Shown piece by piece: positions 1 through 64,000 of a DNA stretch of 64,000 nt; position 1 is the first letter of the stretch; each line of letters opens with the position of its first letter. Both the position numbers and the translations under genes were made by a program. Origin of the DNA: Octopus sinensis (lineage: Eukaryota); NCBI RefSeq assembly GCF_006345805.1, contig NC_043001.1, positions 86,986,001-87,050,000 of the forward strand, written 5' to 3'. A model generated the notes under the pieces. That model worked only from the letters and a program-made list of their open reading frames with translations, made no database searches and was not told the origin of the DNA.

Positions 1-497
1 ATACATACATACACACATAGATATGTGTATGCGTGCATGTATGTGTGTGTGTGCATGTAAGCATGTGTGTGCATGTGTGATGTGTAGTGTGGGGTGCATA
101 AAATATATGCATTACCAGTTCTGAGTTCTATTGTGACATGAGAATTTTCCCAGGCTTGCTAAAATAACTCGGTCAGGTTTACTAATGCGAGAACTGTGTT
201 GTTTTTCTAATGAAATTCCAGGTGTACAATGCTGTCAATAACAATCCCATTTTTATCCCAAAAACTTAAAAACATCATATGCGATGTTTATAAGTGAGGC
301 TTGAACTTTCTTGAAACAAACAGGAAATATCGTCAGCACACCTTCAGGAATACAAAAACTCAGTGTTTTTGTTGATTTTTTTTTTTGCCTGTTTGTTGTT
401 GCTGTTGTTGTTGTCATTGTTGTTTTTGTTGCATAGAAATCAAACGAGTGGTCGTAAGCTTTTGTAATTTGTAGAGGACACAGTTGGATTGAATTGT

Positions 498-660
498 AGG
501 TGTAAGCATGTCTGTGTGGCTAAGTAACTAGCTTCACATGCATGGTTTCAGTTTCAGTTTTACTGCATGGCACCTTGTGTGAGTGTCTTCTACTACAGCC
601 CCGGGCTGACCCAAGGCCTTGTGAAGGGATTTGGTAGATGGAAACTGAGTGAAGTCTATT
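498..660 (+). mobile_element. tRNA-derived SINE head (family A), decayed
   Basis: Matches the head repeated across the window (ggcacctt..agtgtcttctacta..gaccaaggccttgtga..ggatttggtagatggaaactga) and runs into a microsatellite. Confidence 0.7.
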
Positions 661-1744
661 GTATGTGTGTATGTAAGTGTGTTTGCATGTGTGCGTGTAT
701 GCATATGCATACATCATCATCATCCTCATCCTCATCATCATCATCATCATCATTGTCAACATCATCATCATCACCATCATTATTTAATCTCCATGTTCCA
801 TGCTGGAATGGGTTGGGCAATTTGACAGAATCTGTTGGGCACCAGGACTGCATCATGCTCCAATGTCTGCTTTGACAGGGTTTTAGTTTTTGTTTTTTTG
901 GCTGGATGCTCTTCCTGACACCAACCACTTACAAGTGTGTACTGGATGTTTATTCAGGCCACCAGCCCTATTGAGATCACCATGCAGCTTGCAAGACTAC
1001 GAGACCCAAAGAGAGGAGGTCAGCTTTATACCAGGGGATGATAGGATATAGTATAAGAGAAGGAAAAGGGAGCAGAGCACATTCTTGTAGAAAAGCTGCA
1101 TTTTTTGGTTACTCATGTTTAGCAGAGATGGGGAGAGAATGATTAGAAGGACCTGCAAAGAGGTATATAGTAGTAATCAAGTGTTCAGGTGGCCCTTCAA
1201 GGCACAATATGTGTGTGTGCATGTGTGTACGTGCTCGTGTGTGCGTGCATGTGCGTTTGTGGGTATGTGTGTGTGTGCATGTGCGTGTGTGTGTGTGTTT
1301 GTTACCATGTCTTGACATTATGTGCCAGTTGTAAGCAAGTGTCATTGTCGTACAAGAAGCACTGTTTGTTACCCAATCTCCTGCAAAAACATGTCTGACC
1401 ATGGAAGAATATTAGCTTACTTGGAAAGAGTTTAGGGTTGGCAACTGGAAGAGTATCCAACCATAGAAAATTTGCCTTGATGAATTGCATCTCACTCATG
1501 CAGGTATGAAATATTATAGGTATTAAATCAATGATGATGATGATGACAGTGGTGATGACGGTGGTGATGACACATGCATGCAAATGCAATCATACACATA
1601 AATTTCCACATGCATCCTCTTAAACATGTACACACATGATACACCTACACACATACACATATACATACACAAACAGATAGAAATGTACACATGCACACAC
1701 AATCCCATATCTATAAATTCATACACACATTTTTTGCTTGTACT

Positions 1745-2133
1745 CTTTTGCTCTTTTACTTGTTTCAGTCATTTGACTGTGACCATGCTGGGGCACCGCC
1801 TTTAGTCGAGCAAATCGACCCCAGGACTTATTCTTTGTAAGCCTAGTACTTATTCTATCGGTTTCTTTTGCTGAACCGCTAAATTACGAGGACATAAACA
1901 CACTAGCATCGGTTGTGAAACGATGTGGGCGGGGTGGGGGGGAGAAACACAGACACACAAACACACACACATATATATATACATATATACGATGGGCTTC
2001 TTTCAGTTTCCGTCTACCAAATCCACTCACAAGGCTTTGGTCGGCCTGAGGCCATAGTAGAAAAAACTTGCCCAAGGCGCCACCGGAACCATGTGGTTGG
2101 TAAGCAAGCTACTTACCACACAGCCACTCCTGC
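1745..2133 (-). mobile_element. Bipartite SINE family A (tRNA head + internal microsatellite + tail)
   Basis: Reverse complement of the copy at 28791-29195; tail ends ..tgactgaaacaagtaaaaga. Confidence 0.85.
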
Positions 2134-2647
2134 GTTTATTTGTGCACAAATTACACACACTTGTAGATGTATACACCACCACCACTGCCATCACCATCAC
2201 CACTGTCATCACTGTCATCACCACATCACCACTACCACCACCACCATCTTATCATTTCATATAGATTTTTTTTCCATTCTAGCATGGATTGAATAACAGT
2301 ATTTGACTACTTGATATGGTCCTTCATCATGAGATATACACAACTAGAGAGAAATTTGACTCTTTACTGTGTAATTTCAAGTATTTTAGGCATGGCTTAC
2401 ATAATGGCTGGTTCATTTTCCTATTGCAAACTACTTAAGACCACAGGCTGGGTACATCATATCAAACTACTAGCATTAGGAAAGTCATCTGCCAGAACTA
2501 AAAGACCTATCTACTCTGTATCAGTTTCTAAAATGATTATTACTCACCAAAATGCATTGCCTAAGTTGATGCTTGACTAGTCAATGTATAGATATATTTA
2601 AGAGATCCATCCATCCATTCATCCATCCATCCATCCATACATACATA

Positions 2648-2869
2648 CTCTTTTACTTGTTTCAGTCATTTGGCTGTGGCCATGCTGGAGCACTGCCTTT
2701 TAGTCGAGCAAATCGACCCCAGGACTTATTCTTTGTGAGCCTAGTACTTATTCTATCGGTCTCTTTAACTGAACCCCTAAGTTACAGGAATGTAAACACA
2801 CCCTAATAGCTGTCAAGCAATAGTGGGGAGAATGAACACAGACACACAAATACATACATACATATATAC

Positions 2870-2926
<57 letters not shown>

Positions 2927-3081
2927 GGCTTCTTTCAGTTTCCGTCTACCAATTCCACTCACAAGGCTTTGGTTGGCCTGAGGCTATAGTAGAAGACACT
3001 TGCTCAAGGTGCTATGTAGTGGGACTGAACCCGGAACCATGTGGTTGGGAAGCAAGCTTCTTACCACACAGCCACTCCTGT
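2648..3081 (-). mobile_element. SINE family A
   Basis: Same head and tail as 1745-2133 with an internal (TA)n. Confidence 0.85.
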
Positions 3082-3093
3082 ACACAATTACAA

Positions 3094-3307
3094 TGAGGGG
3101 CTGAAAATTTCCTCACTTTGAGTAAAAGAAAATACAGGAGGATCAGTTATTTATGATTTTATTTAACCTATTCTCCTCTCAGGTTCACTTACTTATTGCA
3201 GCAAAAATTCAGTTTTTCTAAGCCCTATAGAAGAACTTGGAAGGTTGAGCCTCCGGCCAGGCCTTTCATGATACTCTAAAAGCCAGGAACTTTTCAGCAC
3301 CCACTCA
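3094..3307. mobile_element. Mariner-like MITE
   Basis: Imperfect TIRs tgaggggctgaaaatttcctcacttt / aaagccaggaacttttcagcacccactca, with TA at the right end; no ORF. Confidence 0.6.
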
Positions 3308-3411
3308 TATATATACATTTGACATACACACAAAGATATGTATGAATGTATGCATGTATGTATGCATATATGCATGTGTATGTGTGTGTATGTATGAGTG
3401 TGTGTATTATG

Positions 3412-3915
3412 CACTGGGTTGTCTGGAAAGTTCATGCCGACTTATTGTAGCTTACCTTTCGACTTATTTTAGAACATGGTTGAGTCCATAAAATAGGATT
3501 TGACTACACCTCCATTGAGAACACAGTTTACGCTATTTTTTCGTGGAAGAAGATTTATGTTCCTACAACCTGTGTTAATTCTGTAACCCTTTAAAATGGA
3601 AGATAAGAAAGTTCATTTTCAGCACTTGATGCTTTGGGAACCAGACAAAAATTGCTGCAGCTCGGCTGGGATGTGTTAACCCACCCTCCATATTCACCAG
3701 ATATTGCTCCTTCGGATTTCCACTTATTCAGGTCTCTCCAGAATAGTCTTAATGGTAAAAATTTCAATTCCATGGATGACATAAAAAGATACCTTGATGA
3801 ATTCTTTGCCATGAAACCACCTCAGTTCTGGGAAGAAGGTATTTTCAAGTTAAAGGAAAGATGGAGACACATTGTGCAACAAAATGGTTCATATTTGGTT
3901 GATTAAAAATGTAAT
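3412..3915 (+). mobile_element. Internally deleted mariner (DD34D) transposon
   Basis: N-terminal MEDKKVHFQHLMLWE starting near 3596 is joined directly to C-terminal TRQKLLQLGWDVLTHPPYSPDIAPSDFHLF..RWRHIVQQNGSYLVD (ORF 3634-3906). Confidence 0.85.
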
Positions 3916-4129
3916 GCATGCATGCATGTGTGTGTGTGTGTTCTGATGTTCTATTCTGTTTTTCAGTATTTGAAATTTTCTTGTAATGAAGTAGCTGGTT
4001 TCTAACAAAGACACAAAACTCCATCACCGTAACATACATTACAGAAACAAATTCATACTTTGAACTTAAGAAAAGTTTTGCATATTTGTTATGTGCAGAT
4101 TAGCTGATTAATTTCAATTTCTGAAAACC

Positions 4130-4390
4130 TTAGCCAATCCAACTCACAAAACCAAGTACACCAATTACTATTGGTATAAATGTGAATTTATAATCTGAGT
4201 AAAGAAGCTGAAGGTTTTGAAGCAGTTTTCCAGTTATCCTTTTTCTCTTTGATTTTCAAAGAGATATTCACATCAGCAAGACAGCTGACTTCTATGATGA
4301 TACATACTTTTTTATTGTCAGTCCCAAACAATATACAACCTGCTGTTTACACTTGATAAAATCTTAATGGGAATGTTCCACTTATCTTCT
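4130..4390 (-). mobile_element. R4/Dong-like (RLE) LINE endonuclease remnant
   Basis: Minus strand translates IIEVSCLADVNISLKIKEKKDN, resembling the RLE motif IIEVSCPxDxNxxxKxxEK. Confidence 0.5.
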
Positions 4391-4696
4391 TTGTGTTGAT
4401 GTTTAAGTATGTATTCAATGTGTGCATGTGAGTCTGTGTGTGTGTGAATGCTTATAGTTTATGTTGAGCTGGGTAACATACTATGGTTTTCAAGGATATT
4501 TCCTAGGGACAAGAAATCATCCAATAACTCTACATGCTTGAAGATGGCTGAAATGATAAGTCCCTTATTTGAAAACAGGTAAGGGTTAGTAGCAGGAAAG
4601 GTATCCAACTATAAAAGCCATATTTCAATAATGTGTATTTGTATAATCCAAGCTAGCATGAAACAACAGGCATACAAATGAACAATATATATACAT

Positions 4697-4908
4697 CTTT
4701 TTCTACTCAAGGCACAATGCCCGAAATTTTGGGGGAGGGGGCTAGTCGATTAGATCAATATCAGTACGCAACTAGTACTTAATTTATTGACTCCGAAAGA
4801 ATGAAAGGCAAAGCCAACTTTGGCTGAATTTGAACTCAGAACATAAGACAGACAAAATACCACTAAGCATTTCACCTGCCATGCTAACGTTTCTCCCTGC
4901 TCACTGCT
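4697..4908 (-). mobile_element. tRNA-derived SINE family C, decayed
   Basis: Homologous to the young copy at 60474-60703. Confidence 0.75.
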
Positions 4909-4934
4909 TTGAACAATATATGTATGTATATATA

Positions 4935-4982
<48 letters not shown>

Positions 4983-6352
4983 TCATCATCATCATCATTT
5001 AGCATCCGCTTTCCATGCTAACATGGGTTGGACAGTTCAACTGGGGTCTGTGAAGCCAGAGGGCTGCATCAGGCCCAGTCTGATCTGGCAGTGTTTCTAC
5101 GGCTGGATGCCCTTCCTAACGCCAACCACTCCGTGAGTGTAGTGGGTGCTTTTTACGTGCCACCCGCACAGGTGTCAGACGGAGCTGGCAAACGGCCACG
5201 GACGGATGGTGCTTTTTACGTGCCACTGGCACGGGGGCCAGGCGAGGCTGGCAACGGCCACGATCTGACGGTGCTTTTTACGTGCCACTGGCACGGAGGC
5301 CAGTCAGGGCGGCGCTGGCAACGGCCACGATCGGATGGTTCGCTTACTTGTCACCGGCACTGGTATCACAGCTGCAATTTCCATTGATGTTGATCGACTT
5401 CGATTTTGGTTCTGCTTTCTGATATCTGATTTGATTTGGTTTGATTTTGATTTTCACTTGCCTCAACGGGTCTTCACAAGTGGAGTTTTGTGTCCCAAAA
5501 GGAAAGGTATGTATAAGTCGACTGGCTACATACCAGGTAGAGGCCCCTGGTTATGGTCTCACTAGTCTTGCCGGGTCTTCTCACGCACAGCATACTTCCA
5601 TAGGTCTTGGTCTCTAGTCATTTCCTTAGTGAGACCTAAAGTTCGAAGGTCGTGTTTCACCACCTTGTCCCAGGTTTTCCTGGGTCTACCTCTTCCACAG
5701 GTTCCCTCAACTGCTAGTGTGTGGAACTTTTGCACACAACTATCTTCAGCCATTCTCGTCACATGACCATACCAGCGCAAACGTCTCTCTTGCACACCAC
5801 AACTGATGCTTCTTAGGTCCAACTTTTCTCTCAAGGTACTTACACTCTGTCGATTATGAACACTGACATTACACATCCATCGGAGCATACTGGCTTCATT
5901 TCTTGCGAGCTTACGCATATCCTCAGCAGTCACGGCCCATGTTTCACTACCATGTAGCATGGCTGTACGTACACATGCATCATACAGTCTGCCTTTTACT
6001 CTGAGCGAGAGGCCTTTTGTCACCAGCAGGGGTAAGAGCTCTCTAAACTTTGCCCAGGCTATTCTTACTCTAGCAGTTACACTTTCAGCACACCCACCCC
6101 CGCTACTGACTTGGTCACCTAGGTAGTGGAAGCTATCAACTACTTCTAGTTTTTCTCCCTGGAACGTGGTAGAAGTTGGTCTCTGCACATTTTCAGTGTT
6201 TATTTGCTCCTGAGCATCTGCCACAGACAAAAACTATTTTCCTAGTTAGCCTTCCTTTGACATTGCTGCACCTCTTATGTGTCCATAGCTTACACTTGGT
6301 GCACCTAATAGAGTTTCTACCTACACCTTTTTTACCAATCACAAACGCCTTC
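4983..6352 (-). mobile_element. 5'-truncated RTE-X-like LINE (PHD-like finger, RT C-terminus, 3'UTR, (GAT)n tail)
   Basis: SIRCTKCKLWTHKRC..FVCGRC, then after a frameshift FHYLGD..MLHGSETW..RLRWYGHV..RGRPRKTW (ORF 5562-6230); 3'UTR carries ~60-bp subrepeats; (TA)n on both sides. Confidence 0.9.
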
Positions 6353-6358
6353 AGGTAG

Positions 6359-6432
<74 letters not shown>

Positions 6433-6534
6433 GTACATATATATATGTACATATATATATATTTATAAATATATACATACATACATATATATATATATGT
6501 ACATATATATTTATTATGTATATGGTATATATAT

Positions 6535-7500
6535 ATCATCATTCATCATCATCATTCATTTAGCGTCCGTTTTCCATGCTAGCATGGGTGGACGGTTCAA
6601 CTGGGGTCTGGGGAGCCCGAAGGCTGCACCAGGCCAGTCAGATCTGGCAGTGTTTCTACAGCTGGATGCCCTTCCTAACGCCAACCACTCCAAGAGTGTA
6701 GTGGGTGATTTTATGTGCCACCGACACAGGTGCCAGACGAGGCTGGCGAACGGCCACGCTCTCAGATGGTGTTTTTATGTGCCACCGACACAGTGCCAGA
6801 CGAGGCTGGCAGACGGCCACGCTCGGATGGTGTTTTTTATGTGCCAGACACAGGTGCCAGATGAGGCTGGCGAACGGCCACGATCGGATGGTTGTTTACG
6901 TGCCCGCAGCACGGAGGCCAGTCGATGCGGTACTGGCTACGGCCACGTTCGGATGGTTTTCTTGTGTGCCACCGGCACTGGTACCACAAAGATACAAATT
7001 CCATTGATGTTCATCTATTTTGATTTGATTTGATTTGATTTTCACTGCCTCAACAGGTCTTCACAAGTGTCACAAGAAGGAAGGTATGCACAGGTGGACT
7101 GACTACGTCCCAGGTAGCGGCCACGGGTTATGGCCTGACTAGTCTTGCCGGGTCTTCAGATGGTGTTTTTATGGCCAACCGACACAGGTGCCAGATGAGG
7201 CTGGCGAACGGCCACAATGATGGTGTTGTTTGTTACTTGCCCACAGCACGGAGGCCAGTCGATGCGGTACTGGCTACCGCCACGTTTGGATAGTTTTCTT
7301 GTGTGCCACCGGCACTGGTACCATAAAGATAAAATTCCATTGATGTTCATCTATTTTGATTTGTTTTGATTTGATTTGATTTGATTTTCACTTGCCTCAA
7401 CAGGTCTTCACAAGTGTCACAAGAAGGAAGGAAGGTATGCATAGGTGGACTGACTACATCCCAGGTAGGGGCCACGGGTTATGGCCTGACTAGTCTTGCC
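6535..7500 (-). mobile_element. RTE-X LINE 3'UTR copy with internal tandem duplication
   Basis: Same 3'UTR as 4983-5560; segment ~6840-7155 is repeated at ~7156-7500. Confidence 0.85.
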
Positions 7501-7879
7501 AATGTACATATATATATATATATATCAATTCATCCAAACCATACCAGTAGGGAAATTGGACATTAAATGATGTATGTATGTATGTTGTATATTGTATGTA
7601 TGTGTGTGTGTGTATGTATGTATGCATGTATATATCTCTGTATGTATAGCTAGATAGATAGACTGACAATCAAACAGATCGACAGACACACTCTTGCATA
7701 CATACATACAAAAAATAAATACATATATAAATGCATGATGGTAGTAGAATTCATTAAATAAAGTATGACCGTGACTGACTAAATAAAGTGTATCACAGCA
7801 TTACATGTCTTGAGTATGCTAATGACTCAAAATCCTGCCAGCAACCTACAGAACTTGTTACAGATTTGATATTCATACA

Positions 7880-8510
7880 AATTCTTCTGACTTTTTGGTT
7901 ATTCCAAATCATTCGGATGATTTTCTCTGTGCACTCTCATGCACCTAGAAAAAGCTGAGGGATTTATACGCATTTTCTGGCAGTGCAGGTGAGGTTGGCC
8001 CAACAAGAAAGTCATTGTAGTTTGTAACAGGTCTTTCTGTGTGGCTTCTATAGTGAATCCCCAGGCCTGCCTGAAGCATATATACTCACAACAGACTTCA
8101 CAAACCAGCTGTGAAACTGTACATTTAATGGAATTGTCTTTACATGCCGATCTCCTTATACATCACCACTCATTTGCATTTCGCATGAATATGCTCACTC
8201 TATCATAAACACTTTGCTTCCAGGTTTTCCTATCATGTAATGTCTTCCCAATCCTGTTCTGAAATCTCACAGATCCCAAGCAATTCTTTTAAGTTGCCCT
8301 TGAATTACTCTCATAGCTTATGCTGTGATTGAGTGCCTTGTGACAGTACATCATATGACATTTGTTTGGGAATTCTGCTGTCATCAAGACACGCAACATG
8401 ACCAACCCAGTGCATATGGTAGTAGTGGATGTGGGCCTCAATATTCACTACATTGGCTATTTCTAAAACATCCGCATCAGGGTTATAAGTCATCCAGTGG
8501 ATGCCAAGGA
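7880..8510 (-). mobile_element. RTE-clade LINE 3' remnant
   Basis: ILGIHW..DVLEIAN..HWVGHVACLDDSRIPKQM, followed by a decayed Cys/His-rich tail. Confidence 0.75.
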
Positions 8511-8547
8511 TACATACATACATACATATATACATGCATGCATGCAT

Positions 8548-8588
<41 letters not shown>

Positions 8589-8957
8589 TCTAAATGCACT
8601 CACTTATACATACTATATAATACACATCAAGTTCAAATCACGTCAGGCAGAAACAGATTAAGTCTGCCACTCAAGAACAGAAGCAAATCTCTTCGACTTG
8701 CTTCCACACAGTTTCCTATTTATCAAATTTCATCAACAAGTTTTGGTCAGTCTGATACTATGGTAGAAAATCTTACTCAAAACGTTGTGTAATGTGATTG
8801 ATGTCAGTACCTTGTGATTGCAAAACACACTTCTTAATCATATCTCTGCCTTCACCCAGTGGTTATTACCTTAAGTTATTGCTTTCTAATATAATTATGG
8901 TACCAGCAAGATGTTATATATCTGTTATATTGCTTATAAGCAATATAACAGATATAA

Positions 8958-9206
8958 AAAAATAATAATAAATGTGCCCTTTTAAAGCCTAGCCAGGCTC
9001 ATGGGCCTGGTTTCTCGGTTTCTATGGCGTATGTGTTCCCCAGCTGGACAGGACGCCAGTCCATCGCAGCATTACTCATTTTTGCCAGCTGAGTGGACTG
9101 GAGCAACGTGAAATGAAGTGTTTTGCTCAAGAACACAATGCGTCGCCCGGTCCACAATCTTACGATCATGGTGCTGACACCCTAACCACTAAGCCACATG
9201 CCTCCA
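8958..9206 (-). mobile_element. tRNA-derived SINE family D with 17-bp TSD
   Basis: A-box-like tggcttagtggttagg head; TSD caatataacagatataa at 8941-8957 and 9207-9223. Confidence 0.85.
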
Positions 9207-9344
9207 CAATATAACAGATATAAGTAACCAATATATCTGTCATATGGCCAATATGTTAGTGGCAGGGTATCAAACATATTTTCATCTGATTTTTAAAACC
9301 CTCTTCTGACCACAGCTATCTCTGATTCCTTGGCTATTCTCTAA

Positions 9345-9601
9345 TCAAGTGGGCCTAACAGAACTAAGGGCTCTGTGCCTCCACTTCAAACTAACTTATA
9401 GAAGAAAATGTAATTCACAAATTATCTGACAAACTACTTAATTATGACACTGGAAGATGCGTAAAAGAAATCAAGACATTGTATAATAGCTCATTGATAA
9501 ACATACTGAAGTGGCTGGTGTGTGTGTTCTGGGAGAGGAGACCACTATTATGGATACATACAATGAATAGCATGAAGCAAGAGGACTTCAGAGATAAGGC
9601 T
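9345..9601. repeat. Dispersed ~250-bp repeat, copy 1 (second copy at ~13645-13882)
   Basis: Shared gagaggagaccactattatggatacatacaatgaata..cagagataaggct; probably an old LINE fragment. Confidence 0.75.
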
Positions 9602-10086
9602 TTTTTCATTCTGAATAAAGGGGCCTCTTGAGATAGGTTGGTGATGCTGAATGGATAGTTGTGTGTTGTTACATAGATGGATTTGAGTAAACCAACAATT
9701 CTGACAGAGGTAGCATTCATAACTGGTCACTTCAGTACACTGTATAATCACAGTCTATACACTCGCATAAGACATACAGATAGGCACAATAATACTATCT
9801 CTCTCCATACACGCAGTATTGAGTTCTTTTATTCTTTGTGGTATATGTATACAAGCCTTATTTATTTATAAACACACACACACATATATGCACATAAACA
9901 CAACACATATCTATAGTTTAATATATATATATACATATATATGTGTGTGTGATATATATATTTATACACATATATGTGTGTGTGTGTGCATGTGTGATAT
10001 ATATTTATACACATGTGTGTGTGCGTGTGTGTGTATGTGTGTGTATATGTGTGCGTGTATGTGTGTGTGTGCGTGCGTGTGTGTGC

Positions 10087-10131
<45 letters not shown>

Positions 10132-10308
10132 TGTGTCTGTGTGTGTGTGATATATTTATACACATATTTCTTCACCAAAATATCACTGGGAAGTGCCTGG
10201 TTAATGCAAAGTTTGAACAGAACAATAGTCAATTTCACATACACACACATGAGCACACACACACACACAGATACACACACACACACATGTTTATGTATAT
10301 ATGTGCAA

Positions 10309-10346
<38 letters not shown>

Positions 10347-11169
10347 AGTATGTGTGTATATGTGCATGTGTGTGCTAGTCTTTGTAAATATGCATATATC
10401 TAAGTATCTCTCATTTCCTCCTAATTACTTATCTATCAATCATCTTCAGTGATCTAATTCTCTTTAACCTTCTCTGTCTCTTACCCCATGCATGTCTCAC
10501 TCTCTCTTACCTTGTACAACTCTCTCTTTCTCTCTCTCTCTCTCCTTATCTTTTACTCTTTAACTTCCTTGCCCTTTCTTAATCACTGTTTCATTCTCCT
10601 CCCTCTCTTTCTGATTTTCTCATACAACAGTAAACAAGAATTAAACTTTTGTCCTTCTGGTCCTTAAATAGAAACTTGCAACTGTACACTTGCAATTTCA
10701 CAATACTACATCTGTTTTTGTACACGCACGCATACATACACTCATAAATTAACACATTCACACAGGCACACAGACACACATTCACTCATACATTCACTCA
10801 CATAGCTATACTCAAATTTGAACACATAAATGACACATGAACACACACACATATGTACACTCACATACACATGCATACATGTGTATCATGTACACACACA
10901 GGTTCATACCTCAAGACACACATACATGCACATATAAGGTGTTCCATAAGCAAAGCAAAATTTAAACATGAAGTCAACTTTAAATGCTGTTGTACTGATA
11001 CAACTCTCCAGTAATCTCAACACTAACTTATACGTGTTATGTCTAAACACTTGTATATATTATACAATGAGAGAGAAGTTTTCAAAATGCTTAACTTTAA
11101 TTACAAGTTCATGTTCCCTTTGAATCATTTTATTTTGCTAACTTCTAAAATAGCTTCTGAAAGACTTAC

Positions 11170-11184
11170 CATACCTGTCATTCA
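11170..11184 (-). CDS. Candidate 15-nt microexon of an unseen host gene
   Basis: ttttgtctgcag|TGAATGACAGGTATG|gtaagt with an upstream pyrimidine tract; frame-preserving, open only in phase 1 (xNDRY). Confidence 0.35.
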
Positions 11185-11489
11185 CTGCAGACAAAATATT
11201 TTTGTAAGAATTAAAGCAAAACATGTAAACGATACAAAAGAAAGGACAATACACCTGGAGCATCCCTCATCAGCCATGGAAACCAGAATCAGTGTAGTTT
11301 CTGCATGTTTAAATCCAAAGACAGTAATTCCATGAGCCATGCTAAGATAGTAATTATAACTTAAATGATAAATATCACAAAGAAAAAGACTTGGAACATA
11401 CAAGACAACAACATAACGATGGAAAACTATGGACAAATACATGTAAGTTAGATTAATAAAAATATATAAATACATATATATATACACAG

Positions 11490-13128
11490 TTGCAAGCATG
11501 GGTGTATGGTTAAGAAGCTCTCTTTTCAGTCATGTGGTATCAAGTTCAGTTTAAACATGTGACAATTTAAACAAGTGCCTTCCACTGTAGTCTGAGTTGA
11601 CCAAAGTATGTGCATCTGTGTCCTTATTTTGATATTACATGATGGTGGAAAACAAGTATCATTATCATACAAGCAATGTCATTTGTTTTAAACTTTATGT
11701 CAAAAGTATGTCAGACCATGAGAAAATATTACTTGTTTGGAAATAGTTGAGGGTTGGTGACAGGAAGGGTATTTAGCTAAAGAAAATATATCAGGTCATC
11801 CTATAAGTTCTGTCCAATATTACCTTTTTAAAAATTGAATGAAATTTAATAGTATTTTAGAATGCCTAATGGAATTAAAAATTATTTTTATACATTTGTG
11901 TATATTTAAACTAATTAAATATTATTTTACAGAATAATAGAATTAAAATTTCTTTGATTAAAATCCTTTCTAACATGGAAGTATCCAAAGAGCATTTGAG
12001 GTGCATAATGCTTTATGAGTACAAAAAAGGAAACTCTGCAGCTGAAGCGACTTGAAACATATACTCAGTTTATGGGAAAGAATGCTTGAATGAAAGAACT
12101 TGCAGAAGATGGTTTGCAAAGTTCAGAAGTGGAGATTTCAGCCTTGAAGATGAAGATTGAACAGGACGTCCAGTTGAGTTTGATGATAAGCTCCTTGAGG
12201 CATTACTTGAAGAAGATCTTGCATTATCAGTTGAAGAATTGGCAATGAAGCTTAGTTCAAACCATACAACTGTTCATCGTAATCTTCAACAACTTGGAAA
12301 ATGGGTGCCTCATGAATTGTCCGAAAGCAACTGCAAATCCTGAGTTGACATTTGCTCTTCTCTCCATTCTCATGAACTCATTTCACCCTTTTTGGATAGA
12401 CTTGTGACTGGTGACGAAAAATGGATCTTCTATCGAAATGTTCAATGTCATAAACAGTCGCTTGGTAAAAGGGAAAAAGCTCAACCACAACCGAGAAGGG
12501 AACTTCATGAGAAAAAGGTTCTTCTCTCTATCTGGTGGGATTGCAAAGGAGTAATTCACTTTGAATTGTTACTACCTAATGCAACAATCAATGCTCAAGT
12601 CTACTGTCAGCAATTAGAGGGTTTGAACCAAGCTTTGAAGAAAAAAGGACCCGCTTTAGTGAATCAAAAAGGAGTGATGTTTCATCAGAACAATGCACCA
12701 CCCCACACTGCAATGATCAAATCACAGAAGATCGAAGAGCTTGGTTGGGAAAAAATTCCTCATCCATCTTATTCTCCCGACCTTGCTCCTTCACACTACC
12801 ATTTGTTTCGTAGTTTACAGAATTATTTGAGGGACATAACTTTTGCAAGCCAGGAGGAGGTCGAAACTGACATTTCAGAGTTCTTCGCTTTGAAACCAAA
12901 AGTGTTTTACACTGATGGGATTAAAAAGCTTGTAATTAGATGGAAGGAAGTCATAGATAATCAGGGAAAGTACATTGATGATTAAATTTCAATTACATAT
13001 AACATTTGATCACTTGTTTTCTTTATTTTATTCAAAATTCGGATAGAACTTTGGGATGACCTGATACTTCAGCAAATTTCACCTGACCCATAGAATCATA
13101 TAAAAGTGAACATAAAAATGATGATGAC
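11490..13128 (+). mobile_element. Old SINE (family A head + RTE-type tail) split by a mariner
   Basis: Tail motif ggtgacaggaagggtatttagctaaagaaaa resumes after 13066 and ends in atgatgatga. Confidence 0.65.
11791..13064 (+). mobile_element. Full-length inactive mariner (DD34D), TA TSD
   Basis: TIRs tcaggtcatcctataagttctgtcc / ggatagaactttgggatgacctga flanked by TA; transposase from ATG 11975 to 12985 with in-frame stops; motifs WVPHEL, VTGDEKW, HQNNAPPH, YSPDLAPSHY (2nd and 3rd catalytic Asp lost). Confidence 0.95.
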
Positions 13129-13644
13129 TGTATATATATTGTAGTCTTTTGACTGGGCTCAAAAACACAAAAAAAACAAAACAAATTCACTGAGTGCTAG
13201 AATATTTCATGAGACTTCTTTTTCTCTATGTATGCTCTACCTGTGTGTAACAGATAACACCAATACCACAATCAGCCAATTGATGTACAGAGAGAAAAAC
13301 AAACTTTAAAACATTGACGTTGGGAATGGAGAGGATAAGGACAGATGAAAATGTGGTCAAAGTAGAAAATATTGATGATGATGCAATGGGAGTTGATGGG
13401 GGTGTTAATGGTAATGTTGGTGATGGTGGTAGTGGTAGCAGCAGTGGTAGTGGTAGCAGCAGTGGTAGTGGTAGCAGCAGTGGTAGTGGTAGCAGCAGTG
13501 GCAGTGGTGGTGGTGGTGGTGGTGGTGGTGGTGAGGATGGTGATGCCATCCTCTAATTAAAAGAGTGGCATCATCATGTTATCATCACCACCATCATCAT
13601 CATCATCATCATTATCATCCTCTTCCCTTGTCACTTCGTAATCA

Positions 13645-13882
13645 AGAAGGCCTGAGAGAACTAAGGGTTATGTACCCCTATTTCAGACTAATTAATAAAA
13701 CAAAAAAATTGTAATTCACAAATCATCTGACAAGCCACATCATTATGGCACAGAAGATGTGTAAAAGGAATCAAGAAAAGCTCATTGATAAACATACTAA
13801 AGCGGCTGGTGTGTGAGAGGAGACCACTATTATGGATACATACAATGAATAACATGAAGCAAGAAGAATTCAGAGATAAGGC
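13645..13882. repeat. Dispersed ~250-bp repeat, copy 2
   Basis: Homologous to 9345-9601. Confidence 0.75.
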
Positions 13883-14156
13883 TGCTTTAGCTCTGATGAT
13901 AACAATGATGATGTTGATGATGGGAATAACGATAGTAGCAATGATGATGATAATAGTGAAGATAAATGTGTAATAATCATTAGCTGGATGAGTCATTAGT
14001 GAAATGGATAGCCAATGAATAACCATCTGGCAGGCAAGGGGTTCATATCCTGTTTTTGTGTCCATGTATGATATGCCATTTTTATTATCAACAGTTTGGT
14101 CCACCTAGCTGTAAGAAGGTTGGACAATATAGTATAGTATATATATAAAATATATA

Positions 14157-14199
<43 letters not shown>

Positions 14200-14441
14200 A
14201 ATATACATATATACTGTGTATTGGTGTAGGTACGGCTGCATGGTTAAGAAGTGTGTGTGTGCGTGTGTGCATGCAAATTATCATGAGAGTATTTATATAT
14301 ATATATATACTCTCTGAAGAAAAAATACAACAGTGATAAGCATATCCATGTTCCTGTCTGCTGAAATGCATTAAGAATGAGCATGCATGTCATTGTTTAG
14401 ATTCTCATTGTTCTCTGAGTTCATGATAATTTGCACACATA

Positions 14442-14510
<69 letters not shown>

Positions 14511-14520
14511 ACACATATAA

Positions 14521-15140
14521 CATCATCATCATCATCATCATTGTCGTCATCGTTTAATGTCCGCTTTGCATGTTAGCATGGGTTGGACAATTTGACTGGG
14601 GATTGGTGAACTGGATGGCTGCACCAGGCTCCAATCTTGATCTGGCAGAGTTTCTACAGCTGGATGCCCTTCCTAACGCCAACCACTCTGAGAGTGTAGT
14701 GGGTGCTTCTACGTGCCACCGGCACGAGGGCCAGTCAGGTGGTACTGGCAACAGCCACACTCAAATGGTGTTTTTTACATGCCACCTGCACAGGAGCCAG
14801 TCCAGCAGCACTGGCAATGACCTCGCTTGAATGCTTTTCCTGTGCCACCGATACAAGTGCCAGTAAGGCGACGCTAATAACAATCACACTCTGGCAACAA
14901 TCACGCTCAGATGGTGCTCTTAGCGCTCCACTAGCATGGATGCCAGTCATCGAATTTGATTTCATTTTCGATTTTACTTGCCTCAACAGGTCTTCACAAG
15001 CAGAGTTTAGTGTCCAATGAAGGAAAGGTACACATAAGTGGGCTGATTACACCCCTGGCATAGGCCACAAGGTTATGGTCTTCCTTGGCTTGCCGGGTCT
15101 TCTCAAGCACATTATATTTCCAAAAGTATCGCTCACTAGT
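14521..15140 (-). mobile_element. RTE-X LINE 3' end (older subfamily)
   Basis: (CAT)n tail, ggatgcccttcctaacgccaaccact motif, ends in the ORF-end ttgccgggtcttctc. Confidence 0.85.
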
Positions 15141-15159
15141 CATATATATATATATAATC

Positions 15160-15365
15160 AATCCAAACAAGAACAAGCAAGAAAAAAGAACAGCGTGAGG
15201 ATGTGGAACAAGTAATGTGTTATTGGACGCTCAGGAAAGGAAAGAAAAAAAAGAGGACTTCATGTTTCGAGTGGAGCTCTTCATCAGAAATATAGAAAAT
15301 GTCCAAAGAAAGGAAGATGGAGAAAGAAAATCGCCAATGATACTCACGCAATCACATATTGAAAT
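15160..15365 (-). mobile_element. Penelope-like pLTR fragment with hammerhead-like motif (15257-15291)
   Basis: Minus strand ATTT CTGATGA A GAG ctcca CTC GAAA CA TG AAGT; adjacent to (TA)n. Confidence 0.65.
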
Positions 15366-16569
15366 GACTGGAAGGGAATGGGTGAAGAAAACGTTTTTTC
15401 TAAGACAGGAGAGTGCAAGAGAAGGAGGTATGTGTGTGTATGTGTGGGTATGTGCTTTCATGCAAGTCAGTGTGTGTGGGTGTGTAATGATAGCAAGTAT
15501 ATGTGCCTGTGTGTATGTGTGTGAAATTGTGGCTGTTTATGTATGTGTGTGATTGGACTTAGTGTCCCTTAAGGTCATCGGAAGAATTTATAGTAAGAAT
15601 TTTGGTAGGAGTGGCTGTCTATTGTGTGTCTTCCTACACATGTGTATAGAAGAATGGTGAGCAGAAAGGTGTTTAACTGGTAGTTCGAAGTATGTGTGTG
15701 AGTGTGTATGTATATGTTGTGTGTGTGTTTTGTGTGCAGTGTGTGTCTGTGTGTGTATGTGTGTGTACGTGTGGGTATGTGTGTACACGTGAGATTGTGT
15801 GTGTATGTGTGTGTGTGTGTGTGCGTGCGTGTGTGTGCTTGTATGTGCAAGTGTGTGTGTCCTTGTATGTATAATTGTGTGCGTGTATGAGTGTGTGTTC
15901 AGTGTGTATGGGAGGTATGTGTGGGTTCATTTGTGTGTGTGTGTATGTGTGTACGTGTCTATATGTGTGTGCGTGTGAGTGTATGTGCATGTGTACATGA
16001 ATGTGTATGTATGTGCATGTGTATGTATAATTGTGTGCGTGTATGAGTGTGTGTTCAGTGTGTATGGGAGGTATGTGTGGGTTCATTTGTGTGTGTGTGT
16101 ATGTGTGTACGTGTCTATATGTGTGTGTGTGTGTGTGCATGTGTGTCTATATCTGTATGCGTTTGTGTATGTGTATGTGCGTGTATGTATATGTATGTGT
16201 GTGTATGTGAGTTTGTGTATGCATGTTTGCGTGGGAGTCTTGTGTAGGAGTATATGTGCGTTCCTATGAGTATGTGCATGCGTGTGTGTGCTTACATGCA
16301 TGTGTGCGTGTGTGTTTATGCCTATGTGTGTGTAATTGTGTGCTTGTCTGTATGAATGTGTGTTGTGTGTGTGGGAGGTGTGTGTACGTACATGTGTGAG
16401 TGTGTGTATGTGTATGTACATGTGGGAGATATGTACGTGTGTATGTAAGGCTGGGAGATAACAGTTTGCTCAAAATAGTTTCCCTCGACTTCCACCACAG
16501 CCTTAAGATGACTTCAGGATCTGGTGCATGCACAGTAACCCTAGGAAGATCTTAAAACACCTTAATCTT

Positions 16570-16800
16570 ATTTTTTTATTGCCCACAAGGGACTAAACAC
16601 AGAGGGGACAAACAAGGACAGACAAACGGATTAAGTGGATTACATCGACCCCAGTGCATGACTGGTACTTAATTTATTGACTCCGAAAGGATGAAAGGCA
16701 AAGTCGACCTCGGTGGAATTTGAACTCAGAACGTAGCGGCAGACGAAATACCGCTAAGCATTTCACCAGGCATACTAACGTTTCTGCCAGCTCACCGCCT
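16570..16800 (-). mobile_element. SINE family C
   Basis: Homologous to 60474-60703; ccttaatctt repeated on both flanks. Confidence 0.85.
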
Positions 16801-17133
16801 TATATATGCCTCCTTAATCTTGGCCACCAGTAACTTGGCTTTGGTGTTGCAGGTAGAGTGGTTGGTGTCTTTTTCAACTGTGTCCTACACAAAGTAATCC
16901 ATCAAATTACAATTGGGGGAAATAGAAAACCAGAAATTGGGGCTTGTGAAGTCATGGAAATTCTTCAACAACCACTTCTGACTCTTTCTGGAATTATGGG
17001 AAGGGGTCAAGTCACACCTTCCATCAGCAATCCTCTCTAGCTACGGTCTGACCTCAGGAGTTAAGCAGTATTTTAATAACACCTGCATTGTATAATGAAA
17101 TTTTTAAATTTTCCTGATCCCAAACACATATGT

Positions 17134-17171
<38 letters not shown>

Positions 17172-17209
17172 TCACACATACACACACACACACATCACAC
17201 ACATGCACA

Positions 17210-17720
17210 CTATCTTCTACAAGAAGAAATTGACAGTGACCTTGAAGTTTTGGCTTGTTTGCCTTCATCAGGCTTTATTTAGGTTCTTTTTGGCTTTATA
17301 TAGTCTTTGACAAGTTGTTTTTGGTAGGGAGATGGAACTATGTGAATGATAATTAGTTATGGTGTTAGTAGAACAGGGAAATAGTTATGTGGATAGAGAA
17401 TGATAGAAAGGGAGTGTGTGTTTGTATGGCGTGTTTTGATAAAAAGCAATGGTGAGGAGATTTATTTTGATTTGATGTTGGGATTTTTTATTGTTTAGGT
17501 TTCAGTCAGGTGTGAAAGTAAAAGTATAAACAGATGTGTCAAATTCAGATCAAAGCATTATTTGCAAAGAAATTTTGATTTTGTTGTGTTTTAGGGTTCA
17601 TGAAAGAACGCTTGGGGATAAATCAGTCCGTCAAATCAGTTAGTCAAACAGACTGACAAATTACTTAGGTCAAACAGATCTTAGTAGTTGAGAATTCTAC
17701 AGATTTGAAATCTTAACATA
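17210..17720 (-). mobile_element. Decayed Penelope-like fragment with hammerhead remnant (17238-17275)
   Basis: Minus strand CTGATGA A GGC aaacaa GCC AAAA CT TC; extent uncertain. Confidence 0.4.
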
Positions 17721-18500
17721 ATTCTCAGGTAGAATAGGTGTGATGGTGTGTGACAAGGCTTTGAATTAGATGCAAACCATCAAATAAGCTTTCAAACAGT
17801 TTACATCTATGCAATCGTAGGAGCGACCTAAATTTATAATGAGTAATACTTGTCCAAAATGCCATGCAGTGAGTTCAAACAAAAGATTTCATGATTGCAT
17901 AGTAAACTTCTTAATTGTTATCCAACATAATTACATACAAAAGCATGTTGAAAGATTGCATAATTAATTGTTTAAAATTGTTCTTGTTTGTTTTACCTAT
18001 CCTTAGTTACTATTCGGAGAGTACAAAAAAAAAAAATGAAGCAGGTAGGTTTAACTAATTAGTCATTATGTACAATTGAAAATCAGGTTTTTTTTTTTTT
18101 TTTTTTGAGGCTATGACAGAGGTTTAACATAATCTTATAGAAAGCCATAGTAATGACATTCAGCAAGCTAGCAGTTTACAATTCAACCATGCTGCATAAA
18201 TAAATACACAAACAACACATACACACACACTAACAGACATTCCACAGATACGCATATTTTGAGAGTGTCCCATAATATTTTGAGATGGCGAATCAAAACA
18301 GAAAATTGGAACACCAAACACCAGTTAAATTTTCTTCAATATCATTGAGGACATGACTATGTGATTAAGAAGTCTGCTTTGCAATCATGTAGTTTTGGGT
18401 TCAGCTCCTATATGCCTTGAACAAGTGCTTTTCGCTATAGCTCTGGACCAAGTAGTGCTTTGACAGTGAAATTTGTAAATGGAGACTGTGTGGAAGAATG

Positions 18501-18534
<34 letters not shown>

Positions 18535-18614
18535 ATATACATATATATATATATATGAAGAGAGAGAGAGGGGATGAGGAGGGGAGAGGGAGAGAGGGAG
18601 AGAGAGAGAAAAAG

Positions 18615-18776
18615 AGGTGCAGGCATGGTTGTGTGATAAGAAGCTAGCTTACCAACCACATGGTCCCAGGTTGGTTCAGTCCCACTGCATGGCACCTCAA
18701 GCAAGTATCTTCTGTCATAGCCTCGAGCCAACCAAAGCCTTGTGAGTGGATTTTGTAGGCAGAAACTAAAAGAAGC

Positions 18777-18785
<9 letters not shown>
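18615..18785 (+). mobile_element. SINE family A head
   Basis: Family A head followed by (TA)n. Confidence 0.75.
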
Positions 18786-18807
<22 letters not shown>

Positions 18808-19049
18808 GATGATTGCTTCATTTTGAGAGATGATAGCTGTCCCATCAATACACACACCACACCCCATCACACAGTACAATCACTCTGTTGATGAGCCCTT
18901 TGATGACTTTTAAGACCAGCTGCTGACTGACAGGGCGTAAAACACAAGTGACAGATATTATTTAAGTTTCTTCTATACCTTTGCCCTTTGGAATTTGATT
19001 CTGAAGGAATTTTTTTGTGAACTAGCATATGTCTTTTAAGTCCAGATAT

Positions 19050-19081
<32 letters not shown>

Positions 19082-19144
19082 TGTATGTATGTATGTAGTA
19101 TGTATGTATGTATGTATGTATGTATGTATGTGTGTATGTGTGTA

Positions 19145-19470
19145 TGTGAAGGCTCAGTGGTTAGAGCATCGAGCTTACGATCGTGAGGTTGTGAGTTTGA
19201 TTCCCGGACCAAACTACATGTTGTGTTCTTGAGCAAGACACTTTATTTCACATTGCTCCAGTAACTCAGCTGTAGAAATGAGTTGCGACATCACTGGTGC
19301 CAAGCTGTATCAGCCTTTGCCTTTCCCTGGGAAAACATCAGTAGTGTGGAGAGGCGAGGCTGGTATGCATGGTCAACTACTGGCCTTCTACAAACAATTT
19401 TGCCCGGACTTGTGCCTCGGAGAGTAACTTTCTAGGTGCAATCCCATGGTCATTCATGACCGAAGGGGTC
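19145..19470 (+). mobile_element. tRNA-derived SINE (family D-like)
   Basis: ggctcagtggttagagc..gagtttgattccc A/B-box-like head; cttgagcaagacact body. Confidence 0.8.
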
Positions 19471-20932
19471 TCCTCTTGTATGTATGTATGTATGATCATT
19501 CATCATCATTTTATGTCTGCTTTCCGTGCTGTCATGGTTTGGATGATTTAACTGAGAACTGGTGAGCTGGGGAGCTACACTCAGTTCCAATTTGGTTTGG
19601 CATGGTTTCTATTGCTAGATGCCCTTCCTAATACCAAAGATGCCCTCCCTAACATCAAGGATGCTCTTCCTAATACAAAGGAGGTCCTTCCTAACATGTT
19701 CCCATATCTTGTGGGGATTGGCAAAATGGACTGAGAAAATAAGTACCTGGCTTAAAAAACAAGTATTGGGTCAATTTGGTCAAGGTTGGGCCTCAGCATA
19801 GCTGCAGTCCAGTGACTGAAACAAGTAAAAGATAAAAGAGAGATAAAGACTGACTAAAGAAGAAAAGGTGTTCATTTTGTGAAGAACATAGTAGTATGCA
19901 TTTTCACTGTACATAGTATGGTCAACAGAAATACATGAGGACTCCTCATTAGATGTTTAATTGTTCTGTAAGTTTACAGGACTTGGAAGTAGAACGTATG
20001 ACTTTATAGAACTCATCCATCTTAAAAATATACTCATGGCAGGATTTGAACTTAACTCAAAACATTTATATTATGTTTGTACTCTTCTCATACATTTATG
20101 TATCTCTGTATGAATGCATGTATGTATGTATACATACATGTGTATGCATATGTGTATACGTATGTGTATGTATGCATGAACATATGTATGTATGCTTGCA
20201 TGTGTATATGTTAGTGTATACATATGTACAGATTTCTAAATAATATTTTACATATATATGCAAGCATACACACACACACACATGCATACACATTCACATG
20301 ATTATACACATGCATACATCTATACAGAAAGGAACATACATACACACATACATATATTATATAATTGTATGTACATCTATCCATTATAAAGTGTATTCGA
20401 GAATATTCATCTACTCATAATGCAGTGTGTGTATGTGCATGTGTTTGTAAATACATACATGCATATGTATATCTGTTCATATGAATATATGTACCTATAT
20501 GCGTATACATGTGTGTTTGTTGTGTGTGTGTGTGTATTATATATACGGCCCTATACTACCATCAGTAGAACCACCATAAAAAATAAACAACACCCTTGGC
20601 TCCAACTTTGCATAACAATTAGCCTCTGTGTGGATGTCACAAGGTGATGATAGTGTGATGATGTAGTGGAGTCCTTGATTGGCGCCAACGGAGATAAGCA
20701 GCATCTAAGAGAGCCAACAGAGAATGTACAGTACTGCAAGAGAGGAAGTGGAACTATGTTAAAGACGTATGAAGGAAGCTGGACAGACATTCAGTGTCTT
20801 TGTGGTAAAATTCTAGAATAGATTGGTCATTCACTTAGAACTGGTTTATTAATTATAGGTTAGTGTTCTTTTACTTAATGGTGTCAGTGATGGAGTCGGT
20901 GGTGGAGTTATTGTTGCCGTTGCTGCTGCTGC

Positions 20933-20963
<31 letters not shown>

Positions 20964-21780
20964 GGTGATGGTGGTGGTGGTGGCGATGGTGGTGGTGATG
21001 GTAGTGTTGTCGTTTAACCCCAGGGCAGCTCTGATTGAGTAGACTCATAGTCAAAGGATTCCAGATGTGACTCTTCCATCTTATTTCAGACAATGTATTC
21101 AGTACAATACTATCCAGTGAGTTCTCTACCTATGGTTTTTTGGGGGGTTTTTTTGGCAGTAAGGCATGGTTCAAGAGAAATTTGATCGATATTTCTAGAA
21201 GATCAAAACTATATGTGACCAGTGCCATTTACATTGTCACATAGCCCCTGGTTAGCTGTGATAGGCAGTCGACCAAATAATGTCATATTACCCACAGGCC
21301 CAAGTTATATCAAGCTTCCTCCTAGCTGAGGACCAGATTGCACTTGCTGACATAGAACAATAAATCATATGATATGCAACAGGACAGTCTGGACAAGTTG
21401 CATTCTCTCCACTATCCTGCCTATAGATTCTGGTAGGCGTCACAACACAGGTAGACAAGGTGGACTTGGTCAAAATATGATTGTTGGTCCTCTTTACTTA
21501 CAATCGGTGATGTGTGTCCCAGTTAAAGACCAATTACGCTATCGGTGCTGCAACTATATCTTTATGTATATATTTCTTTTATATTTGTCCAAGCTGAGTG
21601 GGAGAGATTGTTTTTCAGATGTTGTAGCAGTATTCTGAGGTGTTGTATATATACAAGTACATACATATTCATCTTTTATCTTTTATTTGTTTCAGTCATT
21701 AGAACACGGTCATGCTGGAGCATTGCCTTGAAGGGTTTAGCAGAAGAAAACAACACCTGTACTTATTTTGTTTTTAGGCT

Positions 21781-22515
21781 ATGACGAAAGACCGAGATCT
21801 TTGGAGATATGTTGTGACTGCGAAGACCCAACAAATGAAGTGAGTTCATAGCTTGCAGGACGGCCTTTTGTGCTAACCTTGGATCATAGGGCGACCTACT
21901 GTGCTAGTGGAGACCTATTGAGTCAAGTACATCAACATCAAAATAAAAATCAAATGGATATTGTAGTTGTGATACCTGTGCCGGTGGCACATTGGGCCTA
22001 ACAGAGGAAATAATGAAAGACTGAGACCTCTAAGATATGCTGTGACTGCGAAGACCCGACAAATGAAGTGAGTTCATGGCTCGCAGGACGGCCTGCTGTG
22101 CTACTCTTGGATCATAGGGTGACCTACTGTGCTTGTGGAGACCTATCGAGTCAAGTACATCAACATCAACATCAAAATAAAAATCAAATGGAAATTGTAA
22201 TTATGATACCCATGCCGGTGGCATGTAGAAAACACCATCCAAATGTGGCTGATGCCAACGCTACCTGACTGGTGATCGTGTCAGTAACACGTAAAAAGCA
22301 CCAACTGATCGTGGCCATCTGCCAGCCTCCTCTGCCCCTGTACCGGTAGCATGTAAAAAGCACCCACTACACTCACAAAGTGATTGGCATTAGGAAGGGC
22401 ATCCAGCTGTAAAAACACTGCCAGATCAGACTGGAGCCTAGTGCAGCCTCCTGGCTTCCCAGACCCCAGTTGAACCGTCCAACCCATGCTAGCATGGAAA
22501 ACGGACGTTAAACGT

Positions 22516-22547
<32 letters not shown>
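21781..22547 (+). mobile_element. RTE-X LINE 3' end with tandemly duplicated ORF-end/3'UTR segment
   Basis: aaagaccgagatctttggagatatg..gtgatacctgtgccggtggca occurs at ~21781 and again at ~22015; (GAT)n tail. Confidence 0.85.
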
Positions 22548-22549
<2 letters not shown>

Positions 22550-23036
22550 GTCTTGTATTTATTCTGTTAGTCTCCTTTTGCTAAATTATTGTAGATGTAA
22601 ACATAATTGCTAAGTTATGGGGGATATAAACAAACTGTCAAGCAGTGGTAAGAGACAAACACCAACACAAAAGCACGCACATAGTGATACTTACATACAG
22701 ACACGTACACACACATACACATACACACACACACATGCATACTCACACACACACACACACACGCACACAAACATATATTAAAGCAGGCTGTAAACAATTT
22801 GGCATATTTTTAATTCTATGTCACATGTGTTTCATTACAATACAGAAAATATATTATGTGAATAAATATTCATATTAATAATAATAACAATATTATAAAT
22901 ATACTAAAAGAGAATGACTCTCCCCAGACACAACAAAATCATAATAGTTATATACATGTAGAGGATCTCCTGCTTCATGAAGACACAGCATGGATTACAA
23001 TCCATTGCATATACTATAAATTTGTATATATATGGA

Positions 23037-23484
23037 AGCAGGTGCAGCTGTGTGGTAAGAAGCTTGCTTTCCAGCCACATGGTTCCAGTTGCAATCCCAC
23101 TGTATGGAACCTTGGGCAAGTGTTTTCTGCAAAAGCTTCAGGCTGACCAGAGTCTCATAAGTGGATTTGGTAGACAGTAACTGAAAGAAGCCTAAGGCGG
23201 TGAGCTGGCAGTATTGTTAGCACACCGGATGAAAAGCTTAGCGGTATTTCATCTGAAGCTACGTTCTGAGTTCAAATTCCACGAAGGTCGACTTTGCCTT
23301 TCATCCTTTTGGGGTCAATTAAATAAGTCGCGGTTACGCACTGGGGTCGATATAATCAACTTAATCCGTTTGTCTTTCCTTATTTGTCCTCTCTGTGTGT
23401 AGCCCCTTGTGGGCAGTAAAGAAATAAGTAACTGAAAGAAGCCTGTTGTATATGTATGTATGTGTGAATGCATGTATGTATGTA

Positions 23485-23547
<63 letters not shown>

Positions 23548-23760
23548 TGTGTTTGTCCCCCACCACCACTTGGCAACTGCTGTTGCTGTGTTTATGTTCC
23601 TGTATCTTAGCAGTTTGGCAAAAGCCAATAGAATAAGCACCAGGCTTTAAAAAAATAAGCACTTGAAGTACTTGGGTCGAATTGTTCCACTAAAATTCTT
23701 CAAGGTGTTGCTCCAGCATGGCCAGAGTCTAATGAATGAAACAAGGAATAGATAAAAGAT
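23037..23760 (+). mobile_element. SINE family A containing a nested family C SINE (23194-23426)
   Basis: 18-bp TSD agtaactgaaagaagcct at 23176-23193 and 23427-23444. Confidence 0.85.
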
Positions 23761-23767
23761 ATATATA

Positions 23768-24135
23768 TAGGTGTAGGAGTGGCTGTGTGGTAAGGTGCTT
23801 GCTTACCAACCACATGGTTCTGGGTTCAGTCCCACTGTGTGGCACCCTGGGCAATTGTCTTCTAGTCGCCAGTGCCACTGGACTGGCTCCTGTGCAGGTG
23901 GCACATAAAGAACACCATCTGAGCATGGCTGTTGCCAGTACCACCAGACTGGCCCTTGTGCCAGTGGCACATAAAATCATCCTCTACACTCTTGGAGTGG
24001 TTGGCATTAGGAAGGGCATCCAGCTGTAGAAACTCTGCCAGATCAGAGTGGAGCCTGGTGCAGCCATCTGGTTTGCCAGTCCTCAGTCAAATCATCCAGC
24101 CCATGCCAGCATGGAGAGCGGATGTTAAATGATAA
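23768..24135 (+). mobile_element. SINE A head joined to an RTE-X 3'UTR
   Basis: Head ends at gtcttcta and is followed by LINE 3'UTR subrepeats and the tail motif. Confidence 0.7.
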
Positions 24136-24543
24136 ACCATACAATTGGGAAGCAAACTTTTTAACCATTCTTTTAACCATTTAGCCATTCTGAATAAAAA
24201 AAAAAAAGATGTGATGACCGCAGTCAGAACATCTTCAATTGTACATGTTTAAGTAAAGCTAATCTTGAGTTTCACAACAACAACAGCAACAACGACCCCT
24301 TAATCACTATCACTACCACCATCACTAATACTACAGTACTATCACTTCTTCATCTCTTACCACATCCTCATCTCATATAATGTTCTCAGTCAGTGCTGGA
24401 CAGTGAACTGGTGGAGTGCTTACCTTACAGTAATTGTCCTGGGTCTGTGTGTTCTGAGATCAAATTTCCACCAAGGTTGATGTTGCCTTTTATCCTTTTG
24501 GCATTCAATAAATAAACAATCAAATACTCATTACACCTCTCCC

Positions 24544-24575
<32 letters not shown>

Positions 24576-24576
24576 C

Positions 24577-24636
<60 letters not shown>

Positions 24637-24637
24637 A

Positions 24638-24677
<40 letters not shown>

Positions 24678-24708
24678 ATCTATATATCTATCTATCTATA
24701 TATATATA

Positions 24709-24970
<262 letters not shown>

Positions 24971-26260
24971 TCTGAAACAAGTAAAAGAATATATATATAT
25001 ATATATATATGTACGTGCATATATATATTATTTATGTCTATGTATCTGTCTAGCTAGATATCTCTATCTCACTCTCTATCGCTTTCTCTCTTTCTCTTTT
25101 TATCTCTCACTCTCCTTTCCTCTCTCTCTCCCCTCTTCTCTCTCAACCTTCCTCTCTCTCTCTCTCTCCCCATTTGATTCAGGTTACATTAAAGAGTCCA
25201 AGAAAGGACTCTTCATACTTCAAGCCCCCACCAGTCCTTTCACCACCACTACCACAACCACCACCACCACCCTCACCCTCACCACTTTGTGGACTTGCTA
25301 AGAAAGGAAGAGTTGCTCCTGTTTCCTAATTCTGCCCCTCCCTCCTGACCCCACTATCAAATTATATAAACCAATTTTCCCTACCCTTCTTTCACACTGA
25401 CCCCCTGCTTCCCCATCCTTTGCTAATATCAACCCACCCATTTATCTGCTCTACCCAAAATACCTACAACCCTACATCATACACCATTATTAAAACCCCC
25501 ACCACCATCGCCACCACAACCATCACCACCACAACCATCATCACCACAACTGCTACCATCACCACCCTATCCTCCGCCTTAAACAACACCCTTACCTCTC
25601 CTGGCACTTTATATATTAACCATCACCATCACCACTGAATCACCACTACAATCTCTGCCACCATCACTACTGTGTCACCATCGCTACCACCACAACCACC
25701 ACTCTACCTCTACACCTCCACCTCCACTACCAACACACACATTGCTTCATTGCCACCACTAACATCGCCACCACTATCCCCCTCCCCCAATGCTACCACC
25801 ACTACCACCCCACCATATCACAACCCCACTACCATCAACATTCCAACAATCCCACCACCACCCGCCATTATCCCCACCACTACCACCACCATCCCAATTA
25901 CCATTCCCACCTCCACCTCCACCTCTGCCTAATTGCTGGACCCTCAGTGAAACTGTGGGTCAACAGGCTGACCTTATACTTTCCAGCCTGTTTTCAAGGG
26001 TGTGGTTATTGTACACCCAAGTCCTTGTTTACATCATCTAACCCCCAGATACCACCACCATCACCTCACTCCTACTGCTAAGATTAGGGGACAGGGTTCA
26101 CTGGGGTAGTGTTGATGAAGTAGTTAACAGTCCTTTAATTGGTCCCTAATGTACTGACATTTACAAAAGTAGGGATTCACGTTATATTGAGAAAACTTAG
26201 AGTTGTTGTGTGTTTAGTTGTGTGTTATTGTGTATATGTGTATGTGTGTGTGTGTGTGTA

Positions 26261-26302
<42 letters not shown>

Positions 26303-26464
26303 TATGTGATTGTGTGTGAATGTGTATATGAGAATGTATGTTTCTGAATGTGTGTGTGTGCATGTATGTGTCAGCCCATGTATGTGTGTATAAGCCTGTG
26401 CATGTGCATGTGTGCGTGTGTGTGTACATGTGAGTGCATGTATGTGTGTGTACATGTGCATGTG

Positions 26465-26780
26465 TGTGTTCCCAACCACATGGTTCCAAGTTCAGTTCCA
26501 CTGCATGACACCTTAGGCAAATGTCATCTACTATAGCCTTAGGCCAACCAAGGCCTTGTGAGTGGATTTGATAGATGGAAACTGAAAGAAGCCTGTCATA
26601 TATATATCATCATCATTTAACGCCCGCTTTCCATGCTAGCATGGGTTGGATGATTTCACTGAGGACTGGCGAACCAGATGGCTGTGCCAGGCTCCAATCT
26701 GATCTGGCAGAGTTTCTACAGCTGGATGCCCTTCATAATGCCAACCACCCCGAGAGTGTAGTGGGTGCTTTTACGTGCCA
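26465..26780. mobile_element. SINE A head (+) followed by an RTE-X 3' tail (-) in (TA)n
   Basis: Diagnostic motifs of both families. Confidence 0.75.
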
Positions 26781-27063
26781 TATATATATAATGTAATTTA
26801 GATTCAGTTAAATTAGGTACTTAAGTTGAGACACCCTGTTAAGACAAACTTATTTGTACACTTACACAATATTAGGTGAGTATCAAACTCTACATAGAAA
26901 TTTTTCCACCTGACATTCATATTCAAGTAGTGTATGCAGATGGCATTCTCAAACTTTGTGAATAAATCCGCTCTTGTTTGTTCAGACATGTACTTTATAT
27001 AAAGATACTTTCCAATTACTTTCAAAGTGCAGATTCCAGGGTAGGTGAGTAAATTAGAAATCA

Positions 27064-27417
27064 GTAACAAAGAAGTATATGTGTCAATTCATTATGTCCG
27101 TTTTGAGTGACTCTTTTAATTGATCAATGAAAACATTACATCATTACAAATAAAACCGTTCTCATCAGATGAGTGCATAGATGTCAAGCATAAAAGATGA
27201 GTTAGATATTTAAGCATATTCATATCATAGCAGCGGAATCATTGTAAATATTTGTTCTCTATTGGCAATAAATATCTAACTTGTCCTTTATGCTTGAGGT
27301 CTATACGGTCACTTGATGAGAATGCTTTCGTCTGTAATGATGTAATACTTTCATTGATCAATTAAAGGAATCACTTGAAACAGCTGAGATAAATTGACAC
27401 TTATACATCTTTATTAC
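27064..27417. repeat. Imperfect fold-back palindrome (~150-bp arms)
   Basis: ttaattgatcaatgaaaacattacatcattaca vs tgtaatgatgtaatactttcattgatcaattaa, and flanking matches. Confidence 0.85.
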
Positions 27418-27432
27418 TTATTTATATTTATA

Positions 27433-27740
27433 TGTGAAGGCACATGGCTTAGTGGTTAGGGTGTTGCGCTCACGATTGTGAAATTGTGGGTTTGATTACC
27501 AGACTGGGCATTGTGTTGTGTTCTTGAGCTAAGCACTTCATTTCATGTTGCTCTGTGATCATTTCATCCCCTGACATGTGGCACTCATTGCACCTGTACA
27601 GGTAATGTCAATCTGATGGAGGGAGTGAGCTTACATGTACACAAACATTTGATCACTACAAACAAATTATCTGTGTGGTTGTTTGGTAAGAAATTGTTGA
27701 ACCCTCACACATTGTCTAATGGTCTAATGATGGAAGAGTC
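27433..27740 (+). mobile_element. tRNA-derived SINE (family D-like), old
   Basis: gtgaaggcacatggcttagtggttaggg head. Confidence 0.7.
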
Positions 27741-27928
27741 CATCATATATATATATATATATCAAAATAAGCAACAAGGACATCCAGAGGTAATGCAGTA
27801 CAATTGTTTCATGATGCAACTCCATTTAATTTAACAATGCAATCATTACATCAATTTAAAATGTAGAGCAATCCTCAGCTGCACAAAGACAGAATTTAAA
27901 ACATTATTAAGGATTTAAGGATATATAT

Positions 27929-28308
27929 CATCATCATCATCATCATTTAGCGTCCGCTTTCCATGCTAGCATGGGTTGGACAGTTCAACTGGGGTCTGGG
28001 AAGCCAGAAGGCTGCACCAGGCCCAGTCTGATCTGGCAATGTTTCTACAGCTGGATGCCCTTCCTAACGCCAACCACTCCGTGAGTGTAGTGGGTGCTTT
28101 TTATGTGCCACCGGCACAAGTGCCAGACGGGGCTGGCAAACGGCCATGGTCGGATGGTGCTTTTTACGTGCCGGCCTGGCAACGGCCATGATCAGATGGT
28201 GCTTTTTACATGCCATGGGCAGGGAGGCCCGTCGGGGCGGCGCTGGCAACGGCCATGTTCAGATGGTTCGCTTATGTGCCACCGGTACTGGTATCACAGC
28301 TACAATTT

Positions 28309-28312
<4 letters not shown>
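27929..28312 (-). mobile_element. RTE-X 3'UTR copy in (TA)n
   Basis: Closely similar to 4983-5390. Confidence 0.9.
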
Positions 28313-28341
<29 letters not shown>

Positions 28342-28790
28342 GGCTCAAGCAAACAAAACAATACAGGGCAGACGTATGAAAGTAAACAAATATAATTTGA
28401 AATGATTGATGAAGATAATATAAATAAAACTTTTCGACCAAATATGAGAATGATGGATTAATGCCTGGAAGAAATCTTCAAATGGATATAATAACAGAAT
28501 TGATAAGAGAGGAGAAGAAGTGACCAGTACACTAGGCGTCTGGTGGTGTAAAGGCAGAAAATAGAAAATCATGTGTGGACAGCAGATAGAAGGGAAGGAG
28601 GATGAGAGAGAGGGAGAGAGAGAGAGAGAGAGTGGTAGAGAGAAAGTGAGAGAGAGAGAGAGAGAACAGAAGGTCTACAATGAAGTGTGAGAAGAGGAGA
28701 GTGAGGGAGATAGGAAGTAAGGGGGCTAAAAAAGGAATATTAGGACAAGAGAGAAAGAATGAAAGAGTCACAAATATATATATATATATT

Positions 28791-29195
28791 AGGCGCAGGA
28801 GTGGCTCTATGGTAAGTAGCTTGCTTACCAACCACATGGTTCTGGGTTCAGTCCTACTGCATGGCACCTTGGGCAAGTGTCTTCTACTATAGCCTCAGAC
28901 CGACCAAAGCCTTGTGAGTGGATTTGGTAAATGGAAACTGAAAGAAGCCCATCATATATATGTATATATATACATATGTGTGTGTGTATATTTTTGTGTG
29001 TCTGTGTTTGTCCCCCCGACATTGCTTGACAACCGATGCTGGTGTGCTTACGTCCCCGTAACTTAGTGGTTCGGCAAAAGAGACCGGTAGAATAAGTACT
29101 AGGCTTACAAAGAATAAGTCCTGGGGTCGATTTGCTCGACTAAAAGGCAGTGCTCCAGCATGGCCACAGTCATATGACTGAAACAAGTAAAAGAG
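28791..29195 (+). mobile_element. SINE family A, complete
   Basis: ggcgcaggagtggc head, internal microsatellite, ..gactgaaacaagtaaaagag tail. Confidence 0.9.
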
Positions 29196-29400
29196 TATAT
29201 ATACATATATATATGTATATATATATAACTCCAAGAGAGTTAGAGGTTGTGAATCCAACCAACAAAGGGATAATATCTATCCAATATACTGCTGGTAGAA
29301 TACCCAATTATTAATACAAAAGTGTTTTTTATTGCATTGAAATTACATTACCTAGTGTACTAAATGGGTGAAGGTAAAGAGATATTTTACCATTGATTTA

Positions 29401-29660
29401 TATAGCAATAAAAAAATGGAGGGGATCAATAGGTGATCCATCAACTTTTAGACATTATTCATGTATGTTATTTTGTAATAATTACTGGTATCCTTATATA
29501 TTAATATATTTTATATTTTGTATATAAAGCATAATATGTTATACATGTATGTATATTCTTGTAATTGTCAGTTTAGTAAATAAATAAATAAGTTGACATA
29601 ATATAATGTTTAAAAGTTGATGAACCATCTATTGATCCCCTCCATTTTCTTATTGCTATA
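29401..29660. repeat. Inverted-repeat element (~60-bp arms)
   Basis: tatagcaataaaaaaatggaggggatcaatagg / tctattgatcccctccattttcttattgctata. Confidence 0.8.
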
Positions 29661-29677
29661 TATATATATATATATAT

Positions 29678-30027
29678 AATGGAAATTGTAGTTGTGATAC
29701 CTGTGCCGGTGGCACATTAAAAGCACCATCCGTATGTGGCCAATGCCAGCACCGCCTTGACTGGCTTCCGTGTCGGTGGCACGTAAAAAGCACCAACCAA
29801 TCATGGCCGTTGCCAGCCACCCCTGGCACCTGTGCCGGTGGCTTCGTAAAAAGCACCCACTACACTCATGGAGTGGTTGGCATTAGGAAAGGCATCTAGC
29901 TGTAGAAACACTACCAGATCAGACTGGAGCCTGGTGCGGCCTTCTGGCTTCCCAGAACCCGGTCGAACCGTCTAACCCATGCTAGCATGGAAAATGGACG
30001 TTAAACGATGATGATGATGATGATGAT
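29678..30027 (+). mobile_element. RTE-X 3'UTR copy in (TA)n
   Basis: Same family, opposite orientation to 27929-28312. Confidence 0.9.
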
Positions 30028-30033
30028 AATATA

Positions 30034-30064
<31 letters not shown>

Positions 30065-30070
30065 ATATAC

Positions 30071-30740
30071 ATGTGTCACAAACTTAAGAAGGTCTGGAAC
30101 TTCAAATTGCCCAGACAAATCAAAATCAAGCTGTTCATTGCAACTGTTGAATCAGTCCAATTAACCCTTTTGATACCAACCCAGCCAAAACTGCCTCTGG
30201 CTCTGTAGTACAAATGCCTTGCTTTCATTAGTATTGAATTAAAATCTTCCACCAAACCTTAGTCACAATTTATGTTCTCAACACTAGCTTAATGATAACT
30301 AAGTTCTTTTACTAAATTCTTTGTTATATTTAAAATTAATTGAATGAAACACAGAGCATCTCAAAATAAATATGGTAACGAAAGGGTTAAACATCAACAC
30401 TGACATGGACACCGACAGTGAAACATGAACAATGAAATTATCAAACAGGTTAAATGGATGCTTCACAAGGATGCTACGAATGGTACTAAATATGAAATGG
30501 CAGCAACATATGGCAAATGAATGCCTCTATGGAGACTTGCCAAAAGTTAGTGAGAAGATCAGGCAAAGATGGCGATAACTATCTGGTCACTGCGTGTGCC
30601 ACCCTGGACTGGAAGCATCCAAATTAGTCTTGTGGAACCCACTTCATGGTGATGTAAGAAGAGGAAAACATCATCACACTTACATTGGCAACTTGATTGC
30701 AGACACTGACCTGAAATGTATCCAGGACCTAGATGGACCG
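30071..30740 (+). mobile_element. RTE-superfamily LINE RT C-terminal remnant split by a MITE
   Basis: KLKKVWNFKLPRQIKIKLFIATVESV / GCFTRMLRMVLNMKWQQH..LYGDLPKVSEKIR..GHC..KLVLWNPLHG. Confidence 0.8.
30165..30386. mobile_element. piggyBac-like MITE, TTAA TSD
   Basis: TTAA|cccttttgatacca...tggtaacgaaaggg|TTAA; second copy at 55616-55835. Confidence 0.85.
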
Positions 30741-30801
30741 AGAAGTGTAGCAGGTGGACTTTGTTGCTGGTCACAATTACAAAATGATGTATATATCCCC
30801 A

Positions 30802-31160
30802 ACATGTCATATAATGTTATGGATTGGGTCTGCCCCTCTGGCAAAACTCAGACATGTCATGTAATGTTATGGATTGCCTCTGCCCCTCTGGCGAATCTAC
30901 AACATCTCATGTAATGTTATGGATTCCGCCTGCCCCTCTGGCGAATCCCTCACATGTCATCTAATGTTATGGATTAGGTCTGCCCCTCTGGCGAATGCCT
31001 GACATGTCATGTAATATTATGGATTAGGTCTGCCCCTCTGGCGAATCTCCGACATGCCATGCAATGTTATGGGTTGGGTCTGCCCTCTGGCTAATCTGAC
31101 ATGTCATGTAATGTTATGGGTTGGCCCTGCCCCTCTGGCGAATCCTACATGTCATGTAAT
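30802..31160. repeat. Tandem array of ~50-bp units, 7 copies plus a partial
   Basis: Consensus acatgtcatgtaatgttatggattNNNNctgcccctctggcgaatNNNNN. Confidence 0.95.
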
Positions 31161-31732
31161 GTGTTTGGAGTGATCACTAGTAATGGTAACGTTATGCCAC
31201 CATTAATCTTCCCACATGGTCTCACACTCAACATGCAGGCCTACATCAAGTGCCTGGAGGAGGTAGTGCTACATTGGATCAAGAGGGTGGCTGCTGGACC
31301 CTATGTCTCGAAACAGGACTCTGCAACATGTCACACAAACAGAAGAACCCAGTCATGGCTGTCAGACAATTTCTGCAACCACATCACCCCTAACAACTGG
31401 CCACCTAACTCCCCAGACTGAAACCCCCTTGATTATTATGAGTTGAGCGAGAGACCAACAGAACTCCTTGTAACACCAATGATGAAGTGAAGGCAAGGAT
31501 TATGGCAGCATTCACCAACTTAAACAAGGAGACCATCCAGAAGAGTTGCAGGAGGTTCCGAAGTTGTATGAAGGCCATGGTTGAAGCCAATGGCGATTTT
31601 ATTGAATAAATTTACTCTTTAGTATTTCAAGATACTTTTATGTAATTTTGGTAAATATATCTGTTAAAATGCGATGTCAGTGTTATTTTCAGTTTTGTGT
31701 AAATTTGACAACAGTATATTCACCGCACCCTG
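31158..31732 (+). mobile_element. 3' half of a DD37D (maT-type) Tc1/mariner transposon
   Basis: VFGVITSNG..QDSATCH..WPPNSPD*NPLDYY with 37 residues between the 2nd and 3rd Asp; right end caccgcaccctg|TA. Confidence 0.85.
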
Positions 31733-32634
31733 TATATACGCATACATACACATACACACACACATATACACATACACACACACACATATACACATACACA
31801 TATATACACACACACATATATAGTCCTGTGTGTATATGTATTTGTGAATGATTTGATGTGTTCAGTAAATTTCTGTATATCTGTGAGTTCTTTAAGGTTT
31901 ATTTTTAAAATTTATCACTATAATGAAAGAACCAGTTTCCAAGAAACAAGGCTCTTTCATTGGAATTTAGACATCAGTTAAGTAACCATGTAGATTTAGA
32001 TGTAAATATGTATATAAACATGTATGTATGTATGTATGTATGTATGTATGTATGTATGTATGTATGTATGTATGTATGTATGTATGTATGTATGTATGCA
32101 TGCATGTATGTATGTGCGTTTATTCATGCATGCATGTATTTATTTATATATGTATGTTTATATTTATGAATGTATTCATGAATATATGTATGTATGTATG
32201 TATATGTATGTGTGCATGAATGTATGTGCGTTTATTCATGCATGTATTAATTCATGTATATTTATATTTATGAATGTATTTATGAACGTGTTTGTGTGTG
32301 TGTGTGTATGTATTTGTGTGTGTGTATGTGTGTGTGTATTTCTGGCTTTATTTTTCAAATTTCTTAGTGATAGAGAACAACCAGTTTCTAGTCCAGAGAC
32401 AAGACTCTTTCATTGGAATTTAGACATCAGTAAAGTAGTTATGTATGTATGAATGTATGTTTGTATGTATACATGTATGAGCATATATCTATATCTGTGC
32501 ATGTATGTACATGCACCATCTTTATATATTAGAATTCTTCCTCAAAGGAAGAAACTTGTTTCCAACAAAGAAATAAACTTGCATTACTGGAATTTAGATA
32601 ACAGCAACAATAATTTTTACCTTTTAAGTTAATA

Positions 32635-32833
32635 TCTCTTTTACTTGTTTCAGTCATTTGACTGTGGCCATGCTGGAGCACCAATCGACCCCAGGACTTA
32701 TTCTTTGTAAGCCTAGTACTTATTCTATCAATCTCTTTTGCCGAACCGCTAAGTTACGGGGACGTAAACACACCAGCATTGGTTGTCAAGTGATGTTGGG
32801 TGGGGACAAACACAGACACACAAACATACACAC

Positions 32834-32881
<48 letters not shown>

Positions 32882-33140
32882 CATATATATGACGGGCTTC
32901 TTTCAATTTCTGACAAACACAGACGCACAAACATACACACACACACACACACACACATGTATATATATACATATATACGACGAGCATCTTTCAGTTTCTG
33001 TCTTTCAAATCCACTCACAAGGCTTTGGTCGGCCCGAGGCTATAGTAGAAGACACTTGCCTAAGGTGCCATGCAGTGGGACTGAACTCGAAACCATGTGA
33101 TTTGTAAGCAAACTACTTACCACACAGCCACTTCTACGCC
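32635..33140 (-). mobile_element. SINE family A with a duplicated internal segment
   Basis: Family A head and tail motifs. Confidence 0.8.
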
Positions 33141-33149
33141 TATATTACA

Positions 33150-34050
33150 CCTATATCTACAAATTTTTTATGGTGTTAAGAGCTAGTACTGAAAGTTACA
33201 ATGTTTCATATATGAATATGTTTATGTAAATGATGAGATCAAAGACAGAAAAAGGTAATGGGTGTATATGTATATTTCAAGGGTTATTGCTCTTTCATTT
33301 GCACCACTTCCAGCCCGGCAATTCATTGTGGACAGCTGATGGGCTGGATGTGGTGCTGATAAAAGAGCAATATCTCTCGAAATATGTATATACACCTTTT
33401 ACTTATTTTTTCTATCTTCCATCACACTGTTTACATAAAGGTATTTGTATACAAAACATCATAACTTTTAATGCTGGCTCTGAACTTTGTACAAAATCTA
33501 TAGAGATAAACTTAAAAATGAAAACAATGCACTGCTAACACTAAAGTAAGATGCAATAATGATTTGTAAATCTTTAATATACTTGCTAACATATTATGGC
33601 TTCAAAACGAAGTACTGTATCCTTGCTAGCAAATAAATATTTATACACCAGTTTCCAGGAATGTGTTAAATGTGTAAATTGGTTTATCCACATTTATTTT
33701 CCCTGCTAAACTTAGGTATTCAAGCAATTTGTTCATGAATTGTTGATGGGTTGGATTGGTGCTGATGAAAGAGCTATAACTCTCGAAATATGCATATACA
33801 CCTATTACCTATTTTTTCTGTCTTCAGTCCTATTGTTTACATAGGCACATTTTTATACTAACCATTATAATAACTTTCAGTGTTGGCTCTGAACTCTATT
33901 GAAAATTTATAGAGCTAAACTTAAAAATGAAAACAATGCACTCTAATACAAAAATAAGACATAATGTCAACCTGTAAACCTCTAATATACTAGATAGTAT
34001 ATTATGGTTACACAATGAAAATTTGTCTCCTTGTTAGCAATTAATAGTTT
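33150..34050. mobile_element. Hammerhead-bearing repeat cluster (one inverted partial unit + two tandem ~406-bp units); Penelope pLTR / retrozyme-like
   Basis: Motifs at 33352-33396 (+), 33758-33802 (+) and ~33260-33305 (-), each followed by homologous unit sequence. Confidence 0.75.
33758..33802 (+). ncRNA. Type I hammerhead ribozyme motif with intact core
   Basis: GGTG CTGATGA A AGAG ctataa CTCT C GAAA TATGCATA T A CACC: stem I GGUG/CACC, palindromic stem III, AUA cleavage triplet. Confidence 0.75.
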
Positions 34051-34149
34051 TTATATAGCAAACTTTAGGGAAGCCTTGCATATCTTTACTGTTCTACTTA
34101 GAGACTGCATCTATAAAGCATGTATTTGTCAGGCTCTTTCTTTGCTCCC

Positions 34150-35110
34150 AAAATCCTAGCCTTTCAAGATTGTCACTTAGACATTTACTAACGTAACCAA
34201 GTGCACTAATAGTTATTAGTATAAATATGAATTTATAATCAGAGTAGAATTTCAGGGTTTAAGCAATTATCCACAAATATTCACCTTTTCTCTAATTTTG
34301 GATCAGACATTTACCCCTGCACTGAAGCTAACCTCTATGAGTACATGATTTTTCTTTTCTCACCCACATAAGTATGTCGGGACTGTTACATTCACATTTG
34401 ATAGAAGTTTTAATGGGCATATTCCACTAATATATTTGTGTTGATATGTATATATTTAACGGAAGAGATGTTGCTTAAATTTATCCCAGGGCAGTCTTTT
34501 CTACAGGTGGTATCATACATTGTTTTAGCAACAATATCATATTGCATATATGATGCAATATATATTGCATCATATAACTTGATGACATTTTTGGGTGGCT
34601 GTTGATTACATGTTATATCTTCCACAGCAGTGTGACATAATCAACATTTGTGATTGCATCCTAGGAGCTTAATGGCTTTGCCGTCCCATTTGTTCATGAG
34701 ATATTTTGTAGCAATCTCTTGTGCGGTAGTGACCATGAGTCCAGGAGATGGTACACTTCATGTTGATATTGTCATCTGCTTCAAGTTTACAGAACACATA
34801 ACTATGCATTACCTTTTTAAGATATGACCTTTGATGCCAAGATTTTGAGTTTAAGAAACAGATACTTCCCCATGTTTAATTGTTAGATATGAAGATTTCT
34901 TTTGGTCAAACACCATTCTATATCAACAGAAAATACTGAAATTTTCAGCATTGTAAATATTTTGTACATAGATTTTTAGATCATCCACAAAGAAATTATG
35001 AGTAATATTAGTGTCTCTTGATGTTGTAGATCCTAGGACATAGTCACACAGCCAGTGGATTTTCATTAAAGAAATGACAATAAATCTAATGCCAAATAAA
35101 CAGAAATACA
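34150..35110 (-). mobile_element. Decayed R4/Dong-like RLE non-LTR retrotransposon
   Basis: ITHNFFVDDLKIY (RT catalytic motif) and EDIT..YDIVAKTMY (CCHC/RHD region remnant). Confidence 0.7.
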
Positions 35111-35199
35111 GACAGACCATTGCCTTGGAATATTAGTGAAATATTAATAACATCTGAGACCGTTGTTCCACTCTTGAGCAAGTTAAGCAATCATGGTGT

Positions 35200-36480
35200 G
35201 AGTGATAGTGGTGGTGGTGGTGGGAAGATAGTAGTGGTGGTGATTGTAGTGATAGTGACAGTGGCAGTGGTGATGGGGTTGGTTGTTATTGTTATTGTTA
35301 GTGGTGGCTATGGTGGTAGTGTTGATGTCGATGCTGATAGAGCCAGGTGGTGATGGTGATGGTGATGATGGCAATATTGTTTGTTGTTGTTGTTGGTGGT
35401 GGTATTGTTACTGTTAGTGGTGGTGGTGTGATGATGGTGTTTGTGGTGATGATGGTGTTGACCATGATGGTGGTGGTGGTGGTGGTGGTGGTGGTGGTGA
35501 TGATGGTAGTGTTGTTTGCGATTGTTGATATTGTTGATTATACTGGTTGTGCTGTTGGTGCTGTTGGTGTTTTTGTTATTGTTGCTGCTATTGTTGTTGC
35601 TGCTGTTGCTGTTGTTGTTGCTGTTGCTGTTGTTGTTGCTGTTGTTGTTGTTGTTGGTGGTGGTGGTGATGGTGGTGGTGGTGATGGTGGTGGTGGTGGT
35701 TTGAATGTCTGTGACATCTCTGCAACACACCAACAAAACCAGAACTAAACAATACCAAGAACAAATGATGACTTAATCTTTTTAACAAACCAGCAAAGTC
35801 AAACCTAAATATTTTATAATCATTGACATTGCATTGTCTCCAAGTATAGGATTGCCATTACCACTACTACTACTACTACCACCACCACCACCACCACTAC
35901 TACCATCACCCCTGCTACTATTACTACTACCACCACCACCATCACCACTACCACCACTACTACTACCACCACCACCACCACCACCATCACCACCACCACC
36001 ACCACTACTACCATCACCCCTGCTACTATTACTACTACCACCACCACCATCACCACTACCACCACTACCACTACCACCACCACTACTACCACCACTACTA
36101 CTACCATCTCTATCACCACCACCACCACTACTACCACCACCTCTACTACAACAACCACTACCACCACCACCACTACTACTACTATCCCCACCACCACCAC
36201 CACCATCATTACTACTACCACCATTATCACCACTGCTACTACTACTACTACTACCACCACCACCACCACCGCCACCACTATTACCATCACCTCTGCTACT
36301 GTTATTACTACCACCACCACCACCATCACCATCACTACTACCACCACCTCTACTACTACAACCACTACCACTACTACCACCACCTTTACTACTACAACCA
36401 CTACAACCATCACTACCATCATTACTACTACCACTATCATCACCAATGCTACTACTACTACTAGTATTGCTTCAGCTGCT
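35200..36480. repeat. (GGT/GTT)n tract followed by an (ACC/ACT)n tract with higher-order units
   Basis: Direct reading; unit ccatcacccctgctactattactactacc recurs near 35900, 36010 and 36285. Confidence 0.9.
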
Positions 36481-36899
36481 TCTATTATACTTCTACTACT
36501 ATATCTATGCCGTAGACTATCTTTTGGTCTCATTCCACCGGCAATCGTATGTGTGTGAATGTGTATGCAATTGGGTATATCTGGGTATGAGTAAAAACAA
36601 GGGTGTGTATGTTTGTGTGTATGTGTGTATGAGCATGAGTGTGTCTGTGTTATCTACCTCTGTGTGTTTATGTATGTTTGTATGAGTGAGTGAAACAGTG
36701 AGCGTGTATGTGAGTCTGTGTGTATGCATAGGTTTGCATGGACATGTGTCTTGTCTGAGCATGTGTCTGTCTGGGTGTGCATATTATTCCCCTGCCTCTG
36801 TATGTGTGTTTATTTATAATGAGTAAAGCGGGCGAAACAGTGTGTATATGTGTGTCTGTGCATGTATGTGTGTGCCAGTGTGTGCAAGTCTGTGAGTTC

Positions 36900-37335
36900 A
36901 AAAAAGAAAGAAAGAAAGAACGAAAGAGAAAGAGAGAAAACAAGAAAGAAAGAGAGAGAGAAATAAAGAAAGGGAGAAAGAGAGAGAGAGAGAGAGAGAG
37001 AGAAAGAAAGAAAGAAAGGGAGAAAGAGAGAACGAAAGAGGGAACGAAAGAGAGGTGGAGGGGAGAGAGAAAGAGATAAAGAAAGAGAGGGGGAGAGAGA
37101 GAAAGAAAGAAAGAGAGAAAGAGAGAAAGAAAGAGAAAAAGAGATAAAGAAAGAGAAGGGGAAGGGAAAGAGAGAAAGAAATAAAGAGAGACGGAGAGGA
37201 GAGAGAAAGAGATTAAAAAAGAGGGGCAGGAGGAGAGAGAAAGAGATAAAGAAAGAGAGAGGGAGAGAGAGAGAAAGAAAGAAAGAAAGAAAGAAAATAG
37301 AAAAATGAGAGAGAGAGAGAGAGAGAGGAGAGATG
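36900..37335. repeat. Polypurine (GA/GAAA)n tract
   Basis: Direct reading. Confidence 0.95.
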
Positions 37336-37988
37336 TATTTTCATTTTTCAGGAAACATCAAAATACTTAATGTTTTACATAACAAAACTTCACCCAAAAG
37401 CACAAGAAGTCAAGCAATGACCGTTGGTCAACCAAGATGTTATATTAACCTAGTTAATATGTATCTTTGCAAAATAAATTTGTTTAACGGCTAATAAAAC
37501 CATCTGTAGAATAAGATTGTGTACAATTCTATAGGATTAAGAGGCTGTACACGGTAACACTTGGCTTCCCGTGGTAACAGTTGACTGATTTACTTTTGAC
37601 ATTATGCACTAAGAACAAAAGCTGAATGTAAATTGTAAATTGTATACACTTGAGAATAGAAGCATTAAGACCATTTCTCAACAGAATAGATGTTGTTGTT
37701 TCCTCGAGTCAACAAGCTTTAAATATATATATTTATATAAGATATATCCCCATCATTATCATTGAAGTTGTCATCATCATCGTTGTCATAACTTTGTCAT
37801 CATCATCGTCGTCGTCGTCATCATCGCAGTTGCCATCATCATTGAAATTGTCACTGTCATCACAATTAACATCATCATCATTATCATCATCCACATTGTC
37901 ATCATCATCGTCATCGTCATCATCATTGAAATTGTCACTGTCATCACAATTATCATCATCATTGTCATCATCATCGTCATCATCATCG

Positions 37989-38043
<55 letters not shown>

Positions 38044-38654
38044 AACTATCATCACCATCATCATTATTATCGCCATCATCACTATCATCACTACCATCTT
38101 CATTATCGTCATGATGATTGTCATCATCATCATCACCATCTTCGTTATCATTATCATCATCATCATCGCCATCATCGTCATTGCCATCATCGTCATTGCC
38201 ATCATCATTATCATCGTCCTTGTCATCATCAGCTCATCATTGCCATCATCATCACAATCATCATTTTACATCTGTTTTCCATGCTTACACAGATTGAACA
38301 GTTCCACTGGATCCAATGGATTAGAGGAACCCCTTTTGCTCCAGAGTCTCAATTTTGACATGGTTTCTATGCCAACCACTTTACAGAATGCACAGCAGGA
38401 TTTCCTTTTCGCTTCTGTTATTGCATCAGCACTAGTCGGATCACCTTGAAACTCACAATGCTAAAGAGCTTCCACAACTGAGGAGATTAGCAGAGAGAGG
38501 GAGGTGAGTTTAGGCAAGGTGATGAGAAGTAAAAGACTGGTACTCTGTCAGTTGCAATGATGAGGGTTCCTGTTGATCCAAGCAGTGGATCAGCCTGCTT
38601 GTGAAATTAATGTGCTAGTGGATGAGTACTCCAAAGATTCACATAACATTAATA

Positions 38655-38875
38655 ACATCATCAGCATCAACATCGTTTAATGTCCGCTTTCCATGCTAGC
38701 ACGGGTTGGACGATTTGACTGAAGGTTGGTGAACCAGATTGCTGTACCAGGCTCCAATCTTGATTTGGCAGAGTTTCTACAGCTGGATGCCCTTCCTAAC
38801 GCCAACCACTCCGAGAGTGTAGTGGGTGCTTTTACGTGCCAGTCAAGTGGTACTGGCAACGACCTCGCTCAAATC
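38655..38875 (-). mobile_element. RTE-X 3' tail
   Basis: Family tail motifs. Confidence 0.85.
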
Positions 38876-38877
38876 TT

Positions 38878-39090
38878 TTTAGTTTAGTTTAGTTTAGTTA
38901 ATTTTTGGCTCAAAAAGCAAAAAGCAAGGCCATGTAGGGGGACATGGAGTTATGTACAGGGTGGTGTTCATGTAAAGAGTTCAGGCCACTTATGGTCAAG
39001 GGAGACTTTGAACCAAGCGGTCGTCGGCATCTTCACCATCTCGTCCGGCAGCTTATTCCACGGATCCGCAACCCGGACAGAGAAAGCCCC
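38878..39090 (-). mobile_element. CR1-like LINE 3' end
   Basis: Minus strand AFSVRVADPWNKLPDEMVKMPTTAWFKVSLDHKW*; (TAAAC)n tail. Confidence 0.8.
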
Positions 39091-39255
39091 TACACAGGAT
39101 GTGAAATGGCTGGCCCTTTGAATTACAGGTACAGCTCATTTGTACAAACAAAGTGGACTGGATCAATGTGAAATAAAGTGCTTTGCTCAAGGATACAATG
39201 AGCCATCAAGAATTGAACTCATGGGCATACAAATCGACAGCCAAATACACTAATC

Positions 39256-39453
39256 CAGTGGTTCCCAAACTTTTTAGAGTCGCGACCCACTATTTATCAC
39301 ACCAGTTTACAACGACCCACTTATAAGTCTTGAACTATCTCGATAGACAGCAGTTAATCAAAGCTAATGCATAATTTTATAACTTTTTGCGACCCACTAA
39401 GATTCCGTACGCGACCCACAGATGGGTCGCGACTCATAGTTTGGGAACCACTG
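39256..39453. mobile_element. hAT (Charlie-like) MITE nested in a family D SINE (~39095-39482, -)
   Basis: TIRs cagtggttcccaaact / agtttgggaaccactg; 8-bp TSD cactaatc/cactaacc. Confidence 0.9.
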
Positions 39454-40194
39454 CACTAACCACTAAGCCACGCACCTTCACAGTGATCAGAAGTATGATG
39501 AAAGAAACAGGTTAATAGATGTGGAAGGATATATTAGTGAAATGACTAACAGAAAGGATTAATAGACAGGCAAGCAAAAGAGTGGTGTCAGGGATTAATA
39601 AATTTGGCAGTGGTAAAAGAAGAAAGGGGCGGATTGAGTAGGAAGAGGTTCACAGTCACCCCATGTTATATATGGACAGGTGGGGTGGATAGGATGATGC
39701 CAGAAAAAGCAATAAAGATGATGATGAGAATTCAGAGTGTAGTACTCTTATAGTAATATGTCCAAGAAAGAGAAGAAAACATGGTGACAGATGAATTAAG
39801 AAGGACAGGTAAAGTTTTGCAGGAATGTGTGTAGGAGTAGAGTGAGTGAGGAACAAAAACAGTGGAGTAGAAAATGAAGGTAGTCACCAGCAAATGAAGG
39901 TAGGGGTGGTTGATGGTAAATATAGGTAAAAAAAGTTCGCTGGTAAGAACGAGGGATGGATGGTTGTAGGAAGAGGCAGAGGGAGTGATGACTGCCAGTA
40001 CAGAAAGAGTAATGATGTATGTAGTAATGGGTCCTATTTCCATTAATTATAGCATCAGAATAAAACAGTAGATAGAAGAGAGATAAAAGGATGAATGATA
40101 AAGAGATAAGAGGTGGGACAGCAGGTATAGATGTGCCAGGGATATATTGGGCAAGGGCCATAGATGTGCGCTTCCAGTCTCCATCACTACTTTT

Positions 40195-40367
40195 TACTCT
40201 TTTTCTTCTTTCCGTCATGTGACTGTGGTCATGCTGGAGCAACACCTTTAGTCGAGCCTAGTACTTATTCTATCGGTCCCTTTTGCCGAACCACTAAGTT
40301 ACGGGGACGTAAACACACCAGCATCGGTTGTCAAGCGGTGTTGTGGGGGACAGAGACACACAAACAT

Positions 40368-40426
<59 letters not shown>

Positions 40427-41040
40427 CATACATATATACATACATAGGCGCAGGAGTGGCTGTGTGGTAAGTAGCTTGCGAACCACATGGTTCCGGGTTC
40501 AGTCCCACTGCGTGGCACTTTGGGCAAGTGTCTTCTACTATAGCCTTGGGCCGACCAAAGCCTTGTGAGTGGATTTGGTAGACGGAAACTGAAAGAAGCC
40601 CATCGTATATATGTATATATATATATGTGTGTGCGTGTGTGATTGTGTGTCTGTGTTTGTGCCCCTAGCATTGCTTGAGAACCGATGCTGGTGTGTTTAT
40701 GTCCCCGTCACTTAGCGGTTTGGCAAAAGAGACCGATAGAATAAGTACTGGGCTTACAAAGAATAAGTCCTGGGGTCGAGTTGCTCGATTAAAGGTGGTG
40801 CTCCAGCATGGCCACAGTCAAATGACTGAAACAAGTAAAAGAAAAAAGAAAAAGAAAGAATAAAGAATATATATGACGGGCTTCTTTCAGTATCCGTCTA
40901 CCAAATCCACTCACAAGACTTTGGTTGGCCTGAGGCTATAGTAGAAGACACTTACCCAAGGTGCCATGCAGTGGGACTGAACCTGGAACAATGTGGTTCA
41001 TAAGCAAGCTGCTTACCACACAGCCACTCCTACGCCTATG
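40195..41040. mobile_element. SINE A (+, 40446-40865) nested in the internal microsatellite of SINE A (-)
   Basis: Minus-strand tail 40195-40360 and head 40875-41040 flank a complete plus-strand copy. Confidence 0.85.
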
Positions 41041-41553
41041 TATATTAATATATATATTAATTGAAGTGTCCAATATTATATATCCATTACAGCAGCTTTT
41101 ACAATCAATTCCACACTAGAGGTCACAAAGGAGCAAGACATATCAAAGCATATCAAAGTGAAGCACGCCACAAATTGACTAGACTTTATGTCACAAAACA
41201 GGCAGTTAATTAATCCATTATCAGAGCACAGAATGTTTTGACAAAGGAAAGTACACTGTCGTTATGTAATCTACAATTTCAATAGTATCCAGAAATGAAT
41301 GAAGCCTTAAGTGTAGCATAAAAACTTGTTGATGATCTGTTAATTAATCAACCTGTCATTGCTCACCTTTTTGGTTAACCTGATGACCTTAAAGTTGTGT
41401 AATATATTAGGTAATGTTATGGGTGTTGTGCTTGTACTAACTATACTATGCTTGTGTCACAGTAAAGAATCTTAAAACAATTGTAGCAATACCAGGTAAC
41501 AGATTACCAATGCAGTTGTTACAATTATTCTTATCATATATATCATAGGCACA

Positions 41554-42295
41554 GTGAAGGTGCGTGGCTTAGTGGTCAGGGCATTCAGCTCACGATTGTA
41601 AGGTTGTGAGTTCGATTCCCGGTGACGCGTTATGTCCTTGAGCAAAACAATTTATTTCATGTTGCTCCAGTCCATTCAGCTGGCAAAAATGAGTTGTACC
41701 TCTATTTCAAAGGGCCGGCCTTGTCACACTTTGTGTCATACTGAATATCCCTCAGAACTATGTTAAGGGTACGCGTGTCTGTGGATTACTCAGTCACTTG
41801 CACGTTAATTTCATGAGCAGGCTGTTCCATTGATCATATCAGCTGGGACCCTCGTCGTCGTAACCAACGGAGTGCTTCATCATAGGTGCAGGTGTGGCTG
41901 TGTGGTAAGAAGCTTACTACCTAACCACATGGTTCAAGGTTCAGTCCCACTGCATGACACCTTGGGCTAGTGTTTTCTGCCATAGACTCAGGTTGACCAA
42001 AGCCTTGTGAGTGAATGAGGAAGACAGAAATTGAAAATGTGTGTGTTTCTATGTGTGTGTACATGTGTGTGTGTGTGACTTTGTGTCTGTGTTTGTCCCC
42101 TACCTCTGCTTGATGACTGGTGTTTGGTATCGTTATGTCCCCATAAGTTGGCGATTCAGCAGAAGAGACTAGTAAAATAAGTACCAGGCTTGAAAAAAGA
42201 AATGTACTGGGATCGATTCATTTGACTGCAAATTCTTCAACATGGTGCTCCAGCATGGCTACAGTCTAATGACTGAAACAAGTAAAAAATAAAAG
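41554..42295 (+). mobile_element. SINE D (41554-41878) followed by SINE A (41884-42295)
   Basis: Family motifs; atcatagg repeated at the SINE D flanks. Confidence 0.8.
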
Positions 42296-42465
42296 GTACA
42301 AATTAAACACATTTTTTCTCTCTCTGTTTTTTCATTCTCTCTTGTCATCCTTCTGTGAGGTCCAACATCTGAACATTCTTTCTCGCCACTTCATCCCACA
42401 TCTTTCTGGGTCTACCCCTTCCACACATTCCTTCCACAATGATATATATATATATATGTATATAT

Positions 42466-42721
42466 GGCACGTAAAATGCACCAATCCGACCGTGGCCGTT
42501 GCCAGCCTCGCCTGGCACCTGTGCAGGTGGCACGTAAAAAGCACCCACTACACTCACGGAGTGGTTGGCGTTAGGAAGGGCATCCAGCTGTAGAAACATT
42601 GCCAGATAAGACTGGAGCCTGGGGCAGCCTTCTGGCTTCCCAGATCCCCGGTCGAACCGTCCAACTCATGCTAGCATGGAGAACGGACGTTAAACGATGA
42701 TGATGATGATGATGATGATGA
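42466..42721 (+). mobile_element. RTE-X 3' tail in (TA)n, next to an RT C-terminal fragment (42335-42440, -)
   Basis: Family tail; VEGMCGRGRPRKMWDEV on the minus strand. Confidence 0.85.
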
Positions 42722-42725
42722 TATA

Positions 42726-42756
<31 letters not shown>

Positions 42757-42774
42757 GTGTGTGTGTGTGTGTGT

Positions 42775-43090
42775 TCAGGTGGGGGGCTCCGATAGGTGTC
42801 TCAGGGTGTAGAGTTCCTGCCATCCTGAGCTAGCTTTCCACATTTCTTAAAAATTGTGGTAGAGGCCTTCATCTTGGGACCAGTCATGTCTAGAAACTGA
42901 AGTTGGGGGTAAGCAAAGGCATGCTCCCTGATGAAAATCCAGCTCCAAAAATGCTTCATGATAGCAAAGGAGAATAGGCACTGGCCAGCCAAAAGGTTGG
43001 GGTGGGCTGCACCAGCTTACCTCGGTTGCTATGGCATTGAGGTAGATCCAGCAACCACTGATAATGTGAACAAAACCCAGACTTAAAACA

Positions 43091-43135
<45 letters not shown>

Positions 43136-43148
43136 AATGATGATGATG

Positions 43149-43185
<37 letters not shown>

Positions 43186-43535
43186 ATACATATATATATA
43201 TGTGTGTGTGTGTGTGTGTTCAGGTGGGGGGCTCCGATAGGTGTCTCAGGGTGTAGAGTTCCTGCCATCCTGAGCTAGCTTTCCACATTTCTTAAAAATT
43301 GTGGTAGAGGCCTTCATCTTGGGACCAGTCATGTCTAGAAACTGAAGTTGGGGGTAAGCAAAGGCATGCTCCCTGATGAAAATCCAGCTCCAAAAATGCT
43401 TCATGATAGCAAAGGAGAATAGGCACTGGCCAGCCAAAAGGTTGGGGTGGGCTGCACCAGCTTACCTCGGTTGCTATGGCATTGAGGTAGATCCAGCAAC
43501 CACTGATAATGTGAACAAAACCCAGACTTAAAACA

Positions 43536-43580
<45 letters not shown>

Positions 43581-43620
43581 AATGATGATGATGATATATA
43601 TATATATATATATATATATA
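42775..43620. repeat. Tandem duplication, 445-bp period
   Basis: Unique parts 42775-43094 and 43220-43539 appear identical (identical ORFs 42801-42992 and 43246-43437). Confidence 0.95.
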
Positions 43621-43680
43621 TCTTTTAAATTCGCTCATGGTAACATTAAGGGTATGCAAATAAAGTTTAAAGCTTTCTAT

Positions 43681-43950
43681 GATTACAGTATAGTCCGTAG
43701 TATCCATGGGCATTCAGATGACCATCATCATTGATTCATTTCATCAGCTATATTTAATCATATAGCTAAATTATTGGAAAGAAGATATAACATCCATCTG
43801 TGATTCATCCACTAATGCAGTATCACCTGATGAAATGAATCAATGATGATGGTCAACTGGATGCCCATGGATACTATGGACTATACTGTAATCTCCCAAG
43901 GATACAGACTCTGATGTTAAAGTCATGTGATTTATAGAAACACGTGTAGC
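43681..43950. repeat. Fold-back palindrome (43681-43893) followed by a hammerhead-like remnant (43911-43950)
   Basis: gattacagtatagtcc..catcag / ctgatg..ggactatactgtaatc; then CTGATGT taaagtca tg tgatttata GAAA CACGTG TA. Confidence 0.7.
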
Positions 43951-43996
43951 AATGCATTAAATATTTATAAATTGCATCCTAGAATTATTGTTATTA

Positions 43997-44027
<31 letters not shown>

Positions 44028-44028
44028 C

Positions 44029-44059
<31 letters not shown>

Positions 44060-44076
44060 TATACATGTATATATAA

Positions 44077-44109
<33 letters not shown>

Positions 44110-44121
44110 TGCATATATATA

Positions 44122-45380
44122 CATGGGAGTTTGTACAAAATAATGGAAACACCTAACATCATAGCATCGTAATTTTGAAATATCTATAAAACCATCAAAA
44201 GCTTGTTTATTTTTCTGTTTTTTTATTTATTTATTATTAGTATTGCTTAATATGTTTTGCTAAAATTGCTGTTTCTTTTCAGATATCATCAAAAAATGGT
44301 AATTAAAATTCATCAGACTTTCAAAGAGGTCAAATTGTTGGCGCTTGTATGGCAGGCACTAGCTTAACAAAAAATGCCGAAATGTCTGGTGTATCAAGAA
44401 GTACTGACTCGAAAGTAATGACAGCCTTTGAGAAAGAGGGAAAAACCTCCTTGTCAAAACAAAACTCCAGAAGAGAATCAAAACTTTTAGATAGGGACCG
44501 TTGGACTCTTACACGAATTGTTAGAAAGGATCACAAAAGTACAGCTCCCAAAATTACTGCTGAGCTTAATAACCACCTCAAGAACCCAGTTTTCACAAAA
44601 ACTGTTTGCTGGGAGCTACACTAAGCCAGATTTTGCAGGAGGGCTGCAATCAGAAAACCACTACTTTCAAAAACAAACAGTGTAAAGCATTTAGAGTGGA
44701 GTAAAAACCTACAGAATTGGTCCCTAGAGCAGTGGAAGAATGTTATTTTCTTGGACGAGTTATCCTTTACCTTATTTTCGACCACCGGCTGAGTATACGT
44801 ATGGAGACATCCAAAAGAAGCATTTGACCCAGACTGCCTTCTTCCAACTGTTAAACATGGAGGAGGAATTGTGATGAGGGGCACTATATCTTGGAAATCT
44901 GCCAGCCCAATGGTTTCCCTTCATGGCGGAATTAATAGTCAAGACTATTTAAGCATTTTATCAGATCAAATTCATCCTATGGTTGCAGAACTGTTTCTGG
45001 AGGGAAATGCAATCTCTCAGGATGATAACGCACCAATTCACACAGCTCAAGTTGTTACTGAATGGCACGAGGAACATTCTAGTGAAGTTGAACATCTTCT
45101 CTGGCCACCACAGTCTCCAGATCTCAATTTTATTGAACATTTATGGTGCATTTTAGAAAAACAAGTAAGGAGTCGATATCCTCCACCACATCATTACAAG
45201 AACTGGAGACTGTTTTAACTGAAGAATGGACAAAAATTCCTTTGAAAACAATTCAAACTTTGTACAAGTCCATACCTCATAGAATTTAAGCTGTAATTAC
45301 TGCCAAAGGTGGTCCTACCCCATATTAAAATAAATTTATTTGAAATTTTAAGGTGTTTCCATTATTTTGTCCAACCCCTG
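44122..45380 (+). mobile_element. Full-length inactive Tc1-like transposon with DD36E spacing
   Basis: TIRs ..acaaaataatggaaacacct / aggtgtttccattattttgtccaacccctg; fragments DFQRGQIVGA, IFLDE, TVKHGGG, QDDNAPIH-x-SPDLNFIEHLW. Confidence 0.9.
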
Positions 45381-45439
45381 CATATAAATATATATATATG
45401 TATATATGCATATGTTTTATTTATTAATTTATTATATGA

Positions 45440-46145
45440 CGGAACGCACGCATCCATTTCTAAGTAGGATTGTTCTTGATATTAATAATGATGTGCACTC
45501 TTAACCTTTCTGTCCCCTCCCTTTCTGAACCTTCATTCTTCCTGGTTTCCTTTTCTTCTACCTTACTGTCTCTCCCTCTCTCTCATTCTTCATTCTTTCT
45601 GGTTTCCTCACAACCATTCCCTTTTTCTCTCTCCCTTTCTCTTGCTCTTCCTCCTCCCTCCCATCGTTGACCCGTGACGAGAGCTCTGCTACTGTCTTTC
45701 TGGCCAGACTTCCTTGAAGTGTGGACAGCATTTTCTGTTGCTCCTTCACCGTTCTCAAAAATAGAGTTCGTAATACTTTTTCTCGTTCGGCTTAACAGCC
45801 CTTCTTGTCTTGTTATTCTCTTTGTTCTGTCTTTTACTGTTTATATTTTTACTGTCGTTACTGTCCTGTTTTTGTTACCATTTTTACCCCTCTGCAAAAA
45901 GATCTCAAATTTTATTTAATTTGCTTTTCGCGGGAAGGGAAGTTTCTATCGAAGATGCATATCGCCTTCACCTTTGAAACGCAGAGTAGATGAAACCATG
46001 GTGACCGAAGAAGGGGAATTTTCCTTGTGTTATTTGTCCTGTACTCTATTTTTTCATTGTTTAAGAATAATGTCCAGTTCCTTGGTTTTGTGTTTATGTT
46101 TTCGTTTCTCATTGTGTTCGACATTTTTTTGGTGTCCTGTACCCA
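45440..46145 (+). mobile_element. (TA)n-embedded repeat, probably Penelope-like terminal region
   Basis: CpG-richer, T-rich tail abutting (TA)n; a related piece lies at ~58600-58745 (-). Confidence 0.45.
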
Positions 46146-46338
46146 TATATGCGTGTATATATACATGTAGAGGTAGGTACGTACATATATGTATGTATAT
46201 ATGCATATGTTTTATTTATTAATTTATCATATATATATATACATACACATATACACATATACATATATATATATATATTTACACATATACATGCATGTAT
46301 GTATATATACATATATATATATAAATATACACATATTC

Positions 46339-46371
<33 letters not shown>

Positions 46372-46781
46372 TATACATATATATATGTATGTATATGTGT
46401 ATGTATGTATATATACGTGTGTGTGTGTGTGTTCAATAAGTTTAAAAATTGAGAGATTCAATGGATGCAAATTAATTTATTAATTATTCAACATTGCCTA
46501 CAATTGTTTCACTTCACACCCAATTTAAATTACAAAACATATTCATATAATAATATAAGTTTGCATTTTGAGTACCCTGGGTGGAAGATCTTCGGGGCAA
46601 AATGGACATTACAGAGTTTACCTTTTGATCAGTTAAAATACTCCAACAGACTAAGCAGATGACAGCAAGTTTATTGTGTGTGTGTATGTGTGTGTGTGTG
46701 TGTGTGGTATGCACACACAAGCATAATATTTTTATCTTTATTTGAATACAATAGTAATAATAATAATAATAATGAATTAAA

Positions 46782-46839
<58 letters not shown>

Positions 46840-46840
46840 G

Positions 46841-47245
46841 AAGGAATACAAAAAAATGGGACAAGAACGCAAAACATCCAGACAACTAGATGATACAAAA
46901 AAAGGGACAGCAAAGCATCCAGACAGATGATAAAAGACCAAAAGAGGGACAAAATAAACACAGACGAAGTTTTTTTTTCCTCAGTTGAGTTCCAGATTAT
47001 CTTTGCAATTTTGGATGGTTATACTTGAGATTGCTGGCCAGATTAGAGCAATCTTGAGTATAACCAGCTGAAATTGCAAGGATAATCTGGAACTTGACTG
47101 AGGAAAGAAAACTTCAAATGACCTGTCCGTGTTTTTCTTGTCCATCTTTTGTATCATCTGTCTGGATGTTTTGCTGTCCCTTTTTTGTATCAATCTAGCT
47201 GTCTGGATGTTTTGCATTCTTGTCCCATTTTTTAAAATTCTTTTT
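46841..47245. repeat. Fold-back palindrome (~190-bp arms) in (TA)n
   Basis: aaaatgggacaagaacgcaaaacatccagaca / tgtctggatgttttgcattcttgtcccatttt; centre gagattgct..agcaatctt. Confidence 0.9.
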
Positions 47246-47288
47246 TATATATATATGATGGCGTAGTACACTTTGGTCTATTACATAC

Positions 47289-47321
<33 letters not shown>

Positions 47322-47394
47322 CACACACACACATACGTATATATATTCTTTCATTTAAATAGATATGTGTGTATGTGTGTATATGTATATATAT

Positions 47395-47523
47395 CCTGTT
47401 GTGTCTGGGGAGAGTTATTCTCTTTTAGTGTCTTATAATTTAACACACTCACTGGTAAAATTTCCACTTATTTCTTTTTTATTTTTCTAAAATTTTCATT
47501 GTGTTTTGCAATCTTTTCAATAT
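47395..47523 (-). mobile_element. Short (TA)n-embedded element with U3:A8 hammerhead-like motif (47487-47523)
   Basis: Minus strand TA TTGAAAA G ATTG caaaaca CAAT GAAA AT TT TA. Confidence 0.45.
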
Positions 47524-47567
<44 letters not shown>

Positions 47568-47765
47568 CAAAGGGAAAGTTTATGAAAATAAACAAAAGAC
47601 GAAGGCAGGTGGAGTACAAACAAATAAATGTATTAGTATAGCACTCAGGAATAGAAATAGAAAAAGTCTTTTACGTTTCAAGCCTACACTCTTCGACAGA
47701 AAGATACTCAGAAAAAAACAAGGAGAAAAAAATGCATGTAGGAGCTACTGATCTATCATGGCGTC
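47568..47765 (-). mobile_element. Penelope-like pLTR fragment with hammerhead-like motif (47667-47704)
   Basis: TCTTT CTGTCGA A GAG tgtagg CTT GAAA CG T A AAAGA; related copies at ~49070-49190 (+) and ~57760-57850 (+). Confidence 0.7.
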
Positions 47766-48074
47766 CATACATACACACACACATATATATATATTTATAT
47801 ATATATATATAATATATATATATATGTGTATGTTTTCCAAAGTGGAGGCGAACACCTTTCTCTATGTATATATATACACACCCACTCACCCATAAATCTA
47901 GGCATATTTTGATGATGGTAATGATGAAGATGAAGAGGAGAAGAAGGAGGAGGAGGAAGATGCTATGTAAGCACCAACATATTACATATACAATATAACA
48001 AAACTTACATTTCTGCACATGTAAATCCATTCAAAGCAACAATAACAACCACCACCACCACCACCACCACCACC

Positions 48075-48118
<44 letters not shown>

Positions 48119-48326
48119 ATAGGTCAATACTGTTCAATTAAAAGTGGAATTTCTCCAACATTATCTGAAGTTGGACAAGTTTACCAGATAAGAAAGAAAA
48201 CCACATTCCTGTGTGTGAACAGAAGATGGGGAGGGTGGCACCTGATTATATACTGTTTATGGATTCCTGAAGACATTCAATAGTGCTTCATGTGGGTAGG
48301 AAGTGTGTTTGTGTGTGTGTGTGTTT

Positions 48327-48368
<42 letters not shown>

Positions 48369-48715
48369 ATGCTAGATATTATAGAAATATTCACACACAC
48401 ACACACACACACACAAGCATGTATGTGTATATATATGTACACACAGATGTATGTGAGTATATGTGTATCAGTATGTGTATATATGTATATATGTGTGTGT
48501 GTGTATGTGTATAATTAATATATATACATATATATAGAAAGAGATACTCACACATACACACACATATATATGCTATGTATGTAATATCATCATCATCGTT
48601 TAACGTACGCTTTTCATGCTGGCATATGTATATATTATATTACACAAACAGACACGCCCACACACATATGTATATACACACACACAGACATATATATTAA
48701 ACATGTGTATGTATA

Positions 48716-48747
<32 letters not shown>

Positions 48748-48795
48748 CACTGTTATATGTATATATATGTGTCTGCGCGTTTGTGTGTGCATATT

Positions 48796-48828
<33 letters not shown>

Positions 48829-48869
48829 TATATATTATATATATATATATATATTTATATATATAAGTT

Positions 48870-48923
<54 letters not shown>

Positions 48924-48935
48924 AGTTTGTAATAT

Positions 48936-48982
<47 letters not shown>

Positions 48983-49519
48983 TATATATAATATATATAT
49001 ATATATATTTATATATATAGGTGTGTGTGTGTGTGGGTGTATATATATACATACATACATACATACATTTTCTCTCCCTGATTTTTTTCTCTCTCTTTCT
49101 GTCAAAGAGCATAGGCTCAAAATCTCAAAGACTTTTCCATTCTTCCTGAGCGTCAAACTAATACACCTGTTTGTTGTTCTCTCACCTGGTCCCTCACCTG
49201 TGGCTAAGTGGTTAGGGTGTTGCACTCATAATAGTAGAAGGCTGAGGTCTCAATTTATGGACTGGGCGACATGTTGTGTTCTTGGGCTGAACACTTCATT
49301 TCACATTGCTCCAGTCCACACATCTGGGAAAAATAAGTAATCCTGCTATTGACTAGTGTGCCATCTAGGAGGGTGGAATCTGGGAAACCCATTTTATAAG
49401 CCTATGGCTCTGGAATCTGGGAAACCCATTTTATAAGCCTATGGCTCAGGAAAGATTTTTTTGATATATGCTATATGATACATATACGTACATACATACA
49501 TACATACATACATATACAT

Positions 49520-50308
49520 GCGTAGACTGGAGAGAAATGAAGGCAGTATGCTCTTTGGATGTGCAACATCAGTGTGGATGTACAACAAAGTGCAAATGTA
49601 TTGAAAGAAAAGTTAGGCATAAGAGGAATCGAATGCAGCAAGCAAAAGCGAAGACTACGTTGGTTTGGGTATGTGATGCATATGAATGAAGACAGCTGCA
49701 CAAAGAAATGATCACCAAAAGTGGATGGTACCCGCAGAAGAGGGAGCCCCAGGAAAACATAGGATGAAGTGGTAAGGACTGATCTCAGGATGTTGGACCT
49801 CACAGACGAAATGACAATGGACTGAGATATCTGACAATATGAGGTTCTTGAGAAGACCCACCCACATCAGTGAAACTGAGTTTTAGAAGCATTGTGTGTT
49901 CCACCCATACGTAACAAGAAAACTTTTCACACACAGACCAAACTACATCTCTTCTCTTCCTCACATCACTTTCATGCACTACGTACCCAGGTTATCACTA
50001 CTCACTGCATTTCCCTCCCCCACTCTCTATTCTTGCTTCTTTGGTGATGTCCTGCCACTTATATAATTACATCCATACCTCAAGGTTATGCCCTGGCATT
50101 TGCTACCATCTATCTCTCTCTTCTTTTACTTGACCATTCCATTTATTTTCTGATCTCCATTCCTTGTGAGTATGCCTGGGCACTTTACCACCATCTCCTT
50201 CCTGTGTTCCCTTGCACTCTTGCTATCTCCCACTCTCTCTCTCCTTGTGCTCTTCCCTCAAGCTGGGTAACCATGTATCTCCTTTACAGCAGCACACATG
50301 TTTCTGTC

Positions 50309-50351
<43 letters not shown>

Positions 50352-50762
50352 GGTAACCTGTTTCTGTCTCTCTGCCTCACTATATCCTACATCTTTTCAT
50401 CATCTGAGACAAGATCACTCCTCCAATACCTACTCCCCTCTCAAAGGATCTTTGTCTTGCAAGTTACTTGGTAACCCTGCCAGTGCTGATGCCACATAAA
50501 ATGCATGCAGTCCACACCATAAAGTGGTTGGCATTCGGAAGGGCATCCAGCTGTAAAAACTTTGGCAAAACTGACTTTGCTTGTGCTTGTGCCATGTAAA
50601 AAGTACTCAGACCACTCTGCTGGGTGGTTGGTGTTATGAAGGGCATCCAGCCATAAAAACTGTGCCAAAACAGACACAGAAGTCTGGTGCAGGCTCCTGT
50701 CAAACTGTCCAACCCATGCCAGCATGGAAGGTGAATGTTGAACGATGATGATGATGATGATG
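49520..50762 (+). mobile_element. Old RTE-X LINE 3' part
   Basis: RRLRWFGYV..RRGSPRKT*DEVVRTDL remnant, 3'UTR and (GAT)n tail. Confidence 0.75.
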
Positions 50763-50785
50763 ATATATATATATATACTTAGATG

Positions 50786-50843
<58 letters not shown>

Positions 50844-50893
50844 TAGACAGACAGATAGATAGATAGATAGATATAAGTAGAGACTCTGGCACT

Positions 50894-51640
50894 CAGGCTG
50901 TTTGGGCTTAGCCTGAGTATAACTTTAGTAAAGTGAATGTGTATTTGCAAACTGATTTAATTTCTGCCAACACTGACTTCAAGTATGTAATTGCAGCCAA
51001 TAACTTGGGCTCCTTTTATTGAGCCTGGTTGCAGTTCATTTATTTTGGTTCACCATCTGGTGGTTGTCTTAGAGGTGGCCTGTGTCAAAAAATATTTGTA
51101 GCAGCACCTGACTCAGGCTCAGAAGTTACAGATCAAGTTGTTATCTATAATCATAAGAATTAAAGGTAATTCAAATTCAATGTTTTCTTGAAACAATAAA
51201 TTTCTATAGAGATTAGGATTTCAATTTCAATCTATGAAAAGTTTCCCTTCTACAATATTCTTAAAGGAATGAAAAATTATCCAGCGACTCGGGCTAATAC
51301 GAACGAGACTGGTAGGTATAAAAGACTAACTGGCATCTCTTGTCTAGAGTACAGGCAACAGTCAGATCACTGATGTTTGTTGAGCAGTTCACTGTCATTA
51401 TTGATTGCTGTTATTCTGAGCATCTGTGTGTAAAGATCAGTTGTGTTTTGCAGGGTTGCTTTATTTTTATTCTTAACTTAGAAATGGAGAAAGACAGTGT
51501 GCTAAATTTAAAAACTAAGCCATTTGGGGCTAGAAATATTGCAGAAAAACATGAAATACTTCGAGCAGGCATGTGTATTATGTGAAATCTGTGATGAGTG
51601 TAAGTGACGAAATTTGTGATGAGCCCAAGTGACACTGATG
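50894..51640 (+). mobile_element. Possible non-autonomous hAT derivative
   Basis: MEKDSVLNLKTKPFGARNIAEKHEILRAG resembles the N-terminus of ZMYM1-like hAT transposases; weak terminal similarity, no TSD. Confidence 0.3.
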
Positions 51641-52217
51641 ACCTAAAGTTGCTTCTGATATGTATATTTATTTCATCATCATCATTTAATTTCCATTCTG
51701 CTTGTTCTATTGCTTGTTTTGGAGTGTTTTCTGTGACTGGATGCCCTTCCTAACTCCAATCACTTTACAGAGTGTAGTGGTTACTTTTTTCATGGCACCA
51801 ACACAGAGGGGATTACCAAGAAGCTAGAAAAACAAGACAAAGTCCTCTTGACTAGGTGGAGTAGTATTGTGAGTGGTCGCTTTGTGTTAGTTAATGAGAG
51901 GTTAAAAGAATAATAGAAGGATAGCAATAAATGTCTTGCTCTAGAAGAGATACAAGTATTATCCCAGTTGGAGAAGGGAGGAGACTTAGAGAGAGTACAG
52001 AGAGTTGGAGAATTGATGATAAATATGTCAGGACATACACTCAAGGCAGAGTGGAGAATATAGCTGAAGTGATACTTAAGATGGGACTGAGTGGTGAGGA
52101 GGACAGATGGAAAAATTTCAAAAGAATGTGAGGAGATGGTTAAATGAAATAAATATGGCTGTAATAGTTGAAGCTGATGTAAAGGAATGGTTCAGGATAT
52201 ATACATGTATATATATA

Positions 52218-52533
52218 GTGCCAGTGGCACGTAAAAAGTACCATCCAAACATGGCTGATGCCAGCGCCACCTTGACTGGCGTCCGTGCCAGTGGCACGTA
52301 AAAATCACCAACTGATCGTGGCCATTGCCAGCCTCCTCTGGCCCCTGTGCCTGTAGCACATAAAAAGCACCCACTACACTCATGGAGTGGTGGGCATTAG
52401 CAAGGGCATCCAGCTGTAGAAACACTGCCAGATCAGACTGGAGCCTGGTGCAGCCTCCTGGCTTCCCAGACCCTGGTTGAACCGTCCAACCCATGCTAGC
52501 ATGGAAAACGGACATTAAACGATGATGATGATG
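52218..52533 (+). mobile_element. RTE-X 3'UTR copy in (TA)n
   Basis: Family motifs. Confidence 0.85.
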
Positions 52534-52707
52534 ATATATATATATTATATATATATTGTTGTATTTAGGAATGGTCATTTTGCCAGTTTAGCACAACAAA
52601 TATTTAAACGTATATATATATATATACACATGTGCGCGTGTACACACACACACACACACATAGTGGAATTAAAATAACACCAGTATTAATATTTAGTTCC
52701 TACATTT

Positions 52708-52922
52708 ATGGCGGCAAGCTGGCAGAACTGCTAGCACACCAAGTAAAATGCTTAGTGGCATTTCATCCTTCCTAATGTTCTGAGTTAAAATTCTGTCAAG
52801 GTCAACTTTGCCTCTCATCCTTCTGGGGTGGAGAAAATACATACCAATTGAGTACTGGGGTCAATGTAATTGACTTAACTCACCTCCAAAATTGCTGGCC
52901 TTGCACCAAAATTTGAAATCAA
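52708..52922 (+). mobile_element. SINE family C, decayed
   Basis: Homologous to 60474-60703. Confidence 0.75.
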
Positions 52923-53358
52923 TATTTAGCTCTTACATATATTATATATCATGTATGTTAGATATGAACTCTTGGACATTGAAGAAAGAGAGAGAACAAT
53001 GACTCAGACTACATATCTGTCACAAAGCATCAACTGTGTTACAAATCACACCAAAGAGATCCTCTCATCATCTTCAGCTAAATTAGTTATATATAACCAA
53101 TCTACTGGTATAGACTAACAGTACTGCTAACTCACAACTGATCACATAAGAATCACAGATAATTTTATAGTCACTTATCCATCAGCAGATAAACTTTTCC
53201 AAAAGTAAGCAGTAATGAAGTTGTTTGGTATACAACATATACATGATTTGAGAGCTGTGATAGAGACTGTTGTTTCTTTAAGGGTTAGACAGGTAGCAGT
53301 AAATGTCTTATATGATAATTTATATTTAAAATCTTAACTTGTTACTAAATATATGCAT

Positions 53359-53858
53359 AGGTGTAGGAGTGGCCGTGTGGTAAGTAGCTTGCTTACGAAC
53401 CACATGGTTCCGAGTTCAGTCCCACTGCGTGGCACCTTGGGCAAGTGTCTTCTACTATAGCCTCAGGCCGACCAAAGCCTTGTGAGTGGATTTGGTAGAC
53501 GAAAACTGAAAAAAGCCCGTCATATGTACGTATGGCCCCCGTGTTGGTGGCACGTAAAAGCACCATCCGTTCGTGTCCGTTGCCAGCCTCGCCTGGCCCC
53601 GTGCCAGTGACACGTAAAAGCACCATCCGTTCGTGGCCATTTGCCAGCTCTGTCTGGCACCTGTGCAGGTGGCACGTAAAAAGCACCCACTACACTCACG
53701 GAGTGGTTGGCGTTAGGAAGGGCATCCAGCCGTAGAAACACTGCCAGATCTGACTGGGCCTGATGAAGCCTTCCAGCTTCACAGACCCCAGTTGAACCGT
53801 CCAACCCATGCTAGCATGGAGAACGGACGCTAAATGATGATGATGATGATGATGATGA

Positions 53859-53910
<52 letters not shown>

Positions 53911-54125
53911 GTGTGTGTATATGTTTGTGTGTCTGTGTTTGTCACCCCAACATCGCTTGACAACCAATGCTGGTGTTTACGTCCCCGTGACTTAGTGGTT
54001 TTGGCAAAAGAGACCGATAGAATAAGTACTAGGCTTACAAAGAATAAGTCCTGGGATTAATTTGCTTGACTAAAGGCGCTACTCCAACAGGGCCACAGTC
54101 ACATGACTGAAACAAGTAAAAGAGT
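53359..54125 (+). mobile_element. SINE A with an RTE-X 3'UTR (53533-53861) nested in its internal microsatellite
   Basis: Head 53359-53522, tail 53925-54125. Confidence 0.85.
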
Positions 54126-54516
54126 ATGTGTGTTTGTACATACATACATACATAGTTATAATTCATGGGCAGCCTTCAGCTTTTACATTGAAAGGGTTTT
54201 TTCAACACCTTCTGTCTTCAAACCATATGTATTGATAACACATTTGATTCATTGATATAAGTGGTCTTTGAGACACTGGAGGATTTCAACCAGGATTGTG
54301 TCTCTTCAGTCAGAGCTACATCCAGGTCAACTAATTCTAAACAAGAGTGGAAGCTCCTTCTTATAGAATTCAGCAAACAAGATGTTTGATGCTGCATGCT
54401 GATACCTACCAAACTAAAAATAAATAACAATGCACATGTAACAGTAGGAATGAAAATAATGATGTACACATTTATTCTTAATATGTTCCAGCAGATTTGA
54501 ACATGAATATGCTAAT

Positions 54517-54657
54517 TACATTATTTACATTTGACGGATATTTGTCCTCATCTTGTTTGTTGTTAACACAACATTTCGGCTGATATACCCTCCAGCCTTC
54601 TTCAGGTGTCTTGGGGAGATTTCGAACCTATGTTCTCATTCCTAAGGTATTTTTCAA

Positions 54658-54688
<31 letters not shown>

Positions 54689-54733
54689 GTTATTGTTCAG
54701 GTCACTGCTTGGAATAATAATAATAACAATAAC

Positions 54734-54783
<50 letters not shown>

Positions 54784-54932
54784 CAACAGCAACAGCGAAA
54801 AATACTTCAGGAATGAGAACCCAGGTTCGAAATTTCCTCAAGATGCTTGAAGAAGGCTGGAGGGTATATAAGCCAAAACGTGTTAACAACAAACAAGGTG
54901 AGGACAAATATCCATCAAATGTAAATAATGTA
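54517..54932. mobile_element. Inverted Penelope-like pLTR pair, hammerhead-like motif in each arm
   Basis: ~140-bp arms around (ATT)n/(AAT)n; minus 54565-54610 reads GACAC CTGAAGA A GGCTG gagggtatat CAGCC GAAA TG TT GTGTT. Confidence 0.75.
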
Positions 54933-55245
54933 CATAATTCCTCATCTCTTAAATATAGAACTGTAATATGCTAATTGTTTAATAGTTGTATTTCATCTTT
55001 GGAAAACACCTACTCCATATAGTGTGTGTGTGTGTGTACGTGCATGCGTGTGTTTGTGAATGTATGTGTGTATGTATATATAGATATAGATATTAGCTAA
55101 ATTGAAAAATGGCTAAAAATTTGCTATATAAAATCTCTCTTGGAATCTTAATCTTAAAGTCTTGAGTATGAAGATAATATATTACAGCCACTGTTTGTTT
55201 GACATGTGTGGAATTAAGTATTGCATCAACTATTATTCAACAGTA

Positions 55246-55565
55246 CAGGTATAACACCGATTTTTCCAGAACCTTTGGTTCTAAAACCATTCCAGGTAAC
55301 TGATTTTTCCAAACCAGAGATTGTCATACACTAAATCAAACCGACATAAATTTACCTAAATAATTACATGAAATACAAATACCTGTACATTTGGTAAATT
55401 ATATAAATTATGCAATTAATACAGTACTGTACAAGATGTTAGTCTGTGCAAGGTACTAGTAAACTAGTCTGATGGTCACGAGAATTTGAAGTTCTTACTT
55501 GTAAATTTGTTCATAATATAAAAGATGCTGGGCTATCAGTGTCCAGAAAGTCAGTGTTGTACCTG
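55246..55565. mobile_element. pogo/Tigger-like MITE, TA TSD
   Basis: TA|caggtataacaccga / tcagtgttgtacctg|TA. Confidence 0.7.
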
Positions 55566-55615
55566 TATTTTGCCTTCGATCTTTAAGACAGTATGTTATT
55601 TCAAAACAAGATCAA

Positions 55616-55835
55616 CCCTTTTGTTACTGTATTTATTTTGAAATGCTCTGTATTTCTTTCAGTTACTTTAAATATAACAAAGAATTTAGTAAAATAACTT
55701 AGTTATCATTCAGCTAGTGTTAGGAACATAAATTGTGAGTAACGTTTGGTGGAAGATTTTAATTCAAAACTTATGAAAACAGGACATTTATACTCAGAGC
55801 CAGAGCCAGTTTCAGCCAGGTTGGTAACAAAAGGG
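55616..55835. mobile_element. piggyBac-like MITE, second copy (inverted relative to 30165-30386)
   Basis: tcaa|cccttttgttac...gtaacaaaaggg|TTAA. Confidence 0.85.
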
Positions 55836-56967
55836 TTAAAGAGAAATATATTCATTTTGTTATTCATCAATCTTGATACTTTATTTTTATCAACTCTGAA
55901 AGGATGAAAAGCAAAGTTGACTCTGGTGGTATTTGAACTCAAAAACATAAAAAGTTTGAAGAAATGCTGCTAAACAATTTGTTCAACATGCTAATGACTG
56001 AGTTTGTCGCTTTAATAATAATGACGATGATGATGATGATGATAGTGCTCATGGTAGTGGTGGTTGGCGCTATGATGGTGGCAGTGGCAGCAGTAGTGGC
56101 TACGGTAGTGGTGGTGACGATGACAGTGGTAGTGGTGGTGGCAGTTGTAGTTGATGGTAGTGGTGATATTTTTTCCATTTAGCATATAACATTAGTCCTG
56201 TGAGCCTTGTTTACTACAATTTTGTTTGTGCATAAAACGTCCCATTTATCTGTTTGAATGAATTCTTTGTCTGATCTCTCTCCACCACAATCTATAATTT
56301 AATTTATACTGATTTACTACATTCATGCTCAGGAATCTCATCAAATAATTTTCTCCATTTTCTCTCGTCAAAGATGATGTATAACACTGCCTTTTCTAAA
56401 ACATCAATATCATAAACAAAATATGGCTTATTTCCTGTTACTCCACACAAGCAAACATTTCACCATTATGATTCCTTGCTACTCATTATCACTTGAAAAT
56501 GTTTCAGACAAAGTATTATGTCCTTCCTGTACACATTTCTCAATGTTTTCTGCATTTCTTTGAATTAAATTCCCAAAACCAAATCCATGCTGTGTGTTCC
56601 ATTGATGTGTTCTCTTCCATAGCTTGGTTTCTTTTAAGAATGTAGAATTCTGTTCAATTGTGATTTCTTTAGGCACTGTAAATGGTTCAAGATTAACACT
56701 GAGATCCAAATGAAGTTCTTTTTTTTTCATTTTATTTTTGAATAAGTGTGCCAGCTTCTGCTGATGAATATCCATCGATAAGGTTTTTTGAAAGGAGCTG
56801 TGTGGATGGTGCAGGCATGGTTATGTAGTACCCAACAACATGACTCTGAGTGAGTTCAGTTCCACTGCTTGGTACCTTTGGCAAGTGTTTTCTACTATAC
56901 TTCTGAAGTTGACCAAAGCTTTGTTAGTGGATTTTGCAGGCAGAAACTGAAAGAAGCCTGTAGTGTG

Positions 56968-57020
<53 letters not shown>

Positions 57021-57091
57021 ACATACATACATACATACATGATATATATATATATATATATACATACATACATACTACATACATACATACA

Positions 57092-57126
<35 letters not shown>

Positions 57127-57128
57127 TT

Positions 57129-57450
57129 ACATAATTAAGGGATTAGCAAAATGTTGCATCACCACATACCGAAAATTTAGAAATAGCAGTCAAAACTACT
57201 AATTCTTCTACAACAATATATCTCCACAGACTGTCTACGGAGAGAAATATTGTAATAGAAGAATTAGTAGTTTTGACTGCTATTTCTAAATTTTTGGTAT
57301 GTGGTGAAGCAACTTTTTGCTAATCCCTTAATTATGTTTATAATTATAAAAAAAACTTTTTTGCATAAGTTTGTACCAATAATTGTCTTTTTTCCATACC
57401 GAAGCTACTTGGTAAAATTTATTAATTATTAAATTAATAATTCTTTACCC
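57129..57450. repeat. Fold-back element (palindrome 57129-57337) in (TA)n; relative at ~59220-59500
   Basis: tttagaaatagcagtcaaaactactaattcttcta / tagaagaattagtagttttgactgctatttctaaa. Confidence 0.85.
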
Positions 57451-57502
57451 TATATATATACATACACACACACACACATATATATATATATTATATATAT
57501 AT

Positions 57503-57534
<32 letters not shown>

Positions 57535-57949
57535 ATATATAATATATACATACATACATATATACATATACATATATGCATGCATATATGTGCATGCATA
57601 CATATATATACACACATATATATATATGTGTGTACATATATATATATACATACATATATTTATGTCTTTATTTATCTATCTATTTATTTATCCATATGAG
57701 TGTAATTAATAAGTACATCTAATTGATGCTTGTAAGCTGATATTTGTCAACTAATTATCTTCATTTTCTTCACTTCCTGAGCATTAAACTTATACATCTG
57801 TTTGTTGTCTACACTGCCTGTCTTCATCTTTTGTTTTTTGTGAATTCTCCCCATATACATATATATATATATACATATACACATATATATATATACATAC
57901 AAACACACATATATATATATTTACACACACATATATATGTATATATATA

Positions 57950-58256
57950 TCATGTGATCACGTGACCGATCAGACCATCAGATGTTGTTACACATCGCTG
58001 GTCACAATGCGTTCGCATTGTTTTAGCCTTCGAATGATGCCACCCCGCTGGCTAAGCGAGCAGGCCAGCAGACGAAAGAGTGGGAGAAAGAGTGGTGGAA
58101 GAGTACAGCAGGAATCAACACCCCCTGCCGGAGCCTCGTGGAGCTTTTAGGTGTTTTTGCTCAATAAACACTCACAAGGCCCGGTCTGGGAATCGAAACT
58201 GCGATCCTATGACTGCGAGTCCGCTGCCCTAACCACTGGGCCATTGCGCCTCCACA
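57950..58256 (-). mobile_element. Young tRNA-derived SINE
   Basis: Minus strand ggaggcgcaatggcccagtggttagggc..gtttcgattcccagacc; CpGs retained. Confidence 0.8.
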
Positions 58257-58297
58257 TGTAAATATATATATAAATGTATATATATATATATTATATA

Positions 58298-58507
58298 TCA
58301 TCATCATCATCGTTTAACGTCCGTTCTCCATGCTAGCATGGGTTGGACGGTTCGACCGGGGATCTGGGAAGCCAGAGGGCTGCACCAGACTCCAGTCTTA
58401 TCTGGAGCCTGGTGCAGCCTTCTGGCTTCCCAGATCCCCGGTCGAACCGTCCAACCCATGCTAGCATGGAGAACGGACGTTAAACAATGATGATGATGAT
58501 GATGATA
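58298..58507. repeat. Head-to-head fusion of two RTE-X 3' tails (near-perfect palindrome)
   Basis: (CAT)n..ctccag tcttat ctggag..(GAT)n. Confidence 0.9.
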
Positions 58508-58542
58508 TATAATATATATATATATACATATATATATACATG

Positions 58543-58588
<46 letters not shown>

Positions 58589-58742
58589 ATATATATAGAA
58601 AGCAAGACAAACAACATAAAGAATGACCCTTCATCAGTTGTTGGCTGTTTTTCTATTCTTGTATTTTGAGCATTTATATATGCTTATGATCAAACAGTTG
58701 CTCCCGCAAAGCAAATTAAATAAAATTTGGGATTGCAGAGGG

Positions 58743-58787
<45 letters not shown>

Positions 58788-58873
58788 CATTCATACATGC
58801 ATGTATATATACATATGTATATACATACATATATATATATACATATATATATATACATACACACATATATATG

Positions 58874-58919
<46 letters not shown>

Positions 58920-59174
58920 ATATTATATATACATACATACATACATACATACATACATACATACATACATACATACATACATACATACATCCATATACAC
59001 ACACATATGTGTGTGTGTATCTATGTATAAAAGGTAAAGGGTAAAGACCCCCTATGTTCATTAACAACCATGGGATTACACCTAGAAAGTTTTCCTCAGA
59101 GGCACAAGTCTTGACAAGGTTGTTTATGGAAAACCCAACACTCTAACCACTGAGTTATGCACCTATATATATAT

Positions 59175-59218
<44 letters not shown>

Positions 59219-59492
59219 CAATAATAATAAAGGGTAAAATTAATTAATTAATTAGTAATCAATAATTTCACCAAGTAGAATTTGGCATGATAAAGGACCA
59301 TTTCTCGGTAAACTTAAACAATATTTTATAATTACGAGTATAATTATAATTAGGCTTCAGCAAAAATTTGCTCTACCACATAGCAAAGTTTAGAAATAGC
59401 AGCCAAAGAATCTTATATATATACAGATCGTTAAATTAAAAATAGCTAAGGTTCTTTGGCTGCTATTTCTAAACTTTGGTATGTGGTAAAGC

Positions 59493-59526
<34 letters not shown>

Positions 59527-60169
59527 AGGAGCTCTCCACTTGACAACTAGTGTTGGCTTGCTTATATCAGCATAACTTAGCAGTTTGGCAAAAGTAACCA
59601 ATAGAATAAGTAGCAGATTAAAAGAAAATTCTTGGGCCAATACATTCAAATAAAATCATTCATGGTGGTGCCCCAGCTTGGTTGCAGTCCAATTAATGAA
59701 ACAAATAAAAGATGTAAGATGAAAGAAATGACCTCTCAAGCGATGACCTCTGATTTTTGTGCTTTTATTCATCTCTTGCTTTTGTTTTAATTTCCTTTGA
59801 TGCTCTAGTCTTCTGTGTGTGCATTACACTGATATGATTGAAGCATAAAATTCTTATTGGAGAATTATTGACTATAATAAATTCGTGTTATTTGTTGTTC
59901 TGTGGCCAAAATATTCATAATGCACATCAGCCACTTAAAAGATGAGTGTATGTGACAAAATGACAGCAGAGAGAGGGAGAGACAGAGACAGAGAAACAGA
60001 CAGACAGACAAGGTACAAACGACATCAAAAGTCTATTCGGAACTGTTAGGAGATTCTCACGTGATATAAAATGTATTTAAGAAAATCCCAAATCAAAGAT
60101 GATTAAGGGACACTTTGGGTGTCATAAATCTCCAGATTACCGACACTTAAAACAGAATAGGAAATTTTT

Positions 60170-62700
60170 ACCCACATCCTTCTTGCAAGTTAGCACGTTG
60201 GCTGCAAATGCAAGGTGATCTGGAGTCGACATGGGATCAGAAAATCCTTCTGAACGAGATCAGTCCCGGAAATCTACATGTAAAAGCTAACAAAACGATC
60301 ATAATTTTCGAGACGTACTAGTCCACGCTTCTAGCTAACAAACATAATCTGCTCCGCTTTCAGCCGGCCTAGAACGTGCAGTGTGACAGTACTGCTTCAG
60401 AAAGGCATAAACGTAGAAGTATGTACGATCTTCTTAGAGTCGAATAGTAGGTCGGTAGTCCTGTGTATATAAAGGCGGCGAGCTGGCAGAAACGTTAGCA
60501 CGCCGGGCGAAATGCTTAGCGGTATTTCGTCTGCGTTACGTTGTGAGTTCAAATTCCGCCGAGGTCGACTTTGCCTTTCATCCTTTCGGGGTCGATAAAT
60601 TAAGTACCAGTTACGCATTGGGGTCGATGTAATCGACTTAATACCTATGTCTGTCCTTGTTTGTCCCCTCTGTGTTTAGCCCCTTGTGGGTAATAAAGAA
60701 ATAGGTAGTCCTGTATATAATAAGCGATGCTTTCAAACTGATGGCCGTTTATGCTTCGATAGCAGCTAGAAAGCCGAATTTCTTCAGATATCTAGAGGCT
60801 TTCCTAGGAGCATCTCACTCATTTATGTTAGTGGGTAACCTGAATAGCTTTTTAGACATACGCAGGGATTGTATAAGAATTTCCAACTGTCATATGAATA
60901 TCAGCCATATTTCTCGAATGCACAAATATCGACTTATACAATACACAACGATTCTTTCAAATCGTATTTAGTGTTTTTAATTAGATTAACCGACAGAGAA
61001 TACGTAAGTTGTTCACAGTTTAGGTTTGTGGTTAAGCAGACTGTAAAATCGTGATATGCACTGTCAACTTAGACATGACTGAAAAAAAAAAAATATTCAA
61101 CTAAAAAGTAAAATTCTGTGAACGGGAAATTAAATACGTCTTTCTTGGCAAGGAAATATTTCAGGGATCAGGTTAGTGGCTTGTGACGAGAATGGGGATC
61201 TTTTCAAGATTGAAAAGATTGAAAAGATCCAAGAATGGTCCTTGACCGCTTCCTCGGCACGAAGTATGAAGTGTGCGTTGTTTAAGGATGCATGCACCCA
61301 AAAACGAGAGAGAGAGGTGGAGAGTGAGAGATAGAGAGGAGGGAGAATGAGAGAGAGTGAAAGAGACAGACAGGAATGACGTTAGGTGGATGCGGTTAGC
61401 GAAAATATAGCATGGCAGCAAAGTCACACATCGATCTTAGGTGGATCACAGTAGGCACATGCTATTTGTTTCTATGCGGCTTTTCAGCGATACTTTGCTG
61501 AAGTGTTCGAGAGGAGCGACGAACTGGAAACGATAGATTTTGGTTTCGATGTTGATGGTATGTCCCAACTCTCAGTCTAAGATGAAATTGCGGCAAAAAA
61601 TCGATCTTAGCAGAAGTAGATAGAGTTGTTGGTAGCTGAGAGATCGGCAAAATGAAATTCTGCGAATTTTACTGTTACAAACTATATTTGTTTACCACTG
61701 TCAAGGCAACTGTCTACTGCTGATTGGCAGAAGACGAAGAATATTTCTAGTCGAGTCATCCAAGGATTGGTGATGCTAGTGAGAAAGGACTCAGGGTGGT
61801 AAAAGCAAACAGCCACGTACCAGAAACATTTTGCATTGTGAAACTGAAGGCCAAGGAATCATACTTTCATCGCTTCTGTATGTGTTCGGTTTGGAGCATT
61901 TGTTGCAGATGTTAGAAACGTTGAGAGCCATCTCGTGCAAAGTGGGACACACGATAGTTGTGTCAGCATACGCAAACGATATCACCGTCATGGGATCTGG
62001 CATATCAAAAATCGAGTTGGCTGACATTATTCTGGGCATAACCGACTTAACCATTCAATACATGCTCCTTGACTTGGGATCTAGAGAGGTAAGTCCAAGT
62101 AAGGCAGTGGTTTTTGTCGCTGGACCAAAAATCTAGTTAAAATGCTTGAGATTTGGTTTGGAGCAGACTTCCATATAGATAAAAAGTGAGAAGAGATCGT
62201 GACAAAAGCGATTAGTCTTACTCAGAAATGGACAGAGAGAAAGCAATCGCTAGAGGTCGGGCTGAAGTAGTCAATATCTATAGTAGTAACATCTACAATT
62301 GTCGATGAACTTCGGCCTGACCATCGTGCATTGCTCCAAGACACACCTAATCACACTGGAGTGTATGCTCTATTGCTTCTTGAGGAAAGGACAAGCTCTG
62401 TCGGTTGAGATGTTTATCAGCTGCATGCGCCGAACAGAAGGGGGTTTGGGGTTTCTGTGATTGATAACGTGCAGACACGTGCTAAAGATGACATATAAAC
62501 AGAGATTTCAGGACAGTGACTGCACGTGTAGCCGTCATTTTGGGCGACATACTTTCCTGTAGTTCATATCATCGGCCGAGTTGCAGTCCTGGATGAAATA
62601 TAGATCGAGAGATACTGCCATGAACTCACGGAAATCTACTAGATGGACCTTCTTATCTGTGGAAAACCGAATTAGGGGAAGTTCTAAGAATCACAAGGAC
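60170..62700 (+). mobile_element. Highly decayed Tx1/L1-like LINE
   Basis: Endonuclease remnant AVYAS..FFRYLEAFL..LVGNLNS and RT remnant ILSSLLYVFGLEHLL..SAYANDITV. Confidence 0.75.
60474..60703 (+). mobile_element. Young tRNA-derived SINE family C with TSD
   Basis: CpG-rich; B-box-like gagttcaaattcc; flanks ggtagtcctgt(g)tatataa at 60454-60472 and 60704-60720. Confidence 0.9.
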
Positions 62701-63679
62701 TCCATAAAGCCAGGACCGTCTTAGTAACATTATTGACTCCCAGGAAAATCAGTGCCTTGGACCCTGTAGTATATACTTATTGATAGCTAGCCACAACATA
62801 CATACATCAGATTTGGCTCCAGGATATTTCCCAGTGTACCTATACTTAAAGACGACACTGCATAAAGCCTTGACACAAATTTTGGCCTTTGTACTTTGTA
62901 TTGTTCATTATAATTTGCTATGTAGAGGTGAATGAAATCAACTGAAATTAATTTGAAATTAAAATCATTTGAATATTCAATTAAGGCTTGATAGCAGTAG
63001 TGCAACATGGTTTTGACCACCTCTTCCTTAAACATAACATACCTTCGACTACAGCAAACACCCATCTGCATATTCCCCCGTGTGATCTGCATATTCCCAC
63101 GCTGCACCACTGCTTGAAACGAGAATTTGAGTTCACAATAAAATTTTTCCGTCATTAGGACGGATATTAAAGATGGTAAACTTAAATTAGATAAATCACC
63201 ATTTCAGTTTGAGGTTAATAAATATTCTATTTTCAAATATACTCATTAATCACATCGCCAATCAACATCATCAGTAACTTTTTTTTAGGTACAAAAAGCG
63301 TCAGAGAAAGCACACGCAACATAAAAAGAACTTATTAAAGAACAGCCTGTTATAGCGTATCCTTATTTTATGGCAAGGCACTGACTACTGACAACTGACT
63401 GATACATCAATTAAAGTGATCAGGTTTATACCATTACCAGGAGGAGCTGACTGACATATCACAGCCTAGTAACTAACTTACCCAGTGAACGTGATAAAAG
63501 AAGCCAGAGGAGTTAAAGTTGAATTTGACTGATGATTTGTTTAGTTAGTTACTCATAACATACCCTAATATCTAATTTCAACATTTTTTCATATATTATT
63601 CATATTATTCATAGGCCCTCAGATCACTCAAGGGGCTCTTTCGTCTACCTTTTTGTATAATCGGACCGTTATTTATATT

Positions 63680-63736
<57 letters not shown>

Positions 63737-64000
63737 AGATAGATAGATACGCATACACACCTAACCATTCATGTGTGTGCGCGTGTGCGTATGTATGGAT
63801 GTATGTAGGTATGCATGTATGTACGAAGAAAGATTTTCTTAAAATATATAAAATATCTGAATAAAACAGAACCACATAAACCTTTTGGGAGGACGCTTTC
63901 CAATTGTGTTAAGCACTTTCGCTGTTCAAAGCTTTTCAAACACACGAATTATGGGGTAATCTATACAGAAGTCGTTTTTAGTCGCAATGTTTAGTAGTAA

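Follow-up and report, generated by a model that had tools for sequence, protein, structure and literature searches.

The hammerhead-bearing repeat around positions 33150 to 34046 of the window, i.e., the whole 64,000-nucleotide stretch of Octopus sinensis DNA analyzed here (contig NC_043001.1, 86,986,001 to 87,050,000), is best explained as a decayed copy of a dispersed non-coding 407-nt repeat, likely a former retrozyme whose RNA was self-cleaving and probably circularizing, and which was likely copied by a Penelope-like reverse transcriptase (RT)/endonuclease. We regard this explanation as moderately probable when taken as a whole. A Penelope mobilizer for the family is highly likely, because its arms end at two fixed points, as do those of an autonomous Penelope-like family of the same genome and, if such a mobilizer is granted, a circular template is reasonably probable. 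The initial annotation had set a retrozyme against a Penelope pLTR as alternatives; here the two are joined rather than opposed, because the unit has no ORF and yet its copies end like Penelope insertions.

Organization of the locus

Positions within the unit are counted from window position 33318, which is unit position 1. The locus consists of an inverted, 5'-truncated arm (33150–33321, minus strand, unit positions 20–194) placed head-to-head with a direct arm of 1.8 units (33318–34046, plus strand, period 406), and the two arms share about 4 nt at the junction. When compared with the family profile, the direct arm is continuous over 732 nt, running from unit position 1 to 407 and again from 1 to about 322. 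It is made of unit A, one full 406-nt unit (33318–33723), and unit B (33724–34046), which covers unit positions 1–322 and terminates at the fixed end called E2 below. Self-comparison of the window aligns 33337–33636 with 33744–34044 at 78.8% identity over 306 nt and a spacing of 406, and relaxed scoring gives 77% over 339 nt. The two diverged direct units described initially are therefore confirmed in their spacing and pairing, although the second is only partial, and the inverted partial unit head-to-head with the first is also confirmed and holds a third, broken hammerhead of its own.

Judging from the letters, the insertion probably starts near 32620, a nested high-copy SINE-like repeat (32632–33145, probably in two pieces, not part of the element, and recognized from a BLAST pile-up over 111 loci) having split off the last ten bases of the inverted arm. 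This repeat, of which six further copies occur elsewhere in the window, is presumably of the SINE type. The displaced bases are likely those at 32621–32630 (minus strand, unit 195–204), which would carry the fixed end E1, as suggested by a match to the E1 end motif over these 10 letters only. An 11-nt direct repeat with one mismatch can be read on both sides of the whole insertion: the likely left target-site duplication lies at 32609–32619 and the likely right one at 34043–34053 (both plus strand, 10 of 11 letters shared), the latter overlapping the last 4 nt of the direct arm. The window copy follows the end rule of the family, with one E1 arm and one E2 arm.

The only stop-to-stop frame touching the element spans 33230–33538 (102 aa), and none of at least 60 aa occurs in 33540–34400. 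Among 150 of the 186 Tandem Repeats Finder rows, none was for the element. The Rfam search proposed for detecting the hammerhead gave 0 matches in the window at the gathering threshold and 17 sub-threshold matches at E ≤ 10; no hammerhead family was among them, and the top three, at the inverted junction, were miRNA-hairpin models.

Several other repeats were noticed in the window. To the right of the element, 34187–34353 is a separate dispersed repeat that matches 4142–4312 at 70% and has numerous relatives among the contigs of other runs. At 42721–43619, two 445-bp units stand in tandem at 99% identity, reflecting either a very recent duplication or an assembly artifact, while a 50-bp tandem array of 7.3 copies lies at 30802–31162 and a nested 61/337-bp tandem repeat at 6704–7500.

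The 407-nt family

DNA and pattern searches of the 2.72-Gb genome returned 145 distinct loci with 243 arms, so that the copy-number check suggested at the outset revealed a dispersed family. Some loci are duplicated in the assembly, as in the case of L079, L084, and L085 (contigs C9478, C9531, and C9324), which carry the same insertion, and such loci were merged ahead of counting. A 17-nt word spanning stem III and stem I occurs 256 times in the genome, versus 2 for the reversed control, and is present in exact form in 23 of 89 rows chosen without regard to the hammerhead; from these numbers, hammerhead-bearing arms are roughly estimated at 1,000, and probably more because the sample favors well-kept copies.

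The unit is 407 nt long with a GC content of 35%, and the longest open frame on the circle of majority letters is 54 aa, in agreement with the initial reading that the element has no ORF. It is circularly permuted, with a seamless 407-to-1 junction and 5' ends spread all round the unit. Arms exceed one unit in 38 of 176 cases and two units in 2, the longest being 858 nt (2.1 units), and 13 of the 176 contain two cut sites. Long head-to-tail arrays were not found among the arms examined, none of which exceeds 2.1 units, in an assembly that could lack arrays.

Regarding the age of the family, the identity of the arms to the majority letters has a median of 82.5% and a maximum of 91.8%, and no young copies surfaced: the best 40 of 1,737 candidates for one well-preserved copy were 78–83% identical to it, itself excepted. 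Intact 31-mers of the family occur 24 and 6 times in the genome. The window locus, together with its right flank, is also present in contigs of a second organism (run X3) at about 98% identity (4 differences in 302 nt; 14 differences and 4 gaps in 787 nt), and the window insertion is therefore far older than the split between the two. As far as sampled, the family is apparently old and inactive in this assembly.

Each insertion derives from a single template lineage. Subfamily assignments agree within a locus in 34 of 34 same-arm pairs and 43 of 46 opposite-arm pairs, and the sharing of non-majority letters is 0.026 within a locus versus 0.013 between loci (maximum 0.016 in 300 draws).

Concerning transcription, neither an A box nor a B box pattern of Pol III was found in the unit, the CCAAT/ATTGG pair present at unit 361–375 is conserved no more than the background, and a TATA-like run at unit 402–407 is only suggestive as a promoter element. 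Contigs of two runs presumed to be RNA cover the family sequence thinly; contigs of this kind are not informative about level, ends, or circles.

The hammerhead ribozyme

The majority hammerhead is of type I and has the full CUGANGA / GAAA / UH core. Its stem I has a 4-bp inner helix, a bulged region, and then a long helix; stem II has 5 bp and a 6-nt loop; and stem III is a short, perfect 10-nt palindrome (self-duplex −9.5 kcal/mol) followed by an AUA triplet. By the definitions of PMC4209133, the minimal hammerhead of animal Penelopes has a short stem I, an ill-defined loop 1, an extra base after position 9, and a G10.1–C11.1 pair. The family hammerhead is canonical-sized, not minimal as first described, because its stem I is long and bulged and its stem II has 5 bp with a 6-nt loop. 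In addition, the extra base after position 9 is absent from it, and A10.1–U11.1 is found in 109 of the 138 rows listed, where G–C is usual. The first pair of stem I is an A·C mismatch in 35 of about 130 rows.

The three hammerheads of the window differ in their state of preservation. The two motifs annotated at 33352–33396 (with G8>A) and 33758–33802 (with an intact core) do stand there, each within a longer domain. The unit A hammerhead (33338–33407, plus strand) has an extended stem I, a cut position at 33392/33393, a broken stem III palindrome, and the G8>A change at 33361, at a position required for hammerhead cleavage. That of unit B (33745–33813, plus strand; AUA triplet; cut position 33798/33799) is the only one in the window with all 11 core positions intact, and it shows an A·C mismatch at 10.1–11.1, one base fewer in loop 1, and one change in loop 2. 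The third, in the inverted arm (33261–33305, minus strand), has a core broken by U4>A and G5>A.

At the family level, the core is well preserved. Its 11 positions are conserved at 0.95 versus 0.86 for base-matched positions elsewhere in the unit, with 0 of 20,000 draws as high, across 178 rows, none of which was chosen by hammerhead patterns. The family consensus thus keeps the CUGANGA/GAAA motifs, and the difference indicates that the source lineages varied outside the core and not in it; this pattern suggests that the ribozyme core was kept under selection in these lineages. All the core letters are retained in 50 of 84 unselected copies. The active fold of the hammerhead lies 6.6–8.1 kcal/mol above the minimum-energy fold.

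Predicted folding and covariation

The majority circle folds at z −7.1 versus 60 shuffles, with 68% of its bases paired, and most of this strength comes from a rod at unit 1–114 (z −7.7) and from 204–322 (z −3.7); reverse complements fold well too. A single long hairpin is predicted for the 120 nt that separate the fixed ends (unit 229–311 in the majority-circle fold; 33545–33627 in the window, with a second copy at 33953–34035, both plus strand); it would leave E1 in an A-rich stretch without pairing and E2 close to a small loop.

In an all-pairs covariation scan, the two strongest pairs, 233–307 within the long hairpin and 48–61, both fall in predicted helices, and both mark one subfamily branch, so that they represent two changes on one lineage. 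One of these compensatory pairs lies in stem II (p 2e-7). Covariation over the whole hammerhead is not above shuffles (42/500 and 187/500 shuffles for two stem I registers): the first stem I register was replaced by the one in the fold of the circle, and neither passes the shuffle control. RNAalifold on 61 copies predicted no pairs.

Fixed ends, paired arms, and target sites

The 5' ends of the arms are scattered, whereas 165 of the 243 arms terminate at two fixed sites about 120 nt apart. Specifically, 87 end at unit 192–213 (E1, mode 203), 78 at 316–337 (E2, mode 322), and 78 elsewhere, some of these last being visibly cut by later insertions. Each window of end positions takes up 5.4% of the unit and was set on the first 81 loci. 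Both were borne out by a further 34 loci, which had been selected through words lying outside the hammerhead and regardless of it (46 of 67 arms and 8 of 8 pairs).

The arms are often paired head-to-head. There are 60 such pairs, and among the 29 with both ends classed, 27 combine one E1 with one E2; in the first 111 loci alone this holds for 19 of 21 (p 9e-5). Tail-to-tail pairs number 0 in the first 111 loci and 1 in the second set, and a search for a hidden second arm at 42 single-arm loci gave only 1 clear and 1 weak case. At the head-to-head junctions, 25 of 45 overlap by 1–15 nt.

The DNA next to the ends is 72–74% AT, versus 65% further out, and carries duplication-like repeats. Their mean best match is 8.1/11 in 26 pairs versus 6.9 for swapped flanks (0 of 2,000 shuffles as high), and 10 of the 26 pairs reach a match of at least 9/11 versus 11% expected, as decayed ~11-nt duplications would; this family-wide test excluded the window locus, and shared microsatellite flanks may inflate the score. 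As for the hammerhead cut site, a set of 44 arms sampled away from the hammerhead includes 20 that read through it and 2 that start within 7 nt of it, with no excess. The pile-up of 5' ends there that would be a sign of cleaved linear templates was not found, and indels at the cut site occur at the background rate.

Penelope-like elements of the same genome

The genome contains 150 scored GIY-YIG matches, including intact RT plus GIY-YIG elements with ORFs of 775–781 aa. One of these, L183 (G000:C1:207473500-207481500), is a young Penelope-like element with a 781-aa RT plus GIY-YIG ORF, two terminal repeats 5,935 nt apart that are 98.9% identical and each contain a type I hammerhead, and a 3' region rich in CCAAT-like and TGACGT motifs. 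Copies of its terminal repeat end at 260–266 (12 of 56 arms) or at 335–345 (39 of 56), a cluster that is partly set by the query because this long end is the end of the query's own copy, and the tail between them is about 79 nt. Ten of 15 head-to-head pairs have one end of each kind, two of these ten coming from overlapping loci. The order of hammerhead, first end, and second end is the same as in the 407-nt unit, and the L183 hammerhead shares with it the A10.1–U11.1 pair and the AUA triplet. Otherwise, no significant DNA likeness was found between the unit and the L183 terminal repeat, and L183 therefore serves as a control, not as a partner. Likewise, none was significant between the unit and 30 GIY-YIG loci or 10 extended ones (best E 0.06–0.08). 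A scan of viral contigs with the L183 protein confirmed nothing.

Other hammerhead-like motifs were encountered beside GIY-YIG elements of a second Penelope family (L189:5132, L186:2913, and L184:6521), whose protein (L189/L184) is 46% identical to that of L183. Within the window, a separate motif of the minimal type occupies 15244–15287 on the minus strand; it has the core, an extra A, a 3-bp stem II, and GAAAC, occurs there only once, and resembles a Penelope terminal repeat that has been truncated. Another, at 54564–54605 (minus strand), has a 5–6-bp stem II, forms a short inverted pair around an AAT microsatellite with an inverted partial copy near 54800–54930, and probably belongs to a further Penelope-type family.

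Relation to known systems

The endonuclease-bearing Penelope/Poseidon elements (PMC11167929, PMC8557442, PMC4209133) and the L183 family share several traits with the 407-nt family: arms truncated on their 5' side, incomplete tandems, an inverted 5' copy, a tail confined to one end, targets rich in AT, and two ends downstream of a type I hammerhead. According to PMC11167929, a Penelope-like protein introduces nicks into both strands of AT-rich DNA, reverse transcription begins at two sites within the RNA that lie downstream of the hammerhead, and the stretch between these sites becomes the genomic tail, said to be unique to these elements; PMC8557442 similarly describes Penelope insertions with an inverted 5' copy and a tail on one end only. 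The 407-nt unit differs from these elements in having no ORF, in closing on itself at 407 nt, in its extended rather than minimal stem I, and in lacking sequence likeness to the Penelopes sampled. In addition, its tail is about 120 nt long, compared with 30–40 nt in the literature and about 79 nt in the L183 family. In an autonomous Penelope-like element an RT plus GIY-YIG ORF lies between terminal repeats, and no piece of such an ORF adjoins an arm in the 145 distinct loci examined.

The likeness to the metazoan non-LTR retrozymes of coral, mussel, and axolotl (PMC7229834) is of a different kind, namely a canonical-sized type I hammerhead, a non-coding low-GC tandem unit, and a predicted self-paired circle. 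The unit falls within the usual bounds of about 150–450 bp, GC below 50%, and no LTR or ORF, and is close in size to the mussel retrozyme (350–390 bp), while its weak palindromic stem III recalls the axolotl type, which needs dimers (PMC7229834). The self-pairing of the monomer applies to the majority circle and not to the decayed window copy, whose cut-to-cut monomer has a fold no stronger than those of shuffled sequences (z +1.17). Unlike these retrozymes, the 407-nt family, known here from DNA alone, is old and consists of dispersed insertions whose arms measure 0.1–2.1 units, are often placed head-to-head, and terminate at two fixed 3' ends; the main text of PMC7229834 reports no end pattern.

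A third comparison is with Chlamys MRC1 (PMC8557442), which is also non-autonomous, with pLTRs, head-to-tail copies, and the need for a Penelope-type partner, and which differs in coming from green algae, in generally resembling its partner at the 3' end, and in belonging to a group mostly without hammerheads.

In the portions available, PMC7229834 and PMC7761336 name Penelope-like elements only as likely retrozyme mobilizers, and PMC8967140 reports Penelope as abundant in coleoids with no mention of ribozymes in that text. A published description of the 407-nt family, or of a retrozyme with Penelope-type ends, was not found in the partly available literature on retrozymes (main text only for PMC7229834), Penelope, and cephalopod hammerheads; repeat libraries may list the family among their unnamed repeats.

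Weighing the explanations

The two-ended insertion pattern is that of Penelope, and true Penelopes themselves mostly occur as truncated terminal pieces (PMC4209133, PMC8557442), so that one could take the copies as nothing but pLTRs belonging to an ordinary autonomous element that has lost its ORF-bearing copies to decay. This reading is improbable and largely refuted by what borders the arms. Past E2, the sequence returns to the beginning of the same unit, and the period stays constant at about 407; of eight pairs of loci with shared 5' flanks, seven join the unit at differing positions. Moreover, no Penelope ORF piece adjoins an arm in 111 plus 44 second-set loci (145 distinct) for a limited query set of 6 ORFs and 30 GIY-YIG segments of this genome, which also answers the question raised initially of a consistent attachment to such an ORF. 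One ORF fragment does lie about 1 kb from an arm (locus L076). These tblastn searches were confined to RT/GIY-YIG frames, thereby avoiding spurious frames derived from SINEs; matches of L135g residues 49–112 near arms were set aside, as they fall on the SINE-like repeat. A retrozyme moved by some other non-LTR retrotransposon, its inverted arms arising by L1-type twin priming, would explain the short overlaps at the junctions, since twin priming also yields head-to-head arms with such overlaps. In that process the internal site varies and the end is poly(A), whereas here both ends are fixed, the arms duplicate each other, and no A tail or simple repeat common to the arm ends was found; we consider it very improbable.

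The explanation of a non-autonomous mini-Penelope keeps the same mobilizer and dispenses with the circle: copies would be made from uncleaved read-through tandem transcripts or by template jumps, and the hammerhead would be passive or act elsewhere. We judge it rather unlikely, with several points in its favor. Uncleaved multimers account equally well for the read-through of the cut site, the seamless junctions, and the concordance within loci, and the genomic data are equally compatible with them and with a circle. In PMC11167929, insertion in vitro has no need of hammerhead cleavage and uncleaved RNA is the main template. The layout, down to A10.1–U11.1 and the AUA triplet, is that of the L183 terminal repeat, and non-autonomous Penelope-type elements with pLTRs are known from the Chlamys MRC1 example. 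On the other hand, the core appears to have been kept under selection and is of canonical size, in contrast to the minimal hammerheads found in most animal Penelopes (PMC4209133); the unit is strongly self-paired; and, with neither circle nor jumps, 5' truncation would shorten the copies in every round, yet two cut sites are present in 13 of 176 arms. A last possibility, that the window locus is an active source of 406-nt circular RNA today, could appeal to its one intact core (33758–33802) and to the many unselected copies with all core letters, but the chance of it is close to negligible: of the three cores this is the only one not broken, the natural monomer has no more structure than shuffled sequence, units A and B have diverged by about 21%, and the insertion is old.

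Proposed cycle

For the preferred reading, a former retrozyme copied by Penelope enzymes, the following cycle can be envisaged. A copy with two hammerheads would be transcribed and its RNA cut at both AUA sites, probably as a dimer held by the palindromic stem III, after which the 407-nt monomer would be ligated into a self-paired circle. By analogy with the published in vitro work and the control family, a dimeric Penelope protein would nick both strands of AT-rich DNA, and each strand would serve as primer at one of two sites inside the RNA, which lie about 126 and 246 nt past the cut site and flank the long hairpin. Each cDNA would then extend over a variable distance, often through the cut site and for up to 2.1 units, and the two would be joined 5' to 5', which corresponds to the DNA pattern actually seen, i.e., head-to-head arms with one end of each kind and ~11-bp duplications. 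That the circular RNA itself was the direct template of the Penelope RT, primed twice on either side of one hairpin, is a tentative proposal to which we give slightly less than an even chance.

The window copy should be unable to complete the first of these steps. At most one cut would occur and no 406-nt monomer would be released, because the cores of unit A (G8>A) and of the inverted arm (U4>A, G5>A) are broken. The tandem had been expected to release such a monomer, and this expectation is not supported here, with two of three cores broken and the fold of the natural monomer no better than shuffles. The broader notion of a non-autonomous, self-cleaving element is retained for the family, with its non-coding ~407-nt unit, conserved core, and no ORF attached, and is given up for this locus.

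Significance

The weight of these findings is tempered by the fact that the family looks extinct, that no partner was found, and that the window copy is decayed. Even so, this is an ORF-less hammerhead unit bearing the two-start-site signature, with an autonomous family of the same genome as a control. Animal retrozymes encode no enzymes themselves. Since this signature can be read straight from genomes, it offers a cheap test for every other retrozyme family, and the 407-nt unit can serve as a defined RNA in the in vitro Penelope assay already established. If the proposed explanation is true, the family would be the first genomic footprint to connect an animal retrozyme with the Penelope machinery, which has long been put forward as its mover, and its unit would amount to a portable 407-nt cis-signal by which circular RNA could be loaded onto a Penelope integrase.
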